A stretch of 63,735 bases of DNA, counting the filler, from Licmophora abbreviata (lineage: Eukaryota), in NCBI GenBank assembly GCA_900291995.1. It is 30 parts of 30 records of this genome, joined end to end, with 100 filler letters (N's around TTAATTAATTAA, not from the genome) between each part and the next. Parts side by side here need not be neighbours in the genome. Positions count along the whole stretch, not along the records: positions 59,626 to 62,066 come from OLMU01006423.1; 29 more parts are not named here. One strand, 5' to 3'. The notes below the pieces were generated by a model. That model worked only from the letters and a program-made list of their open reading frames with translations. It was not told the DNA's origin and made no database searches. The translations under genes and the position numbers were made by a program. Shown here in pieces: positions 1 to 63,735 of this stretch; position 1 is the stretch's first letter, and every line of letters begins with the position of its first letter.

Positions 1-174
1 CTGGACCCGAAGCATCTTATCACTACGCCGTTGATAGGCGAAGCGCCGGTTGATTCCACATAGGAGAGATAACGATCAGACGGGGCTGCACCACAAGTGA
101 TGTGCCAACACGTGGAAGGTTCTCTATTCCTATGCTTCCTCGTAGGTAGAAAGTTGACCAGTGCAGTGGCACTC

Positions 175-3100
175 CTAGTTATGGTCATTAATACTAGGTG
201 AAAGGTGTCGCCGTTGTTGTCGTCGCCGTTGTTGTCGTCGCCGTGTTCTAGTAGTGGCCATGCTGTTCCGTCCGTTGAGCTGGACGCGTACCAGGGATGC
301 CAGCATTCGCAAGCTGTGTTGTTGATTCGGTGCGAGGCTGAGGGCGGTCTTAACTTCACGTCGAGCTTGCAGGCCGATAGATTCAAGTGTGTTGTTGCCA
401 TTGGGTATTATGCTCAAACGGGTCGTTTTGTCAGCGGTAAAGGTGTGATCATAGGCAAATAGGTCCAGCAAAGCATAGCTGTTGATGATTGTCCAGATCC
501 CACAGTCCAGTGCAGCCTGACAAGGTGTCGCTACATGAATCCATCTTGTCCTGCCTGGGGCATGATTCCATAGACTAGTACGTCGGAGCAGACCTTTCGC
601 AAACTTCATGTCATTGGGTCTATTCAGAGAGTTCATGTAGAAGAAAGTGACACACCCTTCTGGGTCGTTTTGGGAGCTGGGATTCGGGGGTGGCGGTCCC
701 GTGCGAACCCGAATTATGGTAAACCAGTGTCCTGATGTAACAACAGGCCCTGAGAAAGACGGAATGACCAGTATTGGAGCTTGGGTCTTAGGTAGATTGG
801 GTCTCGTATTGCGGAGGAAGCGTGGAGTTAAAATTGACTCGTCATTGATGTTTCCATTCTGAAAGTGTTTCTGGTTGATGTCATCGTCCCAACCTCGTTC
901 ATGGAGGCATCGCAAGAAGTACGGATGCAAGAGATGTGCATGTACTGCTGTAAATCGGGGCTGTCGTATCACAATTTGAAGAAAGTCGGCCACGTGTTCT
1001 CCTCGTAGCATGAAGGTTGATTGGAGGAATTCGGCGGGAATGTGTCGTATCGACCGCTGGGTGGTTGGAGCATCTATTGGGGACTGGAGCTGGTTGGGGT
1101 TGGTGTCTCGTGTTGGCTGGTTTGGGTCAAGAGAGAGCAGGGGTAGGCGTCGACGCTTCTGAAGGGCAGAGGGTAAAGGGTCGATAGACGAGGTAGCAAG
1201 CGATTGCCGTTTTCTCTTCTTCCGGAGTAAAGCTGGCCTGGCTGTTTTGTCGTATCGCAGTATAAGGGAATTGCCGAAAGTAACAGTTCGTTGGGGAGTC
1301 GATAGCCTTGTGTCTTGAGCAGTACGGGCTGCAGTGAGGTTAACCAGTCTGTGTAGTTCCTGCTTTTGATGTCTCTGCTTACGGCTATTGTTGTTTGTTC
1401 GCCTTATCACTGGGCGATGTTGGATCGTGTTAACGATGACTTTACGCTGTTGTCGGAGCAAGTCGCGTTGCGTTGGGCGCGGCGCAAGGTGTCGGGCAAA
1501 TGTATTTGGGGTAGGCGTATCGCTGGGCACAGCTGGACAAGGAAGTATATCCTTGGTTTGGATTCGGACATCGTGAGTAGATAAGGCTTGGTTTGTTTTG
1601 GAGGCCGTGGTTGTTGGATCAGTCGTTGTTGTCGCAAGCGCAGCCGTAGTACGTAGCTTCGTCGAATTGTTCACACAGAGCCAGAGAGCGATGCATGCAT
1701 GGCATGGAGTGGTACTAGTATTCGTCGTTGTGGCCAGGCAGGTTGGGCATTGTAGGTTTGTCAAATGCAAACAGCTGGAGTTCCTCGATTGAAGGAGTCC
1801 GCAGGTGCTGCAAAGGTGCGGATTGCTGTCTGGGCAAAGGGCGGTCAGGTTGGCTTTGCTGGAAATGGCATGAGATAATGTGGGCTTGCACTGGCAGAGC
1901 ACTTGAGCATGTTGACATAGAGCAGAGGCGTTCATGACTGTCGGGAGGGGTGCAAGGCTGTCACAGCTTGTGTGAAGCAGCAACATTTCGGCTACTCGGA
2001 ACGCAGCGTGTCGTAGGTACTCGTTGAAGGCGTATCGTCCTTTGGTCATGTTAGGTGGCCACAGTTGATCGGTTGTGTCGTATTGGTTTGCAAGACGGGC
2101 AATGGCCCGGAGGCGTTGATCGGGTGGTAATGGGACAATGGTTTCGAGGAAGTGCATTCGTGTTGGGTAGGAATCGATGAGCTTTTGTTCGACAAAGGTT
2201 GCTCGTGCACTCTCTTTGCTAAAACGTGTACATTTATTGCAGCTTAGGGAGCCGACAGGGCGCATGCCGACAACGAGGCGTTGGGAACTGGCTTGGCGTA
2301 ATCGGCATCCTGTTGCTGTGCATTGCTCTGTCGGTCTGGTGGATTGTGGTGCATCCAGTGTCGTTATGCGATCAAGTGCAGGCAGGCGAAGGTCACTGTG
2401 TGATCTGGCATCTAGCCCGGGATGGTGGGAGCTCCGTGTGTTGTTGTTGTTCTCATTGTACCGGGCAATCACCTGCTGCCGATGCTGTGCCAGTACGTAT
2501 TGAATGACGCGTTGCAGTGCATCCGCTTTATAGATGCACCATGCAACGACCCTTTTCCAGGCTGTTTCCAGGTTGGTAGCCGCATGTTGTCGCTGTTTCG
2601 ATCGTGTCAATCTGCAGAGGGAGTGAATCCAAACAAAGTAGGCGTCAGGCAGAACCCCCATGTATGTCAGGTCAACTGCGGAGGCTTCCGCATCGATGAT
2701 TTTGCCATCGCCAGTAGATGGCAGTAGGTGTAATTTGGTGAGGGCGGTCCATCTTCGTTGATCCGGTTGCCGAGTTGCATCGTGGGAGATGATGGAGAGG
2801 TTCGTTAATCTGGGTGCTTTATGTCGGGAGTCGTGGCACATTTGCGCTGCAGATTCTACCTCAAGTGTCTGTAAGCGTCTTGTGAGGGCATGAAGGGAAC
2901 GTTGGGTCGCTATTCTGCTACCAAGTGCCAGTGTAATTTTGTCAATGAGGTCTTGTGCTGCGGCCTCGGAGGCGTCTAGTAGTCTTTCTCGTGCCGCCTC
3001 AATGTCCACTTGCGTGCAGAAGAGATGGTGATGTGGCATATTTCCTTTCGGGTTCTCCGCGGCGCAGGTCTTGTCTTGGTGACAGAGAGGGCATACCAGG

Positions 3101-3244
3101 TGTTGTGGCTGCATCTCCATCTCGGTGGCCATGATATCATCACATTTCTCCTGCGTTCCGTGGGGGGCCGCCATCATTGTCGCCATCGCTTGTATCCGTG
3201 TCAGTAGTATCCGTGGGTGGGGTGGGGTCGAACAATGAAACGAT
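175..3244 (-). CDS. 5'-truncated large protein (>1000 aa) with Cys/His clusters and a C-terminal Ulp1/SENP-like (clan CE, C48) cysteine protease; probably transposon-encoded
   Basis: Frame is open to the contig edge. Motifs ILVIP..SGHWFTI, FFYMNSL and PCQAALDCGIW match the H-(D/N)-Q-C order of Ulp1-like proteases. N-terminal CPLC..HHHLFC resembles a LINE C-terminal zinc knuckle. Confidence 0.65.
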
Positions 3245-3344
3245 NNNNNNNNNNNNNNNNNNNNNNNNNNNNNNNNNNNNNNNNNNNNTTAATTAATTAA
3301 NNNNNNNNNNNNNNNNNNNNNNNNNNNNNNNNNNNNNNNNNNNN
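3245..3344. other. Artificial contig linker N44-TTAATTAATTAA-N44 (first of 29; others start at 4821, 6670, 9975, 11767, 13326, 14996, 16617, 19794, 22905, 24031, 26083, 28244, 29362, 30685, 33679, 36666, 39653, 40904, 43690, 45102, 46508, 49158, 51746, 54310, 55652, 56972, 59526, 62067)
   Basis: Identical 100-nt spacer with a six-frame stop cassette between unrelated sequences. Confidence 0.99.
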
Positions 3345-3499
3345 GCTGGCGGTTCCGAAGCTTGCCTATCCTATCATGTGAAAGGGATGTGTAATTCGGA
3401 TTGCCGGCGGCGCGCCGATCACCGGGCCCATACCACAGAGGAGGACGCAGCACTCTTAGAGTGGTGCCGACAGTGGTATGTCCCTCCCCCCCCCTCTAG
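3345..3499 (+). CDS. gag: 3' end of Gag-like ORF1 of YR retrotransposon family A (CCCH-type zinc finger)
   Basis: Translates as ACLSYHVKGMCNSDCRRRADH..DAALLEWC, homologous to the end of ORF 31816-32667. Reaching TAG 3497-3499 needs one extra C in the C9 run at 3486-3494. Confidence 0.75.
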
Positions 3500-4820
3500 G
3501 AGGGAGGCGGGAGGGGGCAGGGCATTCTTGCTCTGCCGCCTCTGACGCCGCCCCCTGTACCAGCCTCACCATCGACACGCACCCAACCACGAAAACGAAA
3601 CCACGCATCGATGAAACAGGGCTCTCAGGAGGCCGAGATACCACTTAATTCTCTACGTAAGTACATGTTGCGAGACTCACAACTATTTTCTAGTCAAGGC
3701 TGGAAACGGTTTGTCCAGCAGCGTCAGGGGATCGGCGACATAGGGCGACTCGACATCGTCCATCCTGCCAAGCATCTCCTTCACCATCTCTCCACCAAGG
3801 GGGCACCAGTGCTCTTCACCACACCCCCCTGGGATCCACATCGAATACACGCAGCCGCCGTCCGCGGCCCCCATCAATCGGCCATTGAACACGAAGATTT
3901 CTTACGTCAAGAAATGGTCGACATGATACTACGACAACAATGGGTGGTGCTACCGTACGAATCGGTTAAGGCACTACCTGGGCTCCGACTTAGCCCTATC
4001 GGCGTCGTTCCGCAGCGAGATCGTCGCCCACGAACGATCGTTGATTACACCTTTCATGGTGTCAATGATGACACTGTACCCTTAGCTCCCGCCGAAGCCA
4101 TGCGTTTTGGTCAAGCTTTCCAACGCCTCCTGGTGGACATCGTCAACGCCGACCCTAGGCATGGCCCAGTCCACCTATGCAAAATCGACATTTCAGACGG
4201 TTTCTACCGGATCAAGCTGCGAGCTGAGGACGTCCCCAAGCTTGGAGTCAGTTTCCCGTCCGAGGTGGCCGGAGAACACATTATTGCCTTCCCCTTAGTC
4301 TTACCCATGGGGTGGGTCAGTTCCCCGCCGTATTTCTGTGCGGCTACGGAGACCGTGGCCGATATCACCAACCAACGCATTGAACGGGGATACCGTCCGT
4401 CACCCCATCCGTTAGATCGCCTAGCGGATACTTCACCCAGTGAACCTCACCCGTCTGTGGCACCGAACATTCCTACCACGGCGGTCCCGAGCCCTACTGA
4501 CCAACCCCAGGCCACTGCTCGGCGGCGTCGTCCACTTGGCCGGTTCGAAGTATACATCGACGATTTTTGTGGGATCGCGCAGGGTGGTAGTAAGCGCCGG
4601 CGGCGAGTCCGACGCACACTTTTTCACACCCTCGACCAGGTGTTTCGTCCCCTTGCCCCCGGCGACCCAGTCACTCGGCAAGAACCGATTTCCATAAGAA
4701 GCTACGCAAAGGAGACGGCTGTTGGGCTACCCGGAAAGTATTACTCGGATGGCTGGTTGACACGGTCGCGGGAACCCTGCAGCTCCCACCTCATCGAGTT
4801 GAGCGCCTGTGGGAGATCCT
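3500..4820 (+). mobile_element. pol: YR (DIRS-order) retrotransposon family A, reverse transcriptase, partial
   Basis: LSPIGVVPQ, RTIVD, KIDISDGFY, LPMGWVSSP and VYIDDF motifs; frameshift near 4695 relative to the intact copy at 59762-62056. Confidence 0.92.
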
Positions 4821-4920
4821 NNNNNNNNNNNNNNNNNNNNNNNNNNNNNNNNNNNNNNNNNNNNTTAATTAATTAANNNNNNNNNNNNNNNNNNNNNNNN
4901 NNNNNNNNNNNNNNNNNNNN

Positions 4921-5880
4921 AGCGGGCGCGGCCAAGGTGGAATTGTCTTCCCGCCGTCTCCGGAGGTACCACGCCGGCATCACCAACACACCGATACACC
5001 TTTCCTGTGGCGAGCCCCATTCCCAGGCGACATTACCGCCAAATTGGTCTCCTACACAAACCCCAAGGGCTCCATCACCAACTCGGATCTCGAGTTAGCG
5101 GCTACCGTCCTCCAACACGACCTCCTCTCCCAGCTGTACGATGTGCGCGAACGCACCGTGCACACCGCTACCGACAATACGCCTGCCTTCTACTGGCACC
5201 GGCGCGGCTCCATTTCGACCAATGCAGCTGCCGCCTATCTCCTCCGCCTCCAAGCCCTACACCAGCGATACCATCGCTACGTCCCGACTCTCTCCTACCT
5301 CCCTGGTCCCCTCAATGCTATGGCCGACGATGCTTCGCGGCTATGGCATCTTTCCGATTCAGAATTACTCACTCATTTTGATTCCCATTACCCACAGCTC
5401 CACCCGTGGCAGCTTTACCAGCACACCTCCGAGATGCTTTCTGCCACGATCTCCGCTCTGCGAAAAAGGCGGCCCGATCCGGAGTCGTTCCTTCTCGAGC
5501 CTCCGCCGCCGATTCCCACTGGCGGACGTGGACCAGCTTCTGTCAGTCCCTCCAGCTGGATCCTACCCTCTCGGAAATCGAAGATCCCAACACGCTCTTA
5601 CAAGTCTACATGCACCGCTACCGAACTGGCGCAATTGCCCCCCGTCACCAAGCTGTCCGAGCTCGAACAGTGGAGGACTCCCTACGGGCGGTCGGCCAAA
5701 CTTTTGCGTCCATGGGGGCCCGGGATCCACGCCTCAACTCTTTCGGCAAGATCGATTTCCGCCTCCAACGGCAGCTCGCCGGCTACAAGCGGCAAGACCC
5801 TCCACCGGACAGAGTCAAACCGATTCCACTCCAGATTATCCGGCACGTCCTCAGTACCGCCTTTGCCTCTTCATCAATAG
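4921..5880 (+). mobile_element. pol: YR retrotransposon family A, RNase H domain plus C-terminal extension overlapping the YR frame
   Basis: ITNSDLELAA, TDNTPA and NAMADDASR RNase H motifs. Confidence 0.9.
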
Positions 5881-6554
5881 GCAACCAAGCGGTCGCCGAC
5901 ATGATCGTGCTGGCTTTCTTTTTCCTCCTCCGGCCCGGGGAATACACCGGCGCCCCTTCCGATACAACCCCTTTCAAGCTCCAAGATGTACAGTTCTGGA
6001 TCGGCCGGCAACGCCACCAAGCGACAACCATCCCGGTTCCCGACCTGCCCCGTGTCACGTTCGCCACGCTCACCTTCACTACACAGAAGAACGGTGTGCG
6101 CAACGAAGTCATCGGTCTCGGTCGCAGCGGCGAGCCACTCCTGTGCCCCGTCCTTGCCCTCGCCCGTCGTGTCGCTCATCTGCGCCAATCCACAGCTCAT
6201 CTTGACACCCCACTGGCGACCTACTACGAACACGGTCGCCGCCATCCGGTCGCTCCGAAGGATATCACTGCAGCACTTCGTACAAGTACAACTGTTGTGG
6301 GACCCTCCGTGGGCTTCCTTCCGACCGACATTACTGCACGCTCCTTACGAGCCGGCGGCGCCATGGCACTTCTCTGCGCTGACGTCGATACCAGCCGCAT
6401 CCGCCTTGTAGGCCGCTGGCGCAGTGATGAAATGCTCCGGTACCTTCATGTCCAAGCTGAACCTCTCATGCGTGACTTCGCCCGACGCATGCTCCAAGGC
6501 GGCTCCTTCACTCTACTACCAAACCAACAGGTTCCTATTAATCCTGTTCTTTGA
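5398..6554 (+). CDS. Tyrosine recombinase of YR retrotransposon family A
   Basis: FFLLRPGEY, QKNG, RSLRAGGA and GRWRSDEMLRY motifs; first ATG is about 69 codons into the frame. Confidence 0.93.
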
Positions 6555-7421
6555 CTACATCAAACCATACTACAATACCAAAAAAAAAACACTACACAAA
6601 TCTCCCGCTGCTAGCGACACGCGCTGCAGCACCCACCCTCCCGAATACACTGGCCTACATCCAGCATGTNNNNNNNNNNNNNNNNNNNNNNNNNNNNNNN
6701 NNNNNNNNNNNNNTTAATTAATTAANNNNNNNNNNNNNNNNNNNNNNNNNNNNNNNNNNNNNNNNNNNNATCGGCCCCAGGGGGCTCACAGGCACGGCAC
6801 AGGCACGGTAGGCCCCCGATGGGCCCTCTATCGTTTGGCGCGCGCATGTTGTTATACCGTAGAATAGGGTTCGCACAGCATCACCCGATATGCAGTCCCG
6901 TAGGAAGTTTTGCGAAGGGCGATCCACCGCCGGAGACAATATCGAAAAGTATGAATCGTTGTAGAGGAAAAAACTGGCATTCGTGTCCGCTGAACACCGA
7001 ACATAAAATGCTTTTAGAGATTCTTCGTTGCTAAAGATAATTTTGGGTTCGTTTTGCGAGAAGGCGACACTTTCCTGATTTGATTCGATTTCACTAACAA
7101 AATGGTTGCTTTTGGAACGTTAAATGGCCGAACTTTTTATATAAGAGCGTTAAAAACCGTTAGAACAAAATGCGTCTGATGTGGGGGTGACTCCGAATCG
7201 AGACATCAATCCAACATAATGTGTCTGATTTCGGGGCTACACCCGAAGCGAGACATCAATATCCTACGCTAGCATTGACCACGCAATCGGCCCGTATTGT
7301 GCACAGTTAAGGAACGTCCCCAGATGCTCCGGCCGTTTCTGTTGTTTGCGGTGGACGGCGATGTAGTCGTCGTGGTGACAGCGTCATGCGAAGGAGAAGA
7401 ACCAGCACTAGCAGCAGCAAG

Positions 7422-7945
7422 GAGACTGAGGTCAGAGGTAGCGTTCATATCGAGTTGAGGAAGCTCGCCGTTGTTAATATTGCGAAGTGGAGACCGCTGA
7501 GAGTCACCGGGCACGTCAGTCGAACGCGTCTTCGCCATACCGTTGAATGACCGAGATCGTTTGAAACCGAAACGAGAAAATACACACAAAAAGTGAGAGC
7601 GAACAAATGAGATGCAAATTCCGTCGGGTCGTAGGAACTCGTAAAGTCACTACGACGTAGTGAAAATACGTGTGATCCTACAGGCGCAAGGAACCCGTGG
7701 AATTCCACACAAACAGTACAAAACAGAAAACCCTGTCGTGGAACCTGGTACGAAACGCACACGAATTGTGAATGCATCGCAAAACGATATTTCATTTCAT
7801 CACAATTTTTTTGCGAACGCAAAAACAACGCCGAGCACAACAAGGTAAAGTACAAACGATGATGCGTGTCCAAAGGAACGCGACGCTCCGCAAGACGTTC
7901 GTTGTGTGTCGCGCCTGCTTTCGGTGTTGTGATGATTAGCCCCAC
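7422..7945. repeat. Left arm of a long (about 0.5 kb) imperfect inverted repeat; partner at 9362-9834
   Basis: Reverse complement matches 9362-9834 with indels; both arms encode outward-facing MAKTRSTDVPG.SQRSPLRNINNGELPQLDMNATSDLSL. Confidence 0.95.
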
Positions 7946-8310
7946 CGTCGATCCTCGTAATGGCGTTCGTCCTCGTATGATGGTCCTCTCGTTTTTCTTG
8001 ACAAGCTCTTGTTCGCCTGTGCTTGTCCGTGCGTTCTGCTCGTTCGTTCGTTCGTTGTGTTCGCTGCTCCCTGCGCTTCATCCCACCAGCAAACACCAGA
8101 AGACAAATGCTTCTTGCCACCGTCGCGGCAGATCATCGGTTGCGACGAAGTCGTTGTGGTGGCCGCTTGTCATGTTTTTTGTCGCGCGTTGCCGTCAATC
8201 AGTTAGCTCGCCTTATTTTTTGTCATGACATTTTGTGTCGGATCCTGCGCAATGTTATGTACAGTGAATTTACGACGGTGTCCTATTTGACGATATTGCG
8301 TTTGTTATGT

Positions 8311-8556
8311 CTGAAAACGGGGTCCACCCCGAAATCAGCAACCAGACAGAGTTTCACCTTCAGGAATTGAGCGCAGTTTTGTCTGAAAACGGGGTTCACC
8401 CCAAAATCAGCAACTCATTCGATGCCTTCTGGCTCTGGGCTTGGGTTTTGTTGACTGAAAACGGGGTCAACCCCTTTTCCAGCAACTTTAGCGACATGTT
8501 TTTCCTGGGCTTGCGTTTTGTTGGCTGAAAACGGGGTCAACCCCGGATTCAGCAAC
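8311..8556. repeat. Four 32-bp palindromic repeats with 38-40 bp spacers
   Basis: CTGAAAACGGGGTnnACCCCnnnnnCAGCAAC at 8311, 8383, 8455 and 8525 (periods 72, 72, 70); two related inverted copies at about 7169-7210 and 7218-7260. Confidence 0.9.
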
Positions 8557-8630
8557 TGTATTGTTCCAACGACATTGGACTAACAGTACGTTGTTGTATT
8601 GTCTTTTGCTTGATCCAGCCACAGATCCAA

Positions 8631-9371
8631 ATGGTTGTGAAAACGAGAGGAGAGGGAACAAAACGCCCGACGGAGAAGAAAAAGACCAAGGCAAAGAACC
8701 TCGTTTCTCGTTCTAAAACGACAAGCGCGAAGAATGTACCGGTGGTATCCCCGGCCAGGTTGAGCGAAAGTAAGTCATATGTTGTTGTGTTTCCAGCGTT
8801 GGGTGTTGGTCAGAGTGCCCAGTTGTTCGTTGACGACAAGCAATGCGACGAGTACTGGGAGCAGCTTGAGGGGGTTGGTAAAACGCGACAATTGTTTGCG
8901 AATTTGGAAAGTGCGGTATGGGCGTTGAATCAGTACAACAGGCTTGCTGGAGTCCAACAGGCAACGTTGACATGTGACGCCAGCGACAACGAAGCTACGG
9001 GACCGGAAGTGCAGGACGTTTTGTATCCGAAGCATCCTGATACTCTGTCAAAAAAAGCATTGGAGGAAGAAGGGATTACTGTTGTGGACGAAGAAGTTTT
9101 GTTGGCAGAAGTGAAAGGCAAGCAAGTGGAAACGACAGCTGACAACATTGCGAAGCACGAAAAACACAATGATGAAATCTTTTTTGTCAGTGGATTTCTC
9201 TCCAATCTGTTTGTTCTTGGATCTGTTTTTGGTTGTTGCTGTGTGCTCTTCGTCACTCGATGCTGTCCGACTTCGTCGTGCCTTGAGTCTGCGATCAAAC
9301 CTTGCTTCCGTTTCTTGTTTTCGTTTGTGGTCCCTGTTTCGCTTGATCGTCCTGTAACGTTGTGGGGCTAA
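8631..9371 (+). CDS. Hypothetical protein; basic N-terminus, 3' part probably not coding
   Basis: ORF from ATG 8631; protein-like composition to about 9175, then T-rich low-complexity sequence. Confidence 0.4.
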   Translation: MVVKTRGEGTKRPTEKKKTKAKNLVSRSKTTSAKNVPVVSPARLSESKSYVVVFPALGVGQSAQLFVDDKQCDEYWEQLEGVGKTRQLFANLESAVWALNQYNRLAGVQQATLTCDASDNEATGPEVQDVLYPKHPDTLSKKALEEEGITVVDEEVLLAEVKGKQVETTADNIAKHEKHNDEIFFVSGFLSNLFVLGSVFGCCCVLFVTRCCPTSSCLESAIKPCFRFLFSFVVPVSLDRPVTLWG

Positions 9372-9834
9372 TCATCACAACACCGAAAGCAGGCGCGACA
9401 CACAACGAACGTCTTGCGGAGCGTCGCGTTCCTTTGGACACGCATCATCGTTTGTACTTTACCTTGTTGTGCTCGGCGTTGTTTTTGCGCTCGCAAAAAA
9501 TTGTGATGAAATGAAAAATCATTTTGCGATGCATTCACAATTCGTGTGCGTTTCGTACCAGGTTCCACGACAGGGTTTTCTGTTCTATTCTGTTTGTGTG
9601 TATTTTCACTACTCCGGAGTACGTCGTACTGACTTTACGAGTTCCTACCACCCGACGGAATTTGCATCTCATTTGTTTGCTCTCACTTTTTGTGTGTATC
9701 TTCGGTCATTCAATGGTATGGCGAAAACGCGTTCGACTGACGTGCCTGGTGTCTCTCAGCGGTCTCCACTTCGCAATATTAACAACGGCGAGCTTCCTCA
9801 ACTCGATATGAACGCTACTTCTGACCTCAGTCTC
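9362..9834. repeat. Right arm of the long inverted repeat
   Basis: Reverse complement of 7422-7945. Confidence 0.95.
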
Positions 9835-10093
9835 AACTCCCGTCGACGAAGAGAACTTTCATGGACTTCTCACCAAAACCATCGAAACCACTCCCCCCGA
9901 CACTGACATCGCCGAAACCGGTGGTTGTAAGAGTGCCGACAACGATGGCTTTGTTTACATGTTGCCGTTCCAAANNNNNNNNNNNNNNNNNNNNNNNNNN
10001 NNNNNNNNNNNNNNNNNNTTAATTAATTAANNNNNNNNNNNNNNNNNNNNNNNNNNNNNNNNNNNNNNNNNNNNTTCTTATTCGTCTCAACGA

Positions 10094-10441
10094 ATGGCAA
10101 AGACAAAGGACCCTGTCACTGAACTCATTGAGCAGCTCGAGCAGCTAAGAGTCCAAGAAGGCATCCTCCTCCGTCGTTTAGCCGCAGCTCGTGAAGCGGA
10201 AACCCGTGCATCGGTGACGTCGACCAGCGACAACTCCGCCCGTACCGGCGTTGAGTCATATCGCATTGGTGACACTGTCCGAGTCCTGAACGAGGTAAAG
10301 TACCCACTCTTCGGTCGCACAGTAACGGAACGCGATAGAGTCGGCACCGTGACCAAAGTAACGCCAAAGCGAGTTCACATTCGAACGCTGAGCGGGGTTA
10401 ACACCAACAGAGCACCCCAGAGCATTGCCCACCATGACTAG
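10094..10441 (+). CDS. Small ORF0 upstream of copia gag (coiled coil plus KOW/SH3-like barrel)
   Basis: 115 aa, conserved with 25686-26033; YRIGDTVRVL..VGTVTKVTPKRVHI. Confidence 0.8.
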   Translation: MAKTKDPVTELIEQLEQLRVQEGILLRRLAAAREAETRASVTSTSDNSARTGVESYRIGDTVRVLNEVKYPLFGRTVTERDRVGTVTKVTPKRVHIRTLSGVNTNRAPQSIAHHD

Positions 10442-11766
10442 TGACGCGACTGCTCAAGGAAGCGGCACCACAGGCGATGCCGCTAGCGCAACAGCGGGTA
10501 CCCAGCAGACAGGTGGCGGTGGACAGGGCAGTCAGACCCAGCGACCCCCTCGGAGCGGCCGCAGCGGCAGTCGCGGGCGTTTCCGTGGCTCTAACCCCAA
10601 CCCCGACAAGAAGAAATCGTCTTTCACAGGAAACACTGATGGCATGAATGCCCATGTTTTCCAGACCTTTCAAGAGTCGGGAGACCCACAGCAGTTCGTG
10701 AAGACATTGGAAGCTCTAGGCGAGTACTCCGCGAAGAACCAAAAGCACTCCGGAGACCTTGCAACTCTTTTTAAGAACCTCGACGCCCCCACCATCTCTA
10801 TGCCGAATGAACTGTCAGAGGACGATGCCACAAGCCGTTTGAAGTCCGCACTATGGCAGAAAGAAGTCGACGACTATTACTCCAAGAAGGGACACCTAGC
10901 CAACAACCTGAAAGGGTTACATGCGGTGACCTGGGGACAGTGTAGCGAAGCCATGAAGGCTAAGTTGATGACGCTTGACGGTTACAGCGAAAGCAACGAC
11001 AACAGCGACGTGTCCTGGCTCCTCAAAGCAATCCGTGGTGTTACCTACGGTTTTGAAGGACAAAGGTACATTTTCTTGGCGTTCGATGACGCACTCACCG
11101 ATTTCTACTCTTACCGCCAAGCTCAGGATGAATCCATGTCAGATTACCTGCAGACTTTTCGAACCAAGCTTGACATTTTGAAACACTATGGCGGCGGTGA
11201 CTCCATGGGGCAAGAGGTAGCCCTTCTCAAGTCAATCCGCGACCAGCACCCTCGACTCAGCCAATCTGCGACCTCTGCGCTCTCCAGCAACCGGGCTCAA
11301 GCCATAGCTTTTCTCAAACGGGCCGACCGTCGTCGATACGGCGGCCTGTTAGCGGACCTGGAAAATCAGTTTTCACGGGGCAATGACCAGTATCCAGTCG
11401 ACCTTTCTGGCGCATACAGTCTCCTAGTTGGCTATCAGACCCCCCTTCCCGCCACCAAAGCAAAAGACAAAACAGGTGGCAACAAGGAGCGAAAGACCAG
11501 CAACGATAGCGGCGCCACCACCGATGTCGGTATGACGTTTGCACAAGCGGTAGCACAGATCCCCGGTACCGACGGCGCGACCCATCATGGTATTACCTGT
11601 TATCGCTGTAAGTCGCCTGGCCACTACGCTAACGCTTGTCCCACTTCCAGTACAGAACCCGCTGGCGGTGTACAGTTGCTACAAGCCGCCTCTGCTGCCC
11701 CGTCACAGCCTGCCCAGCCTTCCGACAGTACCGCCGAAGCCTCCGATTTCTCCTTTGCGCAGACCC
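10434..11766 (+). mobile_element. gag: Ty1/copia (CoDi-like) gag, 3'-truncated
   Basis: WGQCSEAMKAKL, Q..DESMSDY..F and CYRCKSPGHYANAC zinc knuckle. Confidence 0.9.
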
Positions 11767-11866
11767 NNNNNNNNNNNNNNNNNNNNNNNNNNNNNNNNNN
11801 NNNNNNNNNNTTAATTAATTAANNNNNNNNNNNNNNNNNNNNNNNNNNNNNNNNNNNNNNNNNNNN

Positions 11867-13325
11867 AGCGATCAATTCAGACCATCAAGGAGCGGACTCG
11901 CTCCACCATTCATGGTTTGCCCTACAGACGTCTGCCTATCCTCCTAATCAAAGAGGTAGTCAAGAATGCCGTAAAAAATTTGAACCTGTTTCCCGCAAAA
12001 GATGGCGTCTCCAAGACTTTGAGCCCGCGAAACATCGTTACTGGCCTCGCAAACCCCGATTACAACAAAATGAAACTGGAGTTCGGTGCGTACGTGCAAG
12101 TCTTCGAAGATAACAATCCGTCCCCAGGCACAAACTCCACGACGACCCGCATGACCGGAGCCATCGCCCTGAACCCAACCGGAAACGAACAGGGAGACTA
12201 CCATTTCATGTCCCTGACTACCGGCGCACGTCTCAGTCGGCGACAGTGGACAGTATTGCCCGTCACCACGGAGGTCATAAGGAATGTAGAAGCCATGGCA
12301 ATGGCACAGGGACAGCCTCGGATTCAGGGAGGTACCATGAAGTTCGAGTGGCGACCGGATGCCCCGTTCGCAGAGGAAGACGACGACGACAACGAAGATG
12401 GCGATGAGCCTGATGATGATACTGAAGTAGCGGATCACGACGACGGTGGTATCGACTCCGAGGACGATGAGAACGAGGATGACGAGCCAGTGGAACCCAG
12501 TGATGAGGCTCCTGATTTTCGACAGCTTCCAGAACCCGATTCTGAGATTGACGATGACCCGGACACGGCAATGTACGACAATGACGAGACAGCGGCGGAT
12601 TTTGACAACGGTGATCAGTTCGACAATACAGTCGTCGAAGACGCAGGAGCGGTAACCGCGGATGAAACCGACCACGCTGAGCCCCCCGAAGACGAAGGCG
12701 ACACGGAACACAGATACAATCTACGAAACGACAGGACGCGTAGCTACCAGTACCGATACGCGCAACAGTTGGACGATTCGGTGACCCCTGAGACGAACAC
12801 AAATGGTGTACAGTTACTTCAGAATGCGATTCAGGACCTCCCGAATGACCCCAAGTCCCTTCGCACACACGTTTTTGGTCAGGTTTTCACCCAGATGACG
12901 GCGACTGCTGGTATTAAGAAACACGGGCAGGACGCCGTTGACGCACTTTTTAAGGAATTCGCGCAACTTGATGACAAAAACGTTTTCGAGGCTATGGATG
13001 TCAACGACCTGTCAGTTGAAGAAAAGAAAGGAGCGCTGCGAGCAGTGAATCTAATCAAAGAGAAGCGATCAGGAAAGCTAAAAGGACGCACGTGTGCCGA
13101 CGGTCGACCCCAGCGCACCCTCTACACGCGAGCAGAGACCACGTCCCCGACGATTTCGACCGATGCACTCATGATTTCACTCATGATTGATGGACTGGAG
13201 AAACGTGACGTTGCGACCGCCGACGTTGTCGGTGCATATCTGCATGCTGAGACGGACGATTTTGTTCTGATGCGGCTGACCGGTGACGCGGTGGACAGAC
13301 GCCTGATTCCGAGCTCAGCTCTGAG
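11867..13325 (+). mobile_element. pol: Ty1/copia (CoDi-like) pol fragment: integrase C-terminus, acidic linker, start of RT
   Basis: LEFGAYVQV, ALNPTGN, KEKRSGKLKGRTCADG and DVVGAYLHA; INT-before-RT order. Confidence 0.93.
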
Positions 13326-13725
13326 NNNNNNNNNNNNNNNNNNNNNNNNNNNNNNNNNNNNNNNNNNNNTTAATTAATTAANNNNNNNNNNNNNNNNNNN
13401 NNNNNNNNNNNNNNNNNNNNNNNNNGAGCGACGCGCGTTATCATCGACGTCGTCGTCGTGGTCAACAAGGCAACACATTATCGCAGCGTGTGGGGGTGTG
13501 TCGTGTGGTCCAGTCCCCTCACGAAATGCGGACGCCGGAGAGACGGGCGCTTTTCCGCGCGCCATCATCACAACCAAGGTTGGGTAGGCCTTTTGTAGTA
13601 ATTACTACAAAGTATGTACTTTTTATGTACTTTCGACTATAGTAATAGTATAGTAACTGTAGTATGTTGCCGCACTCGTGTAGTAGTAGTAAAGGTGTGT
13701 AGTAATCAACCAGCCGAGCCCGTAG

Positions 13726-14984
13726 TCATCTGTAGTCGAAGTGCATCATCAAATCTGGTACTACACAGTACTACGGGAACAGTACTCATAACCTATGTAC
13801 ACGCCAGCCCGTCAGCCGGTCAGCCGTCAGCCGGCAAGCACCCGCGCCGCGACAACGCGACGAGGTGCGCGGTGACGATGACGATATGACGATGTGAGTG
13901 GTGAATGCCTTCCCTCGACCCTCGACCCTCGACCGTCAACCTTCGACACCGCCAACAAATCATGGCGAGGGATGGCACCGGCAACGATGGGCGACGGCAA
14001 GCACGAGGACTAGACCGTTCCCTATCTGATGACATCGAAGAAGACATTGAGGTAGGTATGGTGTATTTGGGGATTCTGGGTGACTTGTGGCTGTGTGGCT
14101 GCTGGTTTGACTCTTAATTTACACGCTTTGTTGTTTGCTGTCTGTTTTTATTTTCAGTGGCGTCTTAGACATCGTGGAACTCTTGCAGCGTATATAATCA
14201 ATCTGATTCCTAGTCAAGAAGATATGGACTCTACTTTGGCTTTGCAGGATGAATTCCGCCCTCCTGGTGAAATTGTCCGTCCAGGCGATGATCCACGCTT
14301 GGGTCCTCGAATCATCAGACGCATGCTCCACTCTGGCCGATGGCGAGATGTTCCTGATTATTTGAATCCCTATTGCGAGTTACATCTGACTTTGCTTGGT
14401 GAGAATTATGCCACATTGGCTAACATAGTCAACGTGGCGATTCGCCAATTGATGTTTGACTGGTACATCATCCGCGAGTACCCCGAATCTGAGATGAAGA
14501 GGTGCTTCTTGCGGCACATGGTTCGAGAGGTTGAGGACCGGAGTTGCGGTTCTGGATCAATTAGCTTGGTTGAATGCGTGGGTAAAGCAGAAGAGGGTCG
14601 CTTGTTGGATGACCCAGATCGCCCCTTGCGTGATTTGGTTGCACACGTTGTTGATTGTATGAAGTACCCTACGCACCTTCTAGAGTAGGCATTTAATAGA
14701 AACTACAGTAACTATCTGTTATAACTGCAACTCTGGCTTGGTTCTACTACTAGATAGTTAGCTACTTTCTTGGGGGCAACCCTGGAACCTTCGTCAACGT
14801 CAGGATGGCATGGACAGTCGAAAAATTCCGCATCATCAAATGAGTTTGACGTGCTATAAATAGAACCTCCCCCACCTCTAGATGATGGACATGGCGTTCT
14901 TGCTCTGGATGTTCTCTGTCAGCTGAGAACATAGTTCATCTGTAGTCGAAGTTCATCATCAAATCTGGTACTACACAGTACTAC
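13726..14984. repeat. 49-bp direct repeat (13726-13774 and 14936-14984) bracketing a gene
   Basis: TCATCTGTAGTCGAAGT(G/T)CATCATCAAATCTGGTACTACACAGTACTAC, 1 mismatch; both copies followed by TACACGCCA. Confidence 0.9.
13962..14688 (+). CDS. Hypothetical two-exon protein (about 206 aa; exons 13962-14051 and 14158-14688)
   Basis: GAG|GTAGGT donor and T-rich TTTTCAG| acceptor join ORFs 13905 and 14080 in phase 0. Confidence 0.6.
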
Positions 14985-15394
14985 AATACACGCCANNNNN
15001 NNNNNNNNNNNNNNNNNNNNNNNNNNNNNNNNNNNNNNNTTAATTAATTAANNNNNNNNNNNNNNNNNNNNNNNNNNNNNNNNNNNNNNNNNNNNTGACC
15101 TGGTTGACACATGTGCCGCCACTACTTTTTCTCCTTCTATCGAATCGATTCGTCGCCTTGGAGCATTCAAATAGACAACTAGGCGGTCCTGTGGTTTCAA
15201 TCCCCGCTTGAATTCGACGTTTTCTCGGCGAGATTCATCGCGTAGTGTGTTCCTGGCGGGATTCGTCGCGTAGTGTGTTTCAGAGGCGACGCGACAAGGC
15301 GGTACGCACAGTGCCAACGGTATCAACCCAGAGAACGAGAGTATAAGGTTGTGACAGCAACATGTAAGTTCACTAAAGTTAAAGGTCAGTCATA

Positions 15395-16616
15395 CTAGTC
15401 ATTGTTGGACTTGTCGTCATAGGAGTTCAAGTCGTCAGACTTGCCGTCATCGGAGTTCAAGTCGTCAGACTTGTCGTCATCGGACTTGTCATCGTCATCG
15501 AGCATGCCTAATGCTTCGTCCTTTTCAAGTACATTAAGCAACATCTTTTCTGCTCCTTCCTGGCCATGATAGATAATGGAGGCAGTCTTGGATAGGGCCT
15601 CTTTGTCGGACTTGGGGATATGTTCCTTTGCATGCCGCATCGTCCATTTTCGATTCTTCTTGTTCAGAACACGTAGCTCTATTGTCTCCGGGTGCATTTG
15701 CTGGTTGAACTGGCTGTTGACAAAGGTGCTTCGACTGAAGACCCTCTCCTGGTGAGCATTTGCATCTGGCTTCGCAAGGATTTGCGCTGCGACTAGAGCT
15801 ATCTTGGGAAATCTGGGGCAACCTTCGTTCTTCCACCACTCCGCAACATCGGTCCGCTGTTCAATTTTCAATGCAAATGCTTCCATGGGCAAGTTCTTAT
15901 TGCTCAAATCGCTAGTGTCGACACAGCACTCCTCGAGATAAGACATCCAGTCCACACGCTGAGCAAAGAAATCGGATACTTCCTTGCAAACCAGATCCTC
16001 TACAGAGCTAGGTTGTCCATCACCAGAAACACTCTGTTGAGGAGGGCCGCAACAATTCGCCTGGGACCAGAATGCAAGTTCACCATCCTCACTGTCGATG
16101 TCAATCATGGCAGGCGTGTTGGTGGTCTTGGTGGCAGCTGACACAGTGTTTGGCTCAGAAGTTTGTTGTGGGTACATATCCACAACCGCACGCTCTAACA
16201 TCGCCTTGGCATCACCAACGATCTTGTCAATTTTTTCGGGATTCGAATTACGGCTCAGATGCCTCATGTATTGGATGCCCAGAGTGGCAGCAACTGGATG
16301 GCAAGCAAGGGCTAGCAACTGATCCTTCGTCGGTTCCTCTACATAATGATCCATCTCTTTAAGAATGCGCTCACGCAGCTGCATTCCGAACTCCGACAGC
16401 TGTAACGACTTGTTAGGTAGGTTCTTGTACTTCGTGGATGAGCTGCCCCAGATACCTCCCTTGAGATCGACCAATTTCAGCATATTCTCAGAATCCTCAA
16501 TCGTCTTACGAGCTGTGAAGCACTCTGCAAATGAAATAGCACCGTATCCGGGACGATCAACTTGCACGTTTTTGCTGTAGATCTTGATGGGGACAAGGTG
16601 TGCCGCAATCTCCGTA
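15395..16616 (-). mobile_element. hAT-superfamily transposase, C-terminal part with dimerisation domain
   Basis: WWKNEGCPRFPKIALVAAQILAKPDANAHQERVFS matches the hAT WW..FP.L..A..L..P..S...ER.FS signature; acidic DDKSDDLNS repeat tail. Confidence 0.88.
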
Positions 16617-16716
16617 NNNNNNNNNNNNNNNNNNNNNNNNNNNNNNNNNNNNNNNNNNNNTTAATTAATTAANNNNNNNNNNNNNNNNNNNNNNNNNNNN
16701 NNNNNNNNNNNNNNNN

Positions 16717-18477
16717 GGTGACCTATCCTTCAACTGGGAGGACGGAGACGCCATCAAAGCCGACTCCCTCTTCCATGCACTTGACTCGAAGAAGTATGCG
16801 AAGCTTCCGGAAAAGAAGTCCGCTCTCAAGGCCTTTGTTGGACTCAACCCTACCATAGTCTGCCCCAAGGCCTTCGTTCAATGTCACCAGACTGTCGAGA
16901 AGGTCTTCCGAGCTCTGGGACGGAACGGCACCGCGTGGAATCAAGCCTTCGTCGCCGGCATGATGACGCGCATCTACCGTCTTGCCGAACAGGCAGACAA
17001 GGAGTGCCCCCGTCGCTCTTCAGGAAGATCCAATGGTGGCACTGTCCACGCTGCTCTTCAAGATCTACGGAAGCTTGTGCGCGGTGTCTTACTCAAGGCG
17101 TCAGGAGATGCCAGTCTCCACGGGAGAGGACGCACGAGAAACGCGGCCATTCGACAGACAGGCTCGCGAGTGCAAGACAGCATTGTCCCAGAAATGGACT
17201 TGCTTGAGACGCGTCCCTGTCCCAATTGCAATCACTTTTGTCTACAGGCAGTAGAAACGATCGAAGAAGTCGAAGAAAAGAACCGCGAGATTGAAACGGA
17301 GAACCGCCGGAAGATGCGAGAGTGGGAGCGGAAGCTCGAGTCGGAGAAAGGACGCAAGCCGAGAGCGAAGGCATCGGTCTCGCAACAGCTAGCATGCATG
17401 TGCGTCAAAATGAACTGTCTATGTCGCTCATCTGGGGAAGGATGCATTCTTTGTGAGAGCTACGCTAAGCAAGGAATCGATCTGGTCGAAACAGATCCGA
17501 AGTCACGTTCGGGAAAGTCAGTCCGATGCTCCTGTGACGTCTGCTCTTGTCCCTGCTCTGTGACGTTTCAACGTGATCATCATGACAAGGTAGCTGCGCA
17601 AGCCCAAGACAAGAAGGACAATAGGGATCCCATTGATGGTATGTCACCCGAGCCGTCTTTCATATCTTGTCTTGCTCTCGCTTACAACTGTGTCTATCTC
17701 TTGCTCTACAACTCCCATTCGATAGCGGTTCGCCAACAGCAGGTCGGCATCGGAAGCATCTTGGACGACTATATTGAGAACTCTAAACTTGTTGCACGAT
17801 TGCAGAGACCTGAGGCAGACGATATTCAGCTCGAACAAGACACGTTTTCCATTGCCGCGACAGCTGTATCGCAAGACCCGCGCTTTCTCAGCGCGTCGTT
17901 GACAAAGAAGTGGAAGAATGCAATTGGACCTCTCACTACCCTTACCAAGGATGGAGTCAGCTACCAGGAAGCATTCAGACGTAAACAGCAGCAGCAGCAA
18001 CAGCAGAAGCGCATTACCCCCGACTCTATGGCATCCGTTGCAGCTGCACCTCTGTATGCCCCCACTGTGTCGGCTGATCAGTCCTTAGCAGTACAGTCAA
18101 GAGATATCCGCTTCTTCCGAAACGGGCTCTCCCGTACACCTCTCCACCCTCGAATCCAGGTTCTATCTTCTTCGAATTCGGGAGGTGTGATCAACCTTGC
18201 TGAGGATGGTTGCGAAGAGGGTCATAGTGGTATGCAAGAAGATCCAGTTACGCAACGCAAGGGCAAGATCCGCCGCACGTGTCAACAGGAGATCTTCCAG
18301 AATGCCAAGAAGGCCGACGACGAGAAGTGTGATGTGACAGCACTGCGCGAGCTTCAAAACCGGCTATTGAAGTCGACGCCAACAAAATCTACCGACACGT
18401 TGATTCAAGACAGTCTTGACCTTGGCCACAGCACTCCCGATGCCAAGGACTTTCTTTTGGCTATGATACAGCCCTGA
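16717..18477 (+). CDS. Cys-rich hypothetical protein, 5'-truncated, probable 87-nt in-frame intron 17639-17725
   Basis: Frame open from the contig edge; CPNCNH, CMC..MNC....GEGCILC and CSCDVCSCPC; G|GTATGT..TAG| phase-matched. Confidence 0.65.
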   Translation, partial: GDLSFNWEDGDAIKADSLFHALDSKKYAKLPEKKSALKAFVGLNPTIVCPKAFVQCHQTVEKVFRALGRNGTAWNQAFVAGMMTRIYRLAEQADKECPRRSSGRSNGGTVHAALQDLRKLVRGVLLKASGDASLHGRGRTRNAAIRQTGSRVQDSIVPEMDLLETRPCPNCNHFCLQAVETIEEVEEKNREIETENRRKMREWERKLESEKGRKPRAKASVSQQLACMCVKMNCLCRSSGEGCILCESYAKQGIDLVETDPKSRSGKSVRCSCDVCSCPCSVTFQRDHHDKVAAQAQDKKDNRDPIDGMSPEPSFISCLALAYNCVYLLLYNSHSIAVRQQQVGIGSILDDYIENSKLVARLQRPEADDIQLEQDTFSIAATAVSQDPRFLSASLTKKWKNAIGPLTTLTKDGVSYQEAFRRKQQQQQQQKRITPDSMASVAAAPLYAPTVSADQSLAVQSRDIRFFRNGLSRTPLHPRIQVLSSSNSGGVINLAEDGCEEGHSGMQEDPVTQRKGKIRRTCQQEIFQNAKKADDEKCDVTALRELQNRLLKSTPTKSTDTLIQDSLDLGHSTPDAKDFLLAMIQP

Positions 18478-18602
18478 ACGAAGATACGGCGTCCATCTCG
18501 CGGACATATATATCTAGTATATAAACAGTGCTATTGCATTGCTAGACAACACGTATTTTGAAGTGATCATTCGCTATTTCATTATCGATTTGTAGTAGAG
18601 GA

Positions 18603-19733
18603 CTAGAGCCCGGTCTCTGTGTAGCCGCAGTGATCGAACGTATTGTTGAAATCGCCGTTCATACCCGTGTTCGCCGCAATATTATAAATCTCCTGCTCCA
18701 TGTCAACAGTGGTCCAGTCACTGCGAGAGCGTCGCTGGAGCTCTTGAACAATGTCACAAATCTTGTATTCGATCGGCCCATACTTGGGCTGGTACGGGGG
18801 TCGCTTGACGATGTCAAAGCGGATTGGACCGTTTCGACCCTCGACAGTCTGGTAGACCACTGGCGACCTGTGCTGGTTCAAGTTGTCCCACAAGAAAACA
18901 CGTCGAAGGTCCATGCCAGGGAGCATATTCGTTTCAATCGATGAACAAACATGGTTGCAGAAAGCAGCGAAGTCGAAGCTTGTGATCCCGGTGGATTGGA
19001 ATATTCGAATCCACCGACGGGGTCTCGCGATGCTCCCTTCCACATTCGGCGGCAGCCGCGGGTCACCAGGTTCAATCGCGTAGATCACTGTGAGTTTTGT
19101 GTCTCTGCAGTAGTGACCAGGTTTTCTCACACGAAAGTTTGTCTGTGAGTAGCCATACTTACGATTAGTCTGTTGAATCGCGATGCCGAACTCATCAAAG
19201 TCTGCGAGGACGCGACGACGGATACCGTAAACTCCGAGAGGGGGCCCCAATGTCCAGAATCGATTCACCTTGAGAGTGTTGTGCGGCAGGAAAGCTTGGT
19301 ATGCTTCAGTGGATGATGCTTTTCTGGAGTACTTGAGCTCTTTCATCCGACTGGCGATCGCTTGCTTGCTGTACAGCATTCCTCCCACGTTGTAGAGGAA
19401 GGCCCCAATCTCTTCGGCTTGGCAATCCGGGTAGAGCTGCAAGTACAAGCTCAGCATAAACTGATCATACCCAACAATTGTTTGTGCCTCCTTGTTGCCA
19501 GTCATCCGGTGTGGTTCCAAGCGCTGCCGCCATCGAGTGATGGAGGCTGCCGACGCTTTCGTTGGCTCGTTGTCGGCGTGACGCTGCAACTCTTCCCGAC
19601 GAAACCAGATTGGATATCCGCGCGTTCCGCCCACGCCTGGATCCAGAAGCTCTTCTCGAGTCTGTTCGAGCTCTCGAGTGAGTCCAAGGTCCTTTCTGGC
19701 GCTTGCACGGGTGTCGGCAGGGTCGTTGTTCAT
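18603..19733 (-). mobile_element. IS630/Tc1-mariner-superfamily DDE transposase (DD38E)
   Basis: DFDEFGI, FLWDNLNQH and PPYQPKYGPIE; 38 residues between the second D and E. Confidence 0.85.
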
Positions 19734-20075
19734 GGTCGATGGTCGTTGTCAGTGTGTGAATATGCCGCCACCAATGACAAAGCAATTCTACGANNNNNNN
19801 NNNNNNNNNNNNNNNNNNNNNNNNNNNNNNNNNNNNNTTAATTAATTAANNNNNNNNNNNNNNNNNNNNNNNNNNNNNNNNNNNNNNNNNNNNTCCCCTC
19901 GAATCGATGCCGATCTCGACTGTACGAGACGCTCCGATTCGCAATGTAGCTCACAAACAACAACTAATATGCTCTCACGAACATACGCTCCAGCCATAAG
20001 AAACCCGTCAGAAACTTATGCGCTCTCACTGTCATGGGAAAACCCTCCTGGGGGAAGAAACCATGAACGGTCACC

Positions 20076-22904
20076 TCAATAGGTGAATTTATCCAACAAC
20101 TCATTGCGACGAATGATGGATAACAACTTGGTAAACAGGTCGGCGAGATTGGTACGCGTTCCCTCCTTGGCAACCCTGACGGTCCCAGATGCCACAGCCT
20201 CACGACAACGGTGGTAAGCTATCGAGTGGCACTTCTTCTTGAGGGTCGACTCCGGAATTGTGGTGTTCTTGTAGACTGCTTCATTGTCACAAAACACGTT
20301 CGTAGGTCCCGTAATTGGTATCCCGAACATTCGGAGCTTGTAACGCAGGGACTCGATAAGCTCCACGGCCGTCTTCAACGCCATGAACTCGCTCCCGAAG
20401 GTGCTTGCTTCTACGCGGTTCTGTCCCTTGCTATACCAATGTATAGGAGCCCTGTTGCAGAAGAGTAAGATACCCGTCTGACTCCTTCTCGTCACCTTAT
20501 TCCCAGCAAGATCCGCATCAACAAAGACATGCGTAGACATCGGGTTGCCACGTGGTGGTGGCATGTCCCCTGGAATTGCCTCTTTCACATCGTGGTAAAA
20601 GTCCTCCCACTCGTATGTTGTAAACATACGCTCGTCGATCGCCGGATGATCTGGGTCGAAGGCAATCTTGCGCTTCGGGTGCTCTCTCAAATATCCGAAG
20701 ACATGTATGAGTTGCTCTAAATGGCCGATACGAGGCAACGCAAGGTGAGCAGACATTATTGACGTCTCCAGCAAGATGTCAACTCTACCGAGTTCGACGG
20801 CCCATCTCAGGACTCCAATGAGCTCCTGGTAATATTGGACTCCGTCAGCTTTCAACTCAGGACTATCATCCAACTCTGGACGATATCCTCCTTTAAGCGG
20901 TGATCCGCATCTGCTTGGCAATCGCTTGCCATCCTTCGCGAGCTTCGTCTGCACATTCTCAACAGCGGCTTTGCAGTACTTCTCAGACGACGCCACCCAA
21001 CATTCAGTCCCGTCCGCGGTGATCATCTGCGACAATTCGGCTCCAAGGTACCCTTCAGGGACTACAGCTTTGTCCCCTTTCAGTGTGAACCTTCGCCTTA
21101 TCTCATCCATGGTTTTCATAGGGTTGCCAGATACTGATAGTATATCATCCACGTAGCACAATGCCATCTCATAGTACTCAAATCCATTTTCTAGGACTGC
21201 CGGCCGAAGCCAGACATCCGGGTCGGCTTTTGAAGGGAAGTATCCCATATCGTGTAGCGTCTCTGCAAGCAGCGCTCTAAAGGCAGCCCCAGACGACCGC
21301 AATCCATATAATGCCCTTGTAATAAGAAACACTTTGCCCTGGTCGGAACCGAATTCCGGGCCAGCTCTGGTCCAAATTTTCTCACGACACTTCGCCGTCA
21401 AATAAGCATTCTGGATGTCGCACGATAGTACCTTGAGTCCGTTGAGTGCAGCAGCAGTGAGGGCGATCCTGACGGAATCCCTCGACACAACAGAGGAATA
21501 TGTGAGCGTAGGAGGTGTCTCAGTCTTGTTGCCCTGGGCCACCATCCTCGCTTTCCTCCTGAAGTTCTCTCCCATCTTCACGTCGAAGATAATATGACAC
21601 TGTACCTCCTGGTATCCCCGAGGTATCTCGTCAATGCTGCCCTCAAACTCCTCGAATGCGATCCTAACGTTTCGCATCTCCTGACATATTGCGTCCCACC
21701 ATAATGTGTCGCCATTCTCCGCGTCAAGTTTCCTGGCGTGCTCTACGGACTTGGGAATCCTGATTCCAAATTTATGTGTCCGCACCCAGTACTTCGATTT
21801 CGTCTTTGCAATGATCCGATTACGCTTCTTCAAGACGTAATTGACCCACCAGGCGAAAGCAGGCTCTCCTGAAATGCGGGCCTCGACTGAGTATTCCGCT
21901 GTTTGGACCGGGTAGGACTCCTTCATGTCCTTGAGTGCCACCCAAGTGGTACTCCCGTCCTTCCATTCAACTAAAAGTTCCCATCCTTTAGTTGTTTCTT
22001 TCCGACGTTTCTGACCTGACTTGATTGTGATGAAAGCGTCTTGCTGTTTGATCTCCTTCCCATCAGTGCGATGGTCAACGATGTCCGCCAATAAAACATG
22101 GCGCCGACCTTCGTCATCTATCTGCGCGAATAAGTTCTGCGCAATAGCGTTAGCCGACAGTGACGCTTTGTGTCCGTCCATGTACTCCACCTCATACATA
22201 CGCGTGTCGAGTATCGGGTTGTCGTTGGCGATACCAATTGGTATCCCATTCGCGTCACGTAGACGCTTCTTGACACGAGCGAACTCTGGCCCCTCGTCAC
22301 CTCGTGGAATCGCAAGTTCCATGCGTAGATAGGTATCGTCGTAAACGTCGGGCGTGAACTCTGTGTCGGCCTCGGGTAGATCATCATCATCGACGACTCT
22401 AACAAACTCATTGTAGAAATCTTCGTCCTCTTCAATCAAATCGGCCCATAGTTCAGGGTCAGGCTTGTCGCCATCAACCGGCAAGTCTTCTTCCTTGAAC
22501 CGTCGTTTAATCTCTTGGTCCAAATCGACGAACAACATCTTGCTATCCTCAACTTGTAGCTCCAGGTTCGTTGCTCGTTGTACCGTGGTCCTCGATATCA
22601 CGGATCCAGATTTGGTGAGTATCCAGTATGACATCAGGCTGCCGACTCTATGTGACACGCCAAGCCACCTACCGGGTAATCTCTCCCCCAATCCTGCGTT
22701 CTCATGATACCAGACTCGATCATAAAAACCGAAGTCTAGATATTCCGATATGTCCTGAGTCTCCCCTGTAACTCTCTCCAAAGGTATTCCCCCCTCGACC
22801 CTCCCAGCTGTGGTATAAGTGAGTCCCATGGTCTCACAAACCCAGCGCATACCGTAATCCCACAACCTGCGAGGGACACGTTTTCGCACCATGATCCGAA
22901 ACCA
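20076..22904 (-). mobile_element. pol: Ty1/copia (CoDi-like) pol: integrase C-terminus, chromo-like domain, RT, RNase H; polypurine tract at 19894-19900
   Basis: RKARMVAQG, DIQNAYL, LYGLRSSG, YVDDIL, FVDADLAG and NLADLFTK; GAGGGGA at contig end. Confidence 0.96.
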
Positions 22905-23004
22905 NNNNNNNNNNNNNNNNNNNNNNNNNNNNNNNNNNNNNNNNNNNNTTAATTAATTAANNNNNNNNNNNNNNNNNNNNNNNNNNNNNNNNNNNNNNNN
23001 NNNN

Positions 23005-24030
23005 TGATGTCCACCGCGGCACCGGTGAGTCGCATCAATACGAAATCCTCCATGTCAGCATGTAAATACGCACCCACCACATCGGCGGTGGCAACATCGC
23101 GCTTCTCCAGGCCGTCAATCATCAGGGAGATCATCAAAGCATCTGTTGATATGGTCGGGGAGGTCGTCTCGGCTCTGGTATAGAGGGTGCGCTGGGGTCT
23201 CCCGTCCGCGCACGTGCGGCCTTTCAGCTTCCCGGACCGTTTCTCCTTGATCAGGTTGACTGCCCGTAGGGCACCTTTCTTTTCGTCGCTTGTTAAAATG
23301 GTAGCGTCCATTGGCTCGAAAACGTCTTTGTCGTCGAGTTGGGCAAACTCCTTGAACAGGGCGTCCACCGCGTCCTGTCCGTGTTTCTTGATACCGGCGC
23401 TCGCCGACATTTGGGTGAAAACCTGTCCAAAAACGTGGGTACGCAGGGAATGGGGATCGTTTGGGAGTTCATTGATGGCGTTCTGGAGCAGCTGTACTCC
23501 GCTGGAATTGCTTTCCGTGTTCGTTGGGTTGTCAATTTGGTGGTCGTACCGATGACTGTAGCTTCGTGCTCTGTCGTCACGGAGATTGTACCGATGGCCG
23601 TCAGCAACACCGTCTTCCACAGCAACGGTTTGCATCTGTTCCTCATCAGGGACGGTCCCGTCGGTAGCCTCTTGCGTGTCAGCAGCTTCTTCCGCGTCGT
23701 CGAAAACAGGCTCCTGCGCTTCTTCGTCGTCTGCGTCGTCGTCATCACCACCATCGAGGAGGGGCTCTTCCGCTCCTTCGTCTTCGTCGAAAATGTCCTC
23801 TTCCGGAGGCTCTTGCGCTCCTTCGTCTTCGTCGAAAATGGTATCTCCCGCGACATCGTCTGTTGCTAGCAAGTCCACTGTTGCAGCGTCGATCTGGTTG
23901 TCATCGGCCTCCTCATCGGGGTCACCGGCCTCCTCATCGGGGTCAGGCTGTTCGTCGTCCTGGACTGGAATGGCCGGTCTCCACTCATATTTCATGACAC
24001 CACCGTGAATTCGGGGCTGTCCTTGTGCGG
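23005..24030 (-). mobile_element. pol: Ty1/copia pol fragment (acidic linker and RT start), close relative of 57072-59525
   Basis: Highly similar translation to ORF 57179. Confidence 0.93.
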
Positions 24031-24130
24031 NNNNNNNNNNNNNNNNNNNNNNNNNNNNNNNNNNNNNNNNNNNNTTAATTAATTAANNNNNNNNNNNNNN
24101 NNNNNNNNNNNNNNNNNNNNNNNNNNNNNN

Positions 24131-25693
24131 ACGGCAAAGCTTGCGGACAGCGGCAAGGGACAGGATGTTGGCCAAAGACTTGGGGTTGTACCACACTGGG
24201 CCAAAATTGCGGACATCGCCGACAAAACGAGACTCTTGGGTGCCGCCGTTGGTGTAGACCTTCATGACGCTGGCAGCGCGACGGATGTTGTGTAGGTACT
24301 TGGGGTTCCGAAAGATTGATACCGTGGATTGGCTGTCAAGTAGGATCCAGGTTGCAGGGATTTCGTGGAGGCGGGACTGGGCAAACGAGAAATCGGAGGT
24401 GTCGGTCTCCTCTGGGGTCGCTGACGTCGCGGGCACGGCCTGTAGTAGTTGAACACCGTTGGTCGCACCTGCGGCCGCGGTGGGGGGATTGGGACAAGAG
24501 GATGAGTAATGACCTTTCACATTGCAACGCCAGCATGTAATGCCGGAGTGAGTAGCGCCGTCAGAGCCTGGGACGACGGCAACGGCCTGCGCGAACGTCA
24601 TCCCGACGTCGGTAGCGTTTGAGCTGTCAGGCTTGCGCTCCTTATTTCCACTCCGTTGCTCCTTCTGGTTGATCGGTTTCACTGGGGCGATGGCTTGATA
24701 TCCAACAAGCAAACTGTAAGCGCCCGACAGGTCAGTGGGGTACTGGTCATTCCCACGAGCGAACTGGTTCTCCAGATCTGCCAGTAGTCCGCTGTATCGA
24801 CGACGATCGGCTCGCTTCAGAAACGCAATGGCCTGTGCACGGTTGCTCGAGAATGCGGCGATGGCAGACTGACTGAGTTTGGGATGCTGTTCCTTCACTG
24901 TCTTCAGTAGAGCCACTTCCTGGCCCATTGAGTCTCCACCACCATAGTGTTTCAAAATATCGAGTTTTGTACGGAAAGTCTGCAAATAATCAGAAAGGCT
25001 TTCGTCAGTTGCTTGGCGATACGAGTAGAAATCGGTGAGGGCATCATCAAATGCAAGGAAAATGTAGCGCTGGCCTTCGAACCCGTACGTGACACCCCGG
25101 ATCGCTTTGAGGAGCCACGAGACGTCGCTGTTGTTGTCACTGTCGTCATATCCGTTCAGAGTCATGAGCTTCGCCTTCATGGCTTCGCTACACTGGCCCC
25201 ACGCCACTGCGTGTAGAGCCTTCAGGTTGCCCGTCAGATAGCCCGTCTTCGAGTAGTAACTGTCTACCTCTTTCTGCCACAATGCCAACTGCAATCGGTT
25301 GTCCGCGTCTTCGTCTGAGAGTTCTTCAGGAAGGGGAATGGTGGGGGTGTCAAGAGTCTTGAAGAGAGTTACCATGTCACCGCAGTGTTTCTGGTTCTTC
25401 GCAGAGTATTCTGCAAGGGCCTCCAGGGTCTTCACGAACTGTTGGGGGTCTCCTGATTCTTGGAATGTCTGAAATACATGTCCGTTCATGCCGTCGGTGT
25501 TTCCTTTGAAACTTGACTTCTTCTTCTCGGGAGCAGATCCACGGGAGAAACGCGACTTATTCCGATTTCGATTCGAGCGCTGGGACTGGGACTGACTGTT
25601 CGTTCCGCTCGCTCCTGGCTGTTGGGTTCCGGCGGCAGCGTCAGTGGCTTCTCCAGCTGTACTCCCCGCTTGGGATGCGTCGTCATTAGCCAT
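24131..25693 (-). mobile_element. gag: Ty1/copia (CoDi-like) gag plus aspartic protease
   Basis: CWRCNVKGHYSSSC knuckle; WILLDSQSTVS protease site; paralog of 10434-11766. Confidence 0.92.
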
Positions 25694-26033
25694 GATGAGC
25701 GATGTTATGTGGCGCACGATTGGTATTCACACCACTGATCGTACGAAGGTGTACCCTTTTGGGGGTGACCTTTGTGACAGTTCCGACCCTGTCGCGTTCT
25801 GTCACCGTTCGTCCGAACAAGGGGTACTTCACCTCGTTCAGGACTCTCACTGTGTCGCCGATACGAAAGGACTCAACGCCGGATCGGGCGGAGTGATCGT
25901 TGGACGGGGTCGCAAGGGACTGAGTCTCTGCTTCACGAGCGGCTGCCAACCGACGGAGGAGAACGCCTTCTTGCACTCGCAGCTGTTCGAGCTGTTCAAT
26001 GAGTTCTTTGACCGGGTCCTTCGTCTTTGCCAT
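25686..26033 (-). CDS. Small ORF0 upstream of copia gag (second copy)
   Basis: MAKTKDPVKELIEQLEQLRVQEG.. conserved with 10094-10441. Confidence 0.8.
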   Translation of the reverse strand: MAKTKDPVKELIEQLEQLRVQEGVLLRRLAAAREAETQSLATPSNDHSARSGVESFRIGDTVRVLNEVKYPLFGRTVTERDRVGTVTKVTPKRVHLRTISGVNTNRAPHNIAHHG

Positions 26034-26182
26034 TCGGTGAAGCAAATAGGATTTCTTTTTCTTTTCTATTGAAATAATGTTGNNNNNNNNNNNNNNNNNN
26101 NNNNNNNNNNNNNNNNNNNNNNNNNNTTAATTAATTAANNNNNNNNNNNNNNNNNNNNNNNNNNNNNNNNNNNNNNNNNNNN

Positions 26183-28243
26183 TCCTTATGGACGAGGTGG
26201 AATGAATGAAAGGCGTATGATAGGTAACAAAGGGAGAATTACCAGGAAATTAAACACGGCACATTACGTAAAGCATCTGTCCTTAATTTCTCTTTCAACC
26301 TTTCAACAAGAAAAATTTACGCTCATTCTGTACAACATGGCAATGAAATGTAATATGCTGAGCTCTGCAATCTGGCGATCACGTGACAAGCTTGATGCTA
26401 AGGAACTGTCAAGAAATCTTACACAAGAAGATGTTCAGGCGGCAATTGACAAGAAGGAAAGGGGGTTGCAATTGAACGGAGCAAATGCAGGACATAGATA
26501 TCTGAGAGCTGTAGATGCATCTATTAAAGCTGTTGCACATACAAATGAAGCGGCTAAGAAAGCTAGGCTTGACGGAGAAGCGTTACAACACCACTTTGGT
26601 TTAGCAAGTTACTTCCTCAGTGTTACGCCCGATGACAACAACAGTTTCATTGTTCAGGTTTACTCAGGAAATATTGTAGATGATGACAAAGACGTATCTT
26701 GTCTCTCGGACTTGGAGCTTGTCACGAGAGCCAAAAAGAGGACTCAGGTGCGAATCAAATTCCCTGGAGTGTGTGCTTTCTTTTTGAACTGGCTTTGGAT
26801 ATCATCATTGAAGAAGTTATTGGATGGAACATTCTGAAACAGAAACCGAATGGTAGAGGTTTGTTTGGGATACCACAAGCATTCAGTGCATCAATTGAAG
26901 AGCAAGGAAGAACAACTGTTCACGGGCACTTTCAAATTTGGATACAGCAGTTCAATGAAGAACGTAATAGATTTCTGAAAGGAACTTATAGAGAAAAAAG
27001 AGAGGCATGCACATTCATCACTGAGAACTTCACCTCAATTGCCAACTGTAAACTCATTGACGGTCGCCACTTACAACAGTTTCGAGTAGAAGCTTCCCTC
27101 ATAAGTGTACCGTTGCAAACATTTCTCAGCGTCAATTACCTGTTGTGTGTAATGATCAGACGCTCCGGAATTTGAGAAGTAACATCAATGATCCGGAGAT
27201 TGTTGGCTACTTTGCGTCCTGTCCTCATTGCTCTTACCAATGGACGAATCCTGAGTTTGTGGAATCCTATTTGGTACATGCTGCCAACATTCCGTCATTG
27301 TCAAAATTTCCTGACAACAGTACACGTAGATTAAAATCAATGGCAGTGCAGTATCAGAAAGGTGGCATTCAGGCAACAATTGACTCAGCTGTTATTGACG
27401 GAGGATACAATCATCACATTCATGCAAACTCCTCGTGCTTTGGATATCATACAAAGAATAAACAATCATCCAAGAAACGGAAGAGGGATGTGCATGAATG
27501 TCGTTATCGTTTGCCACGTAGAAAACAAAGAAAAACCGAGATTCTGGCTCTATCCTCCGCGCCAATGACATGGTTTTCTTGGGATGGGACAAGCAAAGAT
27601 CAGGATGTGTTTGATGTGTACCTTCAAAGGCATGAATATGATGCATTTCAGAACGTTTCTTGCCCTGCTGTAAGTCTATCAAAACTCTCATGCAACACTA
27701 ACATTAGTGCTCTCATGCCGGGTCCTATTGCAGGTTACTGCTTCAAATACAACTGGAAATCTACACAGGAACAGGATGAAGAACAATACGGTAGAGTACT
27801 ACAAGCGACGCAGAAGTTTCTCTCCAAATCTTCAGAACATACATCAGACGAATCTGAAACTATCCGGAGAATACTTGCAGCTTCGTTCGCACACCAGAAA
27901 AGTAATATTATTGGTGCTGCACTAGCATCATACCTTACACGAAATAAATCCCGGTTCATATTGTCCCACAAATTTGTCTGGTGTCCCTTACGTGATATGT
28001 ATGCACTTCTCAAAGGACAACCTTCTTCTGCTACTATACTGTACCGTGGAAAGACCCCATACTTTCAGAACAGTGCTCTTCACTACCTGTGTCGGCCTAT
28101 GGAGCTAGAACAGTTTGATGCGTATGATTTTTACTCCCTATATGAGACTGTCAAGTTGACATCAAGAAACAAGGATGTAGTTTTATGCTTCCGTAATACC
28201 GATGTGTTGCAACATCCTTCATACAGACATGAAACAGACGATT
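26183..28243 (+). mobile_element. Helitron-like Rep (HUH endonuclease) region, two frameshifts
   Basis: YFLSVTPDD (motif 1), IEEQGRTTVHGHFQIW (HUH motif 2), CNTNI..YCFKY (Y2 motif 3), CRYRLP. Confidence 0.85.
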
Positions 28244-28343
28244 NNNNNNNNNNNNNNNNNNNNNNNNNNNNNNNNNNNNNNNNNNNNTTAATTAATTAAN
28301 NNNNNNNNNNNNNNNNNNNNNNNNNNNNNNNNNNNNNNNNNNN

Positions 28344-29361
28344 ATACTGTATCTGGTATGGTACATCCCCCGGTAGACAAACAGGTACGTATGTTTTGTT
28401 TGTTTGACGCTTGACAACGACATCTGCTGTTGTCTGAGATGTCATGATGCATCATGATGGTTTCATCACTTCCCCATGACGGTCAACATCAATGGTTTTC
28501 TGCCCTTCCCGGTGAGCCCCACGGGCCCCGGCCCCCCTATACATTCCACTTCTTCTTTCAACCCATCCTTTGTTCCTTCGAAACTTGATTTCCTTCCCTT
28601 GGCTTCTTTTGCCCCTATCCTTCCCATCCCCTTCCCCTTTCACTGGTACAGTCACACATTCTCCCTGGCCACGCCCTTTCTTCTCTCCCTTTTCCTCGCT
28701 TCCTTCTCTCCCTTCTCTCTTCGACTTTCCTCCCTTCCTACTGGTTCTTTGAGGGTATTATTTCCTTTCCTTCTCCCTGTTCCCGGTTTTACCCAGACAT
28801 CCCATCGCCGCTCTTTTCCGTGCTTCTCCTTCCTTCTTTGGGGGACTCCTTTTCTTTACTTATGGACCTTTCATCTTCCGATCCTTATATCTCGACACCC
28901 CCCGTCACTTAACGCGCACGCTTTGCTACACCGCTCGGCTATCCGCACACGACCGCGCACATTATGTATCCCTGTTCCCTTATCTTGCTTGTGGGACTCT
29001 CACTTATGGTGTCACTTCAAATCCCGGTTTGTTTTTCTCGGGACTACTTTATCCCGTCTTCATTGCCTGATACCCGCCTGCCTACGTTGCCTCCCACGCT
29101 GTATACTCCCATGGGGTTCCTTGCGTGACTCGATTTGCGTGACACCCCTTCTTTTCCTTTTTCTTCTTTCCCACATTCGACCCCCTCGCTTGCTCTTCTC
29201 ATTGTTGTCCACTACCGTATTGCCTTTTCCGTCGTCGACCACCATGACCTCCTCTGTTTCCTACTCTGCGTTCCAACATCCCTTTCCGCCCCCCCGTCCC
29301 CCGGAAGGCCCGGCGGACTTCCGTTGCCTGGAAGCAAGAGTCCATCTTCAGAATAGATTCG
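28344..29361 (+). other. Strongly pyrimidine-skewed leader-like sequence, possibly a retroelement 5' region
   Basis: C/T-rich plus strand; only the last about 40 codons (MTSSVSYS..) look protein-like. Confidence 0.3.
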
Positions 29362-29461
29362 NNNNNNNNNNNNNNNNNNNNNNNNNNNNNNNNNNNNNNN
29401 NNNNNTTAATTAATTAANNNNNNNNNNNNNNNNNNNNNNNNNNNNNNNNNNNNNNNNNNNN

Positions 29462-30684
29462 ATCCCTACGCAGCCAGCTTTGTCGCCGTCGCTGATATCA
29501 TCTTTGCTGGCAATCTCCCTCCCATGGCCTCCACTCTTCTTCGCAGTAACTACTTCCTTGCGCTTCACAAGGATGCCACGGACGCTTCTAAGTTACGCCC
29601 CATTGGTGCAGGTACGAGCTACCGCCGTGTCCTCGGGGCTCTCCTCATGCACCTCCATGGCCAGCAATTTGCTGGCCTTCTCATTACTGAAGGCCAACTG
29701 GGTAAAGGCATTCCCGGAGGGATGGATGCAATTGTGCATGCAGCTCATACCTTTGTTTCAACCTACCTATCTCCGTCTGAAGAACTATCTGCCCCTCCTT
29801 CTGAATTCACACTCTTGGCATTGGATATCACCAATATGTTTAATGCTTGTTCGCGCCAGTCGTGTCGCGACATGCTTCAGACGCATTTTCCATTCCTGCT
29901 CCCATTCTTTGATCTTATTTATTCGACCCACAATACCTGCTGGTATCGTGACCCTTCTCATACTTGGTCTTCGTTCACGCAACCTGAAGGCTTCGCCCAA
30001 GGTGACCCCATGGCTCCTTTCTACGCTTCCTTAGTCTTATTTGCGGTTCTTCGCCCATTACACGACGAACTTCGCACTCGCCAGCGTCTTCGATCCCCGA
30101 CCGTGACAACACGCAATGCGTCTGTGTCGACGTCACCAGACTCTTCCTCTGCTTCCATGCAGTATCTTGACGATACGATCGCCCTACTGCACACCGTGGA
30201 TTTACCTTTCTTTATCCGCCGATTCACGGAACTCGGTGCGCCTCACGGTATTTGTTTGAACCTCTTTAAAACAAAGTTCCTCTCCAGTGTCAACGGCTTC
30301 TCTCCGGCATCGCATATCCAGTGTCCCATGGACACCAGTCAAGCTCTTTCTCAAGCCACCTCCTTGCTTTCTCCAGGTGCTGAATTACTCGACGGCATTC
30401 GTCTACTCGGTCATCCTGTTGGCAGCCGTGCTTTTGCCAACCGTTTCCTACAGAACAAGGCAGACACACTTCTTCATTATGTTAACACACTTCTACGCAC
30501 GCTTCCTGACCTACAGACACAATCTACTATCTACCGGTTGTGCCTTCAGACTACCATCTCTCATTTGTTGGCTACGGATGTCTACTTTAATTCGCCACTT
30601 GCTACTTTCCCTGTGACAGAATCTACCCCGCCGCGTTTGTTTGCATGGCACTCTTCCTTTGTGAATCATGCAAACACTATCCTG
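29462..30684 (+). mobile_element. Non-LTR retrotransposon RT, CRE-like early-branching type, partial
   Basis: LRPIGAGTSYRR, QLGKGIPGG, LDITNMFNACSR, GFAQGDPMAP, YLDD and LLGHPVG. Confidence 0.85.
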
Positions 30685-30784
30685 NNNNNNNNNNNNNNNN
30701 NNNNNNNNNNNNNNNNNNNNNNNNNNNNTTAATTAATTAANNNNNNNNNNNNNNNNNNNNNNNNNNNNNNNNNNNNNNNNNNNN

Positions 30785-32667
30785 GCGCTGGCGGCACGAG
30801 TAGCGGCGGCCTCAGCGCATGACATACCGTTGGCGATGATACAGCATTGCAGGGCGCCGGGTGCGGAAGATGCTGGGGTGATTCAGGTCTTCCACCGAGT
30901 CACGCGGTTCCCTATTACAGTGGTCGGAGCACCGGAGCCATGGGATGGCAACACGTACGCCATCGTCGGGGACATCGTGCAGCAGCAATTCGTCCTCGCC
31001 CCTTTTCCCGACGGTAACAGCAACCTGGCACCTCAAGGGACCTACGTGATGTCAGACGACGAGATGCTGGCCAGCGTAGGCATGGCACCAGATGGTTTGA
31101 TTCCATTTGGCGAAGGAGACGAGGTGGTAGAGGTGCGGACGCGCTTATCTACCTTCGTCCCATTCGAGTATGTACCTTTGCTGTTGCCCGTGGCCTTGCC
31201 GCCCAAGGCAGCGTTCCAGCGAGTGCTATTGGCAGCACGCGCCAGTAACCAGGTCGCAGCGTGCCGTCCGCTCTTGGATTTCTTGAAAGTGGCGGCGACG
31301 GCGATCGACGCCAACCCACAATTTTCTGCGGTTTCGCGTTACTGGCCGGCGCTGCCTCAGCCACCGAACGCGGCCCTCATCCGCTTCTTCGAACGACGAG
31401 TACGCCACGACCTACCCGGCTGGAAGCAAGCCGAAGGGCCCACTGCTGCCACGTTGCAGCCGGTCATATCGGCCATCGATGGCCTTACGGCAGAGCAGCG
31501 CCAGCAGCGTCTGGACTCGAAGGCCAGGCAGCAGGCGACAGACAGGGGGAAAACCCCAGTACAGTTCTACGGTGTGCATGGGCTTACCAAGCTCATGCGC
31601 ATTTGCCAGGTTGCGCAGGAGTCAGCACTCCCACCTCTTTGGTCTCAGTTAGCCCGTGTGCCGAAGACTGGTCGTCTCACCACGGTTCAGAACGTGGTCG
31701 ACGAGCAGCGAGCGGCACTCGGGGTCTATTTCGAAGTGCCTGTGTCTGTGTCTCTGGTTTCGAAACTCACTAGCTTGAGTTTCGCCGGGCCGGAGCGAAC
31801 TCGGACGACGTCACGTTGGGCATTCAACCCTTTTTGTTCGGCCTGCCGACCCCTCAGCAAGCGGAGCAGGTGGCACACAGGGCAGCCCTATACCGCCACA
31901 TCCATGGGGGCGAAGGCGTTCCGTCTTTAGCGGACACCCTGGTCTTGGAGGCACCGGACGATGTCAGAGCAGCTACTACCTTGCAAGCGGTCCAGCACTC
32001 GCTGGACGCGACTCGTTCAGTCATGTCGGCCATCCTAGGGATGGCCCATCCGATCGTTGCGTACCTCACCAGCACGCGTCAGGCCTTGGATGTGTGTGCC
32101 AGCGAACTGGCCGTACAGGCGCAGCAGCAGCCCACTCTACCGCTGGACTTACAGCGGTACATTCAGGTCGAGATCGCCCATTGGTTTAAGATGCAGGAGC
32201 GCGCCCACATGCCAGTACCCTTCATGGCCAAGCCGGTTGTGTATGAGGCCGCCAAGGGCGCCCATTTCTGGCGTTACAGCTTGCCGATGGCATTACAGCC
32301 CACACCAGTCCCGGCTCCAGCGCCTCTACCTGCCCCAGCACCAACGACCGCCGGTCAGCCGTCGGGATCAGCACAGCCGCCGGCCGCGCCGGCACAGAAC
32401 ATCGTCCGCAACATGCAGCTCGATTCCCGCTTCCGTGATGTCAAGAGCCGCCCTAACTGTCGTGCGCGAGCCATCCGCAGGAGATGCCAGGATCAGGGCA
32501 TAGCACTTCCTCGCGGCGCGAGCGGCAACCTTCGCTGCTTGTCCTACCATATCGTGGGACAGTGCAATGAAAGGTGCGGCAATGCCGCTGACCACCACAA
32601 CGAGCACCCGGAGGCGGACCAGGCTGCTTTGTTAGAGTGGTGCGAAACTAACTGGCGTCCTGAATAG
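30785..32667 (+). mobile_element. gag: YR retrotransposon family B, Gag-like ORF1 (frameshift near 31795), C-terminal CCCH finger
   Basis: ORFs 30830 and 31816 join; CLSYHIVGQCNERCGNAADH; directly precedes a DIRS-type RT. Confidence 0.8.
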
Positions 32668-33678
32668 GACGTCGGCAATGGCCGAGTGCTCGGGGGCACT
32701 CGCCAAGAGCCATTCACCTCACCGTCGCCTCGTGCGACGGCACCGCCACCCCCGCAGGCGGAGAGTCTTAGTAGTAGTAATCAGCAACGGACCGGGGCCC
32801 GCACGCGGCGGGCCTCAGCCATTGCCAGTAATCACCTTAATGATAAATTAGGTAAGAGTATACGTTTAAACTCGCAACTTCTACGCCGTCACGGTCTCAC
32901 TACGCTCCTACGCATTCGACAGGGAGCTGGTGATTGGGGCGACTTACAGACCGTGCGCGACCACCCCGCGCACCGGCTGTTAAGCGCCTGCAAAGCTCGT
33001 GGCGTCCCAATCACCCTCGCCGACGCTCCCTGGTCGTCTGACGAGAAGATATCAAGCATCACACGCGGACCTCATAAATCCGCCTACGAAAATTTAGAGT
33101 TCCTACGCGAGGACATGGCAGACATGGTGGACAAGGGATACTGGGTGGTCCTACCGTTTGAAGCAGTACAACACACACCCAGTCTACGCATTAGTCCTAT
33201 TGGTGTTGTACCCCAAGCGGCCCGGCGATCCAGGCCTATTGTGGATTACACCTACTCTGGCATCAATGATGTGACCCAACCCAACGCCCCCATCGAATCC
33301 ATGCAGTTTGGTCGCGCACTGGACCGGTTGCTCCGCCGCATCCTGCTCGCAAACCCCAATCGAGGCAAGGTGTACCTGTTGAAGGTCGATCTAGCCGACG
33401 GCTTCTACAGGATGCACCTCAACCCAGATATGGCTCCATCCTTGGCCGTCGCCTTCCCGAATCTCCCAGGCGAGCCGCCGCTAGTTGCCATCCCCACACG
33501 TTTACCAATGGGCTGGAAGCTCTCCCCTCCGCTCTTTTGCACCGCTACGGAAACAGTAGCCGATGTCACTAACCGGCAGATCTTGCAGCGCCATGTCGCG
33601 CCAAGCCACGCGCTTGACGCACTTGCCTCCAGCCGGCCGCCGCCCCGAGCACTGAGCCCTCAGATCGCCTCGTCCGAT
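32668..33678 (+). mobile_element. pol: YR retrotransposon family B, reverse transcriptase N-terminal part, in frame with gag
   Basis: ISPIGVVPQ, RPIVDY, KVDLADGFY and LPMGWKLSP. Confidence 0.9.
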
Positions 33679-34028
33679 NNNNNNNNNNNNNNNNNNNNNN
33701 NNNNNNNNNNNNNNNNNNNNNNTTAATTAATTAANNNNNNNNNNNNNNNNNNNNNNNNNNNNNNNNNNNNNNNNNNNNCGACCGACAGAAAACAAACTCT
33801 CGCCCTCTCAATTCGACGGGCGCCTTACGTCCTGTAAAGGATGAGAAGCTATATCTCCGTCTCGCAGGAGGGAGTGTTCATTCCGTGTCGGTCTTGGCAG
33901 TGGCGGCCATGACCTCGCAAACAGTGAGCGAAAAATGAGCCCAGCAAAGATTGGCGCTTGGGCGCACGGGAATTCAAACTGAAACTGAACGCTGGCGCGC
34001 CTACGAGTCAGGCTGAACCTTACACACA

Positions 34029-34334
34029 CATTAATATGAATATGAATATCAAAATAATACGAATTTGTTTATTCATATTCCATATTCGAAAAGCCGCCAT
34101 AAGTATATTCTACTTCCAACGGAATTGTGCCAACAAATCCGTTGACACGTCCTTCCGTCATCCGCCGGTCTGCTCAGAATTCATTAATATGAATATGAAT
34201 ATCAAAATAATACGAATTTGTTTATTCATATTCCATATTCGAAAAGCCGCCTTAAGTATATTCTACTTCCAACGGAATTGTGCCAACAAATCCGTTGACA
34301 CGTCCTTCCGTCATCCACCCGTCTGCTCAGAATT
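34029..34334. repeat. Tandem duplication of a 153-bp unit with an internal AT-rich palindrome
   Basis: Units 34029-34181 and 34182-34334; AATATGAATATGAATA..TATTCATATTCCATATT. Confidence 0.95.
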
Positions 34335-34749
34335 CTCTAAGTCGGTGGCGCGCGCTAGCTATCTACATGTACGGAAGGGGGGGGGACGGACGGGAACATT
34401 CCTGCGGCCCCTTGACTCTAATGAGATATTGTTCCTGCTTAGCATTCATCATATGTATATACAATGCATAGAAATAATATGAATATATTTATACGCAATG
34501 AAGCTGCCCACAAAGCATGACCAGCGCCTGCACCCTAATTGGATTGGATACTCACAGCAGCAGTTTCAAACTATAGGAGTATTCATTCAGGAATACGATT
34601 TTTTCAGCAATTTGAAATGCATTGTAGTACGTAGGAGCAGTCACAGTCTACATAGGCATGAAAGGTACGGGGCACACATAGCTTTGGTGGAAGGCCCGCG
34701 TTTTCATTTGACTGACCTCCCATAAAAATGCAGATGAGCCCTGCCAACC

Positions 34750-36229
34750 ATGGGACCAAAAGCAAAGAGGGATGCGGCTCATCTGAAGAAGCAAGGGAAC
34801 AGGACCCCCAAGAACAGTCTTTCAGCGCAAAGCAAGATGGTACCGAGAGGTAAGAAAGTGAGACGGAGAACCAGAGTTGTTGCAGATATTCACAGTAAAT
34901 CATCATTGTCGTCCGACGAGGAGGAAGTAGAGGCCCACTTGGATCTAGAGGACGAAGTGTCAGACATGGAACAAGGAGGAGCAGACCGCAGCCTGTCTGA
35001 CATGAGTAGTTCTGGGGAGCGAATTGAAGAAGAAAGCACGCAAGCTTATACTATCACAAAACTTCGAGAGGAGAACGCAAAGCTCAAGCAAGAGCTGAGG
35101 AGGGCGGCCATCAGAACTAACATCCTTGAGCAACAAATCACCGGCTTGAAGGAGATGAAACCTGATCCAGAGATGGAAAGAAAGGTGGTAAGCTTTACAA
35201 AGCATACACTTTTCCGGAAGTTCAAATTCCTACACAACGATGAGGAATTGTCGGACATTTCCAATCCCAACGGAATTGGCAGGACTGTGATGAGCCATTT
35301 CAAGATTACGGAAGTAGAAGAGACTGGATTTTGGAACATCTACAAACACACTGTGAAGAGAGCATTGACTTCCCGAAGGAGCGATGTGACTCAGTCGCTT
35401 CGGAAGACATTTCAGCGTAAGTGCCTGCAACCAGGACAGCCACCAAGCCGCTCAGCCACTACTGCTAGTACTAACACATTTGCTGTCGTGCACTGGCCTG
35501 CTGGCCTTTCTTTTTCTTGTATGCCTAGAGGTTCACGGCAAGATTGGAGCTGCATATGCAGCCAAAAGTGAACTCATTACAACAACTGAAGATCCCAAGA
35601 TGCGTCACTGGCTGTCTGTCCCTGGACTACATGATGAGTTTGAGTCATTGCTAGATAGGGTTCTGGGGCGCCTTCGCAGTGGCGGCAACACAAGTACAAG
35701 GACCCTCACAAGCATCGACTACACTTTCTTTCTTTACCACTTTGCTGGATGTGTGCTTGGAAAACGTGAGTGGAAGAATGTGCGATCGTTGTACCGCATC
35801 ACAGAGATTCTATCTACTACCGACGAAGCCTACTTGCTGTTGGCAGTGGAGAATCATTGGGAGGAGTTTTGCAAGCCAATGGAGTGCAATACTGGAGATC
35901 AACAGCAGAGTACTAAACTTCAAGGCAAATATACCAAGGAGGGGACGAATCAGTCATACAGTGGCTGGAGCCATGCGGGCAAAGTACGCTACAACAAGCT
36001 TGTCAGTATGGTGGCAAAGGACCGCGCAACAGATGGAGGAAAGATGGCAGAAAGGGTCATGCAAGACACTTTTGCATTATGGGATGGTGGTGTACTTGTG
36101 TCTAGCAAAGACAGAGAGAGGAAGCGAAAGAGCAATGTCATGGAGATTAGTGCAGCCAGAAACGAAGAAGTGAAAGCAATGAGTGAGCACGACGTGATGG
36201 AAATGATGGGAGAGACAGCTTCTGTGTAA
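34750..36229 (+). CDS. Hypothetical two-exon protein (about 455 aa; intron 35417-35528), possibly a transposon accessory gene
   Basis: C|GTAAGT..TAG|AG joins ORFs 34750 and 35480 in frame; TDEAYLLLAVENHW, GKYT and YSGWSHAGKVRYN. Confidence 0.65.
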
Positions 36230-36765
36230 CTAGCTTGTAACATGTTTAGTTCCAATTGACCAACGACATTAGCTAACCTAGCTGCATGCTCTTTTCCATA
36301 GGCGTCAAATAGTTTTTGTACCAAGGGAAACTTAAAAATGTGCTGCGGCACCAGCAATGTTTGATTTGGTCACATGTTACTATGCGCCATTGCTTCTGAC
36401 TGTCACATGCGGCAGGTGCACAACTTGACTACTTTACGTGGCAAATTTAATCAAAGAAGGTTACTTGCCACCCAAATTTTTGCTTGGGCCGCATGGTTGT
36501 ATGTGGCAAATCACATTTTTATTTGATATCATTAAATTTAGTATTGCTTTAAGGCGCAAAATAAATGTGCCAAAGTCACATTCTTTTTAGTAGCAAGTTC
36601 ACATACAAAACGTAGCTATGACAAATATTTATGTGATGACTCACATCTTGCCCATCTGCGATGCCNNNNNNNNNNNNNNNNNNNNNNNNNNNNNNNNNNN
36701 NNNNNNNNNTTAATTAATTAANNNNNNNNNNNNNNNNNNNNNNNNNNNNNNNNNNNNNNNNNNNN

Positions 36766-38250
36766 TCCATGAAAGTATCTTGCTTATCCATGAAACGATA
36801 CTCGGCCACAGGCGGGGTAGCAGTCACACGCTCTTGGACTTTTTCTTTCCTCTTTTCTTTGCCTGACGAAATGGTTTCCAGCGTCGTTGGCAACTGTAGT
36901 ATCGTCGCTATCCTCGTCGTCTTCGTCAAGACTTTCGTCGGCATCTTGCTTCTTCTTCTTAAAAGCAGATACCGTGCGCTTCATCTTCGCTTGCGACTTT
37001 CTGCTTCAGCTTCTTCACCGTCCTCGCTGAAGTCTTCGGTGCTGTCTTCTTCCTTCCTCTCCCGCCGTTGGTATTCTTGCCCAATCGCTTCCTTTCCTCC
37101 TGAACTTTGTCTCTCTCCTCCTGAGATAGACCTCCCCAGTTCTTGTAGTATCCTGTGTGAATGCTACCGTCCGAGGCGTAGATGCTGCCGCCATCTCGGC
37201 CATCTTGCAGGTTACTCGCGATGGCGCCGATACCCCGACTCTTCAAGGTAAGTGTTTCTGGTAGAGTAGAAACTTTGGCGGCTAACTGGTTGACAGCGGT
37301 GGTGTACGTGACGGACTCTGAGTCGACAGCTTGCTGTGCCTTAAGTGCAGCGACTGTTGCAACCAGTCCTGCGTGTTGGATGCCCTTGGTAAAGAGCCAA
37401 CGCAACTTGGCATCGTCACTGGTGTACTCTTTGTCCTCTTCACCGAAGATGGTGAACATCTTCTGGGCGTGTGACAGGAAGGTTTCGAATTTCATTGCTC
37501 GCTCACTCTTGTAGTGGAGATTCTCTCTGAACCTTTCTGCGACTGCGATGCGGCCACTAGAGTTCCCTTCGCCTTCATAGTGTGCGCGAAGGGCTCGCAT
37601 GTCTCGCCGTCCGTCATTATGGCGTTTCATTGGCTTGATCCAATCCTCTGCCGATTTTCACCCTGAACGAGCCCATGTAGAATCTGATGCACGGCTCTCT
37701 TATCTGCCTCGAAATGTGTCCCCTTGAGAGGTGCACACATGACACATTGGGTGATGAAGTCGTCATCCTCATCGACGTCTTCCGGCCTCGGGTTCTTGTG
37801 TTCTCTCACGACATACAACTTTCCTGGACTCGCTTCCTGGGACGTTGATTCAGAAGCTTCTGACTGAGCCTTTCTGACATGGTTCCGTTCTGCAGCCACC
37901 GTGAGTGCTTTCATAAAGTCGTCACGGTTGAGTCCGGCGATGGTCGGCTTTTTACTCACACGCTTGAAATCTTGAACCCAATGGATCAACACCTTCAACC
38001 CTTTAGAACATCTCAATCCGAAGATAATCTGTCCATTGGCGACGGTTCTTTTGGAGAATTCTTTGGCCAGATCATCAACATCGCGTGTACGCATGGCATA
38101 AATGTCATCGTAATTCTCAAACGCCGACTGCATGATGTTCTGCCTCTGCGCAGCAGCACTCGTAAATCCAATCCAGTCCAGGATGTCGTCAAGTGACTCC
38201 AATATGTTCACTTCGCTCGCATCGCTGGCAACGCTGGATGAATCTGACAT
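36766..38250 (-). pseudogene. gag: Ty1/copia (CoDi-like) gag with frameshifts (near 37640 and 36970)
   Basis: LDWIGF..LIHWVQDF, DGRRDMRALRAHYEGEG, LHYKSERAMKFETF and GYYKNWGGLSQEER. Confidence 0.75.
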
Positions 38251-39146
38251 GATAGCGCTTTATGATATCCAATAGTCTTACTCTGCGTCAGTCCCTTACG
38301 GCTGTTCAGGCTTCGTTATCGATGGACTCGTCGTCTGATGATGATATCCCTGTTTCGCTGACGGTGCAATGTTCTGGTGGTGATGAGGTTGATCACTCCT
38401 CAATCCCTCGGTTGCAAATGCAAATACGAGGCCAATCGATGTGTTGAACGATTCCGTCAAAATCCGCTCAATAGACAACACTCGACGCCTCTCAGTTCAA
38501 GATCTGGTCTTTCTTTATCCACTTTGCAATGGGTCGTGATATACCGAGTAAATGTAGTACTACTCACGTAACTCAGATGGATAGACGGGAAACAACACAG
38601 ATTATGTAAGCTGACGCTACCACTAGAACCTTCATTGTGAGCCCATGAATTGGCAACAGGAAACGTGAAGGTCGTTCACGAGTCCACCAACTTCACATCT
38701 CGCCGTGATCGCATCGTGACACATGCATCACTTAACGATTACACGACTCACTTTATTCGGGATCGTCCTCTTTTGTAAAATAAGAACTTTTTTCTCTTCT
38801 GAGTAGCACCTTGTTTACACATCACTTTCCTGTTGTCTCTCACCTTTCTTGCACCATTATCCGTACGTAGCATCCTTTGCCTTACAAAATGATATAATGC
38901 AATGTGGTTTATAGTACCGAGATTACCCTACCTGTATTCGAGGTAGGAACCTCTTGTACTTGCGGCCCCTAAAGGGCGGCGTACTTGTTCTGGTGCTGTG
39001 TGTGTGGTGCTTCTCTTGTGCGTTTACGTCTGTTGTGGAGTGTTGTTTGCTGCCTGGTTGTTTGTTTGCTGATGTGACATGGTTGTCCTATTCGTCGCTG
39101 TTGTGTCTGGGGTCTTTCCTCGCGTTATATAGCGGTCCATTGTATT

Positions 39147-39652
39147 TCACTGTCCGGCTTTACAACGGTGGCTTCGTGCAGGTTTCTTTTGATTGAGCGT
39201 CCCCTGGTCCTTGGCTACGTGAGGTGGCTGGTGTTGACGTCGTTTGCGGTGCTCGTGGCGTGCTTGTAAAAGTCGGTTGGCGTTGTCGATCCACGACTGT
39301 TGGGTTGAAAGAGGTGAGGTTAGGAGTTGCTCTTTATCGGGGAAGAGGAGGCGTCGGTCTTGTGCTGTGTACTGGTCCTGCTCTTCGAAGTACAGAGTGA
39401 TGAGGCGTTGAGTTTTCTGCTTGTTTGCCCTTTTGTCGTCCTTTTCGTGCAGGGCGTCGTTTCTCGTTTTCCATTCGTCTTCTCCGAAACTCCAGATCGC
39501 CATGGTGAGTTGGCATTTCCAAGTCAAGAGTTTTTGGCTTTGGTCCTTAGAAGAGATTCTCGGATTTTGCATACTACATCTTCCTCTGGAAGGAGCAGTT
39601 TAGAGACGCTGACTGTTCGAGATCGTGTGAAGATGTTCATGTGTTCGAAGAT
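39147..39652 (-). mobile_element. Probable 3' end of a LINE-like ORF2
   Basis: W..L..IW....WKTRNDALH..Y....DRRLLF......QSWI pattern typical of non-LTR ORF2 C-termini; A/C-rich 3' UTR follows. Confidence 0.55.
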
Positions 39653-40117
39653 NNNNNNNNNNNNNNNNNNNNNNNNNNNNNNNNNNNNNNNNNNNNTTAA
39701 TTAATTAANNNNNNNNNNNNNNNNNNNNNNNNNNNNNNNNNNNNNNNNNNNNAAACTACTGGGGATACTCCTACTAATGGGTATCATTCTAGAGTAGCAG
39801 GAGGGCAATTGCAGTAAAACACTGTGGTCTAGCTAGGGGTCGCTGGATGATACCGGCAGACTAAGGTACGAGGAGTACGAATATCATACAGTGAACAACA
39901 CACTTCAAACTAGCTAGGAGGGCTACGAGCTTTTGCGTCGAGCTACTCGTAAGTTTGCAAGAAAACAAAAAACAAAAAACAAAAAAACTTAACACACAAA
40001 ACACAAAACGCATCAACGACGATGATGAAACCAAGACTATGCATACGAACGTGACGAAGACATTCTTAATGAATGAACTATCTCTAGTTTCTGCGTTTAT
40101 CCGCCCATCAAATAAAA

Positions 40118-40903
40118 ATGAGGTCGACGACAAGGAGGCGTCCCCGACGATTCATTCTGCCCAAGAAGCTCTTGGCGACGCTGCTTGTCCTTGCCAGCAT
40201 GATTCCACTGTTTCTTCAACAGCAGCTTCTTCTCTACACCCTGACTTCGTCTCCTTCTTCTTCTTTGATGGAGCAAGACAGAATCCTCCTCCCTTACTCC
40301 AATACTTCTATTTCTAGTAGTAGTACTTCTACTACTACTACCGTCTTTGTCATTTCGCTCCAAGACGTACCCGGCGCGGCCCCTGAGAATGCGGGTCGAC
40401 TCGACTCCTTTCGTCGAGACTGGAACGAGGCATGCAAGGATGCTGATGATTCGATATTCAATTTTCATCATTGTCCAGGTACCGTCGATACAAGGAGAGG
40501 ATACGGACTCACGCAGACTTTTGTAGCCTGCCTCTTGGAGGCTTACAACAATAACGACACTACTACTGACAACAATAGTAACGCAGCAATGGTGTCGTTG
40601 TTTTTTGAAGACGATGCAAGACTCTTTTCGAACGACTTTTGCCATGCCGCGCATCGACGAAGCATGTGGGAGACTATTCCAGACGATGCCATGTTGGTCA
40701 TGCTGGGAGGACATGGGTGGAAATTCAGAGACAACACTACTACTGCGACACGCGATACTACAAACAGCTATCGCGAAACGACCTTTTCCTATGGTACCTA
40801 TGGCTTTGCGGTACCTCGGCAGAATCTAATGGCCTTGCGAGACGGCTATATTCGGGATCTATTGGAAAAAGGCGTGGACTTTCTCAAGCCGGACGTGTCT
40901 TGG
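40118..40903 (+). CDS. Glycosyltransferase family 25-like type II membrane protein, 3'-truncated
   Basis: N-terminal TM helix; VFVISL..R, LFFEDDA and YGTYGFAV. Confidence 0.7.
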
Positions 40904-41021
40904 NNNNNNNNNNNNNNNNNNNNNNNNNNNNNNNNNNNNNNNNNNNNTTAATTAATTAANNNNNNNNNNNNNNNNNNNNNNNNNNNNNNNNNNNNNNNNN
41001 NNNATTTTAACCCTAACCCTA

Positions 41022-42227
41022 ATGGCAGGCTGGATCTACGGCGTTCACCCGGATTGGTCCGGATCAGAGAAAGAACTACACCAACAGATTCATGACAAAT
41101 ACCAAGAGGAACACACGGACGGAAGCAAACTAGCACCATTTGAAATCGCGGTGGAAACATTTGGAGCGCGGTTGGGACAGGATCACAAGACACGCGCATT
41201 CACGATCTACTGTCGCCCCGAACATGCGACTTACCTACGCCAACAACTAAGCGAAAGCCTCCCCCTGCAAACGAAAGACAGCATCGGCTTCATCCCAAGG
41301 AACGACATTTCGAACGAGATGGAGCAAATCGTGTTCTACCATCAGAACAAAGTGTTGAGTATGAAACAAGCCATCCGGATCGTGGGTGTGCAGGATAAGA
41401 CCTCGGAGATGACATGGACCAATAACGATGGAGAACAGCACACCCTGACAGTGGCCGAAATTCTTACCGGACTGGCCAAAGAAAAGAGTCCCGACACCAA
41501 CGTGACAATCGTGCAAGGAAAAAGCGGAAATGCCATCCACGTAGTATACGACGCTCCGGAAGAAACACAGGAGAGAGCCAACGTGAAAGCACACGTGCTG
41601 GAAGCAGTAAAAGAATTTACTTCTTACCTCCGTGAATTCCCGACCGAAAGGAACAAGATCCGCAGAGAAGGGACAGAGCATATCTTCACGCCGGGCGCCA
41701 AAGACGAACGGGTGTACACTGCACAGGACTTTCCACTTATGCAAGGCTTGACAACCATCTTTGGAAACCCGCAATCCAGTGAAAACGAGAAACTTCGAGG
41801 GCAACTCCAGACAACGTCGAAGGGATACCAGACGCCGGCCAAACAGCAACACAGCGACGACAGCCTGACAAAGAATTATTCGTACGCTCACGCCGCCGGC
41901 AGCACCGTCGTAACACCATCATCCATCACGTCCCCAGGAACAAACGCCTTGGAAGACCTGACGCAGAAACTTATGACGATGAACGAGGAGTCTAACGCCA
42001 AAATCCAAGCGCTCGAAACAAAGTTCTCCAAAGCACTGCATCAGGTACAGGAAGCCACAGCCACATTGCAACAAGAGTACAAAACAGAATCCGAAGGATG
42101 GAAACAGACGATGGAGACGGCCATGACAAACCAAGCCGCGATGATGGACCAACTTAGTGGACAAATGACCCTTCTCCTCGATCAGATCTCACCGAAAGTA
42201 GAAGTCAGTTGCAAAGAGCAACGATAG
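41022..42227 (+). CDS. Probable non-LTR retrotransposon ORF1-like protein, cut at its 3' end by an insertion
   Basis: 401-aa A-rich ORF; GWIYGVHP, SYAHAA and C-terminal coiled coil; last codons belong to the repeat starting 42203. Confidence 0.45.
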   Translation: MAGWIYGVHPDWSGSEKELHQQIHDKYQEEHTDGSKLAPFEIAVETFGARLGQDHKTRAFTIYCRPEHATYLRQQLSESLPLQTKDSIGFIPRNDISNEMEQIVFYHQNKVLSMKQAIRIVGVQDKTSEMTWTNNDGEQHTLTVAEILTGLAKEKSPDTNVTIVQGKSGNAIHVVYDAPEETQERANVKAHVLEAVKEFTSYLREFPTERNKIRREGTEHIFTPGAKDERVYTAQDFPLMQGLTTIFGNPQSSENEKLRGQLQTTSKGYQTPAKQQHSDDSLTKNYSYAHAAGSTVVTPSSITSPGTNALEDLTQKLMTMNEESNAKIQALETKFSKALHQVQEATATLQQEYKTESEGWKQTMETAMTNQAAMMDQLSGQMTLLLDQISPKVEVSCKEQR

Positions 42228-42253
42228 ACGATCTAAAACGAAGTCAGAATCGA
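42203..42253. repeat. 51-bp sequence identical to 46457-46507; probable terminus of an unidentified mobile element
   Basis: AGTCAGTTGCAAAGAGCAACGATAGACGATCTAAAACGAAGTCAGAATCGA in two contigs with unrelated left flanks. Confidence 0.8.
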
Positions 42254-43789
42254 AACTATGAGCTAGAATTATCAGGATTCTAGTGATCACCAACTAGTCG
42301 TGGACGAGACCCACGTGTTTGAACTATGTTCAAACGCATCAACCAAATGGGAGCAAAACGTTGGGTCGGTCAGCGACTCGATCAATGAGGTATCCGTGAC
42401 TGGATGTTCAATTGACATCAGTCGTGTGTGTGTCGTGTCACGACCAGACACACCGGACGACTCATTTGACTCGGAGACGAGCTCGGAATGGGAATCAGGC
42501 GTCAAACAAAGACGATTTCTTTCACAGATCGATAGCACCGCCACAATGCGTTGGGAGTTGTGAGAATTCCTTTGCGACAAGAATTGATAGAGATACGGTC
42601 GATAATAGTACATCCTCATTTCAACCACATTTTTAGAACTTTTTCAATTCTATTGTCATCAATTGATCACGCATCGTTGAGGCGACACCTTTCACGTCTT
42701 TATATGACATGTACAAAGCCATGGTAGCAATCAGATTGAAAATCTGACAAGTACTGGAGACAAAATGGACTCGACAATGTTTCATTTTTGGCGCTCCAGA
42801 TAGCTCAAAATGACGTTCGCTGTTTGTTGTTCTTTGAGCACTTTGTCATTGTCAAAGTACACATACGACGGCAGCCACATCTAAGCCACTTCACTAGCGG
42901 TGCATGGATATGTCGAGCGTTTGATGGATCAAAAAACTCGTCCCAAAATGGTCGATCATATTCGTATCTAACAACGCCGACAGCGAAGCACATGTTGCAC
43001 GGGACGAATCTCCATCGATGCTGGTCCCACGCCCAAGCCTGGTGAATTGTTGTATCCTTCAAAGACCCGTTGGTTAGATGAAAATTTGCGGAAAGTTTTC
43101 GTTGTCGTCCGAACTGTCGTCGTCAAAAATAACACGCCTCTTTTTTGCAATTTGCACTGTCCCCCGTCTGGGAGACAATGGCCGTCGCCTGCCGTGGAGA
43201 GAAGACATCCCACAGCAAATCAAACCCTGTAGAAGAGAGGAATAAAAACCAAACCAATCGTCTGTCATCCGGTCAAAAGTTTCCGCCGGAAATTCTTGTC
43301 CGTTGCCATGCAAATGGCAAAGGTGACACACACACCGCAGCAGCAAGACAAACAAAGCAAGAAAGAGGAGGTTTCCCTCAATCCGATCCCATATCTCAAT
43401 GCAGAATCATGTCAAGTACACAAACAACCAAAAGACAGAATACATACACCTTGATCGTATGTGTCGGTGGTAGCCGGGCAACAAGAAAAGCCTAAAAGAC
43501 CACCGCTGCGGCAGTGAGATGAGTGATCATGATGATGATGACAAAAATGCACTTGGGAAAATGGCGCCAGCGGGTGAGTGCGTGTGCGTGGGGGGTTGGG
43601 TGGAGTGGCTGGAGTATAAGAATGCTCGTGGCGAACATAAATGTATGCTAATGGGCGCCCATTAGTTTACATAGGGGCGGAGCGAGGATNNNNNNNNNNN
43701 NNNNNNNNNNNNNNNNNNNNNNNNNNNNNNNNNTTAATTAATTAANNNNNNNNNNNNNNNNNNNNNNNNNNNNNNNNNNNNNNNNNNNN

Positions 43790-44889
43790 CTGTGACCGAG
43801 AGCTCTCACTTGGATAATAAGGACACCTCGGATCCTTATATTGTCGTGGAGACTCCACTCTTGAATGATGCTGCGAGAGAGGAACTGAAAAGAATCCCTA
43901 ACATTACATTCCTTCATATAAGGAATCCTGACAGTTTTCGCTGTGTCTTCCCACAAGAGTTTGTCACACTGGGCGTAGATATGTATTCAATTAACACTTC
44001 TTCCAAGCTCCCATCCGTCGAAAACGCGGTGGTGGTCGGCCATAGCACATGGCGCGTGGACTTCAACCCTGATAAACTGGTATCACGTCTACAGAACACA
44101 ACTCGTCCGCATGGGAATGCCAACGTTGGGCTGTACTTTATCGCTGACGAGCTCAATGTTGGCTCTTCACATTTGAATATCCGTCCCTCTCCATGGTCGT
44201 ACCTTGTACGAAACTATTGGTTTGAACGCCTGAAAGATGCCCCGGAGGTTAAAATGGTACAGCTTGGATCCATGACTTGCGGCACCGTACACAAGATATG
44301 CAACATCGCCCCATCTGATGTGGCTTTCGTGGCTCTTCTACCCCCTTTAACTCCTTTGCATTACAACCCTGGCAGTGTTTCTCGAGCGTCGACGAGAGAT
44401 CAGTTGTGCTATTGGGCTGGATCCAACCGTGCCTCGCGTCAGGAAATGCATGACTATTTTAAGAGAAGTGGTGGGTGTAACGTCACTATGACACCCGGAT
44501 ATAACAAGGGAGATGACAAGAGGACGTACCTTTCCAATTTGGATAGATCAGTATTTAGTTTGGTTCCGAGAGGGAATTCCCCTGAAACGCATCGCCTGGC
44601 AGAGGTGCTTATGACCGGCGGAATCCCAGTCATGCTGGATGAGGATGCCCATGCACCCCATATGTTGAGCTATCATTCTCCCATACCGTTAATATCAGGC
44701 CCGAGCTGGGAAGTGATCGAGCATTGCATGCAGGCAATTGCCAAATCTCCAGAATCACTAGACTCCTTACAGATGAGGGTTCTGGAGTGGTGGCAGCACT
44801 ATTTGATGTGTGCTCGATCAGACATGCGCTGGATTATTGCACAGGCCCATGCCCGCGCTCACAGTAGGGACTTATGCGCCTATGCATAG
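43790..44889 (+). CDS. Exostosin/GT47-like glycosyltransferase, 5'-truncated
   Basis: SVFSLVPRGNSPETHRLAEVLMTGGIPVML signature. Confidence 0.8.
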
Positions 44890-46607
44890 AAGAAGAAGAG
44901 AGTTTTTCATGTTGAGTTGTCTGGATTTCCCTCCATTTTTCACGGTCTCTGGGGCACAAGAAGTGAATGATATTATGCATTTCAGGGGGAGAGATAGAAA
45001 GTTCCATTGCCGCCAGTTCTGGGCTGTGGTGTAAAGTGGGATGGTACAGAAGACCAGGGTCACGCGGGTACCTCAATCGCAGAGAAAGTGGCATTGGTGG
45101 GNNNNNNNNNNNNNNNNNNNNNNNNNNNNNNNNNNNNNNNNNNNNTTAATTAATTAANNNNNNNNNNNNNNNNNNNNNNNNNNNNNNNNNNNNNNNNNNN
45201 NGACGTTTGCACATGTTTGTACTTCTTTCCCCCAACCCAGGCCCACATACCCCCCTAGCCACCGCCTCCGTACCGTGTAACGCCATTGCTGTAGATGCAC
45301 AGTACCATCAGGCACAGCTAGGCCACCAGAAATTGACCGGATTGCAACGGCGAGTCTGGGCCTGAAGCATCTTATCACTGAACCATGGATAGGTGTAGCA
45401 CCAGTTGATTCGACATGAGGGAAAAATTTTCCTGGTAGAACCCGGAGGGTCCTTTGTAGGACCTGAACGGGTGGACGTGAAGCGTCTGCCACCCGCGGGA
45501 TAGTGCAAATAGTAGCCAACACTTAGGGAAATGACCGTTGAGCAATGAACCTGTCCGCTCAAACCTGAAATCTGGCATCTCGAGAATTTTGTGGATTGCA
45601 ACTAACCACCACACACACAGAGCCAACATGGTGGTCGCCGATGACCCCATCGTTCTCCTTAACAATGTCACTCCCGCCCCATTCCACATCATCACAGGGC
45701 CCTCGTTCACAATTTTTATCCACAATGCATGAGTCGATGGACGGAAAACGGTAGAGGCCGCAATTGAGCTTTCCGGTGACGGCTGCAGCAGGGAGGTGCG
45801 TGGGTGGAAGGCGATGACGGACAAATAAATCGAAATGCAGCAAGCTGTGATGATACCGCCAAAGAATGTGGGCGATCTGACGATATCATTGCGGACAAAT
45901 CCTTTGGAAAAAGTCAGAGCTGCCGATTGAGAAGACCGAAAATGCTTGGCTTCTCTTGCCGTCCGTGGCAAGCCGGAGGAGGGGTCATGATGGCTATGCC
46001 CAGCACCGAGTCCCAAGGCAAGAGCGCTGGCTTCTTCAACTCCTTGCAAGGCTGGTTGGGCTTCGTTTCGATGTGCTTCGATCGCAATGCTACCGCTGGG
46101 TGCACAAAGCAAGACTATATTCCCGTGAGGAGGTATGCCCGTACAGGTCTCGATTCGGTTTTGGCAAGCACAACCGACCCACGGAACTCTCATTTTTTTT
46201 GTTGTTGTGAACGATAAGAGCTGAAATACATTGCAAAACTTGAATCGCACTTGGCAAGGCTGACGCTGCCAAGCTTCTTTAGCTCTTCGTGGGTTGCTTG
46301 AATATAGTCCTTTTTGTGATGATGTGCAGGTCACTTTCATCGACATTCAAAAGTCGTTGAATTTGACGGCCGTTGCGATGATGACGCTATTGAAGTCCAG
46401 GCGTCGGTGCATACTCCAACACACAAATCTAGAATGTTACTTTTGCATCAATTAGGAGTCAGTTGCAAAGAGCAACGATAGACGATCTAAAACGAAGTCA
46501 GAATCGANNNNNNNNNNNNNNNNNNNNNNNNNNNNNNNNNNNNNNNNNNNNTTAATTAATTAANNNNNNNNNNNNNNNNNNNNNNNNNNNNNNNNNNNNN
46601 NNNNNNN

Positions 46608-49157
46608 TGGCGATGCGCGCAACCACAAACAAACACGAAAACATCGCCGGATTCGACACCGATTCCGGACCAGTCGGCATCGACAATCGATGTACCGCAT
46701 GCATATCTCATGATATCAGCGATTTCGAGGACACTCCGAGACCCAGCAATCGGTACATCCGAGGCTTCGGAGGCACACGCACGCAAGGCGTGAGTGTAGG
46801 GACCATAAAATGGAAGATAGAAGACGACGACGGGAAGGTACATACCTTTCGAATTCCGAACTCGTACTACGTTCCCCAAGGAGGGATACGTCTTCTCAGT
46901 CCTCAGCATTGGGCAAAGACTCAACGCGATTTCAAACCGATCGTCGGCACAGGCACGACGACAGTGCATGACAAAGTGCACATGTTCTGGTCGCAGCGCA
47001 AGTTTCGCAAGACGATACCGCTCGACCCAGCTACAAATGTAGCGACGCTCCACCTCGCACCAGGATACACCAAGTATTGCGCATTCGCAGCCGAGGCGGA
47101 AATAGAAGACGGGGAAGTACTCGATCCCCTCGTCATGGATACGAACGTCGTCAGCGACGACGAGGCAGAAGACGACGAAATGTGCGTCGAGATCCAACAA
47201 GACAACGAAGATGACATTGAGATCCCAATCCGAACGGCACCTCAAGATTTCGAGATCAATCTCGACGGAGATGGCAAGACCACCCCCGGTTATGACGAGG
47301 AACCAGTCACCATCGTCGAAGACGACGATGAAGATAGGCAGCCGACCAACGTCGCCGCCGAATTCCTTCGTTATCATCTCAAGTTCAACCACTGTTCGGC
47401 CAAGAAAATCCAAGAGATGGCCACCCAAGGAACACTTCCAAGAAGACTCGCCACGTGCGACGTTCCTATCTGCAGTGCGTGCCAATTTGGCAAGCAGTCC
47501 CGTCGCCCATGGCGGCAGAAAACGTCAAAGAACAACGCCGAGACTGAGCCGGCACTCCAGCCGGGAAGCGTAGTTAGCGTTGACCAAATGGTCTCGCGTA
47601 CGCCAGGGCTCATCGCCCAAATGGCTGGCTTCCTCACGAAGGATCGCTACAATGTCGCGACCGTCTTCGTCGATCAGAAGTCCAGTCTCAGCTATGTTCA
47701 CCTCCAGAGGACGACATCAGTCAAGGACACACTCGAGGCCAAGATTGCCTTCGAGAGATATGCTGCACAACACGGCGTCACAGTCCGGAATTATCACGCC
47801 GACAACGGCACCTTCGCCGCGAACGAATGGGCACAAAGCTGTCACAGTCGAGGTCAAGGCCTCACGTTCGCGAGCGTCAATGCCCATCACCAAAATGGAA
47901 AGGCAGAGCTTCGAATTCGTCACCTGCAAGACATGGCAAGGACCATGATGATTCATGCAAACAAGAGGTGGCCCGAGGCGGTCACTACCAACCTGTGGCC
48001 TTACGCCATAAAGATGGCAAACGATTCGATCAATGCGACACCCTGGTTTAACAATCCAGGCAAGGCCCCACCAATCGAGATCTTCTCCAACACCAAGGTC
48101 AAGGAGAACCCCAAGCACTGGTTCCACTTTGGATGTCCAGTATACGTACTAGATGATCAAATCCAACAAGGTCGTCGTCCAAGAGGCGGCAAGTGGTCAT
48201 CAAGAGCCAGAATCGGCCTGTACCTGGGCAGATCTCCGCATCATTCAAGAAATGTTGCACTCGTCCTGAACATCAAGACGGCAAGAGTCTCCCCGCAATT
48301 CCACGTCAAAATCGACGGGATGTTCCACACTGTCAAGAACAGTACTCTACAAGAGCGCACCAAGAGTGTATGGATGGAGCGAGCGGGATTTACAGCTGTA
48401 AAAGCCATCGACAAGGTCGATAAGTCGAAGAGCAAGTCTACTTCCGACAAGTCCAAAGAGACACCATCAGCACCAACACCGAAAGACGATGCGAATCAAG
48501 AGTTCGGCATTGTTCCTCCAAGCGAAAAGCAACCGATCAATCCTCCAGAGGGAGCTTCGGACGGAGAAACCCGACAGGATATGCCTGATCCAGAGGGAGT
48601 TCAAGAAACTCCACAACCTCCAAGCAACGATCAGGAGTCGCGCAGCAAAGACAGCGGGACTGAAAATGTCAATGACAAAACCAAGGTGCGAAGATCGGCG
48701 CGCAAGAGCAAGCCGACGAGTCGGTACATTGCCGATTACGCCCAAGCCACAGAGATCTTCGCCATGCAAGCCATGTTTCCCCAAGAGGAAGAAGAAGATC
48801 CACTCTACGCTTACAAAGCGACATCCGACCCCGATACAATGTATTTGCACCAAGCGATGCGAGAGCCGGATGCTGACCAGTTCAAGAAGGCCATGCGAAA
48901 AGAAATCGACGCCCAAATTGAAGGCGGTGTCATCAAACTGATCAAAAAGAGCGAAGTCCCTCAAGGAGCAACGATCCTCCCAGCGGTATGGCAAATGAAG
49001 CGCAAGCGCAACATCAAAACTCGAGAAGTCTACAAGTGGAAAGCTCGACTGAACATCGACGGCTCTCGAATGGTCTACAAGAGAGACTACGAGCAGACGT
49101 ACGCCCCAGTGGCAAGCTGGAATTCGATCCGACTCCTCCTCATCATGACAATGATCC
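46608..49157 (+). mobile_element. pol: Ty1/copia (CoDi-like) pol: protease, HHCC, integrase core, RT start
   Basis: IDNRCTACIS, HLKFNH..CSACQFGK, SVDQM/ADNG/QNGKAE and KWKARLNIDG. Confidence 0.95.
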
Positions 49158-49257
49158 NNNNNNNNNNNNNNNNNNNNNNNNNNNNNNNNNNNNNNNNNNN
49201 NTTAATTAATTAANNNNNNNNNNNNNNNNNNNNNNNNNNNNNNNNNNNNNNNNNNNN

Positions 49258-50013
49258 CGAGTTTCCTTACAGAAATGGCAACAGATCCTGGGGGAGCTCC
49301 GTTCAATGGCCCTCGCCGTCCCTGGGGCCCGAGGCCTCTTCAGCCATTTGCAGGAAGCCCTCAACTCACAGAAGAAGGGGCACATCCGCGTCTCCAAGCA
49401 CGTCCGAGCTACCCTCGATGATTTCCGCTGGCTCGCCTCCAGTCTTGAGACTCGCCCGACCCGATTGCGGGAGCTTGTGGCCACACCCCCGGTCGTCCAT
49501 GGGACCACCGACGCCAGCGGCCGCGGCCAAGGCGGCATCATCTTCCCACCGTCACGGGAGGTCCCACGCCGTCACCGCCATCCTACCGATACCCCGTTTG
49601 TCTGGCGGACACCATTTCCTACCGACGTCACGAACAAACTGGTCTCCTACACCAACCCCCAAGGTACCATCACCAACTCAGACCTGGAGTTGGCCGCCAC
49701 GGTCGTCCAACACGACCTCCTGGCCCAGCTCTACGACGTGCAAGAACGTACAGTACACACTGGTACTGACAACACGCCGGCTTTCCATTGGCACCGACGG
49801 GGCTCCATCTCCACCAACTCCGCCGCGGCCTATCTGCTTCGCCTCCAAGCCCTACACCAACGACACCACCGATATGTTCCTACACATTCATATCTTCCCG
49901 GTCCTCTCAACTCCATGGCTGACGATGCATCGCGGCTGTGGCACCTCTCTGACGACGACCTACTCACCCATTTTGATGCCCATTATCCGCAGCGCCTCCC
50001 GTGGCAGCTTTGA
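49258..50013 (+). mobile_element. pol: YR retrotransposon family A, RT thumb and RNase H
   Basis: TTDASG, NSDLELAA, TDNTPA and MADDASR; TGA at 50011-50013. Confidence 0.9.
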
Positions 50014-51149
50014 CACCCCACCTCACCGATGCTTTCCGCCACGATCTCAGCGCTGCGCAAGCAGCGGCCAGAGCCGGCATCGTTCCTTCAAGAGCCAGCG
50101 CCGCCGATTCCCACTGGCGTACCTGGACCACCTTCTGCCAGTCCCTCCACCTGGATCCTTCCCTCGCGGAAATCGAAGATCCTACCTCCATCCTCCAAGT
50201 CTATATGCAACGGTATCGGACTGGAGCGATTGCCCCCCGTCACCAGCCAGTCCGCGCTCGAACAGTGGAGGACTCCCTCCGCGCGGTTGGCCAAACCTTT
50301 GCGTCCATGGGGGCCAACGACCCCCGCCTCAACACTTTCGGCAAGATTGACTTCCGGCTTCAACGCCAACTAGCCGGATACAAACGTCAGGACCCACCGC
50401 CTGACCGCGTCAAGCCAATCCCGCTACAAATCCTCCGCCATGCCTTAGCTGTCGCCTTCGCCAACCACTCCATCGGCAACCAAGCGACCGCAGACATGAT
50501 TGTCCTGGCCTTCTTCTTCCTCCTCAGGCCAGGCGAATACACAGGTGCTCCCTCCGACACGACACCTTTCCGACTCCAAGACGTCCAGTTCTGGATTGGC
50601 CGCCAACGACTCCAAGCGACAACCATCCCCGTGGCCGACCTTCCCCGCGTTACCTTTGCCACGCTCACCTTCACTACACAGAAGAACGGTGTGCGCAACG
50701 AGGTCATCGGCCTCGGTCGCAGCGGCGAGCCACTTCTGTGTCCCATCCTCGCCCTCACCCGTCGCGTCGCTCATCTTCGCCAATCCACAGCCTCACTTGA
50801 TACACCTCTGGCGACCTACTTCGAACAAGGTCGCCGCCACCCCGTCGCCCCCAAGGACATCACTGCAGCCCTCCGTACCAGTACAACTGTGGTGGGTCCA
50901 TCCGTGGGTTTCCTTCCTACCGACATCTCCGCGCGCTCCTTACGAGCAGGCGGCGCCATGGCCCTCCTCTGTGCTGACGTTGACACCAGCCGGATCCGCC
51001 TTATTGGCCGCTGGCGTAGCGACGAGATGCTCCGATACCTTCACGTCCAAGCTGAACCTCTCATGCGTGACTTCGCCCGACGCATGCTCCAAGGCGGCTC
51101 CTTTACTCTACTTCCAAATCAACAGGTTCCTATTAATCCTGTTCTTTGA
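49993..51149 (+). CDS. Tyrosine recombinase of YR retrotransposon family A (second copy)
   Basis: Same motifs as 5398-6554; colinear. Confidence 0.93.
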
Positions 51150-51259
51150 CTACATCAAACCACACTACACTACAAAAAAAACATCACAAATCTCCCGCTG
51201 CTAGCGACACGCGCTGCAGCACCCACCCTCCCGAATACACTGGCCTACATCCAGCATGT

Positions 51260-51745
51260 GGTGCAGCTACCTGGCACTACGGTCAGGTAGCTAGGTGGTG
51301 GCGCATACGCCATCGTAAATCTCCGATTACCACCATGTGCGTCCTTCCTCTCTAACTAGCAGGTATGCACCTATCACGCGCGTTACGCGCGAACATGCCT
51401 AGATTGAGGTCGGACGAGGGAACACGGACTAGCCGAAGCGGCGTGAGCCGCTGTAGGCTGGGAAGTGGCACCGAGCAGGCCGGCAGCCTCGGGCGGGTCT
51501 TGGGAAGGGCAATAGTCCCAACGCATTAGCGATTGGGAATTATGCCTCACCAACACCCTCGGTGATTGAAAGTGTGAAAAGCACTCATTCTTTGCCGGCT
51601 CAAGACGGAGCCGAGTGTCGAGACGGAGGAACTGTGTACGACGGTTCCTCTCTCCTAGAATAATTTTTAAGTGCCCACCCGCATCCACCCGGTGCAGCTA
51701 CCTGGCACTACGGTCAGGTAGCTAGGTGATGGCGTATTACGCCAT
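51260..51745 (+). repeat. 3' terminal split-direct-repeat region (B1 51260-51313, B2 51691-51745)
   Basis: GGTGCAGCTACCTGGCACTACGGTCAGGTAGCTAGGTG.TGGCG..TACGCCAT twice, 377 bp apart. Confidence 0.85.
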
Positions 51746-51845
51746 NNNNNNNNNNNNNNNNNNNNNNNNNNNNNNNNNNNNNNNNNNNNTTAATTAATTA
51801 ANNNNNNNNNNNNNNNNNNNNNNNNNNNNNNNNNNNNNNNNNNNN

Positions 51846-54249
51846 TGACGTGAACCCATCCAATATCGTTGACATGGATCGCGAGGATCAAGCCTTCACT
51901 GACGAACTTAATCGTGTCATCGACAATTCGGAGATAAGGCATGCGGACGCCGATGTTGGTGACATTACCGGCGAGCAAGACGCGTATCTCAATATGGAGT
52001 TGGGGCTACCTCGCGGTGATGATGATGCTCTCGTCCACGCTCGGGTTACGAAAAGGATGAAAGACGACGAGGGAAACCCGATTGGATTGTCTAACGCCAA
52101 CCCACTTTTGGATTCGAGACAATACGAAGTCACTTTCCACGACGGTCATATCGAAACGCTGGCCGCGAATGTGATTGCCGAGAACTTACTGGCACAGGTT
52201 GACGAAGAAGGATGACGGCAGCAGATGCTCGCCGAAATAGTAGACCATCGGGTACTCGCTGACGCTATCACGAAGGAGCAGGGAGTTTACAAGAACAAGC
52301 ACGGAGTCACCTGCAAGGTCAAGACGACCAAAGGATGGGAAGTTTTAGTACAGTGGAAGGATGGATCCACAGACTGGATTAGCTTGAAGGATATGAAGGA
52401 CTCCTACCCTGTCTTCCTTGCACGTTATGCTCGAGACAATGGAATCGTTGATGAACCTGCCTTTGCTTGGTGGGTCCCCTATACGTTGAAGAAGGAGAAG
52501 CGCATATTGGCCAAGATCAAAACGAAATATTGGTCGCGCACACACAAGTATGGTATTCGTGTACCAAAGAACATGAAGGAAGCGAAAGAAATCGATGATG
52601 AGAATGGTGACACCCTGTGGATGGACGCCATTCGTATGGAGATGAAGAACAATCGAATCGCCTTCGTGGAGGTTGAGAACCCGGACGAACTTGTGGGTTA
52701 CGCGGAGATTACTGGACACCTCGTCTTCGACATTAAGCTTGGAGAGAACTTCCGGCGAAAAGCGAGGTTTTGCGCAGACGGACACAAGACTGGTGCACCC
52801 TCATCGGTTACATATAGTACTGTTGTATCAAGAGATTCGGTACGGATAGTCTTATTGCTCGCGGCTCTCAATGGGCTCGAAGTCCTCGGCGCCGATATAC
52901 AGAATGCATTCCTCACAGCACCGAACAAAGAACGAGTTTGGATAAAGGCTGGACCCGAGTTTGGGTCGGAAGAGGGGAAGTGTTTCATTGTAGCCCGTGC
53001 GCTATACGGGTTGAAGTCTGCGGGTTTCAGTTTCAGATCATACGCTGCACAGGCCTTAGATGGGATGGGCTTCCGATCGACTACTGCTGATCCTGATGTA
53101 TGGATACGGCCTGCTGTCAAGCCGGATGGTGAAGAATACTATGAGTACGTGATGATGTATGTGGATGATATGATTGCTGTATCGATAGATTCGAGGCATA
53201 TATTGGAAGAGTTCCAAGCACAGGAGTTTAAGTTCAAAAAACGATGAGATAGCGGAACCGAAGCACTACTTAGGAGCGCGCTTGGAGTGCAAGGACATCA
53301 ATGAATTTCGATGCTGGACGATCAGTAGTCTGGATTATGTCAAGGCTGCAGTAGCCAATGTTGAGAAGAAACTCATGAAGAACGGGAAACGACTACCGAT
53401 GAAGGTCCACACGCCAATGAATCAATCTTATGTACCGGAGATGGATGGCACTCCGGAGTTGGATGCTGATGATACGACGTACTTCCAAGAACTGATAGGA
53501 GTACTTAGATGGGCCACTGAATTGGGACGAGTCGATGTACTGCTTGAGGTGTCATTACTATCACAGTACCAGGCCTCTCCTCGTGAGGGACACATGGAGC
53601 AACTATTGCGTATATTTGCATACCTCAAGAAGAACCCAAAGCTGACGTTGTACATGAATCCTGAGTTGCCCAGAGTCGATTATTCTGAATTCCGAACTCG
53701 TCGAGATGACTTTGCTGAACAGTACCGCGATGCGACAGAAGAGATGCCTCATAGGATGCCCAAAGCGAGGGGACGACCTGTGTCTATCACTGCCTTCGCT
53801 GATGCGTCGCATGGTGCGAACAAGAAAACACGTAAGTCACATACTGGATTTGTCATATTTGTCAATCGAGCACCGATAACTTGGTACAGTAAGCGACAGT
53901 CGACCGTCGAGGCAAGTACATTCTCATCGGAGTTTATCGCAATGAAGACGTGTGTCGAAACCATAGAGAACTTGCGTTTCAAGTTGAGGATGTTCGGTGT
54001 TCCTCTTGATCAAGGGGAACCGTCGCAAGTATACTGTGACAATGAAAGTGTCGTAAACAATTCAACGAAGGTGGAATCGCGTTTGAACAAGAAACATTCA
54101 GCCATCGCTTATCATTATGTTCGATGGTGTGTGGCTGCTGGGATCATATGGTTGCATGGATTGATACGCATGAGAACTTAGCGGATGCTTTCACGAAGCG
54201 CTTACCAGTCGAGACACGCGATTACCTGTTTGGTAACTGGACTTATTAG
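51846..54249 (+). pseudogene. pol: Ty1/copia (CoDi-like) pol (chromo-like domain, RT, RNase H) with a stop at 52213 and frameshifts; PPT near 54292-54298
   Basis: RKARFCADG, DIQNAFL, YVDDMI, FADASHG and NLADAFTK. Confidence 0.92.
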
Positions 54250-54409
54250 TTTGTATGAGGCGAATTGATCGCCATGGTTGTCTCTCAATTCGAGGGGACC
54301 AAGTAAACGNNNNNNNNNNNNNNNNNNNNNNNNNNNNNNNNNNNNNNNNNNNNTTAATTAATTAANNNNNNNNNNNNNNNNNNNNNNNNNNNNNNNNNNN
54401 NNNNNNNNN

Positions 54410-55651
54410 AAAACTTATTCATCCGAAAGCTTCTGAATGGATACTAAATGCAGATATTGCTAAATGCTTTGATCGAATTAATCACGATTTCTTGTTACGG
54501 TCAGTTCCTGTTTATCGAAAAGTCGATCGTAACGTGTTAAGGAAGATGTTAAAAGCGAAAGTAATAGACATGAGCAATGTTATTAATCCAGAAATGGGTA
54601 CTCCGCAGGGTAGTATTTTATCGCCTGTGTTGTGTAATGTTGCTCTAAATGGGTTAGAAGATATGGTAAAAACGAAATCGATTGAACTCTGTGTACCAAT
54701 ATTGGGATATAGGGGAAACCCTAAAGTTCATGTGGTCAGGTATGCAGACGATTTCATCGTTATCGGACCTTCTAAGAATATGCTTAAAGCTTTAAGACCT
54801 TATATTGAGAGCTTTTTAGCTGAACGAGGACTAGAGATCTCCAAAGCTAAAAGTTCGTTGTTTAATTTAAGGAAGCAAGAGTTCGAATTTTTGGGCTTTT
54901 CCTTTGACAAGAAAAGATTCAACTATAAGAAACGTTCTGAAGTTTCCTGGGCAAAGCGAAGTTATAAGTCTACATCTCGCGTTATAATCAAGCCCTCCAA
55001 GAATAACCTAGGGAAATTCAAAAACAAAGTTCGTGACATAATTGGAAGCCATACTGATTTGTCCGCTCTTGTCTTAAAACTTAATGAGTACTTTTGCGTG
55101 GTTGGCAATGTATTTTGCTACGACTGGAGACAGTGCCGAGTGTGTTCGAAAATTGCATAGATTCGTTTTATGGCGATGCTGGGATAAAGTTGTAAGACTT
55201 TTCCCATGTACACCCAGAAAGACGATTCGAAAACGATTTTTCCCTAAACATAGATTTTACCAACTCGGGCGGTATGTAGAACGTTCCTGGGTTTTCAGTG
55301 TTCCAACTAAATTGGAGTGTCCATCGGTAAAAGATGCTAAGCTAAGGCACTATAATCTTGACTCTATCAGGGCTCCTGGTAAAGCGACTATACCTTTAGG
55401 ACTGAATGCGTACGAAAAAGCAGATCGTACCAAATTGGAAAAACGTATTTTATATACGAATTTCCCTTCTGGTACGATTGAAAAAATATGTAAACGACAG
55501 AAATTTATTTGTCCTGCTTGTGGACAGAGTCTTTGCAATGGTGAAAAGGTAGAGGTTCATCACTTGCCTAGCTTAAAAGATCTTCGATTACGTGCTACTC
55601 CAAATGCGCAGGTAAAACTCGTAGTTCTTCATAAGTTATGTCACTCACAAG
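54410..55651 (+). mobile_element. Group II intron-encoded RT/maturase/HNH protein, partial, one frameshift near 55095 (organellar, AT-rich)
   Basis: ADIAKCFDRINH, GTPQGSILSP, RYADDF, FLGF and CPAC..EVHH..LHKLCH. Confidence 0.92.
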
Positions 55652-55751
55652 NNNNNNNNNNNNNNNNNNNNNNNNNNNNNNNNNNNNNNNNNNNNTTAAT
55701 TAATTAANNNNNNNNNNNNNNNNNNNNNNNNNNNNNNNNNNNNNNNNNNNN

Positions 55752-56388
55752 AGTTAAGAATACAAGAGGAGTAACTCAAAATTTTAGATTAATTACTCGT
55801 CCTTCTAGAGAGGCTATAGCCAATCATAAAAGAGCTATAAGTATTATGTTAATTGAACTTAGAGGTGCTCCACTGGGTCGTGTCATTGAACGCTTATCAT
55901 TGCGGATAAAAGGATGGACTTGGTATCATTCAGTTACCCAATCGACTAGAACGTTCTCTAAGTTAGATGAATGGTTGTGGAATAAATTGTGGGTATGGGC
56001 TAAGCGGCGCTACCGTGGTGTTAAGAGAGCCAAGCAGAAATGCTTTAATGTAAAAGGTTGGAACTTTGGTTATGTTACTGAAGATGAAAGAACTTTTATA
56101 TTGGATAGACATGATAAAACAAAGGTTAGAAAGTTTGTTAAAATTAAAGCTAATGCCTCTTTCTATGATGGAGACTTGGTTTATTTCTCAAGACGTCTTT
56201 CCTTTAGCAACCCTCGAATTAAAAGTTTACGAAATCTAATTAATAAACAAAAATATTTGTGTTCTCACTGTGGTTCACTGTTACTTCCTGGTGAAGTTAT
56301 TGAATTACATCACTTAAAAGATGAAAATACAGGAGAAATTCGTTTTGTACACGGACATTGTCACGATGATATTCACTCAACCCATTAA
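55752..56388 (+). CDS. Group II intron-encoded protein C-terminus (domain X and HNH)
   Basis: IKGWTWYH..LWVWAKRR and CSHCG..IELHH..VHGHCHD. Confidence 0.9.
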
Positions 56389-56422
56389 ATCTTTTTGGCA
56401 AAGTAAGATTACTGACCAGTAG

Positions 56423-56501
56423 GAGCCGTATGAGTGAAGATGCTCACGTACGGTTTTGGACCAGAGGGGTGAGGCTGGTAACAGTCCCTCGACTGGGCCA
56501 T
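56423..56501 (+). ncRNA. Group II intron domains V and VI and 3' splice site
   Basis: GAGCCGTATGAGTGAAGATGCTCACGTACGGTTT (domain V); CCAG..TCGaCTGG stem with bulged A; ends in AY. Confidence 0.92.
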
Positions 56502-56602
56502 TATCGCATCCTGGAGCTGTAAGTGGTTCCAAGGGTCTGGCTGTTCGCCAAGTAACGCGGTACATGATCTGAGTTTAGAACGTCGTGAGACAGTTTGGTC
56601 CC
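56502..56602 (+). rRNA. rnl: 101-nt exon of organellar (probably mitochondrial) LSU rRNA, peptidyl-transferase region
   Basis: CATCCTGG..CCAAGGG..GGCTGTTCGCC..TTTAGAACGTCGTGAGACAGTTTGGTCCC matches 23S domain V, about E. coli 2512-2612. Confidence 0.93.
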
Positions 56603-56971
56603 GTGCGAAGTGCTGTATTTAAAGGGTTGTAATGAAATAAAGATTCGTAGAAATGCCTGCCGAAGAAATAGAAATACTATCTGAGGTAGAACTGAGTTTT
56701 GAATGTAGACTAATAACCTACCCGCATATTAGTTGGCGGAAAGCGTATAAAGATCCTACTTGATAGGATTGCCCGGAGGAAGAGTTTGGCAAACTTAAGT
56801 GTCCAAGCAGGGCATAAAAGCCGGTGAAATGCGGATCATGGGTGTGGCATTTGTAGAAGGCGAGCTTATTGAATTATATTCCCATGGTTTTGTTATGGGT
56901 GGGGTAGAGAACACTCCAGGATCTTTTGATCAACGAACGCTGTCCTCAGCTGAAATCTATCTTCGGATAGG
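56603..56971 (+). ncRNA. 5' part (domain I) of a second group II intron
   Basis: rRNA similarity stops exactly at GTGCG, the GUGYG consensus. Confidence 0.85.
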
Positions 56972-57071
56972 NNNNNNNNNNNNNNNNNNNNNNNNNNNNN
57001 NNNNNNNNNNNNNNNTTAATTAATTAANNNNNNNNNNNNNNNNNNNNNNNNNNNNNNNNNNNNNNNNNNNN

Positions 57072-59525
57072 AGGCAATCATCGACCACTACCAAGCGAGA
57101 GGTTTTAACGTTACCCGTTTTCATACGGATGGTGAGTTTGAATGCATTCGTACTGACATTCTACCAGCGATTCTCAATGTGACCGCCGCAGACGATCATG
57201 TTGGAGAGGTTGAAAGGTCCATTCGTACGATCAAAGAACGCACCCGCACCACCATCCATGGGCTTCCATACAGACGTCTACCTGCACTACTGATTAAGGA
57301 AGTAGTGAAGCATGCAGTCAAGAATCTCAACCTTTTCCCAGCGAAGAACGGCATTTCAACGACTCTCAGCCCCCGAAACATCGTCACCGGATTACCAAAC
57401 CCCGACTACAATAAGATGAAGCTCGAGTTCGGTTCATACGTTCAAGTCTTTGAAGACAACAACCCGTCCCCCGGCACCAATTCGACCGCCACGCGCATGA
57501 CCGGCGCCATAGCACTCAATCCCACAGGTAACGAACAGGGCGATTATTTCTTTATGTCGCTCACCACCGGCGCGCGCCTCAGCAGGCGACAATGGACAGT
57601 GCTTCCCATCACCGCCGAGGTGATCAGAACAGTGGAGGCCATGGCAGCCGCACAAGGACAGCCCCGAATTCACGGTGGCGTCATGAAATATGAGTGGAGA
57701 CCGGCCATTCCAGTCGAGGACGACGAACAACCGGCAGATGAACATGATGACCTCGATGAGGAAGCCGATGACGATCCGGTCGACACAGAGGCAGTGGAGT
57801 TCCCAGCAACAGACGATGTCGCGGAAGATACCATTTTCGACGAAGACGAAGGAGCGCAAGTGCCGCCGGAAGCGGACATTTTCGACGAAGACGAAGGAGC
57901 AGAGGAAACCATTTTCGACGGTAGTGATGGCGACAACGCAGACGACGAAGGAGCGCAGGAGCCTGTTTTCGACGACGCAGAAGAAGCCGATGACACGCTG
58001 GGAGCTGTCGACGAGGCCGTCCCAGACGAGGAGCAGGCACACACCGTTATTGTGGAAGAAGGTGTTGCTGACGGCCATGGGTACAATCTACGTGGCGACA
58101 GGGCGCGAAGCTACAGTCATCGATACGACCACCAAATTGGCAACCCAGCGAACACGGAGAGCAATTCCAGTGGAGTACAGCTACTTCAGAACGCCATACA
58201 TGAACTTCCAAACGATCCCCACTCCCTACGTACCCATGTTTTCAGTCAGGTTTTCACACAAATGTCGGCGAGTGCTGGTATAAAGAAACACGGACAGGAC
58301 GCGGTAGACGCCCTTTTCAAAGAATTTGCCCAACTCGATGACAAAGACGTTTTCGAACCAATGGACGCTACCATTTTAACAAGCGACGAAAAGAAAGACG
58401 CCCTGCGAGCAGTCAACCTGATTAAGGAGAAACGGTCCGGGAAGCTGAAAGGGCGCACGTGCGCGGACGGGAGACCCCAACGCACCCTCTATACCAGAGC
58501 CGAGACGACCTCCCCGACCATATCGACAGATGCTCTCATGATCTCCCTGATGATTGACGGTCTGGAGAAGCGCGATGTCGCCACCGCAGATGTGGTGGGT
58601 GCGTATTTACATGCAGACATGGAGGATTTCGTTTTGATGCGACTCACCGGTGCCGCGGTGGACATCATGTGCGATGTGAACCAAAAATATGTCCCATTCG
58701 TCACTACCGAGAACGGGAAGCGCGTCCTTTACGTGCGGCTTCTAAAAGCTTTGTATGGATGCGTCAAATCTGCGTTGCTCTGGTATGATTTGTTCGTGAC
58801 CACACTGAAAGGTAGAGGTTTCGTGATCAACCCATATGATCCGTGTGTGGCAAATTGCACCATAAACGGCAAACAGTGTACCATCGGATGGTACGTCGAC
58901 GACAACAAGATATCACATGTGGACCCGGCCGTCGTTACAGAAATCATCGAATTGATCGAATCGCGTTTTGGAAAAATGACTGTCACCCGAGGTAAGCAAC
59001 ACACGTTCCTGGGTATGGACATCACTTTTAACGACGATGCCAGTGTCACAATCACCATGAAGGACTACATCCGTGAGGCCGTGAGCGATTTTGGCGAAGA
59101 TGTATCGAGGCCCGCCGCGACGCCCGCTGGCAAGGACCTGTTTGAGATCGAAGAGACCGCTGAACCCCTGGAGAAGACCAGGAGCGAGTTGTTCCACAGT
59201 ATCGTCGCGAAACTGCTGTATGTTTCGCAGCGTGGCCGTAGCGACATTTCGCCGACAATCGCTTTCCTTTGCACGAGAGTGTCCCGCAGCACTGACCAGG
59301 ATTGGAGAAAGCTGAAGCGTCTACTACAGTACCTGAACAACACCATTGACCTTGCTTGCACCATTGCAGCTGACAACCTATCGAGCCTAATGACATGGGT
59401 GGATGCATCCTATGCTGTACACGACGACATGAAGAGTCATACTGGCGGTGCATTCTCTCTCGGCCGTGGCGCGATTATGTGTAAGTCCACCAAACAGAAA
59501 TTGAATACGAAGAGCTCGACTGAAG
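57072..59525 (+). mobile_element. pol: Ty1/copia (CoDi-like) pol: integrase, acidic repeat linker, RT, start of RNase H
   Basis: HVGEVERSIRTIKER, LYGCVKSA, YVDDNK and WVDASYAVH. Confidence 0.96.
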
Positions 59526-59625
59526 NNNNNNNNNNNNNNNNNNNNNNNNNNNNNNNNNNNNNNNNNNNNTTAATTAATTAANNNNNNNNNNNNNNNNNNN
59601 NNNNNNNNNNNNNNNNNNNNNNNNN

Positions 59626-60142
59626 AGGATGATCATGTCAGCGATGGCTTGATTACCAGGGGAGTCGTCGTTAGCAAAGGCAATGTTCAGGACATGCCGG
59701 ATGATCTGGAGGGGGATAGGCTTGACCCGATCCGGTGGTGGATCGAGCCGTTTATAGCCCGCTAGTTGGCGCTGGAGGCGGAAGTCGAGTTTGCCATACG
59801 TGTTGAGCCGTGGGTCCGGGGCCCCCATGGACGCAAAGGCTTGGCCCACGGCGCGGATGGAGTCTTCCACCGTTCGAGCTCGGACCGGTTGGTGACGGGG
59901 CGCAATTTGCCCGATTCTATATCGGTGCATATAGACTTGGAGGATGGTAGTTGGATCTTGGAGCGCCGAGAGGGAAGGATCCAGCTGGAGGGACTGGCAA
60001 AACTGGGTCCAGGTGCGCCAGTGTGAGTCAGCGGCGGAGGCTCGTGAAGAAACGACGCCGGATCGGGCCGCTGCTTGCGCAGCGCGGAGGTCGTGGCGGA
60101 AAGCATTGACGACGTCGGATGGCAGAGCTGCCACGGACGGCG
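59626..60142 (-). CDS. Tyrosine recombinase N-terminal part (third family-A-like copy)
   Basis: ADSHWRTWTQFC..DPPPDRVKPIP homologous to the other copies. Confidence 0.9.
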
Positions 60143-62066
60143 CTGTGGATACAAAGAGTCAAAATGCGTGAGAAGTTCGCTGTCAGAGAGGTGCCAGAGC
60201 CGGGAAGCATCGTCCGCCATGGCGTTGAGGACGCCGGGGAGATAGGAGTGTGTTGGAATATAGCGATGATGTCGTTGGTGCAAAGCTTGTAGTCGTAGGA
60301 GGTAGGCCGCTGGTTCGTTGGTGGATACGGAGCCGCGGCGGTGCCAGAAGAAAGCTGGGGTGTTGTCGGTGCCAGTGTGGACGGTTCGCTCGCGCACATC
60401 GTAGTGCTGCGCGAGGAGATCGTGCTGGATGATCGTGGCGGTCAGCTCGAGGTCGGAGTTCGTGACGGTGCCGGTCGGGTTGTCGTATGTGACCAGACGG
60501 GAAGCGATGTCGGCTGGGAAGCGTGCACGCCAGACGAAAGGCGTGTCTTGATGGGAGTGGTGTCGTAGGCGTACGGCGGGGTCCGGCGGTAGGATGACGC
60601 CGCCTTGGCCTTGGCCGCTTGCGTCGGTCGTTCCATGGATGCAAGGATCGGTGGCCACCAGTTCACGGAGGCGTGTCGGCCTTGATTGGAGGCTGGCGGC
60701 GAGCCAGCGAAAATCATCGAGGGTGGCATGGACGTGACGGGAGACGCGGATGCGACCGGATACGGGCTGGCGCAGCGCGGCCTGTAAATGACTGAACAGA
60801 CCGCGGGCTCCGGGAATCGCGAGGGCCATGGCGCGCAGCTCTCCCAAGACCTGGTGCCATTTCCGGAGTTGAACTCGTTTTTGCGTCGGTGGGATCGAGC
60901 GCAGGATCTCCCAAAGGCGCTCGACACGGTGTGGAGGTAGCTCGAGGGTGCCGGCCACGGTATCGATGAGCCACCCCAGTAGGACCTTGCGTGTGGCCCA
61001 GTGGCCATCCCCCTTGCGGAGTTTCTTGATGGAGATAGGCTCTTGACGCGTTGGCGGGTCATCAGGAGCGAGCGGTCGGAAAACCTGGTCGAGGGTGTGG
61101 AAAAGAATTCGCCGGATACGTCGTCGGCGTTTTCGGCCGCCCTGGGCAATGCCGCAAAAATCGTCGATGTAGACCTCGAACAGACCGAGCGGTCGGCGAT
61201 GCTTGGCGGTGGGAAGGGAGTCGCTACTTTCCAGTGGGACAGCTGAGAGGTTGTCGCTTGGTGGCGCTGCTGCTTCGTCGGCTGGTTCTGTTTCGGCGAG
61301 ACGGTCAAGACGATGAGGCGGCGGGGAGGCGTTTCGATCGATGCTCTGATTGGCGACATCCGCGACGGTCTCGGTGGCGGCACAGAAGAAAGGGGGGCTG
61401 CTCACCCACCCCATGGGTAGCACGAGCGGGAAAGCCACCACATGCTCGCCTGCAATCTCGGATGGGAAGCTGACTCCGAGCTTGGGGATGTCGTCCGCCC
61501 GTAATTTAATACGATAGAAGCCGTCGGCAATGTCAATCTTGCATAGATGAACCGGCCCGTGTCTGGGGTCGGCGTTGACGATCGCCACTAGGAGTCGTTG
61601 GAACGCTTGGCCAAAGCGCATTGCTTCGGCTGGCGCGAGTCGTAGGGTATCATCGTTGACTCCGTGGAACGTGTAGTCAACGATGGTACGAGGTCGGCGG
61701 TCCCGTTGGGGGACTACACCGATGGGGCTGAGCCTCAGCCCGGGTAGCGCTTTAACCGCGTCGTACGGTAGCACTACCCATTGATGGCGGAGAATCATGT
61801 CCGCCATTTCTTGTCGGAGGAAGTCGGCGTGGTCGTGGGCCGACTTGTGGGGGCCGCGTAGGACGGCTGCGTGGATTCGATGGTGATCCCAGGGAGGCGT
61901 TGTAAATATGACAGGTGCTCCGGTCTTGGAGAGATACCGGAGTAATCCTGTGGCTGGGTGGTGGATGTTGAGAGCTCCGAAGTCGCCGTGGCTGCGGCGT
62001 TCAGTGACGAAAGATCGCCACCCTTGGCTAGCTAAAAGACGAGAATCTCTCAACATGTACTTACGT
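59762..62066 (-). mobile_element. pol: YR retrotransposon family A-like, intact RT-RNase H ORF
   Basis: 764-aa ORF with YIDD, TTDASG and MADDASR. Confidence 0.95.
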
Positions 62067-62166
62067 NNNNNNNNNNNNNNNNNNNNNNNNNNNNNNNNNN
62101 NNNNNNNNNNTTAATTAATTAANNNNNNNNNNNNNNNNNNNNNNNNNNNNNNNNNNNNNNNNNNNN

Positions 62167-62716
62167 CGAGACGCGACCCATTGTCGATTATGCCGAAGAC
62201 GTGCTCCGGGCAATGGGATTTACCAATGGTGCCATTCACATGGAAGTCATGAACACGAGCCGTGGACCCGTTTTGGTGGAAACCAATTGCCGCTTGCACG
62301 GTGGCAACGCTGCCTGGGTGCGCCCGGTTGAAGAATGCATTGGCTACAGCCAACTTCAAGTCTATATGGACGCCTACCTCAATCATGGATGCAACGAATT
62401 TGCTACCATCCCCGCCCAGCCTACGCACTTGAAAAAGTACTGCCACCAAGTCAAGATGCGCAGCTTTGTCACGGGAACCTTGGTTGACTACGCCAATATG
62501 GACCTCATCCTCCAGTTGAAGTCCTACTCGGACCATGTGTTTCACGTCAAACCAGGCATGCCCGTTCTCAAGACAGTCGATATGCCATCAGTGCCCGGCG
62601 AGGTCACGTTGATCCACGCCGATCCGGACCAACTGGCACGCGATTACGAAACGTTGAATGATATTTTGCGTGAAGGCATATTTCTGATTGCCCGCGGACG
62701 CTTCAAGTACACGTAA
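62167..62716 (+). CDS. ATP-grasp ligase C-terminal part
   Basis: GAIHMEV..GPVLVETNCRLHGG ExNxR signature. Confidence 0.8.
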
Positions 62717-63054
62717 AAACATGTCGATGTCCGAAACCCGCAACCCCCCGCGGTCTTCAAAACAGTACTCTTGTCGAATATCTATATCAATTCTTCATTT
62801 TTTTACTCATATAACATCCTACATAAAACTTCCAGTACAATACACACCCATTCTTCCTTCTCTATCAATATCTCATAGACGGCGCCTCAATGGAAGAAAA
62901 AGAAACGGACACACGAAACAGATCTTTTAAAGTTTTACAGTTAGTAGGTTACATGCATACATTTCAAGTTTGCTCGATGTGAGAGATTAGGTTTAGGGCG
63001 ATTGCGACGCTAGGATGGTTTGTTCCACATTGAGCAAAACGGCGGCCACATGGT

Positions 63055-63732
63055 TCATGTCTTGTTACACCATAGACCACAACCACAACTTGGCAGGACG
63101 TGCTGGATCCAAAAGGAGGGACACAGGTCTGCTCTAGAAACCACCACATCTGACGTTTCCACTTGTTTGGATTGAACGGCACAACCGCCAGATGCCGTGG
63201 ACGACGAAGCAGCGTCGTGTGGCATGCTCACTTGACACGAGGCGACACTGGAACAGTAAAGATGCCTCTTAGCTTGCACCGTGACGTCCTCGGGAAAACG
63301 CGCCTCCGTGCCTGCCTGACAAGCCAAGGCAGATTTCAAAGTCCACCCGTGATCGCCCTCTTGCCCGACAGATTGCAAGGCATTGACGCAAAAGCGGGCC
63401 ACAGCCAACCACGGCACCACGTGTCCACCACGAATTTCCGTGACGGCTTGTCCAGTACCACTGTTGCTGCTCGAACAGTATTTATTTTCCAAAGCATTGC
63501 AGCTCGGGACGAAGCCTGAGGGCACGTGCGCGCGCAATGACAAAGCGGAAACACTTTGTTGTCCCTTGGCGGCTGCACAGGCCACGATCGCCATGCCGTG
63601 GGCATCCTCATTGGGATCGTCGCTTTCTAATAATTGACAAGTAATGCGATTGGTGCCTTGCCGGGTGCACTGGGCGTGTTTTTGATCTAGAACCACCACG
63701 GCACTGGCTGTGTCGTCGCAGAACAATTCCAA
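63055..63732 (-). CDS. Hypothetical protein, probably truncated
   Basis: 225-codon ORF at the window edge; no recognisable motif. Confidence 0.3.
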   Translation of the reverse strand: MELFCDDTASAVVVLDQKHAQCTRQGTNRITCQLLESDDPNEDAHGMAIVACAAAKGQQSVSALSLRAHVPSGFVPSCNALENKYCSSSNSGTGQAVTEIRGGHVVPWLAVARFCVNALQSVGQEGDHGWTLKSALACQAGTEARFPEDVTVQAKRHLYCSSVASCQVSMPHDAASSSTASGGCAVQSKQVETSDVVVSRADLCPSFWIQHVLPSCGCGLWCNKT

Positions 63733-63735
63733 GGC

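Follow-up and report, generated by a model that had tools for sequence, protein, structure and literature searches.

In retroviruses, unspliced RNA serves both as genome and as gag-pol messenger, and spliced RNA expresses a downstream gene (env; pol in foamy virus). In Drosophila copia and barley BARE, splicing removes pol sequence and favours Gag. For the DIRS order, recombinase expression has so far been an open point, to which a conserved intron with the borders of RT-RNase H would bring a concrete and testable mechanism. In Ngaro and other DIRS-order elements the ORFs encoding RT/RH and tyrosine recombinase (YR) overlap extensively (PMC6681497, PMC9210276), and the family described here shares both this overlap and the gene order. 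The portions of the DIRS-order literature consulted state no mechanism for a start-less overlapping YR, whereas in this family conserved splice sites would supply one. We propose that the start-less overlapping YR gene is expressed because splicing switches the message from RT to recombinase, and we judge it likely, from the comparison of related loci, that in this gag / RT-RNase H / YR element RT-RNase H is a spliceosomal intron and splicing chooses the enzyme. A literature search found no published account of splicing out RT-RNase H; Poulter and Butler (2015) and the Goodwin and Poulter papers lie outside that search and may bear on novelty.

The window, the whole stretch of 63,735 nucleotides analysed here (Licmophora abbreviata, assembly GCA_900291995.1), consists of 30 short contigs concatenated with linkers of the form N..TTAATTAATTAA..N, five of which carry pieces of an Ngaro-type YR retrotransposon with the order gag, RT-RNase H, YR, placed by its architecture and not by a tree. 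Family A is represented by the copies at 59626..62066 (minus strand; RT-RNase H region and YR start, with the pol frame intact over 767 codons), 3345..4820 (plus strand; gag end, leader, donor and RT start, with its frame disrupted at a C-run near 3480 and again close to the 3′ end), 4921..6669 (plus strand; RNase H end, acceptor and YR) and 49258..51745 (plus strand; RNase H, acceptor, YR and 3′ region). Family B is represented by the copy at 30785..33678 (plus strand; gag with one internal frame defect, leader, donor and RT start). As expected for the DIRS order, AlphaFold2 models searched with Foldseek indicate an RT with RNase H, and a recombinase model that matches Cre suggests a tyrosine recombinase in place of a DDE integrase. 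The split direct repeats of Ngaro, A1-[ORFs]-B1-A2-B2, were found in the relative L056 (A1 2017-2139 = A2 7805-7927; B1 7665-7806 = B2 7946-8087; 100% identity), the window contigs being fragmentary. A methyltransferase domain is absent after RNase H, which is followed in 28/29 representatives only by a tail of 100-168 codons with no Pfam match.

Relatives abound in metagenomes from aquatic habitats (4834 protein clusters at E <=0.001), and a scan of viral_contigs yielded no relative. Two proteins, P0099 and P0291, derive from transcriptomes. Related elements contaminate even bacterial genome bins. The loci compared below, metagenomic ones included and some of them defective copies, were grouped into lineages at <85% nucleotide identity.

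Conserved splice signals at the borders of RT-RNase H

The predicted intron on contig 59626-62066 (60143..62064, minus strand) is 1922 nt long, in agreement with the length of about 1.9 kb first claimed for it, and encodes the whole RT-RNase H fold. Its 5′ splice site GTAAGT (62059..62064, minus strand) follows the last exon base, C at 62065, and is in phase 1 of pol. Only 2 nt separate this donor from the contig end, so the contig has no upstream exon; the leader is present on two window contigs only, 3345-4820 (leader 3500-3656, followed by GTAAGT at 3657-3662) and 30785-33678 (leader 32668-32851, followed by GTAAGA at 32852-32857), both on the plus strand. The original prediction had named phase-1 donors C|GTAAGT at 62064 (minus) and 3657 and G|GTAAGA at 32852, which are indeed there (codons CGT AAG and GGT AAG), and its coordinates for CTCAC, both CAGs, the YR ATG and the intron were likewise accurate.

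At the homologous RT-start site, a donor NGT[AG][AC]G in phase 1 occurs in 43/43 covering sites from 34 lineages, which are mutually related, so that binomial figures overstate their independence. Over these lineages the donor is GTAAGT (21), GTGAGT (8), GTACGT (3) or GTAAGA (2), and the one further donor locus in genome_contigs also has the motif (1/1). Whereas these bases are constant, what they encode is not: Lys, Glu or Thr is followed by Tyr, Leu, Phe, Cys, Ser or Met. Compared with background codon use over 17,732 pol codons, the donor Gly is GGT in 30/30 cases (background 24%), Lys is AAG in 23/23 (55%), Glu is GAG in 8/8 (48%) and Thr is ACG in 3/3 (18%). In the codons on either side, Leu after the donor is TTR in 14/14 cases (24%) and Leu before it ends in A, which gives AG|GT, in 25/33 (20%). 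Elsewhere, the donor motif was met at 3/18,893 other in-phase codons.

The conserved 3′ splice site is a CAG at 60143..60145 (minus strand), the Gln codon of pol 'YPQ', whose G opens a YR-frame codon; on the plus strand it lies at 5395-5397 in copy 4921..6669 and at 49990-49992 in copy 49258..51745. This codon is CAG in 51/56 lineages and CAA in 0, against a background CAG share of 42% of Gln codons, and the remaining 5/56 lineages have an in-phase AG at most 3 codons away. The genome_contigs loci carry the acceptor CAG in 4/4 cases. The YR residue built on the acceptor G is not fixed (Ala 20, Glu 13, Gly 9, Asp 8, Val 1), and the constraint is therefore on the base and not on the residue. Conservation at synonymous pol positions had been put forward as a test of these signals, and for the donor and the first CAG it is borne out by the fixed choices at 43/43 donor sites and by a first CAG that is never CAA (51/56 CAG). 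The relatives exclude chance for the donor and the first CAG, and at the level of sequence the observation is confirmed as real and far beyond chance. Both borders also fit a U2-type GT-AG intron, with 5′ GTRAGT and 3′ YAG at fixed positions in 34/34 donor and 51/56 acceptor lineages.

Two further elements of the original prediction stood in part. It placed two CAGs in each copy (ending at 5397/5412, 49992/50007 and 60143/60128); all the positions are right, but conservation extends to the first CAG only. The second one (60128..60130, minus strand; pol Trp-Gln) is in the right phase and specific to family A. Since the pol residue after Trp varies (Arg, Lys, Glu, His, Gln), this CAG is compatible with chance, and it is at most an alternative acceptor. 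The CTCAC proposed as branch-point-like is found where predicted (5368, 49963 and 60168..60172, the last on the minus strand) but is not conserved, and it is compatible with chance because its A is kept in only 21/51 lineages. TTTRAY at -20 to -15 is better conserved: in the window it reads TTTGAC (60158..60163, minus strand; pol Phe-Asp), fits the branch-point pattern YTNAY, keeps its A at -16 in 44/51 lineages and may be the branch point. The same TTTGAC provides the TGA by which the YR frame is shut ahead of the acceptor. Pyrimidines make up a share of 0.68 between -20 and -1, and these bases, like TTTRAY, double as pol codons.

The 641 residues encoded in the pol frame at 60143-62065 (minus strand) gave an AlphaFold2 model with a pLDDT of 89.1, whose best Foldseek matches were the RTs of CaMV, HERV-K, MLV, foamy virus, Ty3 and HIV-1 (E 2.9e-15, 550-740 aligned columns); Pfam RVT_1 scored 20-28 bits on RT, under its cutoff of 29.6. 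According to this model, the intron encodes exactly the RT-RNase H fold and its borders coincide with the fold borders. Joining the donor to the CAG puts the leader in the YR frame, as had been claimed: leader-to-YR reading is open in 34/35 donor-acceptor pairs, and the intron length, of about 1.9-2.35 kb, equals 2 modulo 3 in 34/35 pairs.

Retroelements keep strong 5′ splice sites for roles in RNA stability, export and polyadenylation. GTRAGT might likewise bind U1 snRNP so as to stabilise or export the RNA or to suppress premature polyadenylation, with no productive splicing, and such a reading would agree with the retained sites known in retroelements and with a case for splicing that is built on comparison, no junction RNA having been seen. 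We regard it as very unlikely, since it leaves YR expression unexplained and does not account for the in-phase CAG, just as fixed, at the very point where the YR frame opens, for a joined frame that is open in 34/35 pairs, or for intron borders that match those of the RT-RNase H fold. One public run on 59626-62066, from a library of unstated kind and with no bearing on splicing, contained 19 short contigs carrying adapter tails, of which one crosses the acceptor unspliced, and there were no joints or loose end at the splice sites. Two other runs matched nothing in this segment.

The recombinase frame and its start

How is a recombinase without a start codon expressed? The YR frame runs through 5398-6551 and 49993-51146 on the plus strand in copies 4921..6669 and 49258..51745, and the 3′ exon of the remaining copy (59626..60142, minus strand) contains the N-terminal part of YR, ended by the contig end. 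The full-length YR (49977-51146) was modelled by AlphaFold2 with a pLDDT of 91.3 and matched Cre recombinase (E 1.4e-6, TM 0.55/0.65, 349 aligned columns), then Xer and phage integrases. Judged by this model, the downstream ORF folds like Cre and is by its fold a tyrosine recombinase. A confident helix begins at residue 14; over the 5 residues that derive from the intron end, pLDDT is <50. Pfam Phage_integrase matched YR at E 0.058 in 4/16 proteins, a PDB profile search with YR returned 0 matches, and sequence-only family searches with YR and the pol tail gave nothing usable.

In all loci carrying both, the YR frame is -1 relative to pol, and it is shut by a stop upstream of the junction, located 5 codons away in 28/56 lineages; in L056 and L060 the YR-frame TAA overlaps the acceptor AG. 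The original prediction had described a YR frame lacking ATG until about codon 69, and this is what the window contains, the first ATG being codon 77 counted stop-to-stop, or codon 69 if counting starts at the GTG. In 50/56 lineages the stretch between the upstream stop and +25 codons has no ATG; in 6/56 lineages and in several database proteins one follows the junction by a few codons. The three window copies had also suggested a switch of coding frame some 80 nt past the CAGs and hence a frameshift, a reading rejected because the relatives show YR-frame conservation from the junction on.

Two ways of translating YR without splicing have to be weighed here. YR might come from its own transcript, or from internal initiation at an ATG, CTG, GTG or TTG 3 codons past the junction, with the donor serving otherwise. 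The pol Trp codon (TGG) forces an NTG in the YR frame at this point, an ATG lies nearby in 6/56 lineages, and some relatives have it there, including the transcriptome-derived P0099, which is called a complete ORF. Yet 50/56 lineages have no ATG, and the NTG does not keep an A as its first base, although pol leaves that position free to vary synonymously. Moreover, the site lies >4 kb into the RNA, the conserved YR-frame residues and the confident helix begin before or at the NTG codon, and the fixed CAG and donor would be unexplained; we thus find initiation at this site quite improbable.

Alternatively, programmed -1 ribosomal frameshifting near the pol/YR overlap could produce a Pol-YR fusion, the GT/AG motifs being incidental. 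The constant -1 relation of YR to pol and an ORF overlap typical of frameshift sites speak for it, as does P0192, a protein that reads from RNase H into YR in one frame, exactly at the Pro-Gln position, and from which a Pol-YR fusion may exist in some lineage. However, an X XXY YYZ heptamer is present in only 1/30 loci between -6 and +30 codons from the junction, at a position that is not conserved, and the TAA overlapping the AG in L056 and L060 leaves the YR frame no room upstream. Frameshifting would explain neither the conservation of a donor 1.9 kb upstream nor the fixed G of the CAG despite a varying YR residue, and its probability appears to us very low.

The pol frame also extends past the acceptor. 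In copy 59626..62066, a pol-frame tail of 126 codons (59765..60142, minus strand) overlaps the YR start and would be translated from unspliced RNA only; in copy 49258..51745 this tail is interrupted by a TGA at 50011-50013. Among 29 representatives, the pol frame stays open for at least 100 codons past the acceptor in all 29, and for exactly 112 codons in 18; in 26 the third frame runs for only 5-16 codons before a stop. Mean pairwise identity past the acceptor is highest for the YR frame (0.43), followed by the pol frame (0.38) and the third (0.28). On the evidence of these alignments, pol continues for about 112 codons into the 3′ exon, and the exon is therefore read in two frames.

The gag stop and the predicted products

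Gag and pol lie in one frame, separated by a single stop, in 31/31 loci where the junction is visible, and the gag ORF exceeds 600 codons in 17 of them. In the window, the stop is a TAG at 3497-3499 (plus strand) in family A and at 32665-32667 (plus strand) in family B, the latter in the same frame as pol. The upstream ORF has 690-785 codons in all full-length relatives and no Pfam match, 'Gag' being assigned by position only. The sequence xx-xx-GG(C/T) follows the gag stop, and hairpins start about 7 nt after it in many loci (mean z-score -1.2, 5/27 below -2); RNAalifold on 27 sequences after the stop found no consensus structure.

Because the leader mostly lacks an ATG and follows the gag stop in the same frame, the product of the spliced RNA is probably a Gag-leader-YR readthrough fusion, with an expected size of about 130 kDa. 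Many leaders being without ATG, YR expression from the spliced RNA needs a second step that we infer, readthrough of the gag stop. The original prediction, that unspliced RNA would make Pol and spliced RNA leader-YR, agrees with the sites and frames found by comparison, except that the spliced product is more likely Gag-leader-YR. It had also pointed to genomic copies missing exactly the intron, but no processed gag-leader-YR copy of this kind was found among 86 related loci. Nor was a leader-YR protein form found among the best 120 of 1852 matches to the window YR, the best 120 of 1985 matches to P0099 or the best 150 of 4834 cluster representatives.

A model of expression by splicing can be drawn as follows. 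Full-length RNA would be both genome and Gag messenger, and readthrough of the gag stop on this RNA would give Gag-Pol, that is, RT-RNase H with a tail of about 112 codons. The GT-AG intron of 1.9-2.35 kb would begin after the first base of the codon that opens the RT fold and end at the CAG, the last-but-tail Gln codon of RNase H. Once it is removed, the leader that separates the gag stop from RT would continue into the 3′ exon in the -1 frame, which is predicted to encode the Cre-like recombinase without its own start codon. The spliced RNA would then produce Gag and, via the same readthrough, Gag-leader-YR. In this manner, splicing would decide which enzyme is attached to Gag, and the first 112 or so codons of the 3′ exon would be translated in two frames.

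We also lean, with less assurance, towards a broader reading, in which a widespread protist Ngaro-type clade makes Gag-RT-RNase H by intron retention and Gag-recombinase by intron removal, with one readthrough stop and about 112 codons selected in two frames, and which may be a general answer for the DIRS order. Such a mechanism would tie the amounts of the replication enzyme and of the integration enzyme to host splicing, and would add a naturally occurring case of a long exon used in two frames. It also suggests an annotation rule for such elements: ...AG|GTRAGT ... YPQ-CAG|.

Comparison with known systems

The window family is like retroviral subgenomic splicing in its division of labour between unspliced and spliced RNA. 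Unlike in retroviruses, the donor is placed after gag inside the pol frame, the predicted intron consists of the very sequence that codes for RT-RNase H, and the downstream gene, which lacks a start codon, would be fused in frame to upstream coding sequence. As in copia and BARE, an intron within the coding region would shift the protein ratio; however, those elements only truncate to Gag, whereas the window family would swap RT-RNase H for YR. In the gammaretrovirus MLV, gag-pol is made by stop-codon readthrough. The likeness lies in the single in-frame stop between gag and pol (31/31 loci), often with a hairpin about 7 nt downstream, while in the window family readthrough is predicted only and would serve two alternative downstream modules. 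Finally, CDKN2A (INK4a/ARF) has a shared exon that is read in two frames. As there, one exon of the window family would be used in two frames set by upstream splicing, but in this mobile element the choice would be between intron retention and removal, and distant lineages keep the overlap of about 112 codons.

Copies of the element and their relatives

Retroelement pieces of one kind were found on five of the 30 contigs (1018–3244 nt) that make up positions 1–63735, joined by 100-nt N linkers with TTAATTAATTAA mid-linker. Because the window is a chain of contigs and not one genome stretch, features cannot be read across the linkers. The contig at 3345–4820 carries the gag end, the leader (the stretch between the gag stop and the RT start) and the RT start; those at 4921–6669 and 49258–51745 each contain the RNase H end and the whole downstream ORF encoding the tyrosine recombinase (YR); 59626–62066 holds, on the minus strand, RT-RNase H together with the beginning of that ORF; and 30785–33678 is a divergent copy (family B) with gag, leader and RT start. 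On 59626–62066 the predicted donor lies only 2 nt from the contig end and the leader is therefore absent. Two copies are defective: a TGA at 50011–50013 (contig 49258–51745) cuts the pol tail just past the Trp-Gln-Leu codons, and a C run at 3470–3500 (contig 3345–4820) takes the gag end out of the frame shared by the TAG and pol.

The original prediction was that splicing removes RT-RNase H as an intron to express YR, and all its coordinates proved correct. GTAAGT donors start at 62064 (minus) and 3657 and a GTAAGA donor at 32852, all three after the first base of a pol codon (CGT AAG or GGT AAG). CTCAC occurs at 5368, 49963 and 60172, and paired CAGs, 15 nt apart, end at 5397/5412, 49992/50007 and 60143/60128. 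The first ATG of the downstream ORF is codon 77, or codon 69 if counted from the GTG. With only three copies, of which two are nearly the same, chance could not be excluded from the window by itself.

Searches with the downstream ORF returned over 1800 relatives, each some 380 residues long, in a word-indexed protein collection, and 4834 cluster representatives at E ≤ 0.001 in an exhaustive search. A scan of metagenome contigs yielded 80 loci, many of about 6 kb with complete upstream genes, and prokaryote genome bins yielded six more, on contaminant contigs. Every locus with both genes has the downstream ORF in the −1 frame with respect to pol. Intron-less genomic copies, which the original prediction had proposed to look for, were not found among the 86 related loci. 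Several contigs of about 6.0–8.4 kb (L007, L008, L032, L050, L063, L074) are circularly permuted or contain multiple units, with YR followed again by gag and then pol; the unit of L050 is about 6.16 kb. This points to tandem arrays or to a circular form of the element. In locus L064, a YR ORF at 8001–9146 is preceded by the intron-end residues typical of these elements (FYLST), but the 8 kb before it showed no similarity to pol or gag; this copy may have been truncated or captured.

Other features of the window include a piece of bacterial-type, organellar-looking large-subunit rRNA (56487–56596, 87 bits; contig 40% GC), abutted by a group II intron domain match (56421–56498, 46 bits). The contig at 57072–59525 is spanned by an open frame of some 800 codons that has no relation to the YR element; from its translation, it looks like a Copia-type integrase and RT.

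Constraint at the predicted splice sites

The motif NGT[AG][AC]G occupies the same codon phase in 43/43 sites covering the position aligned with the Arg-Lys of the window. Merging sites at least 85% identical over at least 250 nt left 34 lineages, with GTAAGT in 21, GTGAGT in 8, GTACGT in 3 and GTAAGA in 2; 30 of them have G at −1 and 25 have A at −2. Lys, Glu or Thr stands at the second codon, and Tyr, Leu, Phe, Cys, Ser or Met at the third. Against a background of 17,732 pol codons from 29 representative loci, Gly is GGT in 30/30 (background 24%), Lys is AAG in 23/23 (55%), Glu is GAG in 8/8 (48%), Thr is ACG in 3/3 (18%), the Leu following the donor is TTR in 14/14 (24%) and the Leu preceding it ends in A in 25/33 (20%). 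Single-codon probabilities range from 6e-3 to 4e-19, values that overstate the case since lineages were taken as independent. Among 18,893 other pol codons, 3 have the motif in phase. Judged from these alignments, the constraint on the donor is not on the protein, as residues vary and synonymous codon use is fixed. The bases tolerated, namely R at +3, an occasional C at +4 and T or A at +6, with G invariant at +5 and AG ahead of the cut, follow the consensus of a U1-type 5′ splice site. Just before the donor, the leader ends (for example at 3642–3656) in (P)x(D/E)(D/E)L, conserved as protein in most lineages, unlike the remainder of the leader; it may be a shared peptide or a splicing enhancer.

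At the other end, 67 loci representing 56 lineages were available. The first CAG encodes the Gln of the conserved pol Tyr-Pro-Gln motif at the RNase H end; this codon is CAG in 51/56 lineages and CAA in none, CAG making up only 42% of Gln codons in these genes, and CAG is also found in four further loci from genome bins. The synonymous-site comparison proposed with the original prediction came out in its favour at the donor and at the first CAG. The five exceptions have an AG in the same phase no more than 3 codons away; in L056 and L060 the acceptor is TAAG, in which the TAA closes the downstream frame. A downstream-frame codon begins with the G of CAG, and the residue built on this G is Ala in 20, Glu in 13, Gly in 9, Asp in 8 and Val in 1; every G-starting class occurs, and therefore the constraint is on the base. 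Two proposed elements did not hold up over the relatives: the second CAG, where the pol residue after Trp varies, and CTCAC, whose A is present in only 21/51 lineages. Better kept is TTTRAY at −20 to −15 (pol Phe-Asp/Asn), a branch-point-like pattern that is also coding.

Reading frames and encoded proteins

When the base before GT was joined to the base after the in-phase AG, the frame from the leader into the downstream ORF was open in 34/35 donor-acceptor pairs; in the remaining pair, L044, a stop lies 58 codons into YR. Intron length is 1859–2354 nt and equals 2 modulo 3 in 34/35 pairs; L079, with an internal pol frameshift, is the exception. Upstream of the junction the downstream frame is closed by a stop, which in 28/56 lineages lies 5 codons from the junction and is made by the pol Phe-Asp/Asn codons. 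No ATG occurs from this stop to 25 codons past the junction in 50/56 lineages, and a canonical −1 slippery heptamer is present in only 1/30 loci. In P0192, a cluster representative of 360 aa, the RNase H C-terminus (...FPQ) runs into the YR N-terminus in one frame at Pro-Gln, as though the acceptor had gained one base; it could come from a lineage that makes a fused Pol-YR, or it could be defective.

The original prediction can be extended at the leader, which is in the same frame as gag with one stop between. The frame upstream of this stop is open, and the same as pol, in 31/31 loci with the stop inside the contig, 17 of which have a gag-like ORF of more than 600 codons; thus a single TGA, TAG or TAA separates gag and pol. 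After the stop come two codons and a GG(C/T), and family B in the window has the same gag-stop-leader layout, with TAG at 32665–32667. Leaders are 52–122 codons long, many without ATG. By this layout, the leader is not a free-standing ORF. The simplest reading is that Gag-Pol would be made by readthrough of the gag stop codon, and that the spliced RNA, with the same readthrough, would give Gag-leader-YR. Hairpins begin about 7 nt past the gag stop in many loci and are not statistically secure (mean z-score only −1.2), and RNAalifold on a MAFFT alignment gave no consensus structure after the stop. A hairpin closed by GGC...GCC, about 7–50 nt past the stop, is seen in L005, L012, L018, L032, L044, L046, L077 and other loci; its inner stems differ by locus with pairing kept (e.g. 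GGGGT/ACCCC, GGAGG/CCTCT, GGCGG/CCGCT), and it looks like a readthrough stimulator.

Past the acceptor, pol stays open for at least 100 codons in 29/29 representatives, its tail being exactly 112 codons in 18/29, and the third frame closes within 5–16 codons in 26/29. Over 98 gap-free columns, pairwise identity averages 0.43 for the YR frame, 0.38 for the pol frame and 0.28 for the third; in the first 24 codons past the junction pol is better conserved than YR. As the pol and YR frames are both open and conserved, the 3′ exon is dual-coding.

In a sequence library search RVT_1 scored below its threshold and Phage_integrase reached E 0.058, in 4/16 proteins. The 641 residues between donor and acceptor gave a confident model (pLDDT 89.1) that matched RT with RNase H of the retroviral type, from CaMV, HERV-K, MLV, foamy virus, Ty3 and HIV-1 (E down to 2.9e-15). 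Folding in this model is good from the N-terminal residues through the final helix, and therefore the intron borders are those of the RT-RNase H module. The model of the downstream ORF (pLDDT 91.3) matched Cre recombinase (349 columns, E 1.4e-6), with Xer and phage integrases next; it has a confident helix from residue 14, and pLDDT is below 50 in the five N-terminal residues that the intron end encodes. Because the L056 element is bounded by split direct repeats (A1...B1-A2-B2) and the element has no room for a methyltransferase, we file it as Ngaro-type.

Splicing as a proposed route to YR expression

The observation itself is real, and the proposed splicing mechanism, with the corrections made here, is in our judgement its best explanation and likely to be right. 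A search of public sequencing runs listed no RNA data set containing the element. No leader-YR protein was present among the matches listed (the best 120 of 1852, 120 of 1985 and 150 of 4834). We found no description of splicing as a route of YR expression in the full-text literature covered, which leaves aside the main reviews of these elements, and none in the portions covered of PMC7192593, PMC8547959, PMC6681497, PMC4157794 and PMC9210276. In those portions, the RT/RH and YR ORFs are said to overlap often (PMC6681497, PMC9210276), and the splicing treated in PMC7192593 is that of an artificial marker intron.

Alternative splicing is an already known kind of strategy in retroelements. What is unusual here is that the RT-RNase H gene would itself be the intron, that the product is probably a Gag fusion, and that the shared exon is read in two frames.
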